NCBI GenBank assembly: GCA_963842525.1
Contig: CAWJGT010000003.1
Coordinates: 928,001-992,000 of the forward strand
From: an uncultured Holophagales bacterium
GTDB lineage: Bacteria > Acidobacteriota > Thermoanaerobaculia > Multivoradales > UBA5704
Reading direction: 5' to 3'
Length of the DNA stretch: 64,000 bases
The notes below the pieces were generated by a model. That model was not told the origin of the DNA, did not search any database, and worked only from the letters and a program-made list of their open reading frames with translations. Made by a program: the position numbers and the translations under genes. Shown piece by piece: positions 1 to 64,000 of the stretch; position 1 is the stretch's first letter; every line of letters begins with the position of its first letter.

Positions 1-22
1 TGAGAATGCTTGACCGGTTTCT

Positions 23-238
23 GGAAAACCAGCCCCTTGGGGCGGCCGGGATTAGCCCGGGTCTTCAGACCCGGGAAGGGAAGCCACCCTCACCATCCAG
101 CCCCGCCAGGGGCGGCAGGGGCTCGCCGGGCGGATTCCTGTCGCCCCTGGCGGGGCTCCGGGGGTTTTGGGGTGCGCCTGGTTCCCGGGATTGAAATCCC
201 GGGCTAATTCCGGCCGCCCCTGGCGGGGCTGATTTTCC
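23..238. repeat. Nested inverted-repeat (REP/REPIN-like) element
   Basis: Outer arms ggaaaaccagcccc...cccggga (~23-76) and tcccggga...ggggctgattttcc (~184-238) are near reverse complements. Inner pair: cagccccgccaggggcggcagg / cctgtcgcccctggcggggctc. Confidence 0.75.
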
Positions 239-244
239 GTATTC

Positions 245-397
245 TCAGCGACCGAGGCGTGCGAGCAGACGTTCGCGCAGGCCGTGCTGGGGGAATTGGG
301 CCTCGATCTCCCGGCGGATCTCTGCGGCGGCGGCCCGGCGGCTCTCGAGATATTCCTCGACCTCCTGCCGGTGCCGGAGGTAGTAGGTGATCACCGC
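245..397 (-). pseudogene. C-terminal fragment of a DUF433-like antitoxin
   Basis: Minus strand reads AVITYYLRHRQEVEEYLESRRAAAAEIRREIEAQFPQHGLRERLLARLGR*, resembling DUF433 C-termini. There is an in-frame stop and no start shortly upstream. Confidence 0.5.
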
Positions 398-546
398 AGG
401 GCTCTTCAGCCCGGATTGGCCCCGGGAGCGCTGCCCGGCAGATCAGTGAGCGCCGGACTCCGATCGACCGCCGTATTGCCGTCAACCCAACGTCGACCCG
501 AACGCCGTGGGGGGCGGGCGGGACGCCCGCGTTCCCAGGGAAGGCC

Positions 547-731
547 GGGCACCCGCTGCCCTTCCTTGAAGGCGAGCCCGTTAAGGTTGGGCAGTCACTG
601 CCCTTCGTTACGGGGTGACCCGTTAAGGTTGGGCAACCGCTGCCCTTCACTAAGAGGGCACCCGTTAAGGTTGGGCAGTCGCTGCCCTTCGTTAAGAGGT
701 GACCTGTTAAGGTTGGGCAGTCACTGCCCTT
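547..731. repeat. Tandem repeat, 42-bp unit, ~4.4 copies
   Basis: cc(c/t)gttaaggttgggca recurs at 577, 619, 661 and 703. Each unit contains a GGGCA-N5-TGCCC hairpin. Confidence 0.9.
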
Positions 732-790
732 GGTCAGGAATCGGACGGGATTTCGGGGCGCAGAGCTGGATTTCTGGCGGTGGCGCGGCG

Positions 791-973
791 TTAGCCGGTT
801 CGGATCGCGCCACGAGTTGATCGCCCGGCGTCGCTACCGAGCTCCGCCCTTCCGCTCCCAGGGAAAGAACGCCTCGACCGGAATCGAGATCTCCGGCCCA
901 GACGCTCGTACTCCTCACGCGTCCAGCGGTAGAGATCGACATCCGCGATGCCATGGTGCTGAATCACCTCCAA
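791..973 (-). pseudogene. Possible N-terminal remnant of a Uma2-family endonuclease
   Basis: YRWTREEYERL resembles Uma2 N-termini. Similarity ends immediately afterwards. Confidence 0.3.
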
Positions 974-1098
974 AGGCTACCACGATCCCGGAACCGGCGT
1001 CCGTGGCCATCCAACCACCGCTATGATGGTACCGCATCGGGAGAGGCGAAAAAGGATCTCGGGCGAACGGACTATATAGAATGCGAGAGGAGGCTCTG

Positions 1099-2187
1099 AT
1101 GCGACGGACAGCATGGATGGGGCTGATGTTCCTGTTTCTGGTCGTCTCCGCGTTCGCGCGGCAGGCGGAGGTCTCTCTGGCCTTGCGGGGGTTGGACCCG
1201 GTGGAGCTGGTTGCGGGACGGGAGGTTGCGGGCCGCGAGGAGCTCGCCGTCGTCCGCGGGCACTACCGGTATCTCTTCGCCAGCACGGAGAGCCGGGCCG
1301 CATTCAACGCGAGCCCCGAGCGGTACTCGATCCAGTTCGGCGGCGCGTGCCAGAGGATGGGTCCCCTGGGCGGCCTGGGGAGCCCGGACCGGTTCCATCT
1401 CCATGACGGGCGGATCTACATCTTCGCCTCGGATTCCTGCCGCAACAGCTTCAAGAAAGACCCGGTGCGGCATGTCGACCGCGACGATCCGCTGCCCGAG
1501 GGGACGGCCGAGGAAGTGCAGCGGGGCGAGGCGCTCGTCCAGCGCATGCTCGCGGGCCTCGGCGGCGCCGACAAGGTCGACTCCGTGGCGAGCTATCGCG
1601 CGACGGTCAAGAGGGTCGTCCAGGGCAAAGACGGGTCCGTGGAAGGGACCCTCGGGCTGACGGCGGCGTTCCCGGACCGCTTCCGGCGCGACGAGACGTG
1701 GGCACCCTGGACGGGTACGCACGTGGCAGCGCCCGGCGGTGGCTTCATCACCTCCGGCGAGGAGTGGTGGCCGAGCGACGAGTCGGTGCAGGCCTACCTG
1801 GTCCGCGAGCTCCACCGGATGCCCCTCGCCCTGCTGAAGGCGCGCCGCGAGCCCGGGTTCCGGGCCGTGGCTGCCGGGCGTGGCAGGGTGGGGGAGACCG
1901 AGGTGGAGGTCCTGCGCGCCGGCGTGCGGGGCGCGACCACGACCTTGTCGGTGGACCCGGCGACCGGCCGCGTCCTGGAGGTCACCTATCCGGGTCGCAC
2001 CGACGACGGCATCGGGCAGGTGACGAAGAGGTTCTCCGACTTCCGCACCGTGGACGGCGGCCTCGTCCTGCCCTTCCGTGAGGAGATTCTTTACAACGGC
2101 AAGCCGGCTTCGACACCTGTTGACCGGTACGACTCGATTGCGGTCAATTCCCGCATCGATCCGTCGCTCTTCCAGCCGCCCGGGTAG
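1099..2187 (+). CDS. Secreted YHS-domain protein
   Basis: Signal peptide, LRGLDPVEL, YRYLFASTESRAAFNASPERY, second YHS-like motif IYIFASDSCRNSFKKDP. Confidence 0.7.
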   Translation: MRRTAWMGLMFLFLVVSAFARQAEVSLALRGLDPVELVAGREVAGREELAVVRGHYRYLFASTESRAAFNASPERYSIQFGGACQRMGPLGGLGSPDRFHLHDGRIYIFASDSCRNSFKKDPVRHVDRDDPLPEGTAEEVQRGEALVQRMLAGLGGADKVDSVASYRATVKRVVQGKDGSVEGTLGLTAAFPDRFRRDETWAPWTGTHVAAPGGGFITSGEEWWPSDESVQAYLVRELHRMPLALLKARREPGFRAVAAGRGRVGETEVEVLRAGVRGATTTLSVDPATGRVLEVTYPGRTDDGIGQVTKRFSDFRTVDGGLVLPFREEILYNGKPASTPVDRYDSIAVNSRIDPSLFQPPG

Positions 2188-2388
2188 GACGCGCTTGATG
2201 CGGGCGCACGTACCTCCCGAACGATACCCTGGCGCACGGGCCGACGACAGGGGCACCCTGCTCTATCGCCATCCATGGTACCCTAGCGCTCTCGGACGCA
2301 GACTCCTGTAGGATAGTGATGAAGTCTCACGTACGGGCAGGTCCGTATCGTCCGACGGCCGCGCCACAGCGGCGTAAAAGGAGGGTTA

Positions 2389-2628
2389 GTGCCGAACTCA
2401 GATGCATTCGCCCGTCGCCAGCGAGAGCGGGCGCGTAAACAGCAGTCCGAAGAGAAGCGAGTGAAACGGCAGGAGCGGCGGGATCAGAAGAAGCAGACCG
2501 GGGGTGGCTTGCCGGTCGACCCGATGAACGATCCCACGATCGACTGGGCCAACGCGGTGCGCCAGATCCCGATTCCCGACGTTCCCGACGAAGACGCCGG
2601 GGAGGCCGGGGAGAAGACCGAGGGCTGA
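2389..2628 (+). CDS. Small charged hypothetical protein
   Basis: AGGAGG RBS before GTG. Basic N-terminus and acidic C-terminus. Confidence 0.55.
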   Translation: MPNSDAFARRQRERARKQQSEEKRVKRQERRDQKKQTGGGLPVDPMNDPTIDWANAVRQIPIPDVPDEDAGEAGEKTEG

Positions 2629-2838
2629 CGCGAGGCGACTCCCGGGCCGAGGTGTAGAGCCCCATCCGTCGCTCCCCAACCTCGCGGGTCCAACCCCCGG
2701 CGGGGCATCTCCAGTGGTGAAGGAACGTCTACGGCCCGTCGATCTTTTCGTAGTTCTCCTCTCTAGCGGATAGCCTGCGCGGTTTGTCCCGACCCGGTCC
2801 GGGCGATTCCGCGCACCTGGATGTATAGAGGAGGCTCT

Positions 2839-3441
2839 ATGCGCCCAATCGCGGATCTCCAGACCGGAGAGGTCACCGCGCTCCTCGCGGCTTGGCGGGA
2901 CGGCGATCCCCAGGCTCCCGGACGGCTGATGCCTCTCGTCTATGACGAGCTGCGCCGGCTGGCCGCGCGGTCCATGCAGCGCGAGCGGCCCGACCATACG
3001 CTCCAACCCACGGCCCTGGTCCACGAGGCCTATCTGCGCCTCACGGGCGCGTCCGCCCCGCGCTGGCAGGACCGGGTCCACTTCTTCGCCGTCGCGTCGC
3101 AGGTCATGCGGCGCCTGCTGGTCGACCATGCACGGGCCCGCTGTACGGGCAAGCGGGGGAGCGGCGTGCGCGCCCTGCCTCTGGAGACGGTGCTGGAGGT
3201 CGGCGGTCCCTATGGCGGCGGCCCCGAAGGGCTCCTGGCCCTCGACGAGGCGCTGCGGGAGCTCGCGGCGCACGACCCCCGCAAGGCGCGGATCGTCGAG
3301 CTGCGCTTCTTCGGCGGCCTGACGCTCGACGAGACGTCCGAGGCTCTCGGTCTCTCCACGTCGACGGTCACCCTCGAAGCACGGCTCGCCCGCGCGTGGC
3401 TCTATCGCCGCATGCGGGAGGAGATGCCACGCGATTCGTGA
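2839..3441 (+). CDS. ECF-type sigma-70 factor (TIGR02999-like)
   Basis: VTALLAAWRDGD, LMPLVYDELRRLA, HTLQPTALVHEAYLRL, VELRFFGGLT. Confidence 0.9.
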   Translation: MRPIADLQTGEVTALLAAWRDGDPQAPGRLMPLVYDELRRLAARSMQRERPDHTLQPTALVHEAYLRLTGASAPRWQDRVHFFAVASQVMRRLLVDHARARCTGKRGSGVRALPLETVLEVGGPYGGGPEGLLALDEALRELAAHDPRKARIVELRFFGGLTLDETSEALGLSTSTVTLEARLARAWLYRRMREEMPRDS

Positions 3442-3487
3442 GCGGAGGTCTCAGGTTCCAGGCGGGCCTGGTGCTACCATTTCCCCC

Positions 3488-5044
3488 GTGCTGCCGTACC
3501 CGCCTCGAACCGTCCGTATCCCCCAGCCCTTCCGCACTGCGACAAGCCTCCTCTTCCTTCTCGCTCTGAGTCTTGCTTCAGGTCTGGCCTCGGCAGCGGC
3601 CGAGCCTCTTCCCAAGCTGGCGGTGGAGGCGTTCGAGCTGGAGAACGGGATGCGGTTCCTGCTGGTACGCCGGCCGGGGGCTCCGATGGTGGCCACGGGG
3701 TGGGGAGTGCGGGTGGGATCGGGCGACGAGCGGCCCGGGGTGACCGGGATCAGCCACCTGCTCGAGCACCTCATGTTCCAGGGAACCACCCGGATCGGGA
3801 CCCGCAACGCCGGCCGTGAGGGCGACCTGATGGCCCGCCAGGACGAGGTCTGGGACCGCCTGCTTGCCCTCAAGGGACAGCCGCCGTCCACCAACCGGGA
3901 TTCCGAGATGGCCGGGCTTCGGAGCCAGCTCGACAAGCTGCTCGCCGACCAGCGGCCGCTGATCCTGCGGGGAGACCTCTACCGCATCTATCACGAGGCC
4001 GGAGCAGTCGGCATCAACGCGCTCACGGACCGGGATTTCACCGCCTTTTACGGCCAGATCCCGGCCAACAAGCTGGAGCTGTGGTTCTGGATGGAGTCGG
4101 ACCGGCTGCTCGCGCCCGTGTTCCGTGACCTCTACAACGAAGGGCAGGTCGTGGAGGAGGAGCGCCGGCAGCGCCTGGAGTCCACGCCCCTGGGGCCGGC
4201 CCTGGAGCGGCTCGACGCGGCCATCTGGGAAGGGCATCCCTACGCCTGGCCGACCCTGGGGCGGACCGCGGACCTCGCCGCGATGACGCGCGCCAAGGCC
4301 GAGGCGCATTTCGCAGCCTACTACCGGCCCGAGCGCATCACCGCCGCCCTGGTGGGAGACTTCGATCCCGAGCAGGTGAAGGCCCTGGCGCGTGCCTACT
4401 TCGGACGGTTGCCCCGCCGCGGCGAGCGGAGCCGGGAGGCCGCGCCGGCCACCGTCCCGGCCACCGTGCCGGCCCGGGCCGCGGAGCAGAGGATCGCCGA
4501 GTCCTGCGAATGCGCACCCCAGGCCCGGGTGCTCTATCGCACGCCCGCCTTCGGTCACCCGGACACCTATGCCCTGGACGTCCTCGCGGGGCTCCTCTCC
4601 GGCCGGCCGGGCCGGCTCCACCGCGGGCTCGTGCTGGGCCGGGGGACCGCCTTCGCAGCCTTCGCGCTGCACAACGCCTGGCGGCATGGGGGGCTCTTCA
4701 CGGTGCAGCTTGAGGCCAAGGGGAGCACGGCGCCGGACGATCTGGTCGCCGCCTGGGACGAGGAGCTGCGCAAGCTGCGAGCCGGTCCGATCGCCGAGCG
4801 CGAGCTGAAGAAGGTCAAGAACCAGATCCTCACCGACTCCTGGCGCCGGCTCGCCGATCCGCTCGCCCTGGCGCTCAGCCTCGCCACTCTCGACGCCCAG
4901 GGGGACTGGAGCCAGATCAATCGCTGGCCCGAGGCCACCCAGGCCGTGACGGCCGAGGACGTGCGGCGGGTGATCGATGCGTATCTCCGGCCGCAGGGGC
5001 GGACGGTGGCGGTGTTCGCGAGGGCTTCCGGGGGGCGGCCATGA
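3488..5044 (+). CDS. M16 (pitrilysin-family) zinc peptidase, catalytic subunit
   Basis: LENGMR and inverted zinc motif HLLEH (HxxEH). Signal peptide. Confidence 0.9.
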   Translation: MLPYPPRTVRIPQPFRTATSLLFLLALSLASGLASAAAEPLPKLAVEAFELENGMRFLLVRRPGAPMVATGWGVRVGSGDERPGVTGISHLLEHLMFQGTTRIGTRNAGREGDLMARQDEVWDRLLALKGQPPSTNRDSEMAGLRSQLDKLLADQRPLILRGDLYRIYHEAGAVGINALTDRDFTAFYGQIPANKLELWFWMESDRLLAPVFRDLYNEGQVVEEERRQRLESTPLGPALERLDAAIWEGHPYAWPTLGRTADLAAMTRAKAEAHFAAYYRPERITAALVGDFDPEQVKALARAYFGRLPRRGERSREAAPATVPATVPARAAEQRIAESCECAPQARVLYRTPAFGHPDTYALDVLAGLLSGRPGRLHRGLVLGRGTAFAAFALHNAWRHGGLFTVQLEAKGSTAPDDLVAAWDEELRKLRAGPIAERELKKVKNQILTDSWRRLADPLALALSLATLDAQGDWSQINRWPEATQAVTAEDVRRVIDAYLRPQGRTVAVFARASGGRP

Positions 5045-6534
5045 AGGCGCTCCTCCCTCTCCTTGCCTTCCTGGCCGCCACGGCGCCGCAGCCGATCGCG
5101 ATCCCCTACCGCCCCGAGGCTCTGCGTTTCGAGACACTGCGGTTCGAGGTCCCCCGCGCCGAGGCGCACCGGCATCAGCTCTCGAACGGCGTGCCGGTCT
5201 ACGTGGTCGAGGACCACGGCCTGCCGCTCGTGGATGTCGCCCTGGCGGTTCGGGCTGGCGACTGGCTCGATCCCTCGGGCCACGTGGGGCGGGCGTCCTT
5301 CGCCGGGGCCCTGCTGCGGCGGGGCGGCGCGGCTTCGCGGACGTCCGACGAATTCGACGAGCAGGCCGATTTCCTCGGGGCGGAGATCAACAGCGTCGGC
5401 GGCTCGACGCGGAGCGGGGCCACGCTCAACGTGTCCAGCCAGGGCTTCGGGGAGGCGCTCGACCTCTTCTGCGAAATGGTCAAGGCGCCACGCTACGAAG
5501 CGGCACGGGTCGAGACCGCGCGGAGCAATCTCCGCGAGAGCCTGGGACGGCGGGCCGACGATCCCCTGGAGGTGCTCGACCGCGAGTGGCGGCGACTGCT
5601 CTACGGGCCGGACCACTACACGGTCCGCGAGGTCCTGCCGCGGCACGTCGACGCGCTGACGTCCCAGGATCTGGGCGCCTTCCAGCGCGCGGCCTGGCGG
5701 CCGGAGTCGATGGTCGTGGCCGTGTCCGGCGACGTGGCGACCGCGGACGTCCTGGCCCGGCTGGAAAAGTGTTTCGCCGGGTGGCCTGCGGCGTCCGGCC
5801 CCGCTCTGTCCTGGCCGCCCCCGGCCTCGACGCAGGTGCCACGGCCCGGCCTCTATGTCGTCGAGCGCGACATCCCGCAGGCCAAGATGGCGCTTGGACA
5901 CTTCGGGGCGAAGCGGCGGGGCTGGAACGATCCCGACGAATTCCCCCTGCTGCTCTTGAACGAGATCCTCGGCGGCCACGGGAACCGGCTGCTGCGAAAG
6001 CTGCGCGGGGAGATGGGCATCGCCTACGGGGGCCAATCGGCGTTCGAGCTCGGGCTCCATGAGCCGGGGAATTTCCAGATCTTTCTGGAGACCGCGAATG
6101 CCTCGGCGGCGCAGGCCCTCCAGGTCGCCCTGGCCGAGGTGCGGCGCCTGCGCGAGCAGCCCGTTCCCCAGGGCGAGCTCGCCTTTGTCAAGAAGACCCT
6201 GGTCGACAACTTCCCGCTCCTCTTCGACACCGCCTCCAAGGTCGCCGGCCGCTTCGCCGAGGACGAATACCTCGGCCGTCCCCATGACTACTGGCAGGCC
6301 TACCGCGACCGGGTGCAGCGGGTGACCGCGGAGCAGGTCCAGCAGGCGGCCCAGCGCTATCTCCAGCCCGACCGAATGGTGATCGTGGTCGCGGGGCGGT
6401 GGGCCGAGATCCAGCAGGGCGCGGCGGCGGCGGGGGTGAAGCTCGATGCGCTCGCCAAAGGGCCGGTCAACCGGTTGCCGCCGCGCGATCCGGTCACGCT
6501 GGAGCCGGCCTCCGGGGCACGAGACGTGCATTAG
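5041..6534 (+). CDS. M16 peptidase, non-catalytic partner subunit
   Basis: LSNGVPVYVVEDHGLPLV, lacks HxxEH, ATGA overlap with previous gene. Confidence 0.85.
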   Translation: MKALLPLLAFLAATAPQPIAIPYRPEALRFETLRFEVPRAEAHRHQLSNGVPVYVVEDHGLPLVDVALAVRAGDWLDPSGHVGRASFAGALLRRGGAASRTSDEFDEQADFLGAEINSVGGSTRSGATLNVSSQGFGEALDLFCEMVKAPRYEAARVETARSNLRESLGRRADDPLEVLDREWRRLLYGPDHYTVREVLPRHVDALTSQDLGAFQRAAWRPESMVVAVSGDVATADVLARLEKCFAGWPAASGPALSWPPPASTQVPRPGLYVVERDIPQAKMALGHFGAKRRGWNDPDEFPLLLLNEILGGHGNRLLRKLRGEMGIAYGGQSAFELGLHEPGNFQIFLETANASAAQALQVALAEVRRLREQPVPQGELAFVKKTLVDNFPLLFDTASKVAGRFAEDEYLGRPHDYWQAYRDRVQRVTAEQVQQAAQRYLQPDRMVIVVAGRWAEIQQGAAAAGVKLDALAKGPVNRLPPRDPVTLEPASGARDVH

Positions 6535-6596
6535 GTTCAAGCACCGCAAGACCCGGGCCGTATGCCGGGCGCAGAGATCGCCTCGGAGGGGTCCCG

Positions 6597-7514
6597 ATGA
6601 CGCAGGAACGACCGCGAGCCGTCCGCCTGGGGGGAGCCCCGGGCTATGCCCTCACAGTGGACCTGGAGGAGTGGTATCACACCTGTCTGGTCCCGAGCTA
6701 TGTGCACCCCGAGGACCGTCCGGACCTGCCGCAGGAGCTGGACCGGCTCCTGCCCGAGCTGCTGGAGGTCCTGGCCGCACACGGCTGTACGGCCACGTTC
6801 TTCGTGCTGGGCGAGGTGGCGAAGCGGCTGCCGCACCGCGTCCGCGAGATCGCCGCGGCGGGGCACGAAGTGGCGAGCCACGGGTATCTCCATCTGCGCG
6901 CCTGTGAGCGCTCGCTGCGCGATTTTGCTGGCGACCTCCGGAGGTCGAAGGCGCTGCTGGAGGACGTCGTGGGCGAGCAGGTCCTCGGTTTCCGCGCCCC
7001 GGAATGGTCGCTGCGCAGTCTGGACAGCGCCCGTCTCCCGCTGGTGGCCGAGGCCGGCTTCCTCTACGACAGCTCCCTCGCGCCATATCCCTTGTCCGGA
7101 CGGCTGAGCAATCCCCGTTTCGCCTCGCGCCTGGTCTGGGAGGGCACCGTCCGCCGGGACCTGCTGGAGTTTCCACCCCTCACCTTCGGCGGTGTGCTGC
7201 GGCTGCCCGCCGGGAGCTGGACCGGACGGATGGTCCAGCCGTCGACGCTGGCCGATGCGGCCCGGTCGCACCGCGCCGCGGGCGGGCTTCCCGTGGCGGT
7301 GGTGCATCCCTGGGAAATCTCGGGCCGGCCCACGCCAGGCCGGCTGACCGGCGTCGCGCGCTTCGTCCACGAGACCGGCCGGCTCCGCTTTGCCGCGCGC
7401 TTCCACGAGCTGTTGCAAGCGCTTCCCTGGACGACGGTGCAGGCCGCTTCCACCGGCCTGGCGGCCGCGGTCGAGACAGCGCTTCCGCTGCGGGCCGCGC
7501 GCCGGGCAGGCTGA
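6597..7514 (+). CDS. Polysaccharide deacetylase (DUF3473-type)
   Basis: LTVDLEEWYH, ATFFVLGEVA, HEVASHGYLH, GFRAPEWS, YDSS, VHPWE. Confidence 0.85.
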   Translation: MTQERPRAVRLGGAPGYALTVDLEEWYHTCLVPSYVHPEDRPDLPQELDRLLPELLEVLAAHGCTATFFVLGEVAKRLPHRVREIAAAGHEVASHGYLHLRACERSLRDFAGDLRRSKALLEDVVGEQVLGFRAPEWSLRSLDSARLPLVAEAGFLYDSSLAPYPLSGRLSNPRFASRLVWEGTVRRDLLEFPPLTFGGVLRLPAGSWTGRMVQPSTLADAARSHRAAGGLPVAVVHPWEISGRPTPGRLTGVARFVHETGRLRFAARFHELLQALPWTTVQAASTGLAAAVETALPLRAARRAG

Positions 7515-7619
7515 CCGATCCGTTCACCCACAGTCCTGGCTGCTAGGAGACCAGCAGCAGACTTTTCAGGTGCCGTCTTATAGGCTCTGGATTGTGGGGG
7601 AGCGCGGGAGAGAGAGGGT

Positions 7620-7709
<90 letters not shown>

Positions 7710-7738
7710 GCCGGAGATTGTAGGGAGGAGGAGGAGGG

Positions 7739-9985
7739 ATGTCAATCACACTGCCAGGAGCCGAGGCGCCGCTACGGGAGCGCGCTTTTGCCCTGCTCGA
7801 CAAGGCGGGTCGGGCAGGGCTGGACTACGAGGATCTGCTTCGCGAGCTGGGCGGCGAGCCGGACGGGCTGAAGGCGGCCCTCCAGGGGCTCGAGGCCCGG
7901 AGCCGCGCCGTCGAGGTCGAGGGACGGTGGTACGCGGTCGAGCACACGCCGTGGGAGGTGGGGATCGTCGACCAGCTCGAAACGGGGGATGTCCTGCTGC
8001 GGCCGGGGTTTCGCCAGGAGCCGGGGGTCTTCATCCGCCGCCGGCAGCTCAAGGGGGCGCTCCACGGCGACACGGTACTGGTCCGCCTCCTGGGGAGGAA
8101 GGCCAAGGACGACAATTGGAAGCTCCCCGAAGGGGCCGTGCTCAAGATCCTTGCCCGCCGCTTCGAGACCCTGGTCGGCACGCTCGCGGCCGACGGCGAG
8201 GGGCGGCGCTGGCTCGAGCCATACGATGCCAAGCTGCCCGTCGAGTTGGAGGTTCTGGAGGCCGAGCAGGTCCCCGAGAGCCACTACGTCGTTGTGCGGG
8301 TCGAGCGCGGGCCGCAGCCGCTGGGCCACGTCGTCGAAGACCTGGGGAGCCTCGAGACTTCGGGGACGGACGTCAAGGTCGTCCTGCGCCATTACGGCAT
8401 CCCGGAAGACTTCCCGGCCGCCGTGATCGAGGCGGCGGCCTCCCATCCGCCCGATCCGCGGCCCGAGGACTGGGCCGGCCGCGAGGATCTTCGCGACCGC
8501 ACGGTCTTTACGATCGACGGTGTGACCGCCCGGGACTTCGACGACGCGGTCTCGATCGAGCGCCTGCCGAACCGGACCTTCCGCCTGGGAGTCCATATCG
8601 CCGACGTGGCCCACTACGTGCGCGAAGGGGCGCCCATCGACCTGGAGGCCTACCACCGGGGGACCAGCGTCTACTACCCCGAGCGCGCGATCCCCATGCT
8701 GCCGGAGGGGCTCTCGAACGGCCTCTGCTCGCTGCGCCCCGATGTGCCGCGCCTGACCCTCTCGGTCTTCCTGGACCTCGACCGCGACGGCCGCGTCCTC
8801 CACCGCCGTTTCGCCGAGACGGTGATCAAGAGCAGCCGCCGCATGACCTACGACGAGGTGCGCCGCCTCCTGGAGGAGCCGCAGCAGGGTGATTTGAACG
8901 CCTACGGTCCGATCCTCCTGGCCCTGCGGGAGATGGGCTTCCTGATGGATGTCCTCCACAACCAGAGGTTGCGGCGCGGCTCGATCGACTTCGACCTGCC
9001 GGAGGGGAGCGTCGAGCTCGGCACCGATGGGACCGTGGTGGGGATCATCCCGAGCCAGCGGCACGTGGCGCACCGGATCATCGAGGAATTCATGATCGCC
9101 GCCAACGAAGCGGTGGCGCATGAGCTCGAGATGCAGGGCATTCCGGCCCTCTACCGGGTGCACGACCAGCCCGATCCGGACCGGCTGGCCGACCTGCGCG
9201 ACGCGCTGCAACCGCTGGGGATCGATCTGCGGGGCAACTTCGACGCCCTGCACCCCGCGGCGCTCCAGGATGTGCTGAGCCAGATCCAGGGCAAGCCGGT
9301 GGAGGGGTTCGTCTCGTCGCTCGTCCTGCGCACGATGCAGCGCGCCCTCTACAGCCCGGAGTGCCGGGGCCACTATGCCCTCGCCTCGCGCTACTACACC
9401 CACTTCACCTCGCCGATCCGGCGCTACCCGGACCTGGTCGTGCATCGCGCCTTCAAGGCCTTGCTCCACGGCCGGATGGCCGAGCACGCGGCCTCGATGG
9501 CCGACCGGCTGGTGGACATGGGGGAGCACACGAGCCGCACGGAGCGGCGGGCCGAGCAGTCGGAGCGGGACCTCCTGCAATGGAAGAAGGTCCGCTTCCT
9601 GGCGGACCGGGTGGGGGAGACCTTCCGCGGCCGGATCACCGGGGTCCAGCCCTTCGGCCTCTTCGTCCAGCTCGACGAGCTGTACGTCGACGGCCTGGTG
9701 CCGATCCGGACCCTGGGGGACGACTACTACATCTATCACGCCGATTCCCATCATTTGGTGGGGGAGCGGACCCGGCGGGTCTTCCGCCTCGCCGACGCCG
9801 TCGAGGTCGAGCTGACCAGTGTCAACCTGCGCCGCCGGGGCCTGGACTTCAAGATCGTCGGCATGCCCGAGGCAAACGCCCGGCCCGAGTTGCCCCGTCC
9901 CAAGGAACGCACCGCGGACGGGCGGCGGGGGAGGAAGGGGACCGGCGAGGACCGCAGGGAGAAGCGGGAGCGAAAGCGGCGGTAG
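7739..9985 (+). CDS. rnr: Ribonuclease R
   Basis: FTIDGVTARDFDDA, HFTSPIRRYPDL, S1 domain, basic tail. Confidence 0.93.
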   Translation: MSITLPGAEAPLRERAFALLDKAGRAGLDYEDLLRELGGEPDGLKAALQGLEARSRAVEVEGRWYAVEHTPWEVGIVDQLETGDVLLRPGFRQEPGVFIRRRQLKGALHGDTVLVRLLGRKAKDDNWKLPEGAVLKILARRFETLVGTLAADGEGRRWLEPYDAKLPVELEVLEAEQVPESHYVVVRVERGPQPLGHVVEDLGSLETSGTDVKVVLRHYGIPEDFPAAVIEAAASHPPDPRPEDWAGREDLRDRTVFTIDGVTARDFDDAVSIERLPNRTFRLGVHIADVAHYVREGAPIDLEAYHRGTSVYYPERAIPMLPEGLSNGLCSLRPDVPRLTLSVFLDLDRDGRVLHRRFAETVIKSSRRMTYDEVRRLLEEPQQGDLNAYGPILLALREMGFLMDVLHNQRLRRGSIDFDLPEGSVELGTDGTVVGIIPSQRHVAHRIIEEFMIAANEAVAHELEMQGIPALYRVHDQPDPDRLADLRDALQPLGIDLRGNFDALHPAALQDVLSQIQGKPVEGFVSSLVLRTMQRALYSPECRGHYALASRYYTHFTSPIRRYPDLVVHRAFKALLHGRMAEHAASMADRLVDMGEHTSRTERRAEQSERDLLQWKKVRFLADRVGETFRGRITGVQPFGLFVQLDELYVDGLVPIRTLGDDYYIYHADSHHLVGERTRRVFRLADAVEVELTSVNLRRRGLDFKIVGMPEANARPELPRPKERTADGRRGRKGTGEDRREKRERKRR

Positions 9986-10012
9986 GACCGCTCGGATAGA
10001 ATCCCCGGCGTC

Positions 10013-11317
10013 ATGGCCCTGACCCCCACCGTCGCAATCGTCGGCCGGCCCAATGTGGGCAAGTCGACCCTCTTCAACCGCCTGGTGGGGCGGCGCAAGG
10101 CGATCGTCCATGACATGCCGGGGGTGACGCGCGACCGCATCACCGGCATTGCCGAGATCGCGGGGGACCGGCACATCCAGGTGGTCGACACCGGTGGGCT
10201 GATGCTCGGCGAGGACCCCCTGGGCCTCAGCCGGCAGGTCTTCCTCGCGGTGGAGGAGAGCGATCTCCTGCTCTTCCTGGTGGACGGCAGGCAGGGGCTG
10301 GTGTCCGCCGACGAGACGATCTGGGAGCGGCTGCGGCGGTACAACAAGCCGGTGATCCTGGTGGTCAACAAGGGGGACACGCGCGAGGCCCGCGAGCGGT
10401 TCCCGGAGTTCTACAGCCTGGGCATCGACCAGCAGCTCCTGGTCTCGGCCGAGCACGGTAGCGGCATCGAGGACCTGCGCGAAGCGCTCGCGCTGGCCCT
10501 GCCGGAGCTGCCCGAGACCCCCGCGCCGGACGCTCCGGCCATCGCCATCGTCGGCCGGCCCAACGTCGGCAAATCGTCGCTCCTCAACCGGATCTCGGGC
10601 TTGCCGCGCGCCCTGGTCTCGCCCATGGCGGGCACCACCCGCGATCCGGTCGACACCCTGATCGAGCGCGCTGGCAAGAGCTATCTGCTGATCGACACCG
10701 CCGGCATCCGGCGCCGCAGCCAGACCTCCGGCCAGCCCGAGGAGCTGGCGGTGATGATGGCGCGGCGGCAGATCGAGCGGGCGCAGGTCGCCGTGCTGGT
10801 GCTCGACGCCTCCCAGGGGATGACCAGCGGCGACATGGCCATCGCCGGCACCATCTGGGAGCTGGGCCGCGCCGCCGTGGTGGCGGTCAACAAGTGGGAC
10901 CTGCTGGACGACGAGGGACGGGAGCGGCTGGAGAAGTCCTACGAGAAGCTGCACGAGATGCTCGCCCAACCCGGCCGGGTCAACGTCTCGGCGCTGTCGG
11001 GCCGCGCAGTGGAGAAGCTGTGGGGCCCCATCGACCGCGCGCTCGGCGCCTACAACGTGCGGCTGGGGACCGGCCAGCTCAACCGCATCTTCGAGGCGGC
11101 CATCAAGAAGGTCGGTCCTCCCTCGCTCGACGGAGCGCACTGGAAGGTCTACTACACGACCCAGGTCTCGACCGCGCCGCCGACCTTCATGCTGTTCGCC
11201 AACCGGCTCCTGCCCCGGAACCACCACTACCGCCGCTACCTCGAGAACCGTATGCGTGAGGAGCTCGACCTGCCGGGCGTCCCCGTGCGGCTGGTGATCC
11301 GGAAGCGGACCGAATGA
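10013..11317 (+). CDS. der: Ribosome biogenesis GTPase Der
   Basis: Two GRPNVGKS P-loops and a C-terminal KH-like domain. Confidence 0.96.
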   Translation: MALTPTVAIVGRPNVGKSTLFNRLVGRRKAIVHDMPGVTRDRITGIAEIAGDRHIQVVDTGGLMLGEDPLGLSRQVFLAVEESDLLLFLVDGRQGLVSADETIWERLRRYNKPVILVVNKGDTREARERFPEFYSLGIDQQLLVSAEHGSGIEDLREALALALPELPETPAPDAPAIAIVGRPNVGKSSLLNRISGLPRALVSPMAGTTRDPVDTLIERAGKSYLLIDTAGIRRRSQTSGQPEELAVMMARRQIERAQVAVLVLDASQGMTSGDMAIAGTIWELGRAAVVAVNKWDLLDDEGRERLEKSYEKLHEMLAQPGRVNVSALSGRAVEKLWGPIDRALGAYNVRLGTGQLNRIFEAAIKKVGPPSLDGAHWKVYYTTQVSTAPPTFMLFANRLLPRNHHYRRYLENRMREELDLPGVPVRLVIRKRTE

Positions 11318-11321
11318 CCAG

Positions 11322-11951
11322 ATGACCAAACCATTGCGGTGGGGCTCCGGCCCCCTCCTCCCGCTGCTCGCCGCGGCGCTGCTCGCCGGCGCCTGCAAGC
11401 TCCGGCCGGGAGACGGCGCCTCCCTCCGCGGCGGAGCGCAGGAGAAAGGGACGTCCGCCCTGATGGAGGAAGCTGCCCGGGCCCAGTACCGGCCGCCTGC
11501 GGACGGGCGCCTCGACGGCCGGCAGGTCGAGAGCTTCCTGGCGGTGCGGGAGCGTGCGCTGAAGATCCGTGAAGAGCGGCGGGAAGACCTCGCGACCGCC
11601 GACCTGCGCGCCGCCCGGGACTTGGGCTACAACCCGAAGGAGCTGCGGTGGATTGAGGAGCGGGTCCTCGAAGCCCGGGTCTCCCGCCTGGGTGAAGACC
11701 TCGACCAGCGGATCGATGCGAGCCGGCGGCAGTTCGTCGAAGATCTGCAAGAGGAGAGGAAGACGGTTACCGATCCGGTCCGAAGAGCGGAGGTCGATCG
11801 GCTCATTCGGCAGTTCAGCCCGAGATCGTCCAACCTCCCGCAACGGACGCGCCGGGGCTCAGTCGGTGAGGCCGTGCGTCACAATGCGGAGCTGCTGGCG
11901 CGGTACGAAGAGAAGCTCGAACGTCTGGAAGGGGCTCGAGCTGAGTTGTGA
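11322..11951 (+). CDS. Hypothetical lipoprotein
   Basis: Lipobox-like LLAGAC followed by a coiled-coil region. Confidence 0.6.
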   Translation: MTKPLRWGSGPLLPLLAAALLAGACKLRPGDGASLRGGAQEKGTSALMEEAARAQYRPPADGRLDGRQVESFLAVRERALKIREERREDLATADLRAARDLGYNPKELRWIEERVLEARVSRLGEDLDQRIDASRRQFVEDLQEERKTVTDPVRRAEVDRLIRQFSPRSSNLPQRTRRGSVGEAVRHNAELLARYEEKLERLEGARAEL

Positions 11952-12473
11952 GAAGGAAGCTCACCCTCAGGTTGCGTCGCAGGCTCAAGGGATTCGGGTG
12001 CCTGTGTGGCTTCCTGATGCTCCGTCGGCGAAACCGATAAGACCGTGATCAGGTCAGCGAACCTTGTGAAGTCCTGTGCATTGAAAGTGAGAAGAGAACG
12101 AACACCGTGAATCAGCATGCAGGCGACGATGTTTGCATCATGGACCTGCTTCCCCGCGACTTCATAGCGCTCGACCAGCTCGATGAGTCGCGCCGAGACC
12201 GCAGAATCCTCTTGAATCACGTGAAGCTCCGACTGAAATGTGCGAACGTTGTCGAGCGCATCACGGAGCGTGGATTTATCGACCCTGCCCGCGTCGGGGC
12301 GAGTTGCCACAGCGAGATATTCTCTGACGATCTGTGTGCTGATGACGAGCTGCAATTCCTCGCCGGCGGGCGAAGCTCAGCAACGCCTCTGCGTCACGCT
12401 GCCACGGCGAACGAGCGTTCGTCGCATACACCAGAACGTTGGTATCGACGAACCACTTTTCAGCGGCCGTCAT
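11879..12473 (-). CDS. PIN-domain (VapC-like) toxin, frameshifted near 12355
   Basis: WFVDTNVLVYA in one frame continues as LVISTQIVREYL...VHDANIVACM...LLTFNAQDF in another. Confidence 0.8.
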
Positions 12474-12702
12474 CGCTGTAGATGTCTTCGCGGCGAAAGG
12501 CTGCGTCCGCGGGCCAGCCATTCAGATCGAGGAGCTTCAGCCGGAGGGGTTCCTTCGAGGTTTCCTTGCGAGGCAGGCGTATTACATCCTCGATGACCAG
12601 AATGGCCCGGTGCGTTCCAGGCACGACATTAGGCGGGGCTTGAGCCACGACACGTAGCTCCCCATCCTTGGCAACGACAGCCTGCGTCTCCAAGACCATC
12701 AT
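12460..12702 (-). CDS. Putative antitoxin of the PIN toxin
   Basis: 80 aa, overlaps toxin start, ends FRREDIYSDDGR as seen in VapB-like partners. Confidence 0.65.
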   Translation of the reverse strand: MMVLETQAVVAKDGELRVVAQAPPNVVPGTHRAILVIEDVIRLPRKETSKEPLRLKLLDLNGWPADAAFRREDIYSDDGR

Positions 12703-12793
12703 GGGTACCAAGTGTACGTCAGGCTTGGGCGACCAGCAAGCCACGACTCTACATATACTCTCCCGCGACATGAACACCTATGAGACACCTGGG

Positions 12794-13930
12794 ATGAGAC
12801 AACGCTGGGCGACCCGCCTGGTCTGCTCGCGGACGGGAGAGGCCGGCGAGCTCGACGCGCCGGCGTTTCTCTCCCCGGCTGGAGCGCCCTGGCTGGTCGA
12901 GTACGATCTGGATGCCGAGAAGGGAGAGCGGCTGCGGCGGGCCCTGCCGGACCGGCCGTGGACCCTCTGGCGGTACCGCGAGCTGCTCCCCCTTGCGCAT
13001 TTCGACGAGCGGGTGGACCTGGGAGAGGGGGGAACGCCCCTCGTCCGCCTGCGCCGCCTGGCTCCTCCGGGTGTCGAGGTGCTGGTCAAGGACGAGGCGC
13101 TCAATCCGACCGGCTCGTTCAAGGCGCGCGGGCTCTCCCTGGCGGTCAACCGTGCGCGGGAGCTGGGAGCGCCGGGGGTCCAGCTCGCCAGCGCCGGCAA
13201 TGCGGCCCTGGCCCTCACGGCCTATGCCGCGGCGGCCGGCATCCCGGCGCGGGTGGCGTTGCCGGCCGACACGCCGCGGACGGTCTTCGAGCGGTGCCGC
13301 GAGCATGGCGCCGAGGTGCTCTCTTCGCCAGGGACCCTGGTCGATGCCGCGAAGCTGTTGGGCGAGGGTTATTGGAACGTCTCGACCCTGCGCGAGCCCT
13401 ACCGCGCCGAAGGGAAGAAGACCATGGGGCTCGAGCTGGCCGAGCAGCTCGGCTGGGAGCTGCCGGACTGGATCGTCTACCCGCTCGGCGGAGGCACGGG
13501 GATCGTGGGCATGCACAAGGCCTTCGGCGAGCTGCGGCGGCTGGGTCTGATCGGCCCGAAGCGGCCTCGTTTCGTCGTGGTCCAGATGACCGGCTGCGCG
13601 CCGATCGTGCGCGCCTTCGCCCAGGGGCTGGATGCGGCGCCGGCCTGGGAGGACCCGCAGACGCAGGTCTGGGGCTTGCGGGTGCCGCGGGCGATCGGCG
13701 ATTTCCTGGTGCTCCGGGCGGTGCGCGAATCCGGCGGACGGGCGATCGCCGTGGACGAAGATCGCCTCCCCGAGGTGACCGGCCGCCTGGCCCGGCAGGA
13801 AGGGCTCCGTTTTGGACCCGAGGGAGCCGCCGCCTTTGCCGCGCTGGAGGACCTCGCCGCCGCCGGGGACCTCCAGGAAGGGGAGCGGGTTGTGGTCTTC
13901 CAGACCGGCGATCCGGCGAACTACGTGTGA
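12794..13930 (+). CDS. thrC: Threonine synthase (PLP fold type II)
   Basis: LGEGGTPL, KDEALNPTGSFKARG, ASAGNA, EGKKTMGLE. Confidence 0.88.
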   Translation: MRQRWATRLVCSRTGEAGELDAPAFLSPAGAPWLVEYDLDAEKGERLRRALPDRPWTLWRYRELLPLAHFDERVDLGEGGTPLVRLRRLAPPGVEVLVKDEALNPTGSFKARGLSLAVNRARELGAPGVQLASAGNAALALTAYAAAAGIPARVALPADTPRTVFERCREHGAEVLSSPGTLVDAAKLLGEGYWNVSTLREPYRAEGKKTMGLELAEQLGWELPDWIVYPLGGGTGIVGMHKAFGELRRLGLIGPKRPRFVVVQMTGCAPIVRAFAQGLDAAPAWEDPQTQVWGLRVPRAIGDFLVLRAVRESGGRAIAVDEDRLPEVTGRLARQEGLRFGPEGAAAFAALEDLAAAGDLQEGERVVVFQTGDPANYV

Positions 13931-14967
13931 AGACCTTTCTCGACTCGCTCGTCTCCTCGGGGACCGCCACCGCCGTCGTGGGCCTGGTGGGCACCGCCGA
14001 TCGCATCCTCTGGGAAGCCGCGGCCGGCGAGGCGAGGCCTTCGGTTCCGGCGGAGGTGACGACCCGCTTCGACTACGCCTCCATCACGAAGCCGTTCGCG
14101 GCCACGTTGGCCCTGGTCCTGGATGCCGAGGGTATCCTGCCGCTCGCCGCCCGCCTCGGGGACATCTGGCCCGAGGCGCACCGGGATCTGGCCCGTACAC
14201 CGCTCTCCGACCTTCTCCGTCACCGCTCCGGCCTGGCCGCATGGGCTCCCCTGTACCACCTCTGCCGGTCCCGCGAGGAGGCCCAGAGGCTCCTGCTGGG
14301 CGGCGAGCTGCCGGGTGCCCGGGCCGAGACGTACAGCGACCTCGGCTTCCTCCTCTGGGGATGGACGGCCGAACGGCACACCGGCGAGCCTCTGGCTGCT
14401 CTCCTCCGCTCGCGCGTCCTCGATCCCCTGGGCCTCTCTGCGGTCGAGCCGGCCCCCGGCGATCAGCCGGACATGGCGGCGAGCCGGATGGACACGGGCA
14501 AGGAGGTGGACCTCGCGGCGAGCCAGGGGCTTGCGATCGAGACGCTCCCGCCGCCGCCCTTGGGCCACCCCCAGGACGGCAACGCCCGTTTCCTCCTGAG
14601 CCTCCCCGGCCGCTCCGGCCTTCTTTCGGGTCACGCCGGCCTTTTCGGCCGGGCTCGCGATCTCTGGGCTCTGGGCGCGGAATGGCTCGCGCCCCGGCGC
14701 TTGTTGGAACCCGGGGGCGTCGCTGGAGCTCTGGCCGGGGGAAGGCGCTTCACCCTGGGCTGGTTTCGCAGGAGCCTGCGCTACGGCGCCGGCCGGGCGC
14801 TCTCGCCCTCTACTTTCGGTCACACCGGTTTCGCAGGCGGCAGCGTCTGGATCGATCCTGAGAAGGGGCGGATCTTCGTCCTGCTCTCGTCGCGGATCGA
14901 TCCGCGCGCCGACGTGCACCGCTGGCGGCGGCAGTTCCACTCCCTGGCCGTCCGTACGGCGGGCTGA
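13927..14967 (+). CDS. Serine hydrolase, beta-lactamase family
   Basis: SITK (SxxK), YSD, FGHTGFAG. GTGA overlap with thrC. Confidence 0.8.
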   Translation: MKTFLDSLVSSGTATAVVGLVGTADRILWEAAAGEARPSVPAEVTTRFDYASITKPFAATLALVLDAEGILPLAARLGDIWPEAHRDLARTPLSDLLRHRSGLAAWAPLYHLCRSREEAQRLLLGGELPGARAETYSDLGFLLWGWTAERHTGEPLAALLRSRVLDPLGLSAVEPAPGDQPDMAASRMDTGKEVDLAASQGLAIETLPPPPLGHPQDGNARFLLSLPGRSGLLSGHAGLFGRARDLWALGAEWLAPRRLLEPGGVAGALAGGRRFTLGWFRRSLRYGAGRALSPSTFGHTGFAGGSVWIDPEKGRIFVLLSSRIDPRADVHRWRRQFHSLAVRTAG

Positions 14968-15004
14968 ACATCGATAGAATGTTCTTTTGGAGGTACAGCG
15001 CAAG

Positions 15005-16188
<1,184 letters not shown>

Positions 16189-16192
<4 letters not shown>

Positions 16193-16944
16193 TCGACCTC
16201 GGCGGGGTCAAGGTGCTCGTGACGGGCGGCAGCCGCGGCATCGGAGCCGCGTGCTGCCGTCTCTTCGCCCAGGCCGGCGCGGCGGTCATGATCCAGTACA
16301 TGGCGAGCAGCGCCCGGGCTCGGCAGGTCCTGAACGACCTGGAGCAGATCTCCCAACAGCCGCACCGGAAGGTCCGCTGCGACGTCACCGAGCCGGAGCA
16401 GATCCGGCAGCTCTTCGACTCCGTCCGCAAGGAGTGGGGCGGGCTCGACTGCCTGGTCAATAACGCGGGCGTCTGGATCCATGACCCCTTGGTCGAGCTC
16501 GACGAGACGAAGCTGGGAGCCACCCTGGCGGTCAACGTCGTGGGCCCCTTCCTCTGTGCCCGCGAAGCCGTGCCGTTCCTCCAAAAGTCCCAGGACGGCA
16601 ACATCATCAACATCAGCTCGACCGCCGGGCAGCGGGGCGAGGCCTATTACAGTCCCTATGCGGCGAGCAAGGGGGCCATCATCTCGGCCACCAAGTCGTG
16701 GTCGTCGGAGCTGGCCCCGAAGATCCGCGTCAACGCCGTGGCCCCCGGCTGGGTCGACACCGACATGACGGCCGAGGCTCTTTCCGGCATACGGCGGGAG
16801 CAGGCTCTCGCCAGTATCCCCCTCCGCCGCGTCGCCACCCCCGAGGACATCGCCGGCCCTGTCATCTTTCTGGCCTCCCCCCTCGCCCATCACATCACCG
16901 GCGAGATCCTGAACGTCAACGGGGGGAGCGTGTTGGTGGGGTGA
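16189..16944 (+). CDS. SDR oxidoreductase (FabG-like)
   Basis: TGGSRGIG, NNAG, YAASK. Confidence 0.9.
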
Positions 16945-17715
16945 CGTTCCCCGTGGGCAGGCGGCTTTCGGTGGTCCTCGCGCTGGTCGCGACCTTCGGC
17001 CTGTCGGTCCTGCTCTTCGTCTATGCGAGCCGCCGGGAGGAGGAGGCCGTGCACCGGGTCTTCGAGGACCGGGCGCAGACCCTGGCCTCGGCTGTCCGTG
17101 TGAGCTGCGAAAGCCACCTGGAGGTCCTGATCTCGGTGCAAGCCCTGTTTTCGAGCGTCCCGGCGGTCGGCGGGCAGGAGTTCGGCTCGTTCGCGGCTCC
17201 GACCCTGCGCCGCCATGGACAGCGGCCGGATTCAGTTGCAGATGGCGGAAGTGGACCTCCAACTGTTGTTCGAGCAATCTCTGGAAGCGGTCCATCCCAT
17301 GGCCGACGAGAGGCGGACCGCGCTCGTCTCCTCGCCGGCCGGGGTCCGGTTGCTGGCGGATGCGGACCGCATCGTCCAGGTCCTGATCAACCTCCTTTCC
17401 AATGCCGTCAAGTTCTCGCCCCCGGACCGGGAGGTCCGTCTCTGGGCCGAAGAGAAGGAGGGAGGCTGGATGCGGGTCTTCGTCAAGGACCAGGGGCCGG
17501 GCATCCCGGATGGCTACCGGCAGAGGATCTTCGAAAGGTTCGCCAGGGTGGAGACCGCGGACAGCCAGGACAAGGGAGGGACCGGTCTCGGCCTCGCCAT
17601 CTGCAAGGTGATCGTGGAGCACCACGGCGGGAGCATCGGCGTCGACAGCGAGCCCGGAGTGGGAAGCACCTTCTGGTTCGATCTGCCGGGGGCCGAGAGC
17701 AATCAGACCAAATGA
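16941..17715 (+). pseudogene. Sensor histidine kinase with internal deletion (TM/CHASE-like start joined out of frame to HATPase_c)
   Basis: TM helix plus the start of a CHASE-like domain (16941-17215) abuts an ATPase ORF (NLLSNAVKFS, DQGPGIP, GGTGLGL). No HisKA phospho-His region. Confidence 0.65.
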
Positions 17716-17728
17716 CGCAGGATCTCCC

Positions 17729-17756
17729 CCCTGGGAGCGCCGGCGTCCCGCCGGCC
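17729..17756. repeat. REP-like palindrome; second copy near 515-540
   Basis: Minus strand gccggcgggacgccggcgctcccaggg matches gcgggcgggacgcccgcgttcccaggg at ~515-540. Confidence 0.65.
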
Positions 17757-17787
17757 AGGCGTCATCAGCAACAAGACAGCCTGGGCT

Positions 17788-18024
17788 TCATCGATGCGCC
17801 AGTTGACGTCTTGCTTCGGCTCGGACTTCTTCCCAGGGGACGCCGGGCTCGCCGGCCAAGGCGGCTCGCGCCCGCCGCTCGATCTCGGCGATCCACTCGT
17901 CTTCCGTTCTCTTCTCGGCTGGGCGGGAAGCGAGACTGTGGAGAATGCCGTAGGCGAGCTCCTCCCTCTGATCTTCGGCCAGTTGGAGGGCTTCTTCCAG
18001 GAGCTGCGCAGCGGTCCTCGGCAT
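17788..18024 (-). CDS. Addiction-module antitoxin (TIGR02574-like)
   Basis: LLEEALQL...REELA...WIAEIERR...VPWEEVR. Confidence 0.8.
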   Translation of the reverse strand: MPRTAAQLLEEALQLAEDQREELAYGILHSLASRPAEKRTEDEWIAEIERRARAALAGEPGVPWEEVRAEARRQLAHR

Positions 18025-18056
18025 AAGCGTAGCTTACCTGAGGACAGGCGCCGCAG

Positions 18057-18938
18057 CTACCTGCCGGCCTCAGCCTCCTGCAGATATCCCAGGCACTTGT
18101 AGATCAGCTTGGCGGTGAGGAAGTCGCTCGCCGGCTGATTGCCGATGGGGGCCAGCTCGACGATGTCCATGGCCACGACGGTTTTGGTCTGGAAGAGGTG
18201 GCGCAGCAGGCCCAGGGTCGGCGTCCAGAGGCCGCCTCCCGGCTCGGGGGTGCCGGTGGCGGGGACGAGGGACGGGTCGAAGTAGTCGACGTCGAAGGTG
18301 AGATAGACCTTCTCCGGCAGGCCGGCCAGCATCTTCGGGAACAGCTCGGCGGCGCGGTCGAGCTGGTGGCCCCAGATCACCGGCAGGCTCCGCTCGCGGA
18401 CGAGCGCGGCCTCGGGGGACGAGAGCGAGCGGATGCCCACGGCCAGGGTCGGGATGCCGGCATCGACCACCCGCTTCATGATGCTGGCGTGGCTGTAGCA
18501 GGTGCCCTCGAACTCCTCCCGCAGGTCGGCATGGGCGTCGAACTGGACGACGCCGATCCCCGGCCAGACCTCCTGAGCGGCTTTGATGGGTGCCTGGCTG
18601 AGGCTGTGCTCGCCTCCCAGGGTCACCAGGAATTTGCCGTGCTCGAGATGGAGGCGTGCTTCGGCCTGGAGCTCGGCGAGCCCTTCGCCCATGTCGAAGC
18701 TCTCGGGCAGGAACGGCGGGAGGGTGGCGATGCCCTGGGTGTAGGGCTCGCTCCCCAGCTCCTCGTCGTAGAGCTCCATGGCCTGCGAGGCGCGCAGGAT
18801 CGCCGAGGGGCCGTACGAGGTCCCCTTGCCGTACGATGTCGTGCGCTCGAAGGGGACGGGCAGGACGGCGACGCGGGCCGTCTCGTAGTCGCTCGCCTCC
18901 GGCTCCAGCAGGCCGAAGTTGGTGGGCAGGAAGGGCAT
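18057..18938 (-). CDS. speB: Agmatinase
   Basis: GGEHS, DAHADLR, DVDYFDPS, TGTPEPGG. Confidence 0.92.
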   Translation of the reverse strand: MPFLPTNFGLLEPEASDYETARVAVLPVPFERTTSYGKGTSYGPSAILRASQAMELYDEELGSEPYTQGIATLPPFLPESFDMGEGLAELQAEARLHLEHGKFLVTLGGEHSLSQAPIKAAQEVWPGIGVVQFDAHADLREEFEGTCYSHASIMKRVVDAGIPTLAVGIRSLSSPEAALVRERSLPVIWGHQLDRAAELFPKMLAGLPEKVYLTFDVDYFDPSLVPATGTPEPGGGLWTPTLGLLRHLFQTKTVVAMDIVELAPIGNQPASDFLTAKLIYKCLGYLQEAEAGR

Positions 18939-19086
18939 GGCCCGCGTTTCTAGCAGGCCGTCCCGCAGGTGTCAAACCTCCTTCCGCCCCCCTGCCGAAA
19001 AAACTTTGGCGAGTTATGCAAGATCGGCGGCCCGTTTTCCGTCTTTATAGGGGTGAGGCCCACTCTCGGGCCGAAGGAGGAGCGCG

Positions 19087-19845
19087 ATGGAGCTTCAGTT
19101 GTCCGACGAGATCCGCGACCGCATCCGCACGGCCCGGCGGGCCTTGGTCTTTTCCGGAGCGGGCGTATCGCGGGAGAGTGGGCTCGACACCTTCCGCGGA
19201 GCCGGCGGGCTCTGGGAGCGGATGCGGCCCGAAGAGCTGGCCACCCCCGAGGCGTTCCGGGCCGATCCGGGCAAGGTCTGGCGCTGGTATGCATGGCGCT
19301 GGCAGACCGCCGCCGCGGCCCGGCCGAACCCCGCCCACCTCGCCCTGGTGCGCTGGGAGTCCCTCTTCCCGTCCTTCCTCCTGGCGACCCAGAACGTCGA
19401 CGGCCTGCACACCCGGGCCGGGAGCCGCAACCTCCTGGAGCTGCACGGGACCCTGCTCCAGGCGAAATGCAACCGCTGCGGCAAGCGGCGGGACATGGGC
19501 GAGGCGATCGCCGAGTCGCCGGACGAGCCTCCGCTCTGCGCGTGCGGCGGCCCGTTCCGCCCGGCCGTCGTCTGGTTCGGCGAGATGCTCGATCCCTCCG
19601 TGCTCGGGCGGGCCCAGGAGGAGGCGGCGAGCTGCGATCTCCTGCTGTCCGTCGGGACCTCGTCGACCGTCTATCCCGCGGCTGGTCTGATCGACCTGGC
19701 GCGGGGAGCCGGCGCCTGTGTGATCGAGGTCAACCCCGAGCCCACCCCGTACTCGCGGCGGATCGACCTGCAGATCGCGGCCCCAGCGGGCGAGGCCGTG
19801 CCACGGCTCACCGAGGAGATCGAGCGATGCCGGTCACTTGGATGA
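19087..19845 (+). CDS. cobB: NAD-dependent protein deacylase (sirtuin)
   Basis: GAGVSRESG, TQNVDGLH, ELHG, Zn-binding Cys pairs, RPAVVWFGE. Confidence 0.9.
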   Translation: MELQLSDEIRDRIRTARRALVFSGAGVSRESGLDTFRGAGGLWERMRPEELATPEAFRADPGKVWRWYAWRWQTAAAARPNPAHLALVRWESLFPSFLLATQNVDGLHTRAGSRNLLELHGTLLQAKCNRCGKRRDMGEAIAESPDEPPLCACGGPFRPAVVWFGEMLDPSVLGRAQEEAASCDLLLSVGTSSTVYPAAGLIDLARGAGACVIEVNPEPTPYSRRIDLQIAAPAGEAVPRLTEEIERCRSLG

Positions 19846-20519
19846 TCCGCGAGCTGCCCAAAGGAGAACGGCCGCGCGAGCGGCTGCTGAAGCAGGGGAG
19901 CGGCTCGCTGGCGGACACCGAGCTGCTCGCGGTGCTCCTGCGCACGGGCCGGGTCGGCGCCTCTTCCCTGCAGATGGCCATGGAGCTCCTGCACGAGAAC
20001 GGCGGCAACCTCGCAGGCTTGCTGGCGGCCACGCCGCAGTCGCTCAAGCGGCCGGGCCTGGGGCCGGCCAAGGCCGCGGCGCTCCTGGCGGCCCTGGAGA
20101 TCGCCCGCCGCCTGGCCCGCGACGAGATGATGCAGGACCGCGAGCCCTTGCGCCGGCCGTCCGAGATGGTCCGCTACCTGAACATGCGGTACCAGTCCCG
20201 GGACCAGGAGATCCTGGGAGCCCTCTTCCTGGACATCCGCCAGCGCCTCCTCGGCGAGCAGGAGATCTACCGTGGCACCCTCGATCAGTCAGCCGTCGAG
20301 CCCCGGGAGGTCCTCAAGGAGTGCCTGCTGCGGGGCGCGGCCGGCGTCGTCATCTTCCATACCCACCCGAGCGGCGACCCGTCTCCCAGCCAGGAGGACC
20401 TGGACTTCACCCGGCACATGGCCGCCGCGGCCGACGTGATCGGCATCCGGCTCGTCGACCACCTGATCCTCGGCCGGCCGGGCCGCTGGGTTTCCTTGCA
20501 GGACAGAGCGCCGTGGTAG
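19827..20519 (+). CDS. radC: RadC (JAB-domain) protein
   Basis: ERPRERLL, ELLAVLLRTG, HTHPSGDPSPSQED, DHLI. Confidence 0.92.
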   Translation: MPVTWMIRELPKGERPRERLLKQGSGSLADTELLAVLLRTGRVGASSLQMAMELLHENGGNLAGLLAATPQSLKRPGLGPAKAAALLAALEIARRLARDEMMQDREPLRRPSEMVRYLNMRYQSRDQEILGALFLDIRQRLLGEQEIYRGTLDQSAVEPREVLKECLLRGAAGVVIFHTHPSGDPSPSQEDLDFTRHMAAAADVIGIRLVDHLILGRPGRWVSLQDRAPW

Positions 20520-20533
20520 CCTTCCGGCCCATC

Positions 20534-21823
20534 ATGAGCCCGTTGCACTACCACCTCGATTGCGCCAGCGGCATCGCCGGAGACATGTTCCTCGGAGCCT
20601 GTCTGGACCTCGGCATGCCGCTCGACGTGCTGGCCGAAACTGTCGCCCGGCTCGGCCTTCTCGGCGTGTCGGTCGAGAGCCGGAAGGCCTTGCGCGGAGG
20701 GCTCACCGGGACCCGCTTCCGCGTCCTGGTCGACGGCCGGCCGCTCGAAGGGCCGGACCCGGAGGAGGCGGGGCATTCTCATTCCCATGACCACGAGCAT
20801 CCCCACACCCACGAGCACAGCGGCGGGTACCATCACCATGATCATCACCACCATGACCATGGCCACGGGCGGGACCTCGAATCGATCAGCCGGTTGATCG
20901 GGGAGAGCGGTCTCTCGGCTCCGGTCAAGGAGCGCGCCCTCCGTCTCTTCTGGCGTCTGGGCGAGGCGGAGGCCAAGGCCCACGGCGTGCCGATCGAGCG
21001 GGTCCATTTCCACGAGGTAGGCGCGGTGGACTCGATCGTGGACCTCGTCGGTGCGGCGGCGGCCGTCGAGCTGCTCGCCCCCGAGCGCCTGACCTGCAGT
21101 CCGGTCAACGTCGGCAGCGGGCGGGTGAAGACGGCGCACGGGGAGCTGCCGGTGCCGGCGCCGGCGACCGCGGAGCTGCTCCGCGGTGTCCCCATCTACG
21201 GCGGTCCGGGCGGCGAGCTGACCACTCCGACCGGAGCGGTCCTCCTGGCCGAGCTGGTCGACGAGTACACCGAGCTACCCGCCCTCGTGCTGGAAGGGGC
21301 AGGGTACGGCCTCGGCCGCAAGGATCTCGCCCACCAGCCGAACGCCGTGCGACTCCTGCGTGGCCGCGGCGCCGAGGTTGCGCCGCAGGTCGCGGTGATC
21401 GAATGTGAGGTCGATGACCTGCCGGCCGAGGGGTTCGGGTTCCTGATGGAGCGCCTGCTCGACGCCGGGGCTCTCGACGTCTTCTTCACCCCCGTCCAGA
21501 TGAAGAAGAACCGTCCCGGCATCCTGATCACCGTCCTCTGCCGTCGCCCGCAGCTCGACGAGCTGGCCGGGACCCTGCTCATGGAATCCGGCTCGCTCGG
21601 CTGCCGTTATACCTTGGCGAACCGCTTCGAGGCGGAGCGCGAGACGGCCCAGGTCGAGACCGCGTTCGGTCCGGTGCGGATCAAGCGGGCCCGCTTCCAG
21701 GGCCGCCCTCTGGCCGCCGCACCCGAATTCGAGGACTGCAGGCGGCTCGCCCTCGCCGCCGGAGTTCCCTGGCGGGAGGTCTACCGCGCAGCCCTGACAT
21801 CCGCGGCGGCGCTCGACCGGTAG
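20534..21823 (+). CDS. larC: Nickel-pincer cofactor biosynthesis protein LarC
   Basis: DCASGIAGDMFLGA, His-rich insert, VHFHEVGAVDSIVD, MKKNRPG, PEFED. Confidence 0.92.
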   Translation: MSPLHYHLDCASGIAGDMFLGACLDLGMPLDVLAETVARLGLLGVSVESRKALRGGLTGTRFRVLVDGRPLEGPDPEEAGHSHSHDHEHPHTHEHSGGYHHHDHHHHDHGHGRDLESISRLIGESGLSAPVKERALRLFWRLGEAEAKAHGVPIERVHFHEVGAVDSIVDLVGAAAAVELLAPERLTCSPVNVGSGRVKTAHGELPVPAPATAELLRGVPIYGGPGGELTTPTGAVLLAELVDEYTELPALVLEGAGYGLGRKDLAHQPNAVRLLRGRGAEVAPQVAVIECEVDDLPAEGFGFLMERLLDAGALDVFFTPVQMKKNRPGILITVLCRRPQLDELAGTLLMESGSLGCRYTLANRFEAERETAQVETAFGPVRIKRARFQGRPLAAAPEFEDCRRLALAAGVPWREVYRAALTSAAALDR

Positions 21824-21841
21824 CGCCGGTCCCGAAAAGAC

Positions 21842-22744
21842 ATGATGGCAGTGACAGAAGTCGACAAGGCCGCCGAGCCGGCGAGCCGGCTCGAGCTGGG
21901 CCTGGCCGGCGGCGGCTATCTCCGCTGGGCAGTGGCCGATCTCACGGATGTAGTTCAGGAGGCGCGCGACCGGCACGATATGGGGCCGGTCGCCACGGCG
22001 GCGCTCGGCCGCTGCATGGCGGGTGCGGCGCTGCTGCTGCGCCTCGCCGCCAAGGCCCCGACCCGCCTCTCGATCGAGGTGCGCGGCGACGGCCCCATCC
22101 TCCGCGTCCTGGCAGAGGCCGACCAGGAAGGCAACCTGCGCGGGCTGGTCGGGCATCCCCAGGTGGACGTCCCCCACTGGTCGAGCCACAAGCTGGCCGT
22201 CGGCCGTGCAGTGGGAAACGGCCACCTCTGGGTGCGCCGCGAATTCGCGCGAGGCGGCGGCTACCAGAGCCAGGTCGAGCTGGTCAACGGCGAGATCGGG
22301 GAGGACCTGGCCCACTATCTCCAGCAGAGCGAGCAGACGAGCTCGGCCGTGCTCCTGGGCGTCCTCGGCAAGCCGAGCGGCGTGGCCGCGGCGGGCGGCA
22401 TGATCGTCGAGGTCCTGCCCGGCGCCCCGGAGACGGCGATCGACCAGCTCGAGCAGAACATCTTCCGCATCCGGGGGATCAGCGAGCTGCTCGAAGCCGG
22501 CGGCCTCCCCCATGTCAAAGAGATGGTCCTCTCCGGCATGGACCACGAGGTCAAGGAGGTCAGCCCGCTCCGCTACCGGTGCCGCTGCAGCCGCGAGCGC
22601 CTGCTCCAGCACCTCGTGCTCCTCCCGGCCGACGACCGCGATTACCTGCGGCGCGAGGACGGCACGATCGACGCCGACTGCGTCTTCTGCGGGACGCACT
22701 ACGTTTTCACGCCGGAAGAGTTGCTAGAATCCCCCCCTTCATGA
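21842..22744 (+). CDS. hslO: Hsp33 redox chaperone
   Basis: YLQQSEQ, CRCSRER, CVFCG. Confidence 0.92.
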   Translation: MMAVTEVDKAAEPASRLELGLAGGGYLRWAVADLTDVVQEARDRHDMGPVATAALGRCMAGAALLLRLAAKAPTRLSIEVRGDGPILRVLAEADQEGNLRGLVGHPQVDVPHWSSHKLAVGRAVGNGHLWVRREFARGGGYQSQVELVNGEIGEDLAHYLQQSEQTSSAVLLGVLGKPSGVAAAGGMIVEVLPGAPETAIDQLEQNIFRIRGISELLEAGGLPHVKEMVLSGMDHEVKEVSPLRYRCRCSRERLLQHLVLLPADDRDYLRREDGTIDADCVFCGTHYVFTPEELLESPPS

Positions 22745-24657
22745 GCACCTTCTATCTCACCACCCCGATCTACTACGTGAACGATCTGCCCCACATCGGG
22801 CACATCTACACGACCACCGTGGCCGACACCCTGGCGCGCTACCGGCGCATGGCCGGCGATGACGTCTATTTCCTGACCGGCACGGACGAGCACGGCCAGA
22901 ACATCGAGCGGGCGGCGCGCAAGGAGGGGGTCACCCCCATCGAGCTCGCCGACCGGGTCGTGTCCCAGTACTTCGTTCTCCGCGACCGGCTCGGGTTCTC
23001 GTACGACGACTTCGTCCGCACGACCCAGGAGCGGCACCAGCGTGGCGTGTACGAGATGATCCGCCGCCTCGAAGAGGCCGGGGACCTCTACGCGGCCACG
23101 CACGAGGGGTGGTACTGCTCCCCGTGCGAGACCTTCTATACCGAGAAGGAGCTGGGGCCGGAGAAGACCTGCCCGGTCCACGGCAGCCCGGTCGAGTGGA
23201 AGTCCGAGGAGAACGTCTTCTTCCGCCTGTCGAAATACCAGCAGCCCCTGCTCGACTGGTACGAGCAGCATCCGGAATCCGTCCGCCCGGCCAGCCGTCT
23301 CAACGAGGTGCGCTCGTTCGTCGAATCCGGGCTGCGCGATCTGTCGGTCTCGCGCGCCAACCTGGAGTGGGGCATCCCGTTTCCCGGCTACCCGGGTCAG
23401 ACCGTCTACGTCTGGCTCGACGCGCTGACCAACTACATCAGCGCCTTGGGGTTCGGCAACGAGGACGGTTCTCTCTTCCGCCGCTTCTGGGAGAACGGCA
23501 AGGTCCGCCTCCACCTCATCGGCAAGGACATCCTGCGCTTCCACGCCGTCTACTGGCCGGCCTTCCTGATGTCCGCCGGGCTGCCCCTGCCGACCACGGT
23601 CTGGGCCCACGGCTGGTGGTACCGCGACGGCCGCAAGATCTCCAAGTCCGTGGGCAACATCGTGCGGCCGGACGACCTCATCGACCGTTTCGGCAGTGAC
23701 AGCGTCCGCTATTTCCTGCTGCGCGACATGGTCTTCGGCCAGGACGCGAGCTTTTCGGACGAGGCCTTCGTCAACCGCTACAACAGCGACCTGGCGAACG
23801 ACCTAGGCAACACGGTCAGCCGGCTGGTGACGCTCTCGCGCCGCGCCTTCGACGGCAAGACGCCGCCCGAGCCCTGCACCGACAACCCGCTGGTCGAGGC
23901 CGCCCGCCGGATTGTGCCCGAATACCGGGCGGCCATGGAGGACTTCGCCTTCAGCCGGGCCCTGGAGGCGCTCTGGCGGCTGCTGGCCGAGACCAACCAG
24001 TACATCGTGACGCGCGAGCCGTGGAAGCTCATCAAGGAAGAGGGGCCGACGCAAAAGCTGTCGCGCATCCTGTGGAACGGCCTCGAAGCCGTGCGCATCG
24101 TGGCGGCCGGCCTGCTGCCCTTCATGCCGAAAGTGGCGCCGCAGGTCCTCGCCGCGATCGGCGTAACGGATGTGCCTGCGAGCCTCGCGGCGCTGGAATG
24201 GGGCGGCACGCCGAACAACGCCGAGCTGCCCGAGCCGAAGCCGCTGTTCCCGCGGATCGACAAGGAGGCCTATCTGGGCGAGAAGAAAGCGCCGGCCGCT
24301 CCGGACAAGCCCAAGAAAGAGGAGGGGAAGAGTTTGCTCTCGATCGACAAGTTTTTCGAAACCGAGCTGAAAGTGGGCACGGTGGCCGCGGCGGAAAGGG
24401 TCCCCAAGTCCGAAAAACTGATCAAGCTGTCCATCGACCTGGGGGAGGAGGGCCCGCGCACCCTGGTGGCCGGCATCGGCCTCGCCTACCAGCCGGAAGA
24501 CCTTCTCGGCAAGCAGGTCGTGGTGGTTGCCAACCTCCAGCCCGCCAAGCTGATGGGGGTCGAATCCCAGGGCATGGTGCTTGCCGCCTCGATCGACGGC
24601 AAACCGGTCCTGCTCCACCCGGGCGCCCAGGTCCCCAACGGGACGCGAGTGAAGTGA
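22741..24657 (+). CDS. metG: Methionine-tRNA ligase
   Basis: HIGH, KISKS, C-terminal tRNA-binding domain. Confidence 0.97.
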   Translation: MSTFYLTTPIYYVNDLPHIGHIYTTTVADTLARYRRMAGDDVYFLTGTDEHGQNIERAARKEGVTPIELADRVVSQYFVLRDRLGFSYDDFVRTTQERHQRGVYEMIRRLEEAGDLYAATHEGWYCSPCETFYTEKELGPEKTCPVHGSPVEWKSEENVFFRLSKYQQPLLDWYEQHPESVRPASRLNEVRSFVESGLRDLSVSRANLEWGIPFPGYPGQTVYVWLDALTNYISALGFGNEDGSLFRRFWENGKVRLHLIGKDILRFHAVYWPAFLMSAGLPLPTTVWAHGWWYRDGRKISKSVGNIVRPDDLIDRFGSDSVRYFLLRDMVFGQDASFSDEAFVNRYNSDLANDLGNTVSRLVTLSRRAFDGKTPPEPCTDNPLVEAARRIVPEYRAAMEDFAFSRALEALWRLLAETNQYIVTREPWKLIKEEGPTQKLSRILWNGLEAVRIVAAGLLPFMPKVAPQVLAAIGVTDVPASLAALEWGGTPNNAELPEPKPLFPRIDKEAYLGEKKAPAAPDKPKKEEGKSLLSIDKFFETELKVGTVAAAERVPKSEKLIKLSIDLGEEGPRTLVAGIGLAYQPEDLLGKQVVVVANLQPAKLMGVESQGMVLAASIDGKPVLLHPGAQVPNGTRVK

Positions 24658-25514
24658 CGGGTATCGATCTTTCCGGCCCGATCGACTCCCACTGCCATCT
24701 CCAGAGCCTGCCGCCCGACGAACGCGAGCGGGCCCTCGACCAGGCGCGGGAGCGCGGGGTCCAGGGCTTCCTCGTCCCGGCCATCAAGCTCGCCGAGGCC
24801 GAAGACATCCTCGCCTTCTGCCACCGCCATCCGGACGTCTGGTGCGCCCTGGGAGTCCATCCCCACGACGCCTCCAGTTGGCAGGAGGGTGACCGGGAAA
24901 GGCTGCGCGCCCTCCTCGCCGATCCCAAAGCCGTGGCGGTGGGGGAGTGTGGCCTCGACTTCTTTTACGACCACTCGCCAAGGGACGTCCAGTTCCATGC
25001 TCTCCGCGAGCAGTGGGAGCTCGCGATCGACCTCGGCCTCCCGGTCGTGGTCCACAACCGGGACAGCAATGACGAGATGTTAGGGGTCGTCCGCGAAGAC
25101 GCCTTCCAAGACCTCCAGGCCGACTTCCATTCCTTCGCCGGCGGCCTCGACATGGCAAAAGAGCTGATCGCCCGGGGCTTCTATCTGGGCCTCTCTGGCA
25201 TGATCACCTTCCCCAAGGCCGATAACGTCCGCGAGGTGATCCCCATCCTGCCGCCTGACCGCTGCCTGGTCGAGACGGACACCCCCTATCTGGCCCCAGT
25301 GCCCTACCGGGGCAAACCCAACCGCCCCGCCTATGTCGTCGAAATCGCCGCCCGCCTCGCCCAGGAGACCGGCGAGACCCCCGAGCAGGTGGCGCGGCGG
25401 ACGGGGGAGAATTTCTTCCGGCTGTTCGCGAAGGCGGCATATCTTCCATCCACACCTCACCTTATAATCCAGGGAGGGCGGACCTTGGCGAACTCGAAAG
25501 GAGGAAAGACATGA
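24654..25514 (+). CDS. tatD: TatD family DNase
   Basis: IDSHCHL, GVHPH, GECGLD, ETDTPYLAP. Confidence 0.9.
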   Translation: MTGIDLSGPIDSHCHLQSLPPDERERALDQARERGVQGFLVPAIKLAEAEDILAFCHRHPDVWCALGVHPHDASSWQEGDRERLRALLADPKAVAVGECGLDFFYDHSPRDVQFHALREQWELAIDLGLPVVVHNRDSNDEMLGVVREDAFQDLQADFHSFAGGLDMAKELIARGFYLGLSGMITFPKADNVREVIPILPPDRCLVETDTPYLAPVPYRGKPNRPAYVVEIAARLAQETGETPEQVARRTGENFFRLFAKAAYLPSTPHLIIQGGRTLANSKGGKT

Positions 25515-25702
25515 GACACCATTTGGGACGACTCAGTCTGGTGCTGTTGGCCCTGGCGTTGACGGCGATCTGTTCACTGTCCCCGGCATCGGCAAGCGTC
25601 AACTGCTCTCAGTTCAATAAGCCGGGCTGTTACTACACCTGGGATGCTGCAGCGGGTTGTTGCCGTCCCAATTTCGGCACCTGTGTCTGGTACTGCTTCT
25701 GA
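25511..25702 (+). CDS. Small secreted cysteine-rich peptide
   Basis: AAAGGAGG RBS, signal peptide ending ASA, mature ~35 aa with six Cys. Confidence 0.7.
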   Translation: MRHHLGRLSLVLLALALTAICSLSPASASVNCSQFNKPGCYYTWDAAAGCCRPNFGTCVWYCF

Positions 25703-25890
25703 GTGCAGGGACGCGTAGCCGGGCCTGTCACGGATGAGCTTCGCGCCGATGACGTTCTCTTCACCGGATGCTGTTATCTGGCGTGGATAAGCGTATCTGT
25801 GGCAGATAGTGTTCGACAGGCGAGTTGGTGGAGATCGAAGCCGTGTAGTCCCCGTTCAAAGCAGCCGCCGGAGCAGGTAGCGGGCAGCCC

Positions 25891-26655
25891 CTACACCGGG
25901 TTCGGCACGTCGATGAACTCCGCCTCGATCCTGAACTTCTCGGCGAGGTGCTCGCCCAGGGCCCGGATGCCCAGCCTTTCGGTCGCGTAGTGGCCGCAGG
26001 CGAGGTAGTGGATCTTCGCCTCGCGGGCCACGTTCATCACCCATTCGCTCACCTCGCCGGTGATGTAGGCGTCGAGGCTTTCGGCGATGGCGCCGTAGAG
26101 CTCTCGCTGCGCGCCGCCGCTGATGATGCCGAGGGTGCGGACGGGGTCTGGGCCTTCCAGGAAGGTCATCGGCTCCTGGCTGTAGACGCGGCGGCAGCGG
26201 GCGATCAGCTCGGCGACCGCGATGCGCTCGGGGAAACGGCCCTTGAAGCCGATCGGCATCCCTTCGTGCAGGCCGAACGCCTCCAGGTCGACCAGGCCCA
26301 GGTCCCGGCAGGCGATGGCGTTGTTGCCGAGCTCGGGGTGGCGGTCGAGAGGGAGGTGGTAGGCCAGGAGGTTGATGCCGGCCTTGATCAGCTCGGCCAG
26401 CCGGCGGTACTGGAAGCCGGTCACGACGCGCGGCATCCCCTCCCAGAAAAGGCCGTGGTGGACCAGGACGGCGTCGCCTCCGGCCTCGCGGGCGCGGACG
26501 AAGAGCTCGTGGCAGGCCGAGACGCCGGTCACCACTTTCCGGATCTCCTGCCGGCCTTCGACCTGGAGGCCGTTCGGGCCGTAGTCGCGGCCGTGGGCCG
26601 TGTCCAGGAGCTGATCGAGATAGGTGACGAGGGTCTGGCGATCGACGGTGGGCAT
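25891..26655 (-). CDS. Nif3-like dinuclear metal centre protein (YbgI)
   Basis: [38 protein letters not shown]. Confidence 0.92.
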
Positions 26656-26808
26656 GGCGCCGAGTCTACCAGCGAAGCGGAACACGCTGAAGGATGCGGC
26701 GAGCCTGTGCCGGTGGGCTCCCAGAGGAGAGGGCTCAGCTTGCATATCGAGGAGCTCTCTTGGTATGTACCAGACGGGTCCATTTTCATGTTATATGTTT
26801 GTGTTTGT

Positions 26809-27012
26809 ATGAGACGCACATCCGTAGAGATCGACGAAGAGCGGCTCGCCCGGGCCCAACGGGCGCTGGGCACGACAGGCATCAAGGACACCATCGACCG
26901 GGCATTGGACGAGGCCCACAGGGCCGAGTTGCGTCGCCGCCTCGCCGAACGCATCCGATCCGGCGAGGGAATCGACCGCGGCGAGGAGCTGCTCAAGGCA
27001 AGCCGCCGGTAA
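26809..27012 (+). CDS. VapB-family antitoxin with no adjacent toxin
   Basis: [33 protein letters not shown]. Confidence 0.75.
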
Positions 27013-27052
27013 GGGGCAACGGAGCCGGCGGGAGCCTCCGTAGACTCTCTAC

Positions 27053-28049
27053 ATGCACGCGACAATCCTCACCCTCCTGACCCTCCTCCCGGTCCAGGCA
27101 CCTCCCCCGAAACCCCCGGAGCCGGCGAGCCTGATCGAGATCCATGTCAATCCGCTGGTAGACCTCCACTACTGGGTCCGCAGGCTGGCGGCCGAAAGCG
27201 GCGAGCTGCCGGCGATCGACGGTCTGCCTGCCGCGGTGGCGGCCGTGCGACGGGTGGGCACCGATATCGGCGGCCCGATGGCCTGGGGTGTGATCGATGG
27301 CGGCCTGGTCGAAGCCGGGAGCGTGGACGAGCTCGCCCGCCTCGCCGCCGCTCTCCCCGAGACGTTCCAGACGAGGGGCGGGCGCGAGGTCCGGCTCCGG
27401 GAGGCGGTGGCGCGCCTTGCCGAGGCATACCGCCCTCTGGAGAAGCTTTTTCTTGAAAAGATCTGGCCTGTGCACCGGAAAGCCTCCGAAGAGGTGGCGG
27501 CCGGGCTGCGCCGCGACGTCCTGCCGAAGGCGCCGGAGGTCTTCGCCGACCTGAGCCGCCACCTGGAGGTTCCGGTCCCGAGCCGGCCGGTCCCTGTCTA
27601 CCTCGTGGGGGCCGCTCCCTTTCCGCGAGCGTTCACCCACAGGTCGCAGAGCGGCGGGGTCTGCATCGTGGCTCTGGCGGGGATGCCGGCGTCCGAGGCC
27701 CGGGAGACGATGGTCCACGAGCCGATCCATGCGCTGGACCTGGCTGGAGGGGAGGGGGACGTGCTCTCCAAATTGGACTCCCGGCTGCAGGGCTGTTCCC
27801 GGCGCGTCTCCCCAGGAGGTCCATGACTTCGTCCACACCCTGATGTTCGTGCAGGCGGCGGGGACGGTGCGGAAGGTCCTGGACCCGGGCCACAAGGACT
27901 ACGGTGACACCGCGGGCTACTATCCCAAGGTGCCCCGCGCTACTGCCGTGGTGCGCCCCGCCTGGGAGGCCTACCTCCGCGGCGAAATCTCCCGGGACGC
28001 CGCCCTGGAGCGGATCGCCGCGGGGTTCGCCCAGGCTACAATTCCATGA
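27053..28049 (+). CDS. Secreted HExxH-motif protein, frameshifted near 27800
   Basis: Signal-like N-terminus and VHEPIH motif. Continues in another frame (VHDFVHTLMF...) to a stop directly before the DGR target ATG. Confidence 0.55.
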
Positions 28050-31000
28050 ATGCCTGAGAGCCACACGGCCTTCCTCAGCTATGCCCATCAGCATGAAGCG
28101 TGGGTGAGGACGCTGCACGCCAACCTGGAGCGGTGCCTTGCCCATCTCGGGCGGCCGGGGACGGTGTTCCTCGATCAGGTGGACCTGGGGGCCGGCCGTT
28201 CCTGGGTGGGGCAGCTTCAGGCGGGGCTCGAAAAAGCCGGCCGGCTGATCCTGGTGGCGACTCCCGAAGCGCTTGCTTCGCCGCGGGTCGCCGACGAGTG
28301 GGAGACCTTCATCGCCCGCCGCCGCGACTGGCGGCAGGGGAATCTCCAGGTCGTCCTGCTGATCGATGCGCCTCTGCCGCCCTTCCTGGATGGCGTCCAG
28401 CGGGTGGATTTCCGGCGCGGCGGCGAAGCGCAATACCGCCGGGCGCTGCAGGAGCTGCTGTCGGGCCTCCTTGGCCACGAAGACCGGCGCGACCTGCCGG
28501 CGCTCTCTCCAGAGATCGAGATCCCGGCGGCGCCCGATCCCGGTCTGCCTAAGGAGCTGCGCGGCCGGTTGGTGGCCTGGCTGGCGCCGGCCGTGCGGAG
28601 CAGGATGCGCCGCCTGGCAGTCGCTTCGGGGCTCCGCCTGGAAAGCAATGCCCTGGAGGGACACCCCTCACCCGAATGCGCTGCCTCGGCAGCCCTGGTC
28701 CTCGCCACGGGAAAGGATGACCCGGTCCAAGGGGCTTTGCGGATCGTCGACGTTCTGGCCGAGCTGGTGGAGGAGGAAGAGCCCGAGCGGGCGGCCGAGC
28801 TGACGCCGCTCCGCGCCGAGCTCGAAGAGCTGCGTGGCGCCGGCCCCGAGCGCGGCCTCCTGCGCGTCTACCTGGAGGCGGTCGACCGGGACCATGCGGA
28901 GCTGGTGCCCTACTTCCAACGCCAGGCCGAGCTGGCCCTGCTCGACCGGGTGTACGTGCAACTCGAGCTGAGGCCGGAAGAGCGCGGTTTTGCCGCGCGG
29001 GAAGGGACCGGCGGGGGAGCTCCTGCGGCCGCTGGGCCTGCGGGAGCTGTTGGAGCTCGATCCGGCGGAGCACCGCTGGGTTACCCGCCGCTGGGTGGTG
29101 CGGGGCGATCCGGGAGCGGGCAAGACGACGCTCCTGCGGCACCTCGCCGCCACCCTGGCGAAGGAAGAAAAGGAAAATCCGCGCCCGCGCCGGGTGCCGG
29201 TCTTCGAATCGCTGCCGCGCCTGGTCCGGGAGCGCGACCCGCTGCTGAACCGGCTGGCCCGCCGGCTGGAGCGCGCCGGCCATCCGGCCCAGGGGCTCCA
29301 GGCCGTGCTCGACCGGGCGGGACAGGAAGGACGGCTGGTCCTTCTCTTCGACGGCCTGGACGAGGTGCCGAAAGAGGAGCGCGACGAGGCCGAAAAGATG
29401 CTGCGCGACGTCGCCGCCCTCTGGCCGTCCTCCACGCTCGTCGTCACCACCCGTCCCATCGGTTATCACCGGCTCGGCCATGAGCTCCTCGAGCTGGACC
29501 TCCTGCCGCTCGACGCCGGCCATCGCCGGGAGTTCCTTGCCCGCTGGTTCGGCCGGCGTGCCGGCGCCCCCGATTTCGCGCGCGCCGACCGCGAGCTTCC
29601 GGTCCTCGAAGAAGATCCCGGGCTGCGGGAGCTGGCAGGCAACCCGCTCTACCTCACTCTGATGGCGCTGCTGCTGGAGAAAGGGACCGCGCCCGACCGC
29701 AACCGCACCCGGCTCTACGACCAGGTCTTCGAGCTGCTGCTCGAAGGCAAACACCGTCCCGATGGCGAGCCCATCGACTGCCAGGCCGGCGTGCGGGAGG
29801 TCCTGCGCCACCTCGGCTACGGCATGACGCTGGACAACCGGGACACCGAGCCGGTGACCGCCCTGGAGGCGCGGCTCTACCAGCCGGAAGCCGACCGCCT
29901 GCGCGAGCCCCTCGAGCGCGTCGCCCGCTGGCGGACGAGCCTGCGGCCCTTCCTCGATGACCTGTCGCGCAAGACCGGCATCCTCGGCCCGCACGACGGC
30001 CCGGACGCCGATTGGCGCTTCTGGCACCGAACTTTCCGCGAGGCCCTGGCAGCCGAGCGGCTCGAGCAGTTAGCGGCAAGCCGTGGCAACGAGGCCATCC
30101 TGGCGTTCGCCCGTGAGATTGCCGGCGACGAGAGCCGCTGGGCCGAGCCCTTCGCCCTGCTCACCGGCCGGATCGCCGACCCGGACGGCCTCGTCCGTGC
30201 CCTGGTCGAGGCCAACCGCTCCCTCGGCCTGCGCGCCCTGGCCACGGCCCCGGAGACTGCGGCCCGAGACCCTCACGGCGGTCCTCGCGCTCAGCGAGCA
30301 ATGGCAGGAGAGGGCCGAGGTCTACCGCCGCCTCCCCGAGCTCGTCGGCGACCCGGAGCGCGCCCTGGCACTCCTCGACCGGCTGCGCCGGCAGACCCGC
30401 AACGGCAACGACCTCTACTTCCTGGACCTCGCCGTGCGCTCGGCCGGCGAGCGCTGGCCGGACCACGCCCGAAAGGCCGCCGATTTCCTCAGCCGGTTCT
30501 ACAGCCACATCCCGCCACCGCCGGACGACCTCTTCCAGTGGATCGACACGCCCCTCGACGGCCGGGTCCCCCTGTGGCGTGAGATCCCGGCCGGCCGGTT
30601 CTGGATGGGAAGCCCGGAGGGAGAAGGGGACAAAGACGAGCACCCCCGCCACGAGGTGGTGCTCACCGCGCCTTTCCGGATCGGCGCGGTGCCGGTCACC
30701 AACGCACAGTACCTGGCCTTCGACCCGGAGCATCAGGCGACCCCGTGGGAAGGGGTCTCTGCGGCCGACCTACGCTTCCATCCCGCCGAGAGCGTCACCT
30801 GGTTTGAGGCCATGTCGTTCTGCCGCTGGCTTGCCGCGCGAGCCCCTTGGGCGCGCGGCGCCCGGTTGCCGCTGGAAGAGGAATGGGAGCACGCCTGCCG
30901 TGCTGGGACCGAAACTCGGTACTGGAGCGGAGACGACGACGCCGGCCTGGAACGCGTCGGGTGGTACGGAGCCAACTCCGAGGACCGGACGCACCGCGTT

Positions 31001-31321
31001 GGCGAAAAACCGGCGAACGCCTGGGGTCTTTACGACGTGCACGGCAATGTATGGGAGTGGACGGCGAGCCTTTTCACCCAGCAGTATGAAATCCCCGAAG
31101 GTGGGGTCCGCCTCGATTCCGCGGCCGTCGAGCCGCCTCTTGAGACCGAGCCCAGCGGCGCGAGGCGCGTGATGCGTGGTGGGTGCTCTTGGGATGTCGC
31201 GGTCTGGACGCGTGCGGCGGTTCGCGGCATCGGGAGCCCGGGCCTCGTGATCGGGAACCAGGGCTTTCGCGTTCTGCTCCCCGGCGCCCCGAGCTTCCAG
31301 GCTATAGATCTTGGATCATAG
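28050..31321 (+). CDS. DGR target: TIR + NACHT NTPase + FGE-sulfatase (CLec) domain; frameshifts near 29010 and 30250
   Basis: TIR: FLSYAH, VFLD, SPRVADEW. NACHT: GDPGAGKTT, LLFDGLDEV, GNPLYL. FGE: GRFWMGS, RLPLEEEWEHACRAG, NAWGLYDVHGNVWEW, RGG..W, GFRV. Confidence 0.88.
31151..31295 (+). repeat. DGR variable region (VR)
   Basis: Ungapped 145-bp match to 32646-32790 with 16 mismatches. Confidence 0.95.
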
Positions 31322-31651
31322 AGGGTGTGTTCTATGCGGCCGGCACGGCAGCCGGCGGCAAGAATTGACCCTTTTGCTGCCGCTGGCGGTGAAGAAAGCG
31401 GTGACGGTGACCCCCGAAAGGCAGGTTTCCGGCCGGCCGGGCAGGAGCCGATGATCCAATCGTGGAGCCCCGACCGCCCAGCATTGTCCGTATCTTGCTG
31501 GCTCTGCCACCCCAATGACCTTGGTGGCCAGCTTTGCGCCGCCAGATGGTCAAGATGCTGCCGTTTTCGGCAAAGCGTGCCGGAAAGGTGTAAGCGATGT
31601 CTGGTGTAAGAGTCTGCGGACTGCGGCGTTCTCTGAAAGGAGGACCCGAGC

Positions 31652-32251
31652 ATGGAGCTTTCCATCCGAGAGGTCGCAGTCTTGCTGGGCCGGAGCCCCC
31701 GGACGGTGCGTGCACAGGCGTCGCGGGGAGACCTGCCCGGCGTCAAGCGCAACGGGCGCTGGCGCATCGAACGCCGCAACCTGCCCCTCACCGAAGACCA
31801 GCGGCGCGCTCTGCAGGCCAAGGCCGATACGATCCGCGACACCGTGGAGGCCGCGCTGCCGTCGCGGATGGCGCGCTCGGCCGGGCAGCGAACGCGCTCC
31901 ATCGCCGATCTCGAGGCGTTCCGCCGGGGAGCGCAGCTCCTGGCGGAGATCCGGGCCGCGAGCCCGGAAACCTTCCGCAGCTCGATTCACGCGCGGGTAA
32001 GCCGTCTTCTGGAGAGGGCATTGCTGGCTTTGGCCGAAGCGGTCCAGCAATTCGACAGCGGGCTCAAGCTGGCGGCGGCGAACCGTGCCCGTGCGGAGCT
32101 GGCCCAGGTCACAGGGCTTCTCCTATTGGAAGCCGGAGTGCCACCCGCTGAGCCGGTCCACCGCTGGGTGAACGTTCTGGAAGCCGAGGTCATCCCGATG
32201 GTCGCTGCATTCGCCCGATGGGCCGACGGCCTGCGTGGGGGACGCCGGTGA
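31652..32251 (+). CDS. HTH_17/excisionase-like domain fused to a helical, Avd/IVP-like bundle (DGR accessory)
   Basis: LSIREVAVLLGRSPRTVR...LPGVKRNGRWRI, then SIADLEAFRRG and amphipathic helices. GTGA overlap with avd. Confidence 0.7.
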   Translation: MELSIREVAVLLGRSPRTVRAQASRGDLPGVKRNGRWRIERRNLPLTEDQRRALQAKADTIRDTVEAALPSRMARSAGQRTRSIADLEAFRRGAQLLAEIRAASPETFRSSIHARVSRLLERALLALAEAVQQFDSGLKLAAANRARAELAQVTGLLLLEAGVPPAEPVHRWVNVLEAEVIPMVAAFARWADGLRGGRR

Positions 32252-32667
32252 GCTGGCGGGAAGCGCCGCTCTACGTGGAAGCCCACGACCTCGCGGCCTG
32301 GGTCATGGAACGGGTGAATGCCTGGGCATGGGACCGGGACCGCAACCTCGCCCCCCTCGTCGCCGCTGCGGCTTCCGAGCTCCTCGCTCAGATATCTCTT
32401 GCTTTGACCTTCCCCGGGACGAGGAGTTCACACCTGGAGCAGGCCGATCATGCAGTCGTCCGGTTGCGGGTGCTCTTGCGTCTCTCACACCAGCTCGGAC
32501 TGTTGTCTGCGGGCAGTCTCCGCTTCGCCTCGGGTCGGCTGCAGGCTGTCGGCCGAATGATCGGCGGCTGGCGCAAGCGGTTCGAGCATCCAACTGAAGG
32601 AGACCGTAATAACCAGCCTTTGGAGCTTGATCCAGGGGGCGGGCCCCCAGCGGCGCGAGGCGCGTGA
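32248..32667 (+). CDS. avd: Accessory variability determinant Avd
   Basis: Four-helix pattern: APLYVEAHDL, LRVLLRLSHQLGLLS, VGRMIGGWRK. Lies directly before the TR. Confidence 0.85.
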   Translation: MSWREAPLYVEAHDLAAWVMERVNAWAWDRDRNLAPLVAAAASELLAQISLALTFPGTRSSHLEQADHAVVRLRVLLRLSHQLGLLSAGSLRFASGRLQAVGRMIGGWRKRFEHPTEGDRNNQPLELDPGGGPPAARGA

Positions 32668-32790
32668 TGCGTGGTGGGAGCTCTTGGAATGACGCAGACA
32701 GGACGCGTGCGGCGTATCGCAACATCAGGAACCCGGGCAACGAGATCAGGAACCAGGGCTTTCGCGTTCTGCTCCCCGGCGCCCCGAGCT
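32646..32790 (+). repeat. DGR template repeat (TR)
   Basis: 27 adenines, five AAC/AAT codons and an A-free 3' tract. Lies between avd and RT. Confidence 0.95.
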
Positions 32791-32936
32791 CGCGGCAAAA
32801 TGCAATACCGGCCCCGAGCAGGTCCGCCCCCGGCGGTGGGCTTCGGCCCGTCCGCTCACGCCCACCCGTTCCAGTAGCTCCGGAGCAACGGATCGCTCTG
32901 GGACGACCGTCCGGGTGGGCACTTTCTTGACTTGTC

Positions 32937-33945
32937 ATGCGGACTGCTACCGGCCTCTTTCGTGTTCTGTGCGATCCGAGCCACCTCGAACGAGCGGCGG
33001 ATGCGACGGTGCGTGAAAAACGGCGGCGGCCCGATGTCGCGTGGTTTCTTTTTCACCGCGACGAAGAGCTGGCGCGGCTCGGTGCTGACCTCACGGCCGG
33101 CCGATACCACCCCGAACCTCCCAACCTGATCACGATCCGGGACCCCAAGCCGCGCTTGATCGCGCGGGTGCCGATCACCGACCGCGTCGTCCACACCGCA
33201 CTGGTCCTCCTCATGGAGCCTGTTTTCACGCGAAGCCTTTCTCCGGATGCTTATGCGTGCAGGCCCGGCTATGGAACACACCGCGCCGTCTTGCGTCTGC
33301 TGGAGCACATCCGCAAGCATCGTGTTCTCATCCACCTGGATATCAAGAGCTACTTCCCCAGCGTCGATCTCGAGGTGTTGCGCTGTCTACTGCGGCGGCG
33401 GATTCGTGACGAAGCGTTCCTGGCCGTCGTGGATCGGGTGCTGGCTGCGGGGTCGGGGATCTATGACGCGCCGCAAGCTCGGGCTCGCGCGTGCCTTGCT
33501 GCTGACTGGCCGCCTCCCGGCCGCGGCCTGCCGATCGGGGCCTACACCAGCCAGCTCTTCGCGGCTCACGTCTATCTCGGCGAGCTCGACCATTTTGTGA
33601 AAAGAGAGCCTCAAGGTCCCCGGGTATCTCCGTTATGTCGATGATCTGTTCCTTTTTGGTGAACGACGCATAGACCTTAGGCGGTGGCGAGCCGAGGTGG
33701 GGAGCTGGCTGGCGCAGGAGCGGGGCCTGAGGCTGAAGCACCCGGAAGCACGGATCCTATCTTGCCTGGGTCACCTGGATGCGTTGGGATACCGCATTTC
33801 CCGGGAAGGCATTCGGTCGCTGCCACGCACGTTGCGCCGGCTCGGAAGCAGGGTTGCCCAGGAGCTGTGCCGGCCGGCTCGCAGATCACCGTGCGCGGAG
33901 CTTGCGCGCTCTATCGCTGCCTCTGCAGGAGTCGTGTTGTTTTGA
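32937..33945 (+). CDS. DGR reverse transcriptase, +1 frameshift near 33609
   Basis: IRDPKPRLI, DRVVHTAL, YACRPGYGTHRA, LDIKSYFPSVD, GLPIGAYTSQLFA. After removing one C: KVPGYLRYVDDLFLF (YVDD at 33634-33645) and DALGYRI. Confidence 0.92.
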
Positions 33946-33983
33946 GGCGCCGCCCTGGAGCGGATCGTCGCGGGGTTCGCCAA

Positions 33984-34015
33984 GAAATAAAAACGGCGGG
34001 CCCGGAGGCCCGCCG
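33984..34015 (-). terminator. Rho-independent terminator after pnp
   Basis: Minus strand: cggcgggcc-tccg-ggcccgccg followed by tttttatttc. Confidence 0.85.
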
Positions 34016-34040
34016 CTACGGTTCCCGATGAATGTGTGCC

Positions 34041-36296
<2,256 letters not shown>

Positions 36297-36475
36297 AGCT
36301 TTTCTTTTTCCTTGTTTTCGCTTGTCTCTCGTCTGCCTACGTGCCTGCTCGTTGCGGGATCGGCCGTGGCCGGCTTCGGGTTTCGAGGCGGGCCTGGCAG
36401 GATGGAGCAGTCCCGACCCCCTGGTGGGGCAACCCCCAGAGCGCGTCGGGACTCTTCCTGCCGGATCGAGGAGGG

Positions 36476-36745
36476 CTACTTGCGGAGCCCGAGGCGCTCG
36501 ATGGTGGCGCGATAGCGCTCGAGGTCCTGCCCCTTGAGATAGTCGAGCAGGCGGCGGCGGCGGCCCACCAGCTTCAGGAGGCCGCGGCGGCTGTGGTGAT
36601 CCTTCGTATGGGTCTTGAAGTGGCCGGTCAGCTCCGTGATCCGATTGGTCAACAGAGCGACCTGCACTTCCGGCGACCCCGAGTCCGTGTCATGGACCCG
36701 ATACTGTTCGATGATCTGCTTCTTGACTTCCGTGGTTTGCGCCAA
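36476..36745 (-). CDS. rpsO: 30S ribosomal protein S15
   Basis: [26 protein letters not shown] start after AAGGAGGA. Confidence 0.97.
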
Positions 36746-36796
36746 AGCAAACTCCTCCTTACATTTCCGGGCGGCATTGTAGCACAAAGATCTAGG

Positions 36797-37723
36797 CTAT
36801 TGTCGAAAGACCACGCGCGGCTGGACGATGCCCACGCCCGCCGTGCCGATGCGCTCGACGACGGTGCCGACCGCGATGAATTCGCGCCGGCGGTTCATCA
36901 GCTTGACCCAATCCCCCTCTTCGCCCGGCAGCTCGCGTACCAGCACGGTCTGGCCGTGGCTGATCCGCTGCTCCTGCTGCGGGTCGGCGGTCACCTCCCC
37001 GAACGGCAGGGGGATCTGGTCGAACGGGATCCAGGCCTCGCCGGGCGTCTGGCCGGCGTCGACCGCCTCCTCCAAGCGGGACAGGGTCACCGCGGATTCG
37101 ACCGGAAAGGTGCCGATCCGGGTGCGGCGCAGGTCCGCCAAGTGGCCGCCCACGCCCAGGACGCCGCCGAGGTCGTGTGCCAGGCCCCGCGCATAGGTGC
37201 CCGAGGAGCAGGCGAGCCGGAAGCGGATGACGCCGTCCTCCAAGTCGCCCAGCGGGGTGAGCTCGAAGACGGTCACCTCCTTGGGCTCGGACGGCACCTC
37301 CTCGCCGCGGCGGGCGAGCTCGTAGTACTTGACCCCCTGCACCTTCTTGGCCGAGTAGGGGGGAGCCTTCTGCTCGATCTCCCCCTCGAAGCGGCGCATC
37401 GCCTCGGCGACCATGTCGCGGGTGAGCGCCGCCACCGCTCCGGCGGGCGCCTCCGCCGTCACCTGCCCGGAGGCGTCGTAGGTGTCGGTGGCCACGCCGA
37501 GCCGGATGGACCCCTCGTAGACCTTGGGGGCGCGGATCAGGAACCGGGTCAGGCGGGTCGCCGTCCCCAGGGTGAGGAGCAGCAACCCCGTGGCGTCCGG
37601 GTCCAGGGTCCCGCAATGCCCGATCTTCTTCTGGCGGAGGATGCGGCGCACCTTCTGCACGACGTCGTGCGAGGTGAAGCCGCCCTCCTTGTCGACCAAC
37701 AGCAGCCCGTCTTTCATCGTCAT
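36797..37723 (-). CDS. truB: tRNA pseudouridine(55) synthase
   Basis: TSHDVV, GHCGTLDPDATG, CSSGTYAR. Confidence 0.95.
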   Translation of the reverse strand: MTMKDGLLLVDKEGGFTSHDVVQKVRRILRQKKIGHCGTLDPDATGLLLLTLGTATRLTRFLIRAPKVYEGSIRLGVATDTYDASGQVTAEAPAGAVAALTRDMVAEAMRRFEGEIEQKAPPYSAKKVQGVKYYELARRGEEVPSEPKEVTVFELTPLGDLEDGVIRFRLACSSGTYARGLAHDLGGVLGVGGHLADLRRTRIGTFPVESAVTLSRLEEAVDAGQTPGEAWIPFDQIPLPFGEVTADPQQEQRISHGQTVLVRELPGEEGDWVKLMNRRREFIAVGTVVERIGTAGVGIVQPRVVFRQ

Positions 37724-37724
37724 G

Positions 37725-38717
37725 CTACGCAGGTGCGGGCTCACCGGGCTGCGACAGGGCGGCGGCGAGCGCCTCGACGACCTGCCGGCGGACTTCCTCG
37801 CCGTCCCCTTCCATCACGAAGCCGGCCGCGTTGCGGTGTCCGCCGCCGCCGTGGTGCCGGGCGATCTTCTCCACGTCCACCTCGCCGCGGCTGCGCAGCG
37901 AGACCTTGTGGGTGCCGTCGTCGCGCTGGCGGATCAGGGCCACGGCCTCGACCCCCGCGACGGAGCGCGGATGGTCGATCAGCCCCTCGGAGTCGCCGGG
38001 GGCGGCCCCGACGCGGGCGAACATCTCGGGCGTCAGGCGGGCCGTGGCGATCCGCCCGTCCTCGTGCACCTCGAGGGTCTGCAGCATCTCGCCGATCAGG
38101 CGGACGACCGCCAGCGGCTGGCTCTCGTAGAGCCACTGCGAGACCTGCTCCGGCTGCGCGCCGTCGCGCACCAGGGCGGCGGCGGCCTCGAAGGCGGCGG
38201 GGGTGGCGTTCGAGAAGCGGAAGCCGCCGGTGTCGGTGACCAGGGTCAGATAGAGGCAGCTCGCCGTTTCGGGCTCCAGGGCCATCTTGAGCCCCTGGGC
38301 CAGCCGGTAGACCATCTCGCCGACGGCCGGCGCCGCGGTGTCGACCCAGTTGACCGCGCCGTAGTGCTGGTTGCCCAGGTGGTGGTCGATGTTGATCACC
38401 GGCCGGGCCGCCAGGTGCTCTTCGAGCCCCGTGCGGTCCGGGCTCGGGCATTCGAGCACGATGATGGCGTCGAACAGGTCGGGGAAGCCGGCCGGCGGCT
38501 CGGCGCCGTTGTGGATCCGGTCGCTGCCGGGCAGCGGCCGGTAGATCGTCGGCGTCTCGTCGCGGTTCCATACCGTGGCGCCCTTACCCATGCGACGCAG
38601 CAGGCGCGCCAGCCCGAGCGCCGAGCCGATGGCGTCGCCGTCCGGGTTGATGTGGCTGGTCAGCAGGAAACGGTTGCCCTGCCGGATTCTCCGCAGCAGG
38701 TCTTCAGGAGCTTTCAT
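37725..38717 (-). CDS. nrnA: DHH-family phosphoesterase (NrnA-like)
   Basis: HINPDGDAIGS, NIDHH, TDTGGF, GGGGH. Confidence 0.88.
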   Translation of the reverse strand: MKAPEDLLRRIRQGNRFLLTSHINPDGDAIGSALGLARLLRRMGKGATVWNRDETPTIYRPLPGSDRIHNGAEPPAGFPDLFDAIIVLECPSPDRTGLEEHLAARPVINIDHHLGNQHYGAVNWVDTAAPAVGEMVYRLAQGLKMALEPETASCLYLTLVTDTGGFRFSNATPAAFEAAAALVRDGAQPEQVSQWLYESQPLAVVRLIGEMLQTLEVHEDGRIATARLTPEMFARVGAAPGDSEGLIDHPRSVAGVEAVALIRQRDDGTHKVSLRSRGEVDVEKIARHHGGGGHRNAAGFVMEGDGEEVRRQVVEALAAALSQPGEPAPA

Positions 38718-39060
38718 CCCGCCCATCGTGCAAGCTCTCCAAGAGGTCTGAGATTCGCTGGCTGTGCTCGGCACCGCGGTCGAGCTCGAAGACGAGCTCG
38801 GGAGTGGCCCGCGTCCGCAGCCGGTGTGCCAGCTCGGTCCGCAGGAACCCCCGTGCGTGGTTCAGGCCCTCGATGGCCCCGAGGCGTTCTTCATCGGTGC
38901 CCAGGACCGAGACCTTGACGATGGCGCGCCGCAGGTCGTGCGTCACGCCCACCTCGCTGACGGTCGCCAGCTTGATGCGCGGATCGTGGACCTCCCGCAG
39001 GAGGAGGTCGGACAGCTCCGCGCGGATGAGGTCGCCGATGCGGTTGTCGCGCCGCTTCAT
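38704..39060 (-). CDS. rbfA: Ribosome-binding factor A
   Basis: DPRIKLATV, ARGFLR, TPELVFELD. Operon context. Confidence 0.95.
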   Translation of the reverse strand: MKRRDNRIGDLIRAELSDLLLREVHDPRIKLATVSEVGVTHDLRRAIVKVSVLGTDEERLGAIEGLNHARGFLRTELAHRLRTRATPELVFELDRGAEHSQRISDLLESLHDGRDESS

Positions 39061-39350
39061 TGCACCCCCTCCAGGATCTGTGGGTCCCAGCGGGTCAACC
39101 AGGCCTCGGGCTCGCTCTCCACGAGGCTCCGGATCTGTTCCATCATGTTCTCCATCTCGCTCTCCCCGTTGGTCACCACCGCCATCGAGATCTCCGCGCG
39201 CTGGTGCAGGTCGTGGAAGCCGGTCTCCGCGATCGAGACCCGCCAGCGCTGGTGGATGCGGTCCACCAGCGATTTCACGACCCGCCGCTTGTCCTTGAGG
39301 CTGCGGCTCGAAGGGAGATGCAGCTCGAAGCTCGAAACTCCGACCACCAT
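39057..39350 (-). CDS. DUF503 (YlxP) protein
   Basis: SLKDKRRVVKSL, between infB and rbfA. Confidence 0.88.
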   Translation of the reverse strand: MVVGVSSFELHLPSSRSLKDKRRVVKSLVDRIHQRWRVSIAETGFHDLHQRAEISMAVVTNGESEMENMMEQIRSLVESEPEAWLTRWDPQILEGVQ

Positions 39351-39427
39351 GGGCTCGTCACAACCCTCTCTACAGGGATTGGAAACCGGGGGAGCCCGCC
39401 GCCGTGGCGAGCCCCCCGCCTCGCGCC

Positions 39428-42299
39428 TTACAGGACCGGCGCGACCTCTTCGCGCTGGTAGGCTTCGATGAAGTCGCCCGGCTTGACGTCCTGGAAACGC
39501 TCGAGGCCGATACCGCAGTCGAAGCCGGTCCGCACCTCGGAGGCGTCGTCCTTGAACCGCCGCAGCGATGCGATCTTGCCCTCGTACACCACCCGGTTGT
39601 CGCGCACCAGACGGACGCCGGCCGTGCGCGAAATGACCCCCTCCACGACGTGGCAGCCGGCGACCGTGCCCACCTTGGGCACCTTGAAGGTGTCGCGCAC
39701 CTCGGCCCGGCCGCTGGCCACCTCCCGGAAGGTCGGCTCGAGCAGGCCGGTCATCGCCTTGCGCAGCTCGTCCAGCAGCTCGTAGATGATCGTGTGCAGC
39801 CGGATGTCGATCCCTTCCTTCTCGGCGAGGTCGGCCGCGCCCCGTTCCGGACGGACGCTGAAGCCGACGATGACCGCGTTGGAGGCCGAGGCGAGCAGCA
39901 CGTCGTTGGTCGAGATCGCGCCCACGCCGGAGTGCAGGACGTTGAGCTTGACCTTGTCGGTCGTGAGCTTGCCCATCGCGTCGCGCAGCACCTCGAGCGA
40001 CCCCTGCACGTCGGCCTTCAGGACCACGTTGCAGCTCCTTGGCCTCACCCTCCTGGATGCGGTTGAAGAGCTGGGCCAGGGAGAGCCGGCCCGGACCCGT
40101 GGTCATCTCGCGGTCGCGGTGCTCCTGGTGGCGGTAGGTGGCGATGCCGCGCGCCTGCGTCTCGTCCTGCACCGCCTGCAGGATGTCGCCGGCGCCGGGC
40201 AGGGTGTCGAAGCCGGTGACCTCGACCGGGGTCGAGGGGCCGGCCTCCTGCACCCGCCGGCCACGGTCGTCGGTCATCGAGCGGACGCGGCCCCAGGTGG
40301 CGCCGGAGACGAAGATGTCGCCGACGTGCAGCGTGCCGTTCTGCACCAGCACGGTGGCCACGATGCCGCGGCCGACTTCCTTGCGCGCCTCGAGGACCGC
40401 GGCCTGGGCCGAGATCTCCGGGTTGGCCTTCAAGTCCAGGATGTCGGCGGTCAGCAGGATCATCTCGAGCAGGTCGGAGATGCCCTCCTTGCGCAGCGCA
40501 GAGATCGGCACCATGACCGTGTCGCCGCCCCAGTCCTCGGGCTGGAGCCCCTGCTCGGAGAGCTCGCGCTTGACCCGGTCGGGGTTGGCGTTGGCCTTGT
40601 CCACCTTGTTGATGGCCACCACGAGCGGCACCTTGGCGGCCTTGGCGTGGTTGATCGCCTCGACCGTCTGCGGCATGACGCCGTCGTCCGCCGCCACGAC
40701 CAGCACGACGATGTCGGTGACCTTGGCGCCGCGGGCGCGCATCATGGTGAACGCCTCGTGGCCGGGGGTGTCGAGGAAGACGACCTGCCGGCCGTTGACG
40801 TCCACGTGATAGGCCGCGATGTGCTGCGTGATGCCGCCGGACTCGCTCTCGGTGAGCTTGGAGGAGCGGATGGCGTCGAGCAGCGAGGTCTTGCCGTGGT
40901 CGACGTGGCCCATGATGGTGACGACCGGTGCGCGGCTGGCGCGGGCGGCCTCGGCCGGCTCGGCGCCCTCCTTGCCGGTCTTGCCGGCCTCCTGCTCCTC
41001 GCGGAGCTGGACCTCCTCCTCGAAGGACACCAGCATGACGTCGACGCCCAGGTCCTTGGCGAGCTGCTCGGCAAGGGGCAGCTCCAGCACCTGGTTGATG
41101 CTGGCCAGGATGCCGCGGTCGAACAGCGACTTCATCAGGTCCTTGGCCTTGACGCCCAGCTTGTCGGCGAACTCGCGGAGCGTCATGCCCTCGCGGATCA
41201 TGATCGGACCGTCGGGCCGGGCCTTCTTGAAAGTCAGGAGCTTGCCGCCCTCCTCGCGGTCCTCCTCCTGCCGGCGCTGGGCACGGCGGGAGCGGCGGCC
41301 GCTGGCGAGCGTGTCGTCCTCCTCCTCCATGGTGTTGAGGGTGCCCTTGTACGCCGTGAGGTCCTCCTCCTCCGCGGGCTTCAAGCCGGGCTTCTTCACG
41401 CCCTTCTTCTTCTTGTCCCGCGCGATCTGCTCCTGGGCCCGTTCGGCCGCACGGCGCTTGAGGTCCTCGGTGGTGAGCGGCGGCGGAGCGCCGGGCCGCC
41501 CGGGCATCGGCGTGCGCTGCTGCATGGGTCCCCCCGGCCGCTGGGGACCGCCGGTGCGGTCACGGTCGAACGGCCGCTGCGTGCCGCCCGGCCGGTCGCC
41601 CGGCCGGTACTGTCCGCCGGGCGCGCCGGGTCCGCCGGCCGGGGGACGCGTCCCCAGGGGCGCGGACGGCCTGCTGGCGCCTACGCGCGGATCGCGTTGC
41701 TCGCGGCCATCACGCCGCGGCGGCGGAGGCGGCGGCATCTCGGGCCGCCGGGTCGGGCTGGGCGCACTGACCTCCGACATCGGTGCCGGAGGCGGCGGGG
41801 GAGATGGAGCCATGGCCTCCGGGTGCGGTGCCTCCAGCACCGCGGCGGCCGGCTGCGGCTGGGCCTGGTGCAGCGGCGCCGGCGCCTCCACGGCCACGGC
41901 CACGGCCGCCGCTTCGACGGGCGGCGGGGCCATGGAGGGTGCCGTCAGGGGGGGCCGCTCGGACATCGGCATGTTCTGAATGCGCGGCTCGACCCTCTGG
42001 ATCAGCGTGCGCGGTCGGTTCGGACGCAGCGGGTTCGCCGTCGGCCGGCGGACCGGAGGCGGGGGCGGTGGACCACCGCTCCGGCGGCGGTCGGGCTGCG
42101 GCGGAGCCTGCTCATCCCGCAAGATGACCTCCCGCGGGTGCGGGAGCTTCTTGCCCAGCAGGATCGCCTGGACGATGTCGGTGTCGATGTGAGCGTCGTC
42201 GCCTTCGACCCGTACTCCGATGGACTTCAACTTGAAGGTGAGGTCCTGGTTGGAGATCCCCATCATCCCCGCGAGGTCCTGGATTCGAATCTTTCCCAT
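39428..42299 (-). CDS. infB: Translation initiation factor IF-2, frameshift near 40032
   Basis: [20 protein letters not shown]. Removing one base restores [15 protein letters not shown] and the C-terminal domains. Confidence 0.96.
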
Positions 42300-42385
42300 A
42301 GTCTTCTTTCGAGCTCCTCTTCAAACCCGGGCCGCCCTGCCCGGCCCCTACGGGCGCAGTCGGCTGCGCCCGCCGGCAAATACTG

Positions 42386-43939
<1,554 letters not shown>

Positions 43940-43970
43940 CTTTTCTTCTTCTTCCTGTTCTTCCTGTCGT

Positions 43971-44465
43971 CTACAGCTCGATCTCCAAGCGAGCCTGGCG
44001 AACGTCCCGCAAGCTCACCTCGCTACGCTCCCCCTTCGGCTCCTCGACCAGCACGGCGCGGGCGTCCTCGTCGGGCGCCCCGTCCGGCCGGTCGAACGAC
44101 TCGAGCCGCGCGACCACGGTCCTCTTCCGGCCCGTCCCGGGGTCTTCCATCGTGACCCGAACCTTCCGCCCCACGAAGCGCTCCCAATCGCGCGCCCGGT
44201 AGAGCTGCCGGTCGAGCCCCGGAGAGGATACCTCCAGGACATAACGGCCCGGACCGAAGTCCACGACGTCGAGGTAGGCCGAGACCTGCTTGGAGACGTG
44301 CTCGCAATCGGAGAGCGTGACGCCCTCCGGCTTGTCGAGAAAGAGCCGCAGGACCCCACCCTTGAGCTCGGCGTGCGCAAGCTCGCAACCGGCGGCCTCC
44401 GCGATCTGCTCGAGCTCGGACCGGAGCTCGTCGAGCCGGCCGGCGCTCTTCCGGGACTGGCTCAT
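43971..44465 (-). CDS. rimP: Ribosome maturation factor RimP
   Basis: DCEHVS, YVLEVSSPGLDR. Confidence 0.95.
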   Translation of the reverse strand: MSQSRKSAGRLDELRSELEQIAEAAGCELAHAELKGGVLRLFLDKPEGVTLSDCEHVSKQVSAYLDVVDFGPGRYVLEVSSPGLDRQLYRARDWERFVGRKVRVTMEDPGTGRKRTVVARLESFDRPDGAPDEDARAVLVEEPKGERSEVSLRDVRQARLEIEL

Positions 44466-44513
44466 CGTCCACCTACCCCTGCGCTGTTCCGCTGACGCCG
44501 TCCTTACCCCACA

Positions 44514-44542
44514 ACAAAAAAAGTGGGCAGGACATGCCCACT
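44514..44542 (-). promoter_or_regulatory. Attenuator-like hairpin in the rimP leader
   Basis: Minus strand: agtgggca-tgtcc-tgcccact followed by a T-run, ~50 nt upstream of rimP. Confidence 0.65.
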
Positions 44543-44706
44543 CCTTACCGACCGGAGCCCGGTCGGGGCAAGCTGGCTGATTGGCATTATAGGGAAGAGT
44601 GGTGAGAACGGCAAGCTGACACCAGCCGGTGTACTAGAATGCGGGTCAACATCTCGCGAGGGGAGGTTGCGCCGCCCCTATCTGTACCACGGCGCGGGAG
44701 GAGCGC

Positions 44707-45324
44707 GTGCTCACACTGACGTACATCGCCTTCGCCGTCCTCGGCTGCGGCTATGTGGCCGTCTCGGCCCTGCTCGGCCACATCGGGGACTCCGGCGACG
44801 GGGGAGCGTACAGCGGCAGCGAGGGGACCCACACCGCGGCCGAGAGCTATGGGGTGGATGGCGGCGGCCATGGCACGGCCGAGGCCGGGGGCGGCGGCGG
44901 CGCAGCCTTCCACTTCCCGTTCTTCTCGCCGCTGGCGGTGGCGACCCTGGTCACCTCGATCGGCGGCTACGGCCTCATCGCCCTGCACGGTCTGAAAGTG
45001 GGGGAGACTTGGAGTCTGCTGATCGCCATCCCGGCCGCCGCCGCCACCACCTATGGGATCACCTACGTCGGCTGGCGGCTGACGAGCAGCTCGCAGCCTT
45101 CGAGCGTCATCCGTCTGGAGCAGATCCGCGGCGCCCAGGGTGAGGTCACCGTGCCCATCCCGCCGGGTGGGGTCGGCGAGGCCCTGGTCATGGTGGGCGG
45201 GCAGCGCTACACAGCCCCGGCCCGCGAACCGGGAGGCGGCGAGGTCCCTCGCGGCGCGGCAGTGGTCGTCGTGGGGATGACCGGGGCGACCCTCATGGTG
45301 AGGGCCGTCACGCAGGAAACGTAA
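44707..45324 (+). CDS. NfeD-like membrane protein
   Basis: TM helices and a C-terminal OB-like domain (GEVTVPIPPGGVGE), upstream of flotillin. Confidence 0.8.
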   Translation: MLTLTYIAFAVLGCGYVAVSALLGHIGDSGDGGAYSGSEGTHTAAESYGVDGGGHGTAEAGGGGGAAFHFPFFSPLAVATLVTSIGGYGLIALHGLKVGETWSLLIAIPAAAATTYGITYVGWRLTSSSQPSSVIRLEQIRGAQGEVTVPIPPGGVGEALVMVGGQRYTAPAREPGGGEVPRGAAVVVVGMTGATLMVRAVTQET

Positions 45325-45346
45325 GACGTTCAAGGAGCATCCGAGC

Positions 45347-46918
45347 ATGGACGGCCTAGGAAACGTTCTGGTCCTATTCGGGGTGGGTGCGATCATCGTG
45401 GGGGTGGTCGGCTACATCGTCACCTACCTCGCCTTCCTGAAAAAGGCGGGGCCCAACGAGGTGATCGTCGTGTCCGGCCGCGGCCAGGTGAAGTTCATCA
45501 CCGGCAGCGCCAAAATGGTTGTCCCCCTGTTCCACACCTGGAACAGGCTGTCGCTGGAGATCATGACGCTCGACGTCACCACCCCGGAGGTCTACACCTC
45601 CCAGGGCGTGCCGATCGCCGTCGACGGTGTAGCGCAGATCAAGATCAAGAAGGACGAGGCTTCGCTCAACGCCGCGGCCGAGCGCTTCCTGGGCATGGCG
45701 CCGGCGGCGATCGCCAAGATCGCCCTCGAGACCGTGCAGGGGCACCTGCGCGGCATCCTCGGCACCCTGACGGTCGAGAACATCTACATGAGCCGCGACC
45801 AGTTCGCGCAAAAGGTGCAGGAGATCTCGGCCGGCGACCTGGCCAACATGGGCCTGGGGATCGACTCCTTCACCATCCGCGACATCCGCGACAAGCACGG
45901 CTACCTGGAGGCCCTGGGCAAGCCGCGGATCGCCGAGGTCAAGCGGGCCGCCTCCGTGGCCGAGGCGGTGGCCGCCAAGGAGGCCGCCATCGCCGCCGCC
46001 GACGCCGAGCGCGAGACCCGCGAGCGGCAGGCCGAGGCGCAGCGCCTGGCCCAGGAGGCCGAGGCCCGCCGCGACGCCGCCGTCGGCGAGGCCAACGCCG
46101 AGCGCATGCGCCGCCAGCAGGAGGCCGAAGCCGGGGCGCGCCGGGCTGCCGAGATCGCCAACTACCAGGCCGCGCAGGCCATCGCCGAGGAGCAGGCCAC
46201 CGCCAACCTCAAGAAGGCCGATGCGGAGATGGCCTACGAGCTGCAGAAGAAGACCATCGAGATCCAGGTCCAGGAGCAGGAGATCAAGCGCAGGGAGAAG
46301 GAGCTGGAGGCCACCATCCGGCGCCAGGCCGACGCCAAGCGCTACGAGATCGAGACCCTGGCCTCGGCGGAGCGGCAGCGGATCGAGACCGGGGCGGCGG
46401 CGGAGCGGATGCGGCTCACCACGGTGGCTGAAGGCGAGAAGGCCCGCGGCCTCGCCGCCGCCGAGGTGACCCAGGCCCAGGGTCTGGCGCAGGCCGAAGC
46501 CGACAAGGCCCGCGGCCTCGCCGAGGCGCAGATCAGGGAGGCGCTGGGCCTGGCCGAAGCCGAGGCGCGCAAGGCCCAGGGCCTCGCCGAGGCGCTGGCC
46601 ATGGAGAAGAAGGCCGAGGCCTGGCGCATGTACAGCGACGCCGCGGTCCTCCAGATCCTCGCCCCGATCCTGCCCGAGATCGCCCGTGCAGTGGCCGAGC
46701 CGCTGGCCAAGATCGACCGCATCACCCTGGTCAACACCGGCAACGGCGACGGCTCCGGCATCGCCAAGATCACCGGCGAGGTCGCCCGCGTGATCGCGCA
46801 GATGCCGCCGGTCGTGGAGTCTCTGACCGGGGTCAAGCTCGAGGAGCTTTTCAGCAGGATCCGGGGGGCCGCTCCGGAGCCGCCGGCCGTGCCCAAGCCG
46901 CCGGATGCGGGAGCCTGA
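45347..46918 (+). CDS. Flotillin (SPFH) protein
   Basis: VYTSQGVPIAVDGVAQIK, GHLRGILGTLTVE, AEA-rich coiled coil. Confidence 0.92.
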   Translation: MDGLGNVLVLFGVGAIIVGVVGYIVTYLAFLKKAGPNEVIVVSGRGQVKFITGSAKMVVPLFHTWNRLSLEIMTLDVTTPEVYTSQGVPIAVDGVAQIKIKKDEASLNAAAERFLGMAPAAIAKIALETVQGHLRGILGTLTVENIYMSRDQFAQKVQEISAGDLANMGLGIDSFTIRDIRDKHGYLEALGKPRIAEVKRAASVAEAVAAKEAAIAAADAERETRERQAEAQRLAQEAEARRDAAVGEANAERMRRQQEAEAGARRAAEIANYQAAQAIAEEQATANLKKADAEMAYELQKKTIEIQVQEQEIKRREKELEATIRRQADAKRYEIETLASAERQRIETGAAAERMRLTTVAEGEKARGLAAAEVTQAQGLAQAEADKARGLAEAQIREALGLAEAEARKAQGLAEALAMEKKAEAWRMYSDAAVLQILAPILPEIARAVAEPLAKIDRITLVNTGNGDGSGIAKITGEVARVIAQMPPVVESLTGVKLEELFSRIRGAAPEPPAVPKPPDAGA

Positions 46919-47036
46919 GCATGCCAAAAAGGCAGATTTTGAGCGTTGACGGGAGCGACTCTCCTCCTGGAATTTCTATGGCAGGCGCCTTGCTTGTGGC
47001 GTGATAGGAGAGGAAGAAAGGAGAACCCTTAATCTC

Positions 47037-48584
47037 ATGAGCACTATCCAGAAACGTCATCTCGCCACGTTCCTGCTCGTCCTGGGGGCGGTCGTCTTCG
47101 GCATGGTCCTCGCCGGAGGTCTCCAGTTGACCCTGCCCGGGATGGCGGATCCGGAGAGTTCGTTGTCAGCCACTCAGCAGATCGCCAATTCGAGGCCGGC
47201 GATTACGAGCCTGCCCAGCTTCGCAGACCTGGCCCAGGCGGTCGACCCGGCCGTCGTGTCCATCCAGGCGGCGACCATCGAGAAGGGCCCGCGCGGACGC
47301 CGGGGCATGGACCCCTTCGAGTTCTTCTTCGGCCCGCGCAACCGCGGCGAGCGGCCGGATCAGCAACAGCAGCAGCCGCAGCAGCAGCAAGAGGGGGACC
47401 CGGGCGAAGAGTTCCGGTCCGATTCCGGCGGCAGCGGCTTCGTCATCAGCCGTGACGGCCTGGTGGTCACCAACTACCACGTCGTCGAGGGCGCGAGCGA
47501 GGTCAAGGTCCACCTGGGCGACCGCGACTACACCGCGGAGGTCAAGGGGGCCGACCAGGCCACCGACATCGCCCTGCTGAAGATCAACGCCGGCCGCGAT
47601 CTCCACTACCTGGAGCTCGGCGACAGCGAGGTGGTGCGGGTTGGCGATTGGGTGATGGTGGTCGGCAACCCGCTGAACCTCGACAAGACGGTGACCACGG
47701 GCGTGGTCAGCGCCAAGGGCCGGTCGCTGGGCATCAGCGACGCCTCGTTCGAGAATTTCATCCAGACCGATGCAGCAATCAACTTCGGCAACTCGGGCGG
47801 CCCGCTCATCGACATGCAGGGCCGGGTCATCGGCATCGCCACGGCGATCAACTGGGGGGCCGAGAACATCGGCTTCGCGGTGCCGGTCAACACCTTGAAG
47901 CAGGTGCTGCCGCAGCTCCGCGAGAGCGGCAAGGTGAGCCGCGGCTACCTGGGCATCCAGGTCAGCAACCTCAACTACACGCAGGCGCAGGCCTTCGGCC
48001 TCGAGTCGACCGACGGAGCCCTGGTGGGCTCGGTCGACAGCGACACGCCGGCCGGCAAGGCGGGCGTCCGCCACGGCGACGTCGTCACCGAGGTCGACAG
48101 CATCAAGGTCAAGACCACCCGCGACCTCATCAACTACGTCGCGGCCAAGCCCCCGGGCGCCTCGGTGACCCTCAAGGTCTGGCGCGACGGCAAGACCTTC
48201 GACCGCCAGGTCAAGCTCGGCGAGCGGCCCGGCCTGCAGCAGGCGGACGAAGCCGAGCAGCCGGACGAGGACGAGTCCGGCATCGACTGGCTGGGCATCC
48301 AGTACCAGGGCCTGTCGGACAACCTGCGGTCGACGCAGGGCATCCCGGAGGACGTCAACGGCGTGCTGGTGACCAACGTCACGCCGACCAGCCCGCTCTA
48401 TGAGCAGGCGGTGCGGCCGGGCAGCATCATCACCGAGGTCAACGGCCGCGAGGTCAACAGCGTCCGCGAGCTCGAAGAGGCCGTGAAGGGAGTCAAGTCG
48501 AAGTCGTACGTGCGCTTCTACGTCGTCAACCTCGGCCGCGGCGGCGCGCGCCAGCCGTTCTTCGCGGTCGTTCAGGCGCCCTGA
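47037..48584 (+). CDS. DegP/DegQ (Do) serine endoprotease
   Basis: TNYHVV, TDIALLK, QTDAAINFGNSGGPL, two PDZ domains. Confidence 0.93.
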   Translation: MSTIQKRHLATFLLVLGAVVFGMVLAGGLQLTLPGMADPESSLSATQQIANSRPAITSLPSFADLAQAVDPAVVSIQAATIEKGPRGRRGMDPFEFFFGPRNRGERPDQQQQQPQQQQEGDPGEEFRSDSGGSGFVISRDGLVVTNYHVVEGASEVKVHLGDRDYTAEVKGADQATDIALLKINAGRDLHYLELGDSEVVRVGDWVMVVGNPLNLDKTVTTGVVSAKGRSLGISDASFENFIQTDAAINFGNSGGPLIDMQGRVIGIATAINWGAENIGFAVPVNTLKQVLPQLRESGKVSRGYLGIQVSNLNYTQAQAFGLESTDGALVGSVDSDTPAGKAGVRHGDVVTEVDSIKVKTTRDLINYVAAKPPGASVTLKVWRDGKTFDRQVKLGERPGLQQADEAEQPDEDESGIDWLGIQYQGLSDNLRSTQGIPEDVNGVLVTNVTPTSPLYEQAVRPGSIITEVNGREVNSVRELEEAVKGVKSKSYVRFYVVNLGRGGARQPFFAVVQAP

Positions 48585-48608
48585 CGCCCGCTCCCGCTCC
48601 GACACCTG

Positions 48609-48640
48609 CGGCCGGCCCCACGGGGGCCGGCCGTTTTCTT
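48609..48640 (+). terminator. Rho-independent terminator
   Basis: cggccggcccc-acg-ggggccggccg followed by ttttctt. Confidence 0.75.
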
Positions 48641-48657
48641 GTTAGACTGAAGTGACA

Positions 48658-50032
<1,375 letters not shown>

Positions 50033-50046
<14 letters not shown>

Positions 50047-50692
50047 ACGCGAGCGAGTGCTGATGCGGATGCTCGAGGAGAGCGGCGCCCTGCGCCGGGG
50101 CCATTTCCTGCTCTCTTCCGGCCTCCACTCCGAGGCTTACGTGCAATGCGCGCTCCTGCTGGAGGACCCGGTCCGCGCCCGGCGGGTGGGGGAGGATCTG
50201 GCCCAGGAGCTGCGCACCTTCCATCCCGACTCGGTGCTGGCGCCGGCCCTGGGAGGCGTCATCATCGGCCACGAGGTGGCCGCCGCGCTGGGAGTCCCCT
50301 TCCGCTTCACCGAACGCAAGAGCGAAGAGATGGGCCTGCGCCGCGGCTTCAGCCTGCGCCAGGGCGAACGGGTAGTGATCGTGGAAGACGTGGTCACCAC
50401 CGGCCGCTCGACCCTGGAGACCGCCGCCCTCGCAACCAGCCGGGGAGCCCGCGTCGTCGCCATAGGAGCGATCATCGACCGCACGGCCGGCCGCGACCCG
50501 TTCGACGTCCCCTTCCGCGCCATCCTCGAGCTCGACCTGCCCTCCTATCCGCCGACCGAGTGCCCGGCCTGCAGCGCCGGGGCCGTACCGCCGGAAAAGC
50601 CGGGCAGCCGCCCGCAAGCCGAGCAGGCCGACACCATCGGCGCAGCAGGTACGGAGACCCCGACTACCACAAGGTCGGAACGGGGAGAATAG
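50033..50692 (+). CDS. pyrE: Orotate phosphoribosyltransferase
   Basis: GHFLLSSGLHS, VEDVVTTGRS. Confidence 0.92.
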
Positions 50693-51390
50693 ACCCGGGG
50701 ACGGATAGCAGCGCCGAGGCTCAGGATCTCGTGTCGGCGATTGAGCTTGCACTGGCTGAACACTCTTCAGGCCACCGGTCCCGGGAGGATTTGTTCGAGC
50801 GCCGCCAAGTACCACCGCCGCCAGCTCCTCGCCGAATCCGAGGTGCGCGACCTTCGGCTCGTCTGCGCGCGGCCGGCTGGTTTGCGTCCAACAATCCTGC
50901 GACCGACCGTGTCTTGTAGAATAGAGGCGGAGATCCTTTGACAACAGAACCACGGCCCCACGGCTCACCGGCCCGGGAAAGAATCGTGCCAATCAAGAAT
51001 CATGCCAGGTTAAAAATGGCATCTTGTCAACGGGGTAACGGCGCAAGGCGCAAACCTCTGGAGACATGAGGCTTGCGGTCATGAACGGAGCTGGAAAAGA
51101 CCCCATGGAAGAGCCACTGGGAAGGCCAAAAAGGGGGATAACGGCGGAGCAGGGGTTAAGTGGCGTAGAATCAAGGGCCTGGAAAGGCGACAATTGACCA
51201 GAGCAGTACGGTGGGATTGCGACTTCTTGTAGCGCGACTTGACCTCGGCGTCGACGGTGTCGTCCGAATTGACCAGAGCAGTAGGCCCAGCACCAGATGT
51301 CTCATTCGCGCACGCCCTGCATAGCATCTACATGCCATGGGCCCTCCGGGGCCTTTCCCGCGGCTGGTTGGCGTCCAACAATCCTCGCCA

Positions 51391-51966
51391 TGGCGCAGCG
51401 TCCCGAGACACAGGCCCGGCGTACGCTCCGCAAAACCAGCGTGAGCTCACGCTGGCGCAGCGTCCCGGGACACTGGCCCAGCGCACGCTCCGCAAACCCA
51501 GCGTGAGCTCACGCTGGCGCAGCGTGTCGGGACGCTGGCCCAGCGTACGCTCCGCAAACCCAGCGTGAGCTCACGCTGGCGCAGCGTGTCGGGACGCTGG
51601 CTCAGCGTACGCTCCGCAAACCCAGCGTGAGCTCACGCTGGCGCAGCGTGTCGGGACACTGGTCCAGCGTACGCTCCGCAAACCCAGCGTGAGCTCACGC
51701 TGGCGCAGCGTGTTGGGACACTGGTCCAGCGTACGCTCCGCAAACCCAGCGTGAGCTCACGCTGGCGCAGCGTGTCGGGACGCTGGCCCAGCGTACGCTC
51801 CGCAAACCCAGCGTGAGCTCACGCTGGCGCAGCGTGTCGGGACACTGGCGCAGCGTACGCTCCGCAAAGCCAGCGTGAGCTCACGCTGACGCAGCGTGTC
51901 GGGACACTGGCCCAGCGTACGCTCCGCAAAGCCAGCGTGAGGTCACGCTGGCGCAGCGTCTCGGGA
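51391..51966. repeat. Tandem repeat, 62-bp unit, ~9.3 copies
   Basis: Units start at 51435, 51497, 51559, 51621, 51683, 51745, 51807, 51869 and 51931. Core palindrome CCAGCGTGAGCTCACGCTGG. Confidence 0.95.
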
Positions 51967-52030
51967 CCGAAACTGCTCGCTCCGGAGCAACCGCGGACCG
52001 GCGGTGGTCTCTGGAAGGGATGTCGCCGCT

Positions 52031-52059
52031 GCGGAGACGCCCCACGGGGCGTCTCTACA
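52031..52059. repeat. GTAG-type REP palindrome
   Basis: gagacgcccc-ac-ggggcgtctctac (GTAGAGACGCCCC on the minus strand). Confidence 0.6.
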
Positions 52060-52115
52060 GTGGGGGCGCAGCCCGGGGTGGGTGGGAAGGATGGCGGGTG
52101 AGGGCGGCGCCCGGA

Positions 52116-52205
52116 GAGATGCCGTAGAATCGGCCGGTCTCCTGGAGGTGCCCATGCCCACCCGTCGCGAGTTCCTCGGCGGCCCGGCCGTCGCGTCCGC
52201 GGCCG
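52116..52205 (+). repeat. Direct repeat of the aminotransferase promoter and 5' end (other copy 53249-53347)
   Basis: gagatgccgtagaatcggccggtctc...atgcccacccgtcgcgagttcct...gcggccg occurs in both, with a 9-bp indel and a few substitutions. Confidence 0.9.
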
Positions 52206-52253
52206 GACGTGAGCACGGAAGGTTTCGGGAGCATTGCTGGAAAAAGTCCCCTC

Positions 52254-52607
52254 CTACAGGAGCCCTGCAAAGATCTCGCGAAAGGTCCGCTTCAGATCCT
52301 GCAGGGTCGTCTCGTCCAATTGCCCGACGACTCGCTGGATCTGGTCCAGGACGACCGTTTGGATAACCGGCTTGATGACGGAAGGCTCTTCCAAGCCGCA
52401 TACCTGGTGGTCGTGGATGTCAACGCTGCCGTAGGTGTCTTTGTGGAGGAGCTTGGTCGTGATGCGAGCGCCGATCAGCTCTTCGCGCTCCCGATGGTAG
52501 CGATGCGAGCTGAGGACAACGACCGGGGCTGTCTTGGAGCCTTCTTGATTCGTGAATGGAAACCTCTTGATTCGTACGACTGTGCCGACCGGGAGATCAA
52601 GCGTCAT
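52254..52607 (-). CDS. PemK/MazF-family toxin
   Basis: VVRIKRFPFTNQEGSKTAPVVVLS, GARITT, GLEEPSVIK. Confidence 0.75.
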   Translation of the reverse strand: MTLDLPVGTVVRIKRFPFTNQEGSKTAPVVVLSSHRYHREREELIGARITTKLLHKDTYGSVDIHDHQVCGLEEPSVIKPVIQTVVLDQIQRVVGQLDETTLQDLKRTFREIFAGLL

Positions 52608-53112
52608 CGTCGCTCCAGAAGGTTGAGCGCGACATCTCATGGGCCTCACGGACGAGCACCCGATCCCTGAGCTTCAAGAGGCGTTGAAGGCCAAGGCCAA
52701 AGGCCGCGAGCGCTAGGCGAGCAGCCTTGCTTCCCCGGTCGTAAAGACTGACGGCGCGGTTGGTCAGGGGCCCGCCAGGCTGCTTTGAGGCCTGCCGGCG
52801 CTGGAGGTCGGAAATCCTGGCATGCTCCTGGAGAGGGGGGCGGTTACTTTCCTCTTCCTTGCTCAACTGACGCACGGCGTCGGCCACGTCTTCCTCCGTC
52901 AGGGTGGCATCCAGCGCTTCGAGGTCGCTGACATAGCGATCGATCGCGGCCCTGAGCGCGCCAGCGCTGCGCTCGCTGGCAACCAGCCTGGCCTCCTGGG
53001 CATCCAATGCAGCGACTGCGTCGTCCATGGCTTTTCGATCCAGAGGCGTCTCCAGGGCAAGCTCGGGCTCGCCCGCAGAGGACAGATAATCTTTGAGCCG
53101 TGGTACCGCCAT
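52597..53112 (-). CDS. Hypothetical helical protein, possible non-canonical antitoxin
   Basis: Overlaps the toxin start. No recognisable MazE/AbrB motif. Confidence 0.5.
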   Translation of the reverse strand: MAVPRLKDYLSSAGEPELALETPLDRKAMDDAVAALDAQEARLVASERSAGALRAAIDRYVSDLEALDATLTEEDVADAVRQLSKEEESNRPPLQEHARISDLQRRQASKQPGGPLTNRAVSLYDRGSKAARLALAAFGLGLQRLLKLRDRVLVREAHEMSRSTFWSDDDA

Positions 53113-53286
53113 AAAGCCATTGTACGCCAACGTTGACATCTTCTGCAAAGATGTAAGGCCCCGTCAGCCATCCTCTTCTCGACAATATTATAGTGCAGAG
53201 GAGCCACGAAGGCACGCTGCACCCTGTCAGGTCACCTCGGACGCGTTCGAGATGCCGTAGAATCGGCCGGTCTCCCGGAGGTGCCC

Positions 53287-54585
53287 ATGCCCACCCGTCG
53301 CGAGTTCCTTGGCGCCGTCCTCGGCCCGGCCGTTGCGTCTGCGGCCGTCGCCTCGTTCGACCTGCTCGCCGCGAGCCGCGCCCTGGCGGCGGTGGCCGCC
53401 CGTCCCGGGTCGCCCGAGGAGGTGGCGGCGGACGAGTCGTTCTGGTTCGAGATCCAGCAGGCGTTCACGATGGATCGCAGCATTGTGAACCTGAACAACG
53501 GCGGGGTGAGCCCTTCACCGGCCGTGGTCCAGGAGGCGATGAAGCGCCATCTCGACTATTCGAACTCGGCGCCGCCGCCGTATGCCCTCTGGCAGATCCT
53601 CGAGCCGCAGCGCGAGACCGTCCGCCAGCGCATGGCCCGCTTCTTCGGCACCGACCCGGAAGAGATCGCCCTGACGCGCAACGCGTCCGAAGGGCTCCAG
53701 ATCTGCCAGCTCGGCTTCGACCTGGAGCCGGGCGACGAGGTCCTGACCACCAATCAGGACTATCCGCGGATGCTCACCACCTGGGACCAGCGGGCGCGGC
53801 GCAACAGGATCGTGGTCAAGCAGATCTCCCTGCCCGTCCCGGCCGAGGACGAGGACGAGGTGGTCGACCGCTTCCGCCAGGCGGTCACTCCGAGGACGAA
53901 GCTGATCCTGATGTGCCACATGATCAACCTGAACGGCCAGATCCTGCCGGTCCGGAAGGTGGTCGCCATGGCCCGGGAGAAGGGCATCCCGGTGGTCGTG
54001 GACGGCGCCCACACCTTTGCCCATTTCCCTTTCCGTCAGGAGGACCTGGGCTGCGACTACTACGCCACCAGCCTCCACAAGTGGCTCTTCGCCCCGCACG
54101 GCACCGGCATGCTCTACGTCAGGAAGGACAAGATCGCCGGCCTCTGGCCGATGATGGCCGCGCCCGTGGCGATGGACGGCAACATCCGCAAGTACGAGGA
54201 GATCGGCACTCATCCGGCGGCCAACTACCTGGCCATCGCCGACGCCCTGACCTTCCACGAGGGGATCGGCGCGGAGAGGAAGGCTGCCCGCCTGCGCTAC
54301 CTGCGGGACCGCTGGGCAAAGCGGCTGCTGAAGAGCGACCGGGTGAAGCTCCACACCAGCCTCGATCCGCGCTTCTCCTGCGGCATCGGCACCGTCCAGG
54401 TGGTGGGGATCGAGACCCCGAAGCTCGCCCAGCACCTCTGGGACCGCTACCGCATCCTGGTCACCCCGATCGTCCACCCGGAATTCGAAGGCTTGCGGGT
54501 GACGCCGAGCGTGTACACGACGCTCCAGGAGATCGATGTCTTCTGCGAGACGATGGAGCGGGCGGTGGAGAAGGGGATCGCATAA
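53287..54585 (+). CDS. Class V PLP aminotransferase with a Tat-like signal
   Basis: TRREFL, LNNGGVSP, VDGAH, SLHKWLFAPHG. Confidence 0.88.
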   Translation: MPTRREFLGAVLGPAVASAAVASFDLLAASRALAAVAARPGSPEEVAADESFWFEIQQAFTMDRSIVNLNNGGVSPSPAVVQEAMKRHLDYSNSAPPPYALWQILEPQRETVRQRMARFFGTDPEEIALTRNASEGLQICQLGFDLEPGDEVLTTNQDYPRMLTTWDQRARRNRIVVKQISLPVPAEDEDEVVDRFRQAVTPRTKLILMCHMINLNGQILPVRKVVAMAREKGIPVVVDGAHTFAHFPFRQEDLGCDYYATSLHKWLFAPHGTGMLYVRKDKIAGLWPMMAAPVAMDGNIRKYEEIGTHPAANYLAIADALTFHEGIGAERKAARLRYLRDRWAKRLLKSDRVKLHTSLDPRFSCGIGTVQVVGIETPKLAQHLWDRYRILVTPIVHPEFEGLRVTPSVYTTLQEIDVFCETMERAVEKGIA

Positions 54586-54639
54586 AGCCGCCCGCCCCCG
54601 GTCAGGGGCGGGCGCGATTTGACCAGACACCCGATCAGG

Positions 54640-57037
54640 TCAGTAGCTGACCCTCAATTGATAGGTCGTCCGGGTCGACGAGTAGCGGAGGACGCGGACG
54701 TAGACGTTGACCGCCGAGGCGCCTGTGTTGGTCCAGGATGCCTGGTCGGGCGTCGTGCCGCCGTTGGTCGAGCTGGCGACCGCGCTCCCCGTCGTCGAGT
54801 TGTAGATGTAGACGTCGTAATCCACCGTCAGGCCGTTGAGCAGCGCCGTCACCGTCCTGCCTGCCGGCAGGCTCAGGCGGAAGTAGTCGTTCTGCTGCGA
54901 CGTCGAGTCGTTGAGGAAGGTCCCGGAGATCTGGTTGCAGGTCCCCGTGATCACCTGCGGCGCAGTGGCGGTGTTGTTCGGCTCCACCTCCGATGGTGTT
55001 GGTGCAGGTCGAGCCCGTCGTGTAGCTGCCGACGAGCGACACGCCCGAGAAGGCCGTGTAGCCGTGCAGCATGACGTGCCAGGTGCCGGCCGCCGGCGCC
55101 GGGAAGGTGCAGGTCTCGTTGTTGCCGCCCAGGTACGGCCGGCAATCGTAGGTGGAGGTGGTCGGCGCCGAGCCGAACCGCACGTACAGGTCGGCGTCGC
55201 CGCTGCCGCCCGAGATCTGGAACTGCAGGTTCGACGCGCCCGAGGGCACGCTCATCGTCCAGAGCTGCTGGCTGCCGGTCGCTCCCGAGATCCCCGCCAC
55301 CGGAACGCCGTTCGTCAGCACGTTGCCGGTGCAGGCCGAGGTCGTCGCCTGCGCCTGCGCCGAGTTGCCCGAGCTGCAGGAACCGTTCGACGCCGTCACC
55401 ACGTAGTAGTAGGTCGTGTTGCAGGAGAGGCCCGTGTTCGAGAAGGAGGTGGTGCCCGAAGTCCCCACCGACGAGTAGGGCCCGCCGCTGGTCGTCGAAC
55501 GCAGGACCGTGTAGGAGGTGGCGCCGGAGGAGGCGCTCCAGTTGAGGTTGATCTGCGACTGCGATGCGGCGGTGGCGCCCAGCCCGGCCGGCGCCGCGGG
55601 CGGCGTGCAGGGGCCGGTGGAGTTGTCGATGCCGTTGGTGGTCGTGGCGCCGGTGCTGCCCGCGTCGAGCCAGTTGGAGAGGCGGGTGCTGTTCGTGCCG
55701 CCGCCGGTCCAGGAGACGCTGAAGCGCCCGTAATAATCAGAAAGGTTGTTGCCCGTGGCGCCGCAGGAGGACGGTCCGCCGTGGAGCTGGCCGACGAAGC
55801 GGCCGGCGCTGTTATAGAGCGGCGAGCCGGACGAGCCGGGCTCGGTCACACCCGGCACGGTGAACGGGCCTGGAGGATCGGTCGCCCATTTGGCCCACAG
55901 GTGGCTGCCGTCGCCCGGCGAGGTCGTGCCGCTGTAGCTCGTGCTCACCATGTCGGTGATGACGTAGGTGATCCGCTTCTCGTCGGTCGACGGATGGTGG
56001 ATCGAGGAGCAGGGAGCCGCGGCGGTGCACACGTGGCTGCCGGTCGAGCGGTCCCAGCCCGCCCAGTGATGGTTGTAGGCCGTGACCGGCGGGTCGTCGA
56101 GCTCGACCAGCGTGAAGTCCGACGCGGCGTTGGCGGCGCGGAAGAAGGAGCCGGTGTGGAACTGGGTGAGCGTGCCGTCGCCGGCCGCCCCGCTCGCGGC
56201 GCTGCCGGGCGTCCGGCAGAAGGAGTTCTGGTAGTTCCAGTAGACCACCAGCGAGGCCGCATTGCCGGAGGTGATCGAGCAGTGGTTGGCCGTCATGAAG
56301 TACATCTTGCGGTCGCCGGCGGTGTCGTTGACGAGCGAGCCGGTGCAGAACGTGGAGCCGCCGGTCGAGATGACGCCCACCGCCCGCATCTCGTCGCGCC
56401 AGGTGTCGCCGGTGGCCAGGCACTCGACGTCCAGGTTGCAGCTTCCGGACTTGTTGTAGGAATCGGCGGAGATGGTGCCGAAACCCCGGTAGCCCTGGTT
56501 GACCCAGCCGAGCTTGAGGTCGACCGCCCGCACCTCCCGCTTCGGCACGGTGAGCTCCACGATGAGGTCGTTGGTGGTGACCACCGGCGTCCACAGCTCG
56601 CCATGCGCCTCGTTGTCCGCGGCGGTGAAGGGCCGCGAGACCTGGGTGCCGTCCGCCGAGTACAGCAGCAGGCGGCTGCGCTTGGACATCTTGAAGCGGG
56701 TGAAGCCGAGGTTCAGGGACGTCGTCCCTTCGCGGCCGACGACGCGCAGCCGCCAGAGCATCTGGCCGTTGCCGAGGTCTTCCCACGTACCGTTTTTGGC
56801 GGGAGTGATCGACACCCGCTCCGGGATGGCGAAGCGCGGCGGCAGCCCCTCCAGGTCCCGGGCTACATCCTCTTCCCCGATGCGCGCCAGGTCCAACTGC
56901 ACACCGACGAAGGAGTCGACTCGATTGACGCCGGCCACGGCGTGCCTGGAGGCTGTGGGAACAACGTCCTCGGCGGCATGGGCCACACTGCCGAGGGCGA
57001 GGGTGAGCAACATCAGCCAAGCGAGCTTACGATGCAT
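54640..57037 (-). CDS. Secreted lysyl-endopeptidase-like S1 protease with FN3 and two PPC-like domains; frameshift near 54992
   Basis: TANHC, DFTL, GSSGSP triad motifs. GDADLYVRFG PPC. Final EPNN domain lies in another frame. Confidence 0.85.
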
Positions 57038-57054
57038 TGTTCCTCCCGGTCAGA

Positions 57055-59136
57055 TCAGTAGCTGACCTTCAGTTGATAGGTCGTCCGGGTCGACGAGAAG
57101 CGGTAGACGCGGACGTAGACGTTGATCGCCGAGCCGCCCGTGTTGGTCCAGGACGCCTGGTCCGGGGTCGTGCCGCCGTTCAACGAGCTCGCCACCGCGC
57201 CGCCGCCGGTCGAGTTGTAGATATAGAGGTCGTAGTCCACCGTCAGGCCGTTGAGCAGCCCCGTCACCGTGGCGCCCGCCGGCAGGCTCAGACGGAAGTA
57301 GTCGTTCTGCTGATTCGTCGAGTCGTTGAGGAACGTCCCGGAGATCTGGTTGCAGGCCCCCGAGATCACCTGCGCCCCGTTGCGGCTGTTGTTCGGCTCC
57401 ACGTCCGAGATGTTGTTGCAGATCGGGCAGGCCTGCGTCGTCGCCTGCGCCTGCGCCGAGTTGGCGGAGCTGCAGGTGCCGTTCGACGACTGCACCACGT
57501 AGTAATAGGTCGTGTTGCAGGTGAGGCCCGTGTTCGAGAAGGACGTCGTGGCCGAGCTCCCAGCCGTCGCGTACGGTCCGCCGCTGGTGGTCGAACGCAG
57601 GACCGGATACGAGCTGGCGCCGGAGACAGCGCTCCAGTTGACGTTGATCTGGGTCGGCGACGCGGCGGTCGCGCTCACCCCGGTCGGCACCGCGGGCGGC
57701 GTGCAGGGGCCGGTGAAGACGTCGATCCCGCTGATGGCCGTGGCCCCGGTGTTCCCCGCGTCGAGCCAGTTCGAGAGGCGGGTGCTGTTCGTGCCGCCGC
57801 CGGTCCAGGAGACGCTGAAGCGCCCGTAATAATCGGAAAGATTGTTGCCCGTGGCGCCGCAGGCGGACGGTCCGCCGTGGAGCTGGCCGACGAAGCGGCC
57901 GGCGCTGTTGTAGAGCGGCGAGCCGGACGAGCCGGGCTCGGTCACACCCGGCACGGTGAAGGGGCCCGGAGGGTCGGTCGCCCATTTGGCCCACAGGTGG
58001 GTGCCGTTGCCCGGCGAGGTCGTGCCGCTGTAGCTCGTGCTCACCATGTCGGTGATGACGTAGGTGATCCGCTTCTCGTCGGTCGACGGATGGTGGATCG
58101 AGGAGCAGGGAGCCGCGGCGGTGCACGTGTGGTTGCCTGTGGAACGGTCCCAGCCCGCCCAGTGATGGTTGTAGGCCGTGACCGGTGGATCGTCGAGCTC
58201 GACCAGCGTGAAGTCCGAGGGGGAGCTGGCGGCACGGAAGAAGGAGCCGGTATGGAACTGGGTGAGCGAGCCGTCGCCGTTCGCCCCGCTGGCGGCGCTG
58301 CCGGGCGTCCGGCAGAAGGAGTTCTGATAGTTCCAGTAGGCCACCAGCGAGGCCGCATTCCCCGAGGTGATCCCGCAATGGTTCGCCGTCATGAAGTACA
58401 TTTTGCGGTCGTTGGCGGTGTCGTTGACGAGCGAGCCGGTGCAGAACGTGGAGCCGCCGGTCGAGATGACGCCGACCGCCCGCATCTCGTCGCGCCAGGT
58501 GTCGCCGGTGCCCAGGCACTCGACGTCCATGTTGCAGCTTCCGGACTTGTTGTAGGACTCGGCGGAGATCGTGCCGAAGCCGCGGTAGCCCTGGTTGACC
58601 CAGCCGAGCTTGAGGTCGACCGCCTGCCTCTCCCGCTTCGGCACGGTGAGCTCCACGATCAGGTCGTTGGTGGTGATGACCGGCGTCCACAGCTCGCCAT
58701 GCGCTTCGTTGTCCGCGGCGGTGAACGGCCGTGAGACCTGGGTGCCGTCCGTCGAATACAGCAGCAGGCGGCCGCGCGGCGACATCTTGAAGCGGGTGAA
58801 GCCGAGGTTCAGGGACGTCGTGCCTTCGCGGCCGACGACGCGCAGCCGCCAGAGCATCTGGCCGTTGCCGAGGTTCTCCCAGGTGCCGTTCTTGGCGGGG
58901 GTGATCGACACCCGCTGCGGAATGGCGAAGCGCGGCGGCAGGCCCAATCCGTCCCGTGCCGCGTCCTCTTCCCCGATCCGCGCCAGGTCCAACTGTACGG
59001 CGGCGAAGGCGTCCACGCTGTTGACGTTCGTCACGGCATACCTGGAGGCTGTGGGAACAACGGCCTCGGGAGCGGCATGGGCCACACTGCCGAGGGCGAG
59101 GGTGAGCAACATCAGCCAAGCAACCTTACGGCTCAT
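57055..59136 (-). CDS. Secreted lysyl-endopeptidase-like S1 protease paralog with FN3 and one PPC-like domain
   Basis: Same triad motifs. Near-identical to the adjacent gene. Confidence 0.88.
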   Translation of the reverse strand: MSRKVAWLMLLTLALGSVAHAAPEAVVPTASRYAVTNVNSVDAFAAVQLDLARIGEEDAARDGLGLPPRFAIPQRVSITPAKNGTWENLGNGQMLWRLRVVGREGTTSLNLGFTRFKMSPRGRLLLYSTDGTQVSRPFTAADNEAHGELWTPVITTNDLIVELTVPKRERQAVDLKLGWVNQGYRGFGTISAESYNKSGSCNMDVECLGTGDTWRDEMRAVGVISTGGSTFCTGSLVNDTANDRKMYFMTANHCGITSGNAASLVAYWNYQNSFCRTPGSAASGANGDGSLTQFHTGSFFRAASSPSDFTLVELDDPPVTAYNHHWAGWDRSTGNHTCTAAAPCSSIHHPSTDEKRITYVITDMVSTSYSGTTSPGNGTHLWAKWATDPPGPFTVPGVTEPGSSGSPLYNSAGRFVGQLHGGPSACGATGNNLSDYYGRFSVSWTGGGTNSTRLSNWLDAGNTGATAISGIDVFTGPCTPPAVPTGVSATAASPTQINVNWSAVSGASSYPVLRSTTSGGPYATAGSSATTSFSNTGLTCNTTYYYVVQSSNGTCSSANSAQAQATTQACPICNNISDVEPNNSRNGAQVISGACNQISGTFLNDSTNQQNDYFRLSLPAGATVTGLLNGLTVDYDLYIYNSTGGGAVASSLNGGTTPDQASWTNTGGSAINVYVRVYRFSSTRTTYQLKVSY

Positions 59137-59540
59137 CTCCAGTTTCCTCCGATCTCCTGAAATGCGGTCACGGCTGCCTTGCCGCGAGCCAGAAACGAGG
59201 GTGAATCCAACACTACTCCAGTAATGGTGCGCGCCGAGGGCTTTCAGGAGCCGGGGAGAGGCGGGAAGCTCGTCGTACAATCAGGCCAGATGCGGAAAGT
59301 TGCCTGCGACGACGTCAAGCTTCTCGACACGGCGGCCGTGATCCTCACCCCCTGTCCCCCTCTCCCATCGCCCCGCCACCGACCGGGAGAGGGGGAACGT
59401 AGATGGAGCTTGGAGGCGAGGTCGAGGATCTCTCGAAAAAAAGAGCCTGTGAGAAGAAACTGCCAACTACTCCCTCAGAGCACCAACCACGTCCCCCCTC
59501 TCCCGGCCGGTGGGGGGGCGATGGGAGAGGGGGACAGGGG

Positions 59541-59957
59541 GTGAGGCGCCGCCGTTTCCACCGCGCCGCCTTTGCGCTGGCCGGCGTCTACAACATCGCC
59601 TGGGGGCTTTTCTCGGTCGCGGACCCGCAATGGCTGTTCCGCTGCGCGGGGATGCCCCCGGCCAACTACCCCGAGATCTTCGCCTGCCTCGCCATGGTGG
59701 TGGGGCTCTACGGCATCCTCTATCTGGAGATCGCCCGCCGGCCGGAGCGGGGATGGCTGCTGGCGGCGGTGGGGCTGGCGGGCAAGGTGCTGGGGCCGAT
59801 CGGCCTCGCCGTGCTGCTCGTGCGCGGGGCCTGGCCACCCGCCACGCTCGTCCTCTGCCTGACCAACGACCTCATCTGGTGGATCCCGTTCGGGCTCTAC
59901 CTGGTGGACGCCTGGCCGGCCTTCCGGACGGACCTCAGCTCTCCGCCTCGACCGTAA
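59541..59957 (+). CDS. Four-TM membrane protein
   Basis: AGVYNIAWG, MVVGLYG, GKVLGPIG, NDLIWWIPF. Start uncertain. Confidence 0.65.
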   Translation: MRRRRFHRAAFALAGVYNIAWGLFSVADPQWLFRCAGMPPANYPEIFACLAMVVGLYGILYLEIARRPERGWLLAAVGLAGKVLGPIGLAVLLVRGAWPPATLVLCLTNDLIWWIPFGLYLVDAWPAFRTDLSSPPRP

Positions 59958-60056
59958 CCGCTATCCGGCCGCGATGTCCGGCACGGAGGCTCCAACCGCG
60001 TCCCCCCTCTCCCGGTTGGGGGGAGTGCGATGGGAGAGGGGGCCAGGGGGTGAGGT

Positions 60057-60323
60057 CTACTGCATGTCCGCGAGCTCGCGCCGCATCCGGTCGAGCTCGT
60101 TCATGGCGTCGATCTTCTCCTGCTCGGTGCCCTGCATGTTGCGGATTTCCTCCTCCTTGCGGGCGATCTCGGCGGCCTTCTCCTCCATCTTGCGAGTCTT
60201 GTCCGCTTCGGCCGAGGACGAGGCGGTGCCGCCCGGGGGCTGCGAGCTCGGCATCTGGCAGCCTGTCGCGCTCAGGAACGAGAAGAGGAGCGAGAGGACC
60301 AGCCACGGCAACAGACGACGCAT
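60057..60323 (-). CDS. Small lipoprotein
   Basis: Signal peptide with ATGC lipobox, followed by a coiled coil. Confidence 0.6.
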   Translation of the reverse strand: MRRLLPWLVLSLLFSFLSATGCQMPSSQPPGGTASSSAEADKTRKMEEKAAEIARKEEEIRNMQGTEQEKIDAMNELDRMRRELADMQ

Positions 60324-60349
60324 GCGGCTTCCTTGCATGGGAACCTCCC

Positions 60350-60814
60350 TTACCATAGCCGGCCAAACCAGCGGCTCAGCGCGTCGTTCTTGAAGATCGG
60401 CTTGTGGGCATGGCTGTGGAAGTTGATCCCCATGTTGATACCGCCGGACCAGCCGAGCCACATCCCGGCCCCCAGCGCAAAGCCGAGCTTTTGCCCGGGC
60501 GTCACAAAGCCGGTGACCTCCGGATGGAGCCAGAGCCAGAACGCGGAGCCGATAGCGGCGAAGTGCAGGCCGCAGAACAGCAAGCCGTGCACGTCCTCCG
60601 GATGGGAGAGCCAGCGTCCGAGCCAGGCCGGAGCGGTCACCAGGTCCGGCGGGCTCGGCCCGGTCCAGCGCTCGACATAAGTTACGAGATGCAGCATCAC
60701 CACCGCCAGCGGCAGCGACAGCCAGGGCCCCCAGAGGAGCGAGCCCCAGATCCCGGCCAGCGCCAGCAGCACATAGAGCGAGCGCAGGACGGCGTACCCC
60801 AGAAATCCGACCAT
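60350..60814 (-). pseudogene. Truncated membrane fatty-acid desaturase-like gene
   Basis: TM helices then HSHAHKPIFK (first His box). Stops ~12 codons later. Confidence 0.45.
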
Positions 60815-61162
60815 GCAGGGCCTCCTGCGCCAATGATGCCACAGGTAAACCTCACCCCCTGTCCCCCTCTCCCATCGCCCCCCCACCGACCGGGAGAGGG
60901 GGGGACGTAGAGGAGGTTCCAGGGGTGAAGCCGAAGCTCTGACTCCACAGAGACTCTGTTGGAAGACGGTTTTGCACAGAGCGTAGAGAGCTCCGCCTGG
61001 GTCCCCCCTCTCCCGGTGGAAGGGGGGGCGATGGGAGAGGGGGACAGGGGGTGAGGTTTTTCCGGCCGCCGTGGAGGCCATGCTAACGACCATGGACATC
61101 CCGGCCCCGACTCCTTTACAGTCAGGCTAAATCACGGTTCTCGACCCGGAAGGGGACGGACG

Positions 61163-62416
61163 ATGAGCGATCTCTCCCATACGGCAACCGCGGCAACCTC
61201 CGAAACCACCCCCGGCGATCCCTCGCTCGTCCAGGAGCTGCGGCAGCGCCATGCGAAGCTGAGCGCCCAGGACGGCCGGGCTCGACCCTTCGAGCTGCGT
61301 CTGCCGGACCGCACGGAGTATTTGATTGGTGGCGCGATCGATGGGGGAGGCGAGCCCGCCTTCACCGTCCAGGTCATTACCGAGAAGGGCCTCGCCGCCA
61401 TGGCGGCCTTCGACGAGCTGGCGGTGGCCGAGGCCTACATGGACGGCGACCTCGACATCGAGGGCGACCTGCTGACGGTGCTCAAGCTCCGGCCCGTCTT
61501 CGGCGACCCCCACCCGTTCAAGTACCTCTTCGCGACATACGTCGAGCCCCTCCTCCTCGGCCAGGTCGGGCGCGACAAGAAGTGGATCAAGAGCCACTAC
61601 GACGTCGACCCCAACTTCTTCCTCCTCTGGCTCGACGGCAAGCTGCGCGCCTACTCGCACGGCTTCTTCGAGGACGACGGCGAATCGCTGGAGGCCGGGA
61701 TGGTGCGCAAGTTCCAGTACGCGTTCGACGCCTGCGGCATCAAGCCCGGCCAGCGTGTGCTCGACATCGGCGGCGGTTGGGGGTCGTTCCTGCAGTTCGC
61801 CGGCGAGCAGGGCGTGCACGTGACCTCGATCACCATCTCCGACGAGTCCGAGAAGACCATGCAGGACCTGATCCGTCGCCGCGGCCTGACCTCGTGCGAG
61901 GTGGTCAAGGAGCACTTCCTCGAATTCCGGCCCGCCAAGCCCTTCGATGCCATCGTCAACCTCGGGGTCACCGAGCACCTCCCGGACTATCGCCGCACCC
62001 TGGCGCAATACGAGCGTCTCCTGAAGCCGGGCCGCCGGGTCTACCTCGACGCCTACTCGGGCCGGAAGCACGGCATGCCCTCGTTCATCTCCAAGTGGGT
62101 GTTCCAGGGCAACACCTCGCCGCTCTGCCTGGAGAAGTACCTCGCCGAGGTGGCGCGCACCTCCTTCGAAGTGGTGGTGATCAAGAACGACCGGCACAAC
62201 TACTTCCTGAGCTGCAAGAAATGGGCGGAGAACCTGGAAGCGAAGCGCGACGAGGTCATCGCGCGCTGGGGCAAGCACCTCTACCGCCGATTCGTCCTCT
62301 ATCTGTGGTCGGCGGCCAACTCTTTCGAGAACGGCACCCTGAGCGCGCACCACATGATCCTGCAACTGCCGTCGCAGGGGAGCGCTCCGCGAGCAGGCCT
62401 GGAGTCCTGGTCGTGA
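61163..62416 (+). CDS. Cyclopropane-fatty-acid synthase-like SAM methyltransferase
   Basis: AEAYMDGD, IKSHYD, AYSHGFF, VLDIGGGWG, FDAIVNLGVTEH. Confidence 0.85.
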   Translation: MSDLSHTATAATSETTPGDPSLVQELRQRHAKLSAQDGRARPFELRLPDRTEYLIGGAIDGGGEPAFTVQVITEKGLAAMAAFDELAVAEAYMDGDLDIEGDLLTVLKLRPVFGDPHPFKYLFATYVEPLLLGQVGRDKKWIKSHYDVDPNFFLLWLDGKLRAYSHGFFEDDGESLEAGMVRKFQYAFDACGIKPGQRVLDIGGGWGSFLQFAGEQGVHVTSITISDESEKTMQDLIRRRGLTSCEVVKEHFLEFRPAKPFDAIVNLGVTEHLPDYRRTLAQYERLLKPGRRVYLDAYSGRKHGMPSFISKWVFQGNTSPLCLEKYLAEVARTSFEVVVIKNDRHNYFLSCKKWAENLEAKRDEVIARWGKHLYRRFVLYLWSAANSFENGTLSAHHMILQLPSQGSAPRAGLESWS

Positions 62417-63198
62417 GGGAGGCCGCGAGCCAGGCCCCGGTGATCCTCAAAGGACCCGAGGCCTTCGCGGTGGCGCCCTACACGCCGAGCGAGATCCGCT
62501 TCCACGTCATCGGCGGCGTGCTCAACGGCACAATCGCGCTGAGCGGGCTCGTCTGGGTGCTTACTACCTGGGGGAAGAATGCGCCGGCCTGGCCCTGGGT
62601 CCTCCTCGCGGTCTTCGCCGGCATCTACACCGCCGACCTCGTCTCCGGCCTGCTGCATTGGGCATTCGACACCTGGTTCGACGAGGACATCACCTTGCTC
62701 CGCCGCATGGTGCTGCAAGTCCGCGAGCACCACGTCTATCCCAACCGGATCTTCCACATCAGCTTTCTCCATGACGCTGGCACACTTTCCTGGATCGCGC
62801 TGATCCTGACCGCTCCGCCCATCCTCTGGGCGATTCTTTCCGGCGCCGGGCCGGCCGCTGCCTACATGATCCTGGGAGTAGTGATTTTCGACATCCTCCT
62901 GGTCAGCATGCTCGCCTTCCACAAATGCGGGCACCGCGCCCGCCAACCGCGCTGGATCCGCCTGCTGCAGAAGAGCGGTCTCCTGCTCTCGACGCACCAC
63001 CACAGCCAGCATCACCTGGGAAACCACGACTTCAACTATTGCATCATCAACGGCTGGGCCGACCGCACCCTGGGCCGCCTCGGCCTCTTCCGCGCCCTCG
63101 AATGGGTGATCGCCCGCTGGAGCGGCGCCCATCCGCAGCGCAACGATCACGAATGGTTGCGCCGATTCGGACGCAAGATCGTTGGGCGCAAGGCATGA
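62413..63198 (+). CDS. CarF/TMEM189-family lipid desaturase
   Basis: ADLVSGLLHWAFDTW, REHHVYP, HKCGH, HSQHH, YCIINGW. Confidence 0.85.
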   Translation: MREAASQAPVILKGPEAFAVAPYTPSEIRFHVIGGVLNGTIALSGLVWVLTTWGKNAPAWPWVLLAVFAGIYTADLVSGLLHWAFDTWFDEDITLLRRMVLQVREHHVYPNRIFHISFLHDAGTLSWIALILTAPPILWAILSGAGPAAAYMILGVVIFDILLVSMLAFHKCGHRARQPRWIRLLQKSGLLLSTHHHSQHHLGNHDFNYCIINGWADRTLGRLGLFRALEWVIARWSGAHPQRNDHEWLRRFGRKIVGRKA

Positions 63199-63617
63199 GC
63201 CAATTATCAAAGTACGTGGAGAAGTGGCTCGCGGGCGACCTGGAGCTGGCGCCGATCACCGCCCTTCTAGGAGTGCGCCCTGTCTCGCTCGGCGAAGGCG
63301 AAGCGAAAATTGAGCTGACCGCCAGCGAGCGCCTCCACAACGCCATGCGCACCGTCCACGGCGGCATCTTCTGCGACCTCGCCGACGTGGCCATGGGAGC
63401 CGCCCTCGCCACCGTCACCGCCGAAGGCGAATCCTTCTCGACGCTCCAGCTTCAGATGAGCTACTTCCTGCCCGTCGTGGAAGGCCGGCTCACCGCCCAC
63501 GCCCGCGTGATCCGCCGCGGCCGAGCTATCGCCCACCTCGAATGCGATCTCGAAGATGGCGAGAGCCGGCTGGTGGCCCGGGCGACGTCGGTGTGTGCGA
63601 TTCGGCAGGCGGGATGA
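63195..63617 (+). CDS. PaaI-family thioesterase
   Basis: HNAMRTVHGGIFCDLADVAMG. ATGA overlap with the previous gene. Confidence 0.88.
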   Translation: MSQLSKYVEKWLAGDLELAPITALLGVRPVSLGEGEAKIELTASERLHNAMRTVHGGIFCDLADVAMGAALATVTAEGESFSTLQLQMSYFLPVVEGRLTAHARVIRRGRAIAHLECDLEDGESRLVARATSVCAIRQAG

Positions 63618-64000
63618 CTTGGCCGCACAAAGCTTGCCGGCCTTATGGCGAGCATCTATTGCTCCATTGGCCATCCTTCCAAGGAGTTTGAGATAGTCAA
63701 GAGCACCGCGGCGCGGATACTTCGACACACGCTTACGGACTTGGTTAGATTTGTTGATCGAGTGTTGGAGTATAATGCGTGCCGGATCGTTTTAAAGCGC
63801 GTCTTTCGCTAAGGTTGGACACGGTGGGCGGCACGGATTGTTTTGATATGCGAAGTGTAGTAGCACTTCGGCTGCTTGCGTTGAGCCCAGCAGCAAAGGT
63901 AGTGGGTGAGCGAGAAGAAGTCTGAGCTGCTAAACTCGGGAATTTCTGAGTTCGACAAGCAGATGGTTCTTCGACTCATCGGGTGAACGCAGCACCCGCC

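What the first reader, a model, noticed from the sequence alone, without database searches (positions are those of the whole stretch)
28050..33945. Chromosomal DGR hypermutating the sensor domain of a TIR-NACHT (NLR-like) protein
Seen: VR 31151-31295 aligns without gaps to TR 32646-32790. There are 16 mismatches in 145 bp and 15 fall at TR adenines (A>G x7, A>T x7, A>C x1). They change 12 residues: TR SSWNDADRTRAAYRNIRNPGNEIRN vs VR CSWDVAVWTRAAVRGIGSPGLVIGN. avd and an RT flank the TR. Established: adenine-specific TR-to-VR retrohoming defines DGRs (Bordetella BPP-1 model), FGE-sulfatase/CLec folds are common targets, and TIR and NACHT/STAND domains are effector and oligomerisation modules in bacterial anti-phage proteins. 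Inference: this is an intracellular receptor with a ligand-binding site diversified within the population and coupled to a TIR effector, akin to an adaptive immune receptor repertoire. I recall similar architectures reported in multicellular bacteria, so the novelty is probably the lineage and accessory genes rather than the concept. No phage or integrase genes are nearby.
Basis: partly seen in the sequence, partly recalled or inferred. Interest (0 to 1): 0.95.

Follow-up and report, generated by a model that had tools for sequence, protein, structure and literature searches.

The report
Retroelement that hypermutates NLR-like sensors
A bacterial retroelement rewrites, with random changes at set positions, the tip of two TIR-NACHT proteins built like immune receptors; this kind of system is already published, and here it turns up in a new lineage with an extra conserved helper gene.

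Summary
TR 32646-32790 and VR 31151-31295 align without gaps, and 15 of 16 mismatches fall at TR adenines (p = 2.7e-12). The cassette is a diversity-generating retroelement (DGR): a TIR-NACHT-CLec target, an HTH_17 protein, Avd, TR and RT.

New here:
- A paralogous target 430 kb away carries a second VR; all 10 of its substitutions are at TR adenines.
- The frameshifts in the target (2) and the RT (1) are probably assembly indel errors. infB and rpoB are frameshifted too, and about 840 similar junctions occur genome-wide, 81% in the +1 direction.
- The HTH_17 gene is conserved in 33 of 35 close RT relatives. Its C-terminal half is predicted to fold as a four-helix bundle that resembles Avd weakly.
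- The cassette lies in a variable islet between a NIF3-family gene and pnp and is bracketed by a 37-nt duplication. None of 5 same-genus genomes has it there.

The host is probably a Thermoanaerobaculia (Acidobacteriota) genome. DGRs that diversify CLec sensors on NACHT/STAND proteins, some with TIR, are already in print (Dore 2024; Wu 2018). This is therefore a new member of a known kind. The immune role, TIR activity and ongoing diversification are untested. Interest is moderate, not 0.95.

The parts
27998..28034 (+). Left copy of a 37-nt direct repeat. It is the 3' end of the gene upstream (27053-28049).
   Evidence: 35 of 37 identical to 33948-33984. Sequence read.
28050..31321 (+). Target gene, copy 1: TIR_2 (about 28071-28457), NACHT (about 29089-29553), helical region, FGE-sulfatase/CLec (about 30581-31276). 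It reads in three frames, with +1 shifts near 29013 and 30256.
   Evidence: Pfam TIR_2 3.5e-18, NACHT 1e-15, FGE-sulfatase 3.8e-42. Colinear with the intact 1102-aa ortholog P0002 in three frames. Extra bases located against the paralog. Walker A/B and the conserved TIR Glu are present.
31151..31295 (+). Variable repeat VR1, the last 48 codons but 8 of the target.
   Evidence: 16 mismatches to TR, 15 at TR adenines.
31336..31360 (+). Candidate GC-rich stem-loop about 40 nt downstream of VR1, inside an 86-nt post-VR stretch that is 81/86 identical downstream of VR2. Weak evidence.
   Evidence: Seen in the fold of 31280-31400, but the z-score is only -1.6. The 86 nt after the VR are 81/86 identical between the two copies.
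31652..32251 (+). Accessory gene (199 aa): N-terminal excisionase-type HTH_17, C-terminal four-helix bundle. Its end overlaps the avd start by 34 nt.
   Evidence: HTH_17 6.2e-10. Present 0.3-2.2 kb upstream of the RT in 33 of 35 loci with RT at least 48% identical. AF2 model pLDDT 89.8. Foldseek top hits are Avd-family bundles, with weak E-values.
32218..32667 (+). avd (149 aa)
   Evidence: Pfam bAvd 5.3e-9, 37 bits against a cut-off of 40. NCBIfam NF033474 DGR Avd 2.7e-11, profile positions 6-104 of 104, 43.7 bits against a cut-off of 80.
32646..32790 (+). Template repeat (TR); its first 22 nt overlap the end of avd.
32937..33945 (+). DGR reverse transcriptase, 335 codons in two frames, with one +1 shift near 33605-33610 between the FVKRE and LKVPGY motifs. 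The motif 'IGxYTSQ' and YVDD are present.
   Evidence: Colinear with 335-aa homologs. Profile hit to the DGR RT 8ub7_A, 162 bits.
33948..33984 (+). Right copy of the 37-nt direct repeat. It encodes the displaced original C-terminus of the upstream gene, followed by its stop codon.
33995..34014 (.). GC-rich hairpin between the displaced gene end and the convergent pnp (34041-36296, minus strand); a likely shared terminator.
   Evidence: Read from the sequence. A similar hairpin sits at the empty site of a same-genus genome.

Best explanation
This is a chromosomal diversity-generating retroelement of the cellular lineage that diversifies NLR-like sensors. The host genome is about 10 Mb and 68% G+C, and is probably a Thermoanaerobaculia (Acidobacteriota).

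Proposed mechanism: the TR is transcribed. The RT, working with Avd, copies it into cDNA and misincorporates opposite template adenines. The cDNA then replaces the homologous 145-nt VR at the 3' end of two paralogous genes, one inside the cassette and one 430 kb away. Each target is a protein of about 1090 aa built as TIR - helical linker - NACHT NTPase - helical domains - CLec (FGE-sulfatase fold). The mutable adenines recode about 17 codons of the CLec domain.

Shown here: the parts, their order, the adenine-specific mismatch pattern in both VRs, the DGR type of the RT, and the NLR-like fold.

Inferred, about 0.5: the CLec tip binds an invader-derived ligand, NACHT oligomerises, and TIR acts as the effector, probably an NADase. 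No member of this class has been tested.

Inferred, about 0.7-0.8: the real genes are intact, and the three frameshifts in the cassette are assembly errors.

Inferred, about 0.6: the conserved HTH_17/four-helix-bundle protein is a working part of this DGR clade, either a regulator or a DNA-targeting helper.
For: TR/VR pattern:
- VR1 has 15 of 16 mismatches at TR adenines (p = 2.7e-12). VR2 has 10 of 10 (p = 1e-8).
- 19 of the 20 adenines at TR positions 34-103 are changed in at least one VR. None of the 7 adenines outside that span is changed.
- At non-A positions VR1 and VR2 agree at 117 of 118, while the genes average 89.8% identity in 145-nt windows (range 74.5-97.9%).

Parts:
- The RT profile gives 162 bits to the DGR RT 8ub7_A and 85 bits to group II RTs. 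Only one such RT is in the genome.
- Avd matches the DGR Avd model end to end.
- The CLec domain's best solved relative is the DGR variable protein TvpA (3.3e-18 by sequence; 7.9e-14 by fold). The NACHT module matches NOD2, NLRC4 and NLRP3.
- Walker A, Walker B and a TIR Glu conserved in at least 90% of 40 homologs are present in both copies.

Relatives:
- The order target-HTH-avd-TR-RT recurs, with A-only TR/VR mismatches: L007 14/14, L008 13/13, L009 19/19, L015 20/20, L045 16/16.

Frameshifts as artefacts:
- infB is split at HMM position about 386.
- The first ~70 residues of rpoB lie in another frame.
- 840 frameshift-like junctions occur genome-wide, 678 of them +1.
- All cassette shifts are +1 single-base insertions with no other damage.
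- The orthologous target (1102 aa) and the upstream gene (332 aa) are intact in L087.
Against: - As assembled, the RT and both targets are frameshifted, and no reads could be obtained to settle this.
- rpoC is intact, and 7 of 10 long window genes cover their profiles nearly end to end. Errors are therefore frequent but not everywhere.
- My scan flagged only 2 of the 5 homology-verified junctions. The genome-wide rate, and so the expected number in the cassette, is rough.
- Avd, RVT_1 and bAvd score below their curated cut-offs.
- The target gave no meaningful PADLOC hit; the best were 17-19 bits.
- The post-VR hairpin is not significant (z = -1.6).
- VR1 has one non-adenine mismatch.
- The 117/118 identity at non-A positions is only slightly above the best gene window (97.9%).
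- There is no experimental evidence anywhere for TIR activity or defence in this class. Dore et al. say the role 'remains to be experimentally tested'.
Confidence: 0.82

Rival explanations
1. A dead or decaying DGR. The frameshifts in the RT (1), target copy 1 (2) and target copy 2 (3) are real, so the VRs are frozen relics of past retrohoming.
For: The assembly shows these shifts. Three in 5.9 kb, plus three in the last 0.3 kb of copy 2, is at or above the scan-detected average of 1 per 9.9 kb of coding sequence. No reads were available.
Against: The essential genes infB and rpoB carry the same kind of shift. Of 840 genome-wide junctions, 81% are +1 on both strands, which is a technical signature. 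Every cassette shift is a single inserted base, and there are no stops, deletions or lost motifs. The TR and both VRs are still identical at all but one non-A position. The orthologs are intact.
Confidence: 0.13
2. A working DGR whose targets are not anti-phage immune sensors. The diversified TIR-NACHT-CLec proteins might serve kin or self recognition, or some other signalling, and the TIR might act as a scaffold rather than an NADase.
For: No member of this class has been tested (passages of PMC10907252). PADLOC models of known defence proteins do not recognise the target. No phage-related or other defence genes were seen among the neighbours I annotated.
Against: The three-part layout of effector, NACHT and variable C-terminal sensor is that of tested bacterial NACHT/Avs defence proteins and of NLRs (passages of PMC10907252; fold matches). 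The TIR Glu and Walker motifs are conserved. In some relatives an Mrr-type nuclease domain (PF04471) is listed with NACHT and FGE and TIR is not (its position in the protein was not checked), which may be a swap of effector.
Confidence: 0.3
3. A phage- or mobile-element-borne DGR that diversifies a receptor-binding protein for host switching, as in the BPP-1 model.
For: The cassette is an insertion bracketed by direct repeats and is absent from this locus in 5 of 5 same-genus genomes. The accessory protein has an excisionase-type HTH.
Against: The flanks are housekeeping genes with no phage structural genes or integrase. The target is a cytoplasmic-type TIR-NACHT protein, not a tail fibre. The second target sits 430 kb away in the chromosome.
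Confidence: 0.02

Closest known systems
Clade 5D cellular DGRs of Dore et al. 2024 (PMC10907252), e.g. Thiohalocapsa PB-PSB1 DGR 3 and 6
   Same: The targets have one C-terminal CLec domain carrying the VR and a central STAND NTPase (NACHT or nSTAND1). There are commonly two targets per DGR, and some have N-terminal TIR or peptidase effectors. They were proposed to be antigen sensors (passages read).
   Different: The host here is probably a Thermoanaerobaculia. 'Acidobacteri' and 'Thermoanaerobaculia' occur 0 times in that paper's main text. The second target here is remote (430 kb away) rather than adjacent. I could not place the RT in their tree, so clade membership is untested. They mention an HTH gene only for clade 5A (DGR 8), in a different role. 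Their supplementary figures could not be seen.
DGR target categories b7-b11 of Wu et al. 2018 (PMC5758913)
   Same: Nine DGRs whose targets combine Toll-like receptor, NTPase and related domains, grouped under the FGE-sulfatase/C-type-lectin category b (passage read).
   Different: Only four accessory gene classes are named there (avd, HRDC, MSL, CH1), plus unnamed PAG1-4. 'Helix-turn-helix' occurs 0 times in the text. The supplementary tables could not be seen.
Bordetella phage BPP-1 DGR (mtd-avd-TR-brt) and its solved bRT-Avd RNP (PDB 8ub7)
   Same: avd-TR-RT core order, adenine-specific TR-to-VR mismatches, and a VR at the 3' end of a CLec-fold protein. The RT profile matches 8ub7_A at 1.3e-46, including the shared motif around 'PIGxxTSQ'.
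   Different: Chromosomal rather than phage-borne. The target is an intracellular multidomain NTPase, not a tail-fibre tip. There is an extra HTH gene and there are two targets. No IMH/IMH* mismatch pair is evident: the last 42 nt of TR and VR are identical.
Treponema denticola TvpA (PDB 2y3c)
   Same: Best solved relative of the variable domain, both by sequence (3.3e-18) and by fold (E 7.9e-14, TM-score 0.70 normalised by target): a CLec/FGE-type fold diversified by a DGR.
   Different: TvpA is a 294-residue chain in the PDB entry with no NTPase or TIR module. From memory, it is a lipoprotein.
Bacterial NACHT (bNACHT) and Avs anti-phage STAND proteins; animal NLRs
   Same: Effector - STAND NTPase - variable C-terminal sensor layout. 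The model of the ortholog aligns over about 550 columns with NOD2, NLRC4, NLRP9 and NLRP3 (E about 5e-12).
   Different: The sensor is a CLec domain rewritten by a retroelement, not a germline-fixed repeat or TPR sensor. PADLOC gave no significant match. The NCBIfam EruA NACHT model gave only 36.9 bits.

Membership tests
Diversity-generating retroelement (DGR) | RT of the DGR lineage, not group II intron or retron | tested here: met
   RT-family profile: 162 bits to 8ub7_A (DGR RNP RT), 85 and 82 bits to group II RTs, 81 and 78 bits to chains the PDB labels 'retron-type RT', and 22 bits to the retron entry 22et. The motif 'IGxYTSQ' and YVDD are present. No formal phylogeny was built, because no reference RT set was at hand.
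Diversity-generating retroelement (DGR) | TR/VR pair whose mismatches fall at TR adenines | tested here: met
   VR1 15 of 16 (p = 2.7e-12); VR2 10 of 10 (p = 1e-8).
Diversity-generating retroelement (DGR) | VR at the 3' end of a target ORF, in a CLec or Ig fold | tested here: met
   VR1 ends 26 nt before the stop codon and lies inside the FGE-sulfatase match. The fold matches TvpA.
Diversity-generating retroelement (DGR) | Accessory Avd next to the TR | tested here: met
   NF033474 covers 6-104 of 104 profile positions at E 2.7e-11, but 43.7 bits is below the 80-bit cut-off. Pfam bAvd 5.3e-9.
Diversity-generating retroelement (DGR) | IMH at the VR 3' end and a downstream hairpin or cruciform | tested here: inconclusive
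   A GC-rich, invariant 42-nt 3' end is shared by TR and both VRs. The stem-loop at 31336-31360 lies in sequence conserved after both VRs, but its fold z-score is -1.6.
Diversity-generating retroelement (DGR) | Intact RT and target reading frames | tested here: inconclusive
   There is 1 +1 shift in the RT and 2 in the target. They are most likely assembly errors, but no reads were available.
Diversity-generating retroelement (DGR) | Ongoing diversification (VR polymorphism in a population) | not testable with these tools
   The look-up of sequencing runs listed no run. Indirect evidence only: two VRs carry different A-substitutions from one TR.
Clade 5D DGRs (Dore et al. 2024) | RT falls in clade 5D of their RT tree | not tested
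Clade 5D DGRs (Dore et al. 2024) | Two targets, each with a single CLec and a central STAND NTPase | tested here: met
   Two paralogous TIR-NACHT-CLec targets, one of them remote. In relatives, NACHT is found in 25 of 35 and FGE in 32 of 35 close loci, often one target on each side of the RT.
NACHT / STAND NLR-like proteins | NACHT NTPase with Walker A and Walker B | tested here: met
   Pfam NACHT 1e-15. The motifs GDPGxGKT and LLxDGLDE are conserved in at least 90% of 40 homologs and present in both copies.
NACHT / STAND NLR-like proteins | Three-part effector-NTPase-sensor architecture with an NLR-like fold | tested here: met
   AF2 model of the ortholog P0002 (pLDDT 81.6). Foldseek hits to NOD2, NLRC4, NLRP3 and NLRP9 at E 5e-12 to 1e-9.
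NACHT / STAND NLR-like proteins | Anti-phage or cell-death function | not testable with these tools
PADLOC models gave no significant match.
TIR-domain effectors | TIR fold and conserved catalytic Glu | tested here: met
   Pfam TIR_2 3.5e-18, profile positions 2-121 of 122. A Glu in the motif 'S.RV.DE' is conserved in at least 90% of 40 homologs and present here. Calling it the catalytic residue rests on my memory of TIR motifs, not on a structural superposition.
TIR-domain effectors | NAD+ cleavage | not testable with these tools
   A biochemical assay is needed.

The most novel reading that the evidence does not exclude
The 199-aa HTH_17 protein between target and avd may be an undescribed, clade-specific fifth class of DGR accessory factor. 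It would combine an excisionase-type DNA-binding head with an Avd-like four-helix bundle. It might tether the RT-Avd ribonucleoprotein to VR-flanking DNA, which would explain how one TR serves a target 430 kb away, or it might switch the cassette on. Separately, the cassette is a discrete 5.9-kb insertion with a target-site duplication, in a hotspot that is empty or differently filled in relatives. This hints that DGR/target modules of this clade move as units by an unknown route.
Probability: 0.3. Interest if true: 0.65.

Novelty: new member of a known kind. Interest (0 to 1): 0.45.

Why it matters
DGR-diversified NLR-like proteins are the nearest bacterial analogue of a somatically diversified immune receptor, and none has been tested at the bench. 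This locus adds four things.

1. A lineage, probably Thermoanaerobaculia, that is absent from the main texts I searched and is not known to me to be multicellular. That bears on the proposed link between these DGRs and multicellularity.
2. A clean case of one TR serving a cis target and a distant trans target that are 10% diverged paralogs.
3. A compact four-gene cassette (target, HTH, avd, RT) with natural empty-site and target-only alleles in relatives. That makes it a convenient unit for reconstitution.
4. A conserved HTH/four-helix-bundle gene that the surveys I could read do not list among DGR accessory genes.

It is also a caution: the apparent pseudogenes in this assembly are mostly technical.

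Tried and rejected
Reads. The look-up of sequencing runs on 27900-34050 listed no run. Neither VR polymorphism nor the frameshifts could be checked, and read laying was not used.

HTH C-terminal domain as an Avd paralog by sequence. hhalign of the HTH family (A3) against the Avd family (A4) gave probability 1%. None of the 31 HTH family members hit a Pfam Avd model at E up to 1. Only the predicted fold resembles Avd: Foldseek E 0.01-0.5, TM-score 0.54-0.73 normalised by target, and other generic four-helix bundles appear in the same list. I treat this as a lead only.

Complex prediction of Avd with the HTH C-terminal domain returned no verdict: score 0.23, under the mark of 0.32, and the controls were not run. 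This says nothing for or against binding.

- The protein-atlas search on the HTH protein gave only 'hypothetical protein' HTH_17 clusters.
- PADLOC gave no meaningful hit for the target.
- Rfam found nothing in 26000-36500.
- The post-VR hairpin is not significant (z = -1.6).
- No flanking direct repeats were found around target copy 2.

Homogenisation test. 117/118 identity at non-A positions is in the expected direction, but it is only slightly above the most conserved gene window (97.9%), so it is supportive and not decisive.

Pseudogene reading of the frameshifts: considered and mostly rejected. My frameshift scan is a home-made codon-usage heuristic. It flagged 2 of the 5 junctions verified by homology, and its other positives were not checked individually. 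Two independent checks were made: rpoB is split and rpoC is intact.

Phage origin: rejected on context.

Taxonomy rests on the names that sources give to the best PNPase, target and RT homologs, not on a marker-gene tree.

Literature. Searches were run. I read passages only, by 'find', of PMC10907252, PMC5758913, PMC7159879, PMC11661182 and PMC8144416. No whole paper was read and no supplement was seen. None of the 12 papers listed holds 'diversity-generating retroelement' together with the Acidobacteriota or Thermoanaerobaculia terms. Supplementary tables (Wu's PAG1-4, Dore's Fig. S11 and Dataset S3, Roux's data) may already list this lineage or the HTH gene.

Full report
OBSERVATION. Positions 32646-32790 (TR) and 31151-31295 (VR1) align over 145 columns without gaps and with 16 mismatches. 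Fifteen mismatches are at TR adenines (A>G x7, A>T x7, A>C x1). One is T70>G, next to the mutated A71. The TR has 27 adenines, so the hypergeometric probability of at least 15 of 16 at A is 2.7e-12.

ANATOMY. All parts lie on the + strand.
- Target, 28050-31321: TIR_2 3.5e-18, NACHT 1e-15, FGE-sulfatase/CLec 3.8e-42.
- A 199-aa HTH_17 protein, 31652-32251 (6.2e-10).
- avd, 32218-32667. Pfam bAvd gives 5.3e-9. NCBIfam DGR Avd covers 6-104 of 104 profile positions at 2.7e-11, below its cut-off.
- TR.
- RT, 32937-33945.

The RT family profile scores 162 bits against 8ub7_A, 85 and 82 bits against group II intron RTs, and 22 bits against the retron entry 22et. One search names 8ub7 as the DGR ribonucleoprotein RT. 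The motif 'IGxYTSQ' and YVDD are present. The variable domain's best solved relative is the DGR variable protein TvpA (3.3e-18).

I modelled the intact ortholog P0002 (1102 aa, 84% identical to copy 2 and 75-89% to the pieces of copy 1) with 44 aligned rows, giving pLDDT 81.6. The model matches TvpA (E 7.9e-14) and, over about 550 columns, NOD2, NLRC4, NLRP9 and NLRP3 (E about 5e-12 to 1e-9). Walker A, Walker B and a TIR Glu conserved in at least 90% of 40 homologs are present in both copies. Calling that Glu catalytic rests on my memory of TIR motifs.

A SECOND, REMOTE TARGET. The TR has a third match in the genome, at G000:C3:1390965-1391110. It is the VR of a paralogous target gene: window 28037-31382 aligns to C3:1387854-1391200 at 89.8% over 3357 nt. 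This copy lies 430 kb away and has no RT of its own. The genome holds only one DGR-type RT; the other RT hits are multi-copy ORFs, mostly of about 450-530 aa, that score like group II intron RTs. VR2 differs from the TR at 10 positions, all adenines (p = 1e-8), plus a 1-nt indel.

Together the two VRs have changed 19 of the 20 adenines at TR positions 34-103 and none of the 7 adenines outside that span. At non-A positions the two VRs agree at 117 of 118, against a gene-wide mean of 89.8% in 145-nt windows (range 74.5-97.9%). This fits both VRs having been rewritten from the one TR after the paralogs diverged, but on its own it is not decisive. Across the protein family, the high-entropy columns coincide with the adenine-bearing codons.

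ARE THE FRAMESHIFTS REAL? As assembled, target copy 1 reads in three frames, with +1 bases near 29013 (G5 against G4 in the paralog) and 30256. The RT reads in two frames, with one extra base between the FVKRE and LKVPGY motifs. Copy 2 has three +1 bases near its 3' end. The gene upstream is split near 27800. Nothing else is damaged: each piece is colinear with intact homologs of about 1080 aa or 335 aa.

Several results point to assembly error.
- The essential infB is split in the same way. HMM positions 5-387 lie in one frame and 385-582 in another, at about 40031.
- The first ~70 residues of rpoB lie in a different frame from the rest. rpoC is intact.
- A codon-usage scan of the whole genome found 840 junctions where coding signal jumps frame on the same strand well before the stop, among 8035 coding segments covering 8.31 Mb. 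Of these, 678 (81%) shift by +1, equally on both strands.
- In a related metagenome contig (L087) the orthologous target is one ORF of 1102 aa and the upstream gene one ORF of 332 aa.

Counter-points: 7 of 10 long window genes cover their profiles nearly end to end. The scan is a heuristic that flagged only 2 of the 5 junctions I verified by homology. No reads could be listed. I put about 0.75-0.8 on the genes being intact in the organism.

RELATIVES AND THE EXTRA GENE. A scan of one genome per species with the RT profile found 210 relatives, of which 80 loci were kept. They come from MAGs labelled Thermoanaerobaculia or Acidobacteriota, Planctomycetota (including the isolate Engelhardtia mirabilis), Myxococcota and others.

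Among the 68 loci with at least 1.4 kb of sequence upstream of the RT:
- 35 have an RT at least 48% identical to this one. In 33 of these an HTH homolog lies 0.3-2.2 kb upstream on the same strand; 28 have avd there, 25 have NACHT, 32 have FGE and 7 have TIR.
- 29 have an RT below 43% identity. Only 2 of these have the HTH gene.

Relatives show clean A-only TR/VR pairs: L007 14/14, L008 13/13, L009 19/19, L015 20/20, L041 13/13 and 10/10, L045 16/16. There is usually one VR in an upstream target and one in a convergent downstream target.

The HTH family (31 sequences) gives a confident model (pLDDT 89.8): an N-terminal winged HTH followed by four long helices. The Foldseek top hits are 2gsc and 2rld, which from memory belong to the Avd-like '23S rRNA intervening sequence' bundle family, and the chains B, C and D of 8ub7, which I take to be its Avd subunits. 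The N-terminus matches a phage Xis and BldC. The E-values are weak (0.01-0.5) and generic four-helix bundles also appear. Sequence methods see no link to Avd. The synteny makes this gene very likely a working part of this DGR clade. Its role, whether regulator, DNA-targeting helper or RNP subunit, is open.

GENOMIC SETTING. The best named hits of PNPase are all Thermoanaerobaculia or Acidobacteria MAGs at 84-89% identity. The neighbours are housekeeping genes: metG and tatD; a NIF3-family gene, rpsO and truB; pnp; and infB and nusA.

The cassette is bracketed by a 37-nt direct repeat, 27998-28034 and 33948-33984, with 35 of 37 positions identical. The right copy is the displaced original end of the upstream gene, followed by its stop codon and a hairpin shared with the convergent pnp.

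In all 5 same-genus genomes the pnp end was found, and none has the target or the DGR there. In G001 the upstream-gene homolog runs straight into the hairpin and pnp. In G002-G005 pnp lies next to the NIF3-family gene. L087 has the target gene only, with no HTH, avd, TR or RT, between the upstream gene and pnp. That insert is flanked by its own different duplication of 71 nt at 82% identity. The NIF3-pnp interval is thus a variable islet with at least four states. The mechanism is unknown and I found no recombinase.

DGR-type RTs are sporadic in the class: 10 of 200 sampled genomes at E up to 1e-45, and 2 of 5 same-genus genomes, both with distant RTs.

WHAT IS KNOWN. Dore et al. [quoted passage not shown] They propose antigen sensing and state that it is untested. 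Wu et al. 2018 (PMC5758913; passages) list nine DGRs whose targets combine Toll-like receptor and NTPase domains, and name four accessory classes (avd, HRDC, MSL, CH1). Kaur et al. 2020 (PMC7159879; passages; the author name is from memory) link DGR-diversified FGS domains to conflict systems.

None of the main texts I searched mentions Acidobacteria. None lists an HTH accessory gene for this clade. Supplements were closed and may hold both.

VERDICT. The concept is already published, so it is a new member of a known kind.

Noticed in passing
whole genome G000; in the window infB at about 40031 (minus strand); rpoB at G000:C9:670320-674532: The assembly carries many single-base frameshifts. 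There are 840 frame-jump junctions by my codon-usage scan, 81% in the +1 direction, and infB and rpoB are among the split genes. Apparent pseudogenes anywhere in this genome should be distrusted.
   Followed up: yes
window 27998-28034 and 33948-33984; L087:2905-2966 and 6540-6610; L185-L189: The interval between the NIF3-family gene and pnp is a variable islet. It holds nothing in 4 same-genus genomes, only the unknown upstream gene in 1, that gene plus the target alone in L087, and the full DGR cassette here. The two filled states are flanked by different direct duplications of 71 nt and 37 nt. No recombinase is nearby.
   Followed up: partly
L007:1441-1476/7174-7209; L013:3011-3664/14461-15151; L047:3728-3909/13579-13772: Some related DGR loci also have direct repeats on either side of the cassette (36 nt, 691 nt, 194 nt). 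I did not check whether these mark insertion boundaries.
   Followed up: no
L087:6265-6340 and scores of sites in G000 (for example C9:711489-711559, C4:225009-225074): A dispersed repeat of about 60-75 nt sits just after the VR in L087 and gives about 90 blastn hits at about 82-93% identity across G000. It looks like a REP- or MITE-type element.
   Followed up: no
L006:9467-9690 (G000:C3, about 350 nt downstream of target copy 2): A tandem array with a 102-nt period, 2.2 copies at 97% match, with 20-nt sub-repeats.
   Followed up: no
G000:C19:363528-364373, C6:149765-150610, C9:858345-859190, C12:17550-18395 and others: Several sets of RT matches with equal scores, in open frames mostly of about 450-530 aa, score like group II intron RTs (about 107 and 100 bits to the DGR RT profile). 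They are probably active or recent group II introns.
   Followed up: no
G000:C24:128769-133506 and C3:1674615-1676520: Clusters of further FGE-sulfatase/CLec paralogs, four in tandem on C24. Other NACHT-FGE proteins lie at C28:6227-8188, C34:147436-148572 and C4:102938-104062. None matches this TR.
   Followed up: no
window about 17208 (+ strand) and about 54991 (minus strand): The scan flagged two more frame-jump junctions inside the window. They were not verified by homology.
   Followed up: no
The search for homologous proteins list (for example P0097, P0103, P0105, P0113, P0095, P0110): Some homologs of the target list other domains besides NACHT and FGE-sulfatase. PF04471 (Mrr-type nuclease, named from memory) appears without TIR in P0097, P0103, P0105 and P0113. 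P0095 lists PF01381 and related families (HTH, named from memory), and P0110 lists PF12770 (CHAT). Domain positions were not checked. This may be swapping of the effector module on a conserved NACHT-CLec chassis.
   Followed up: no
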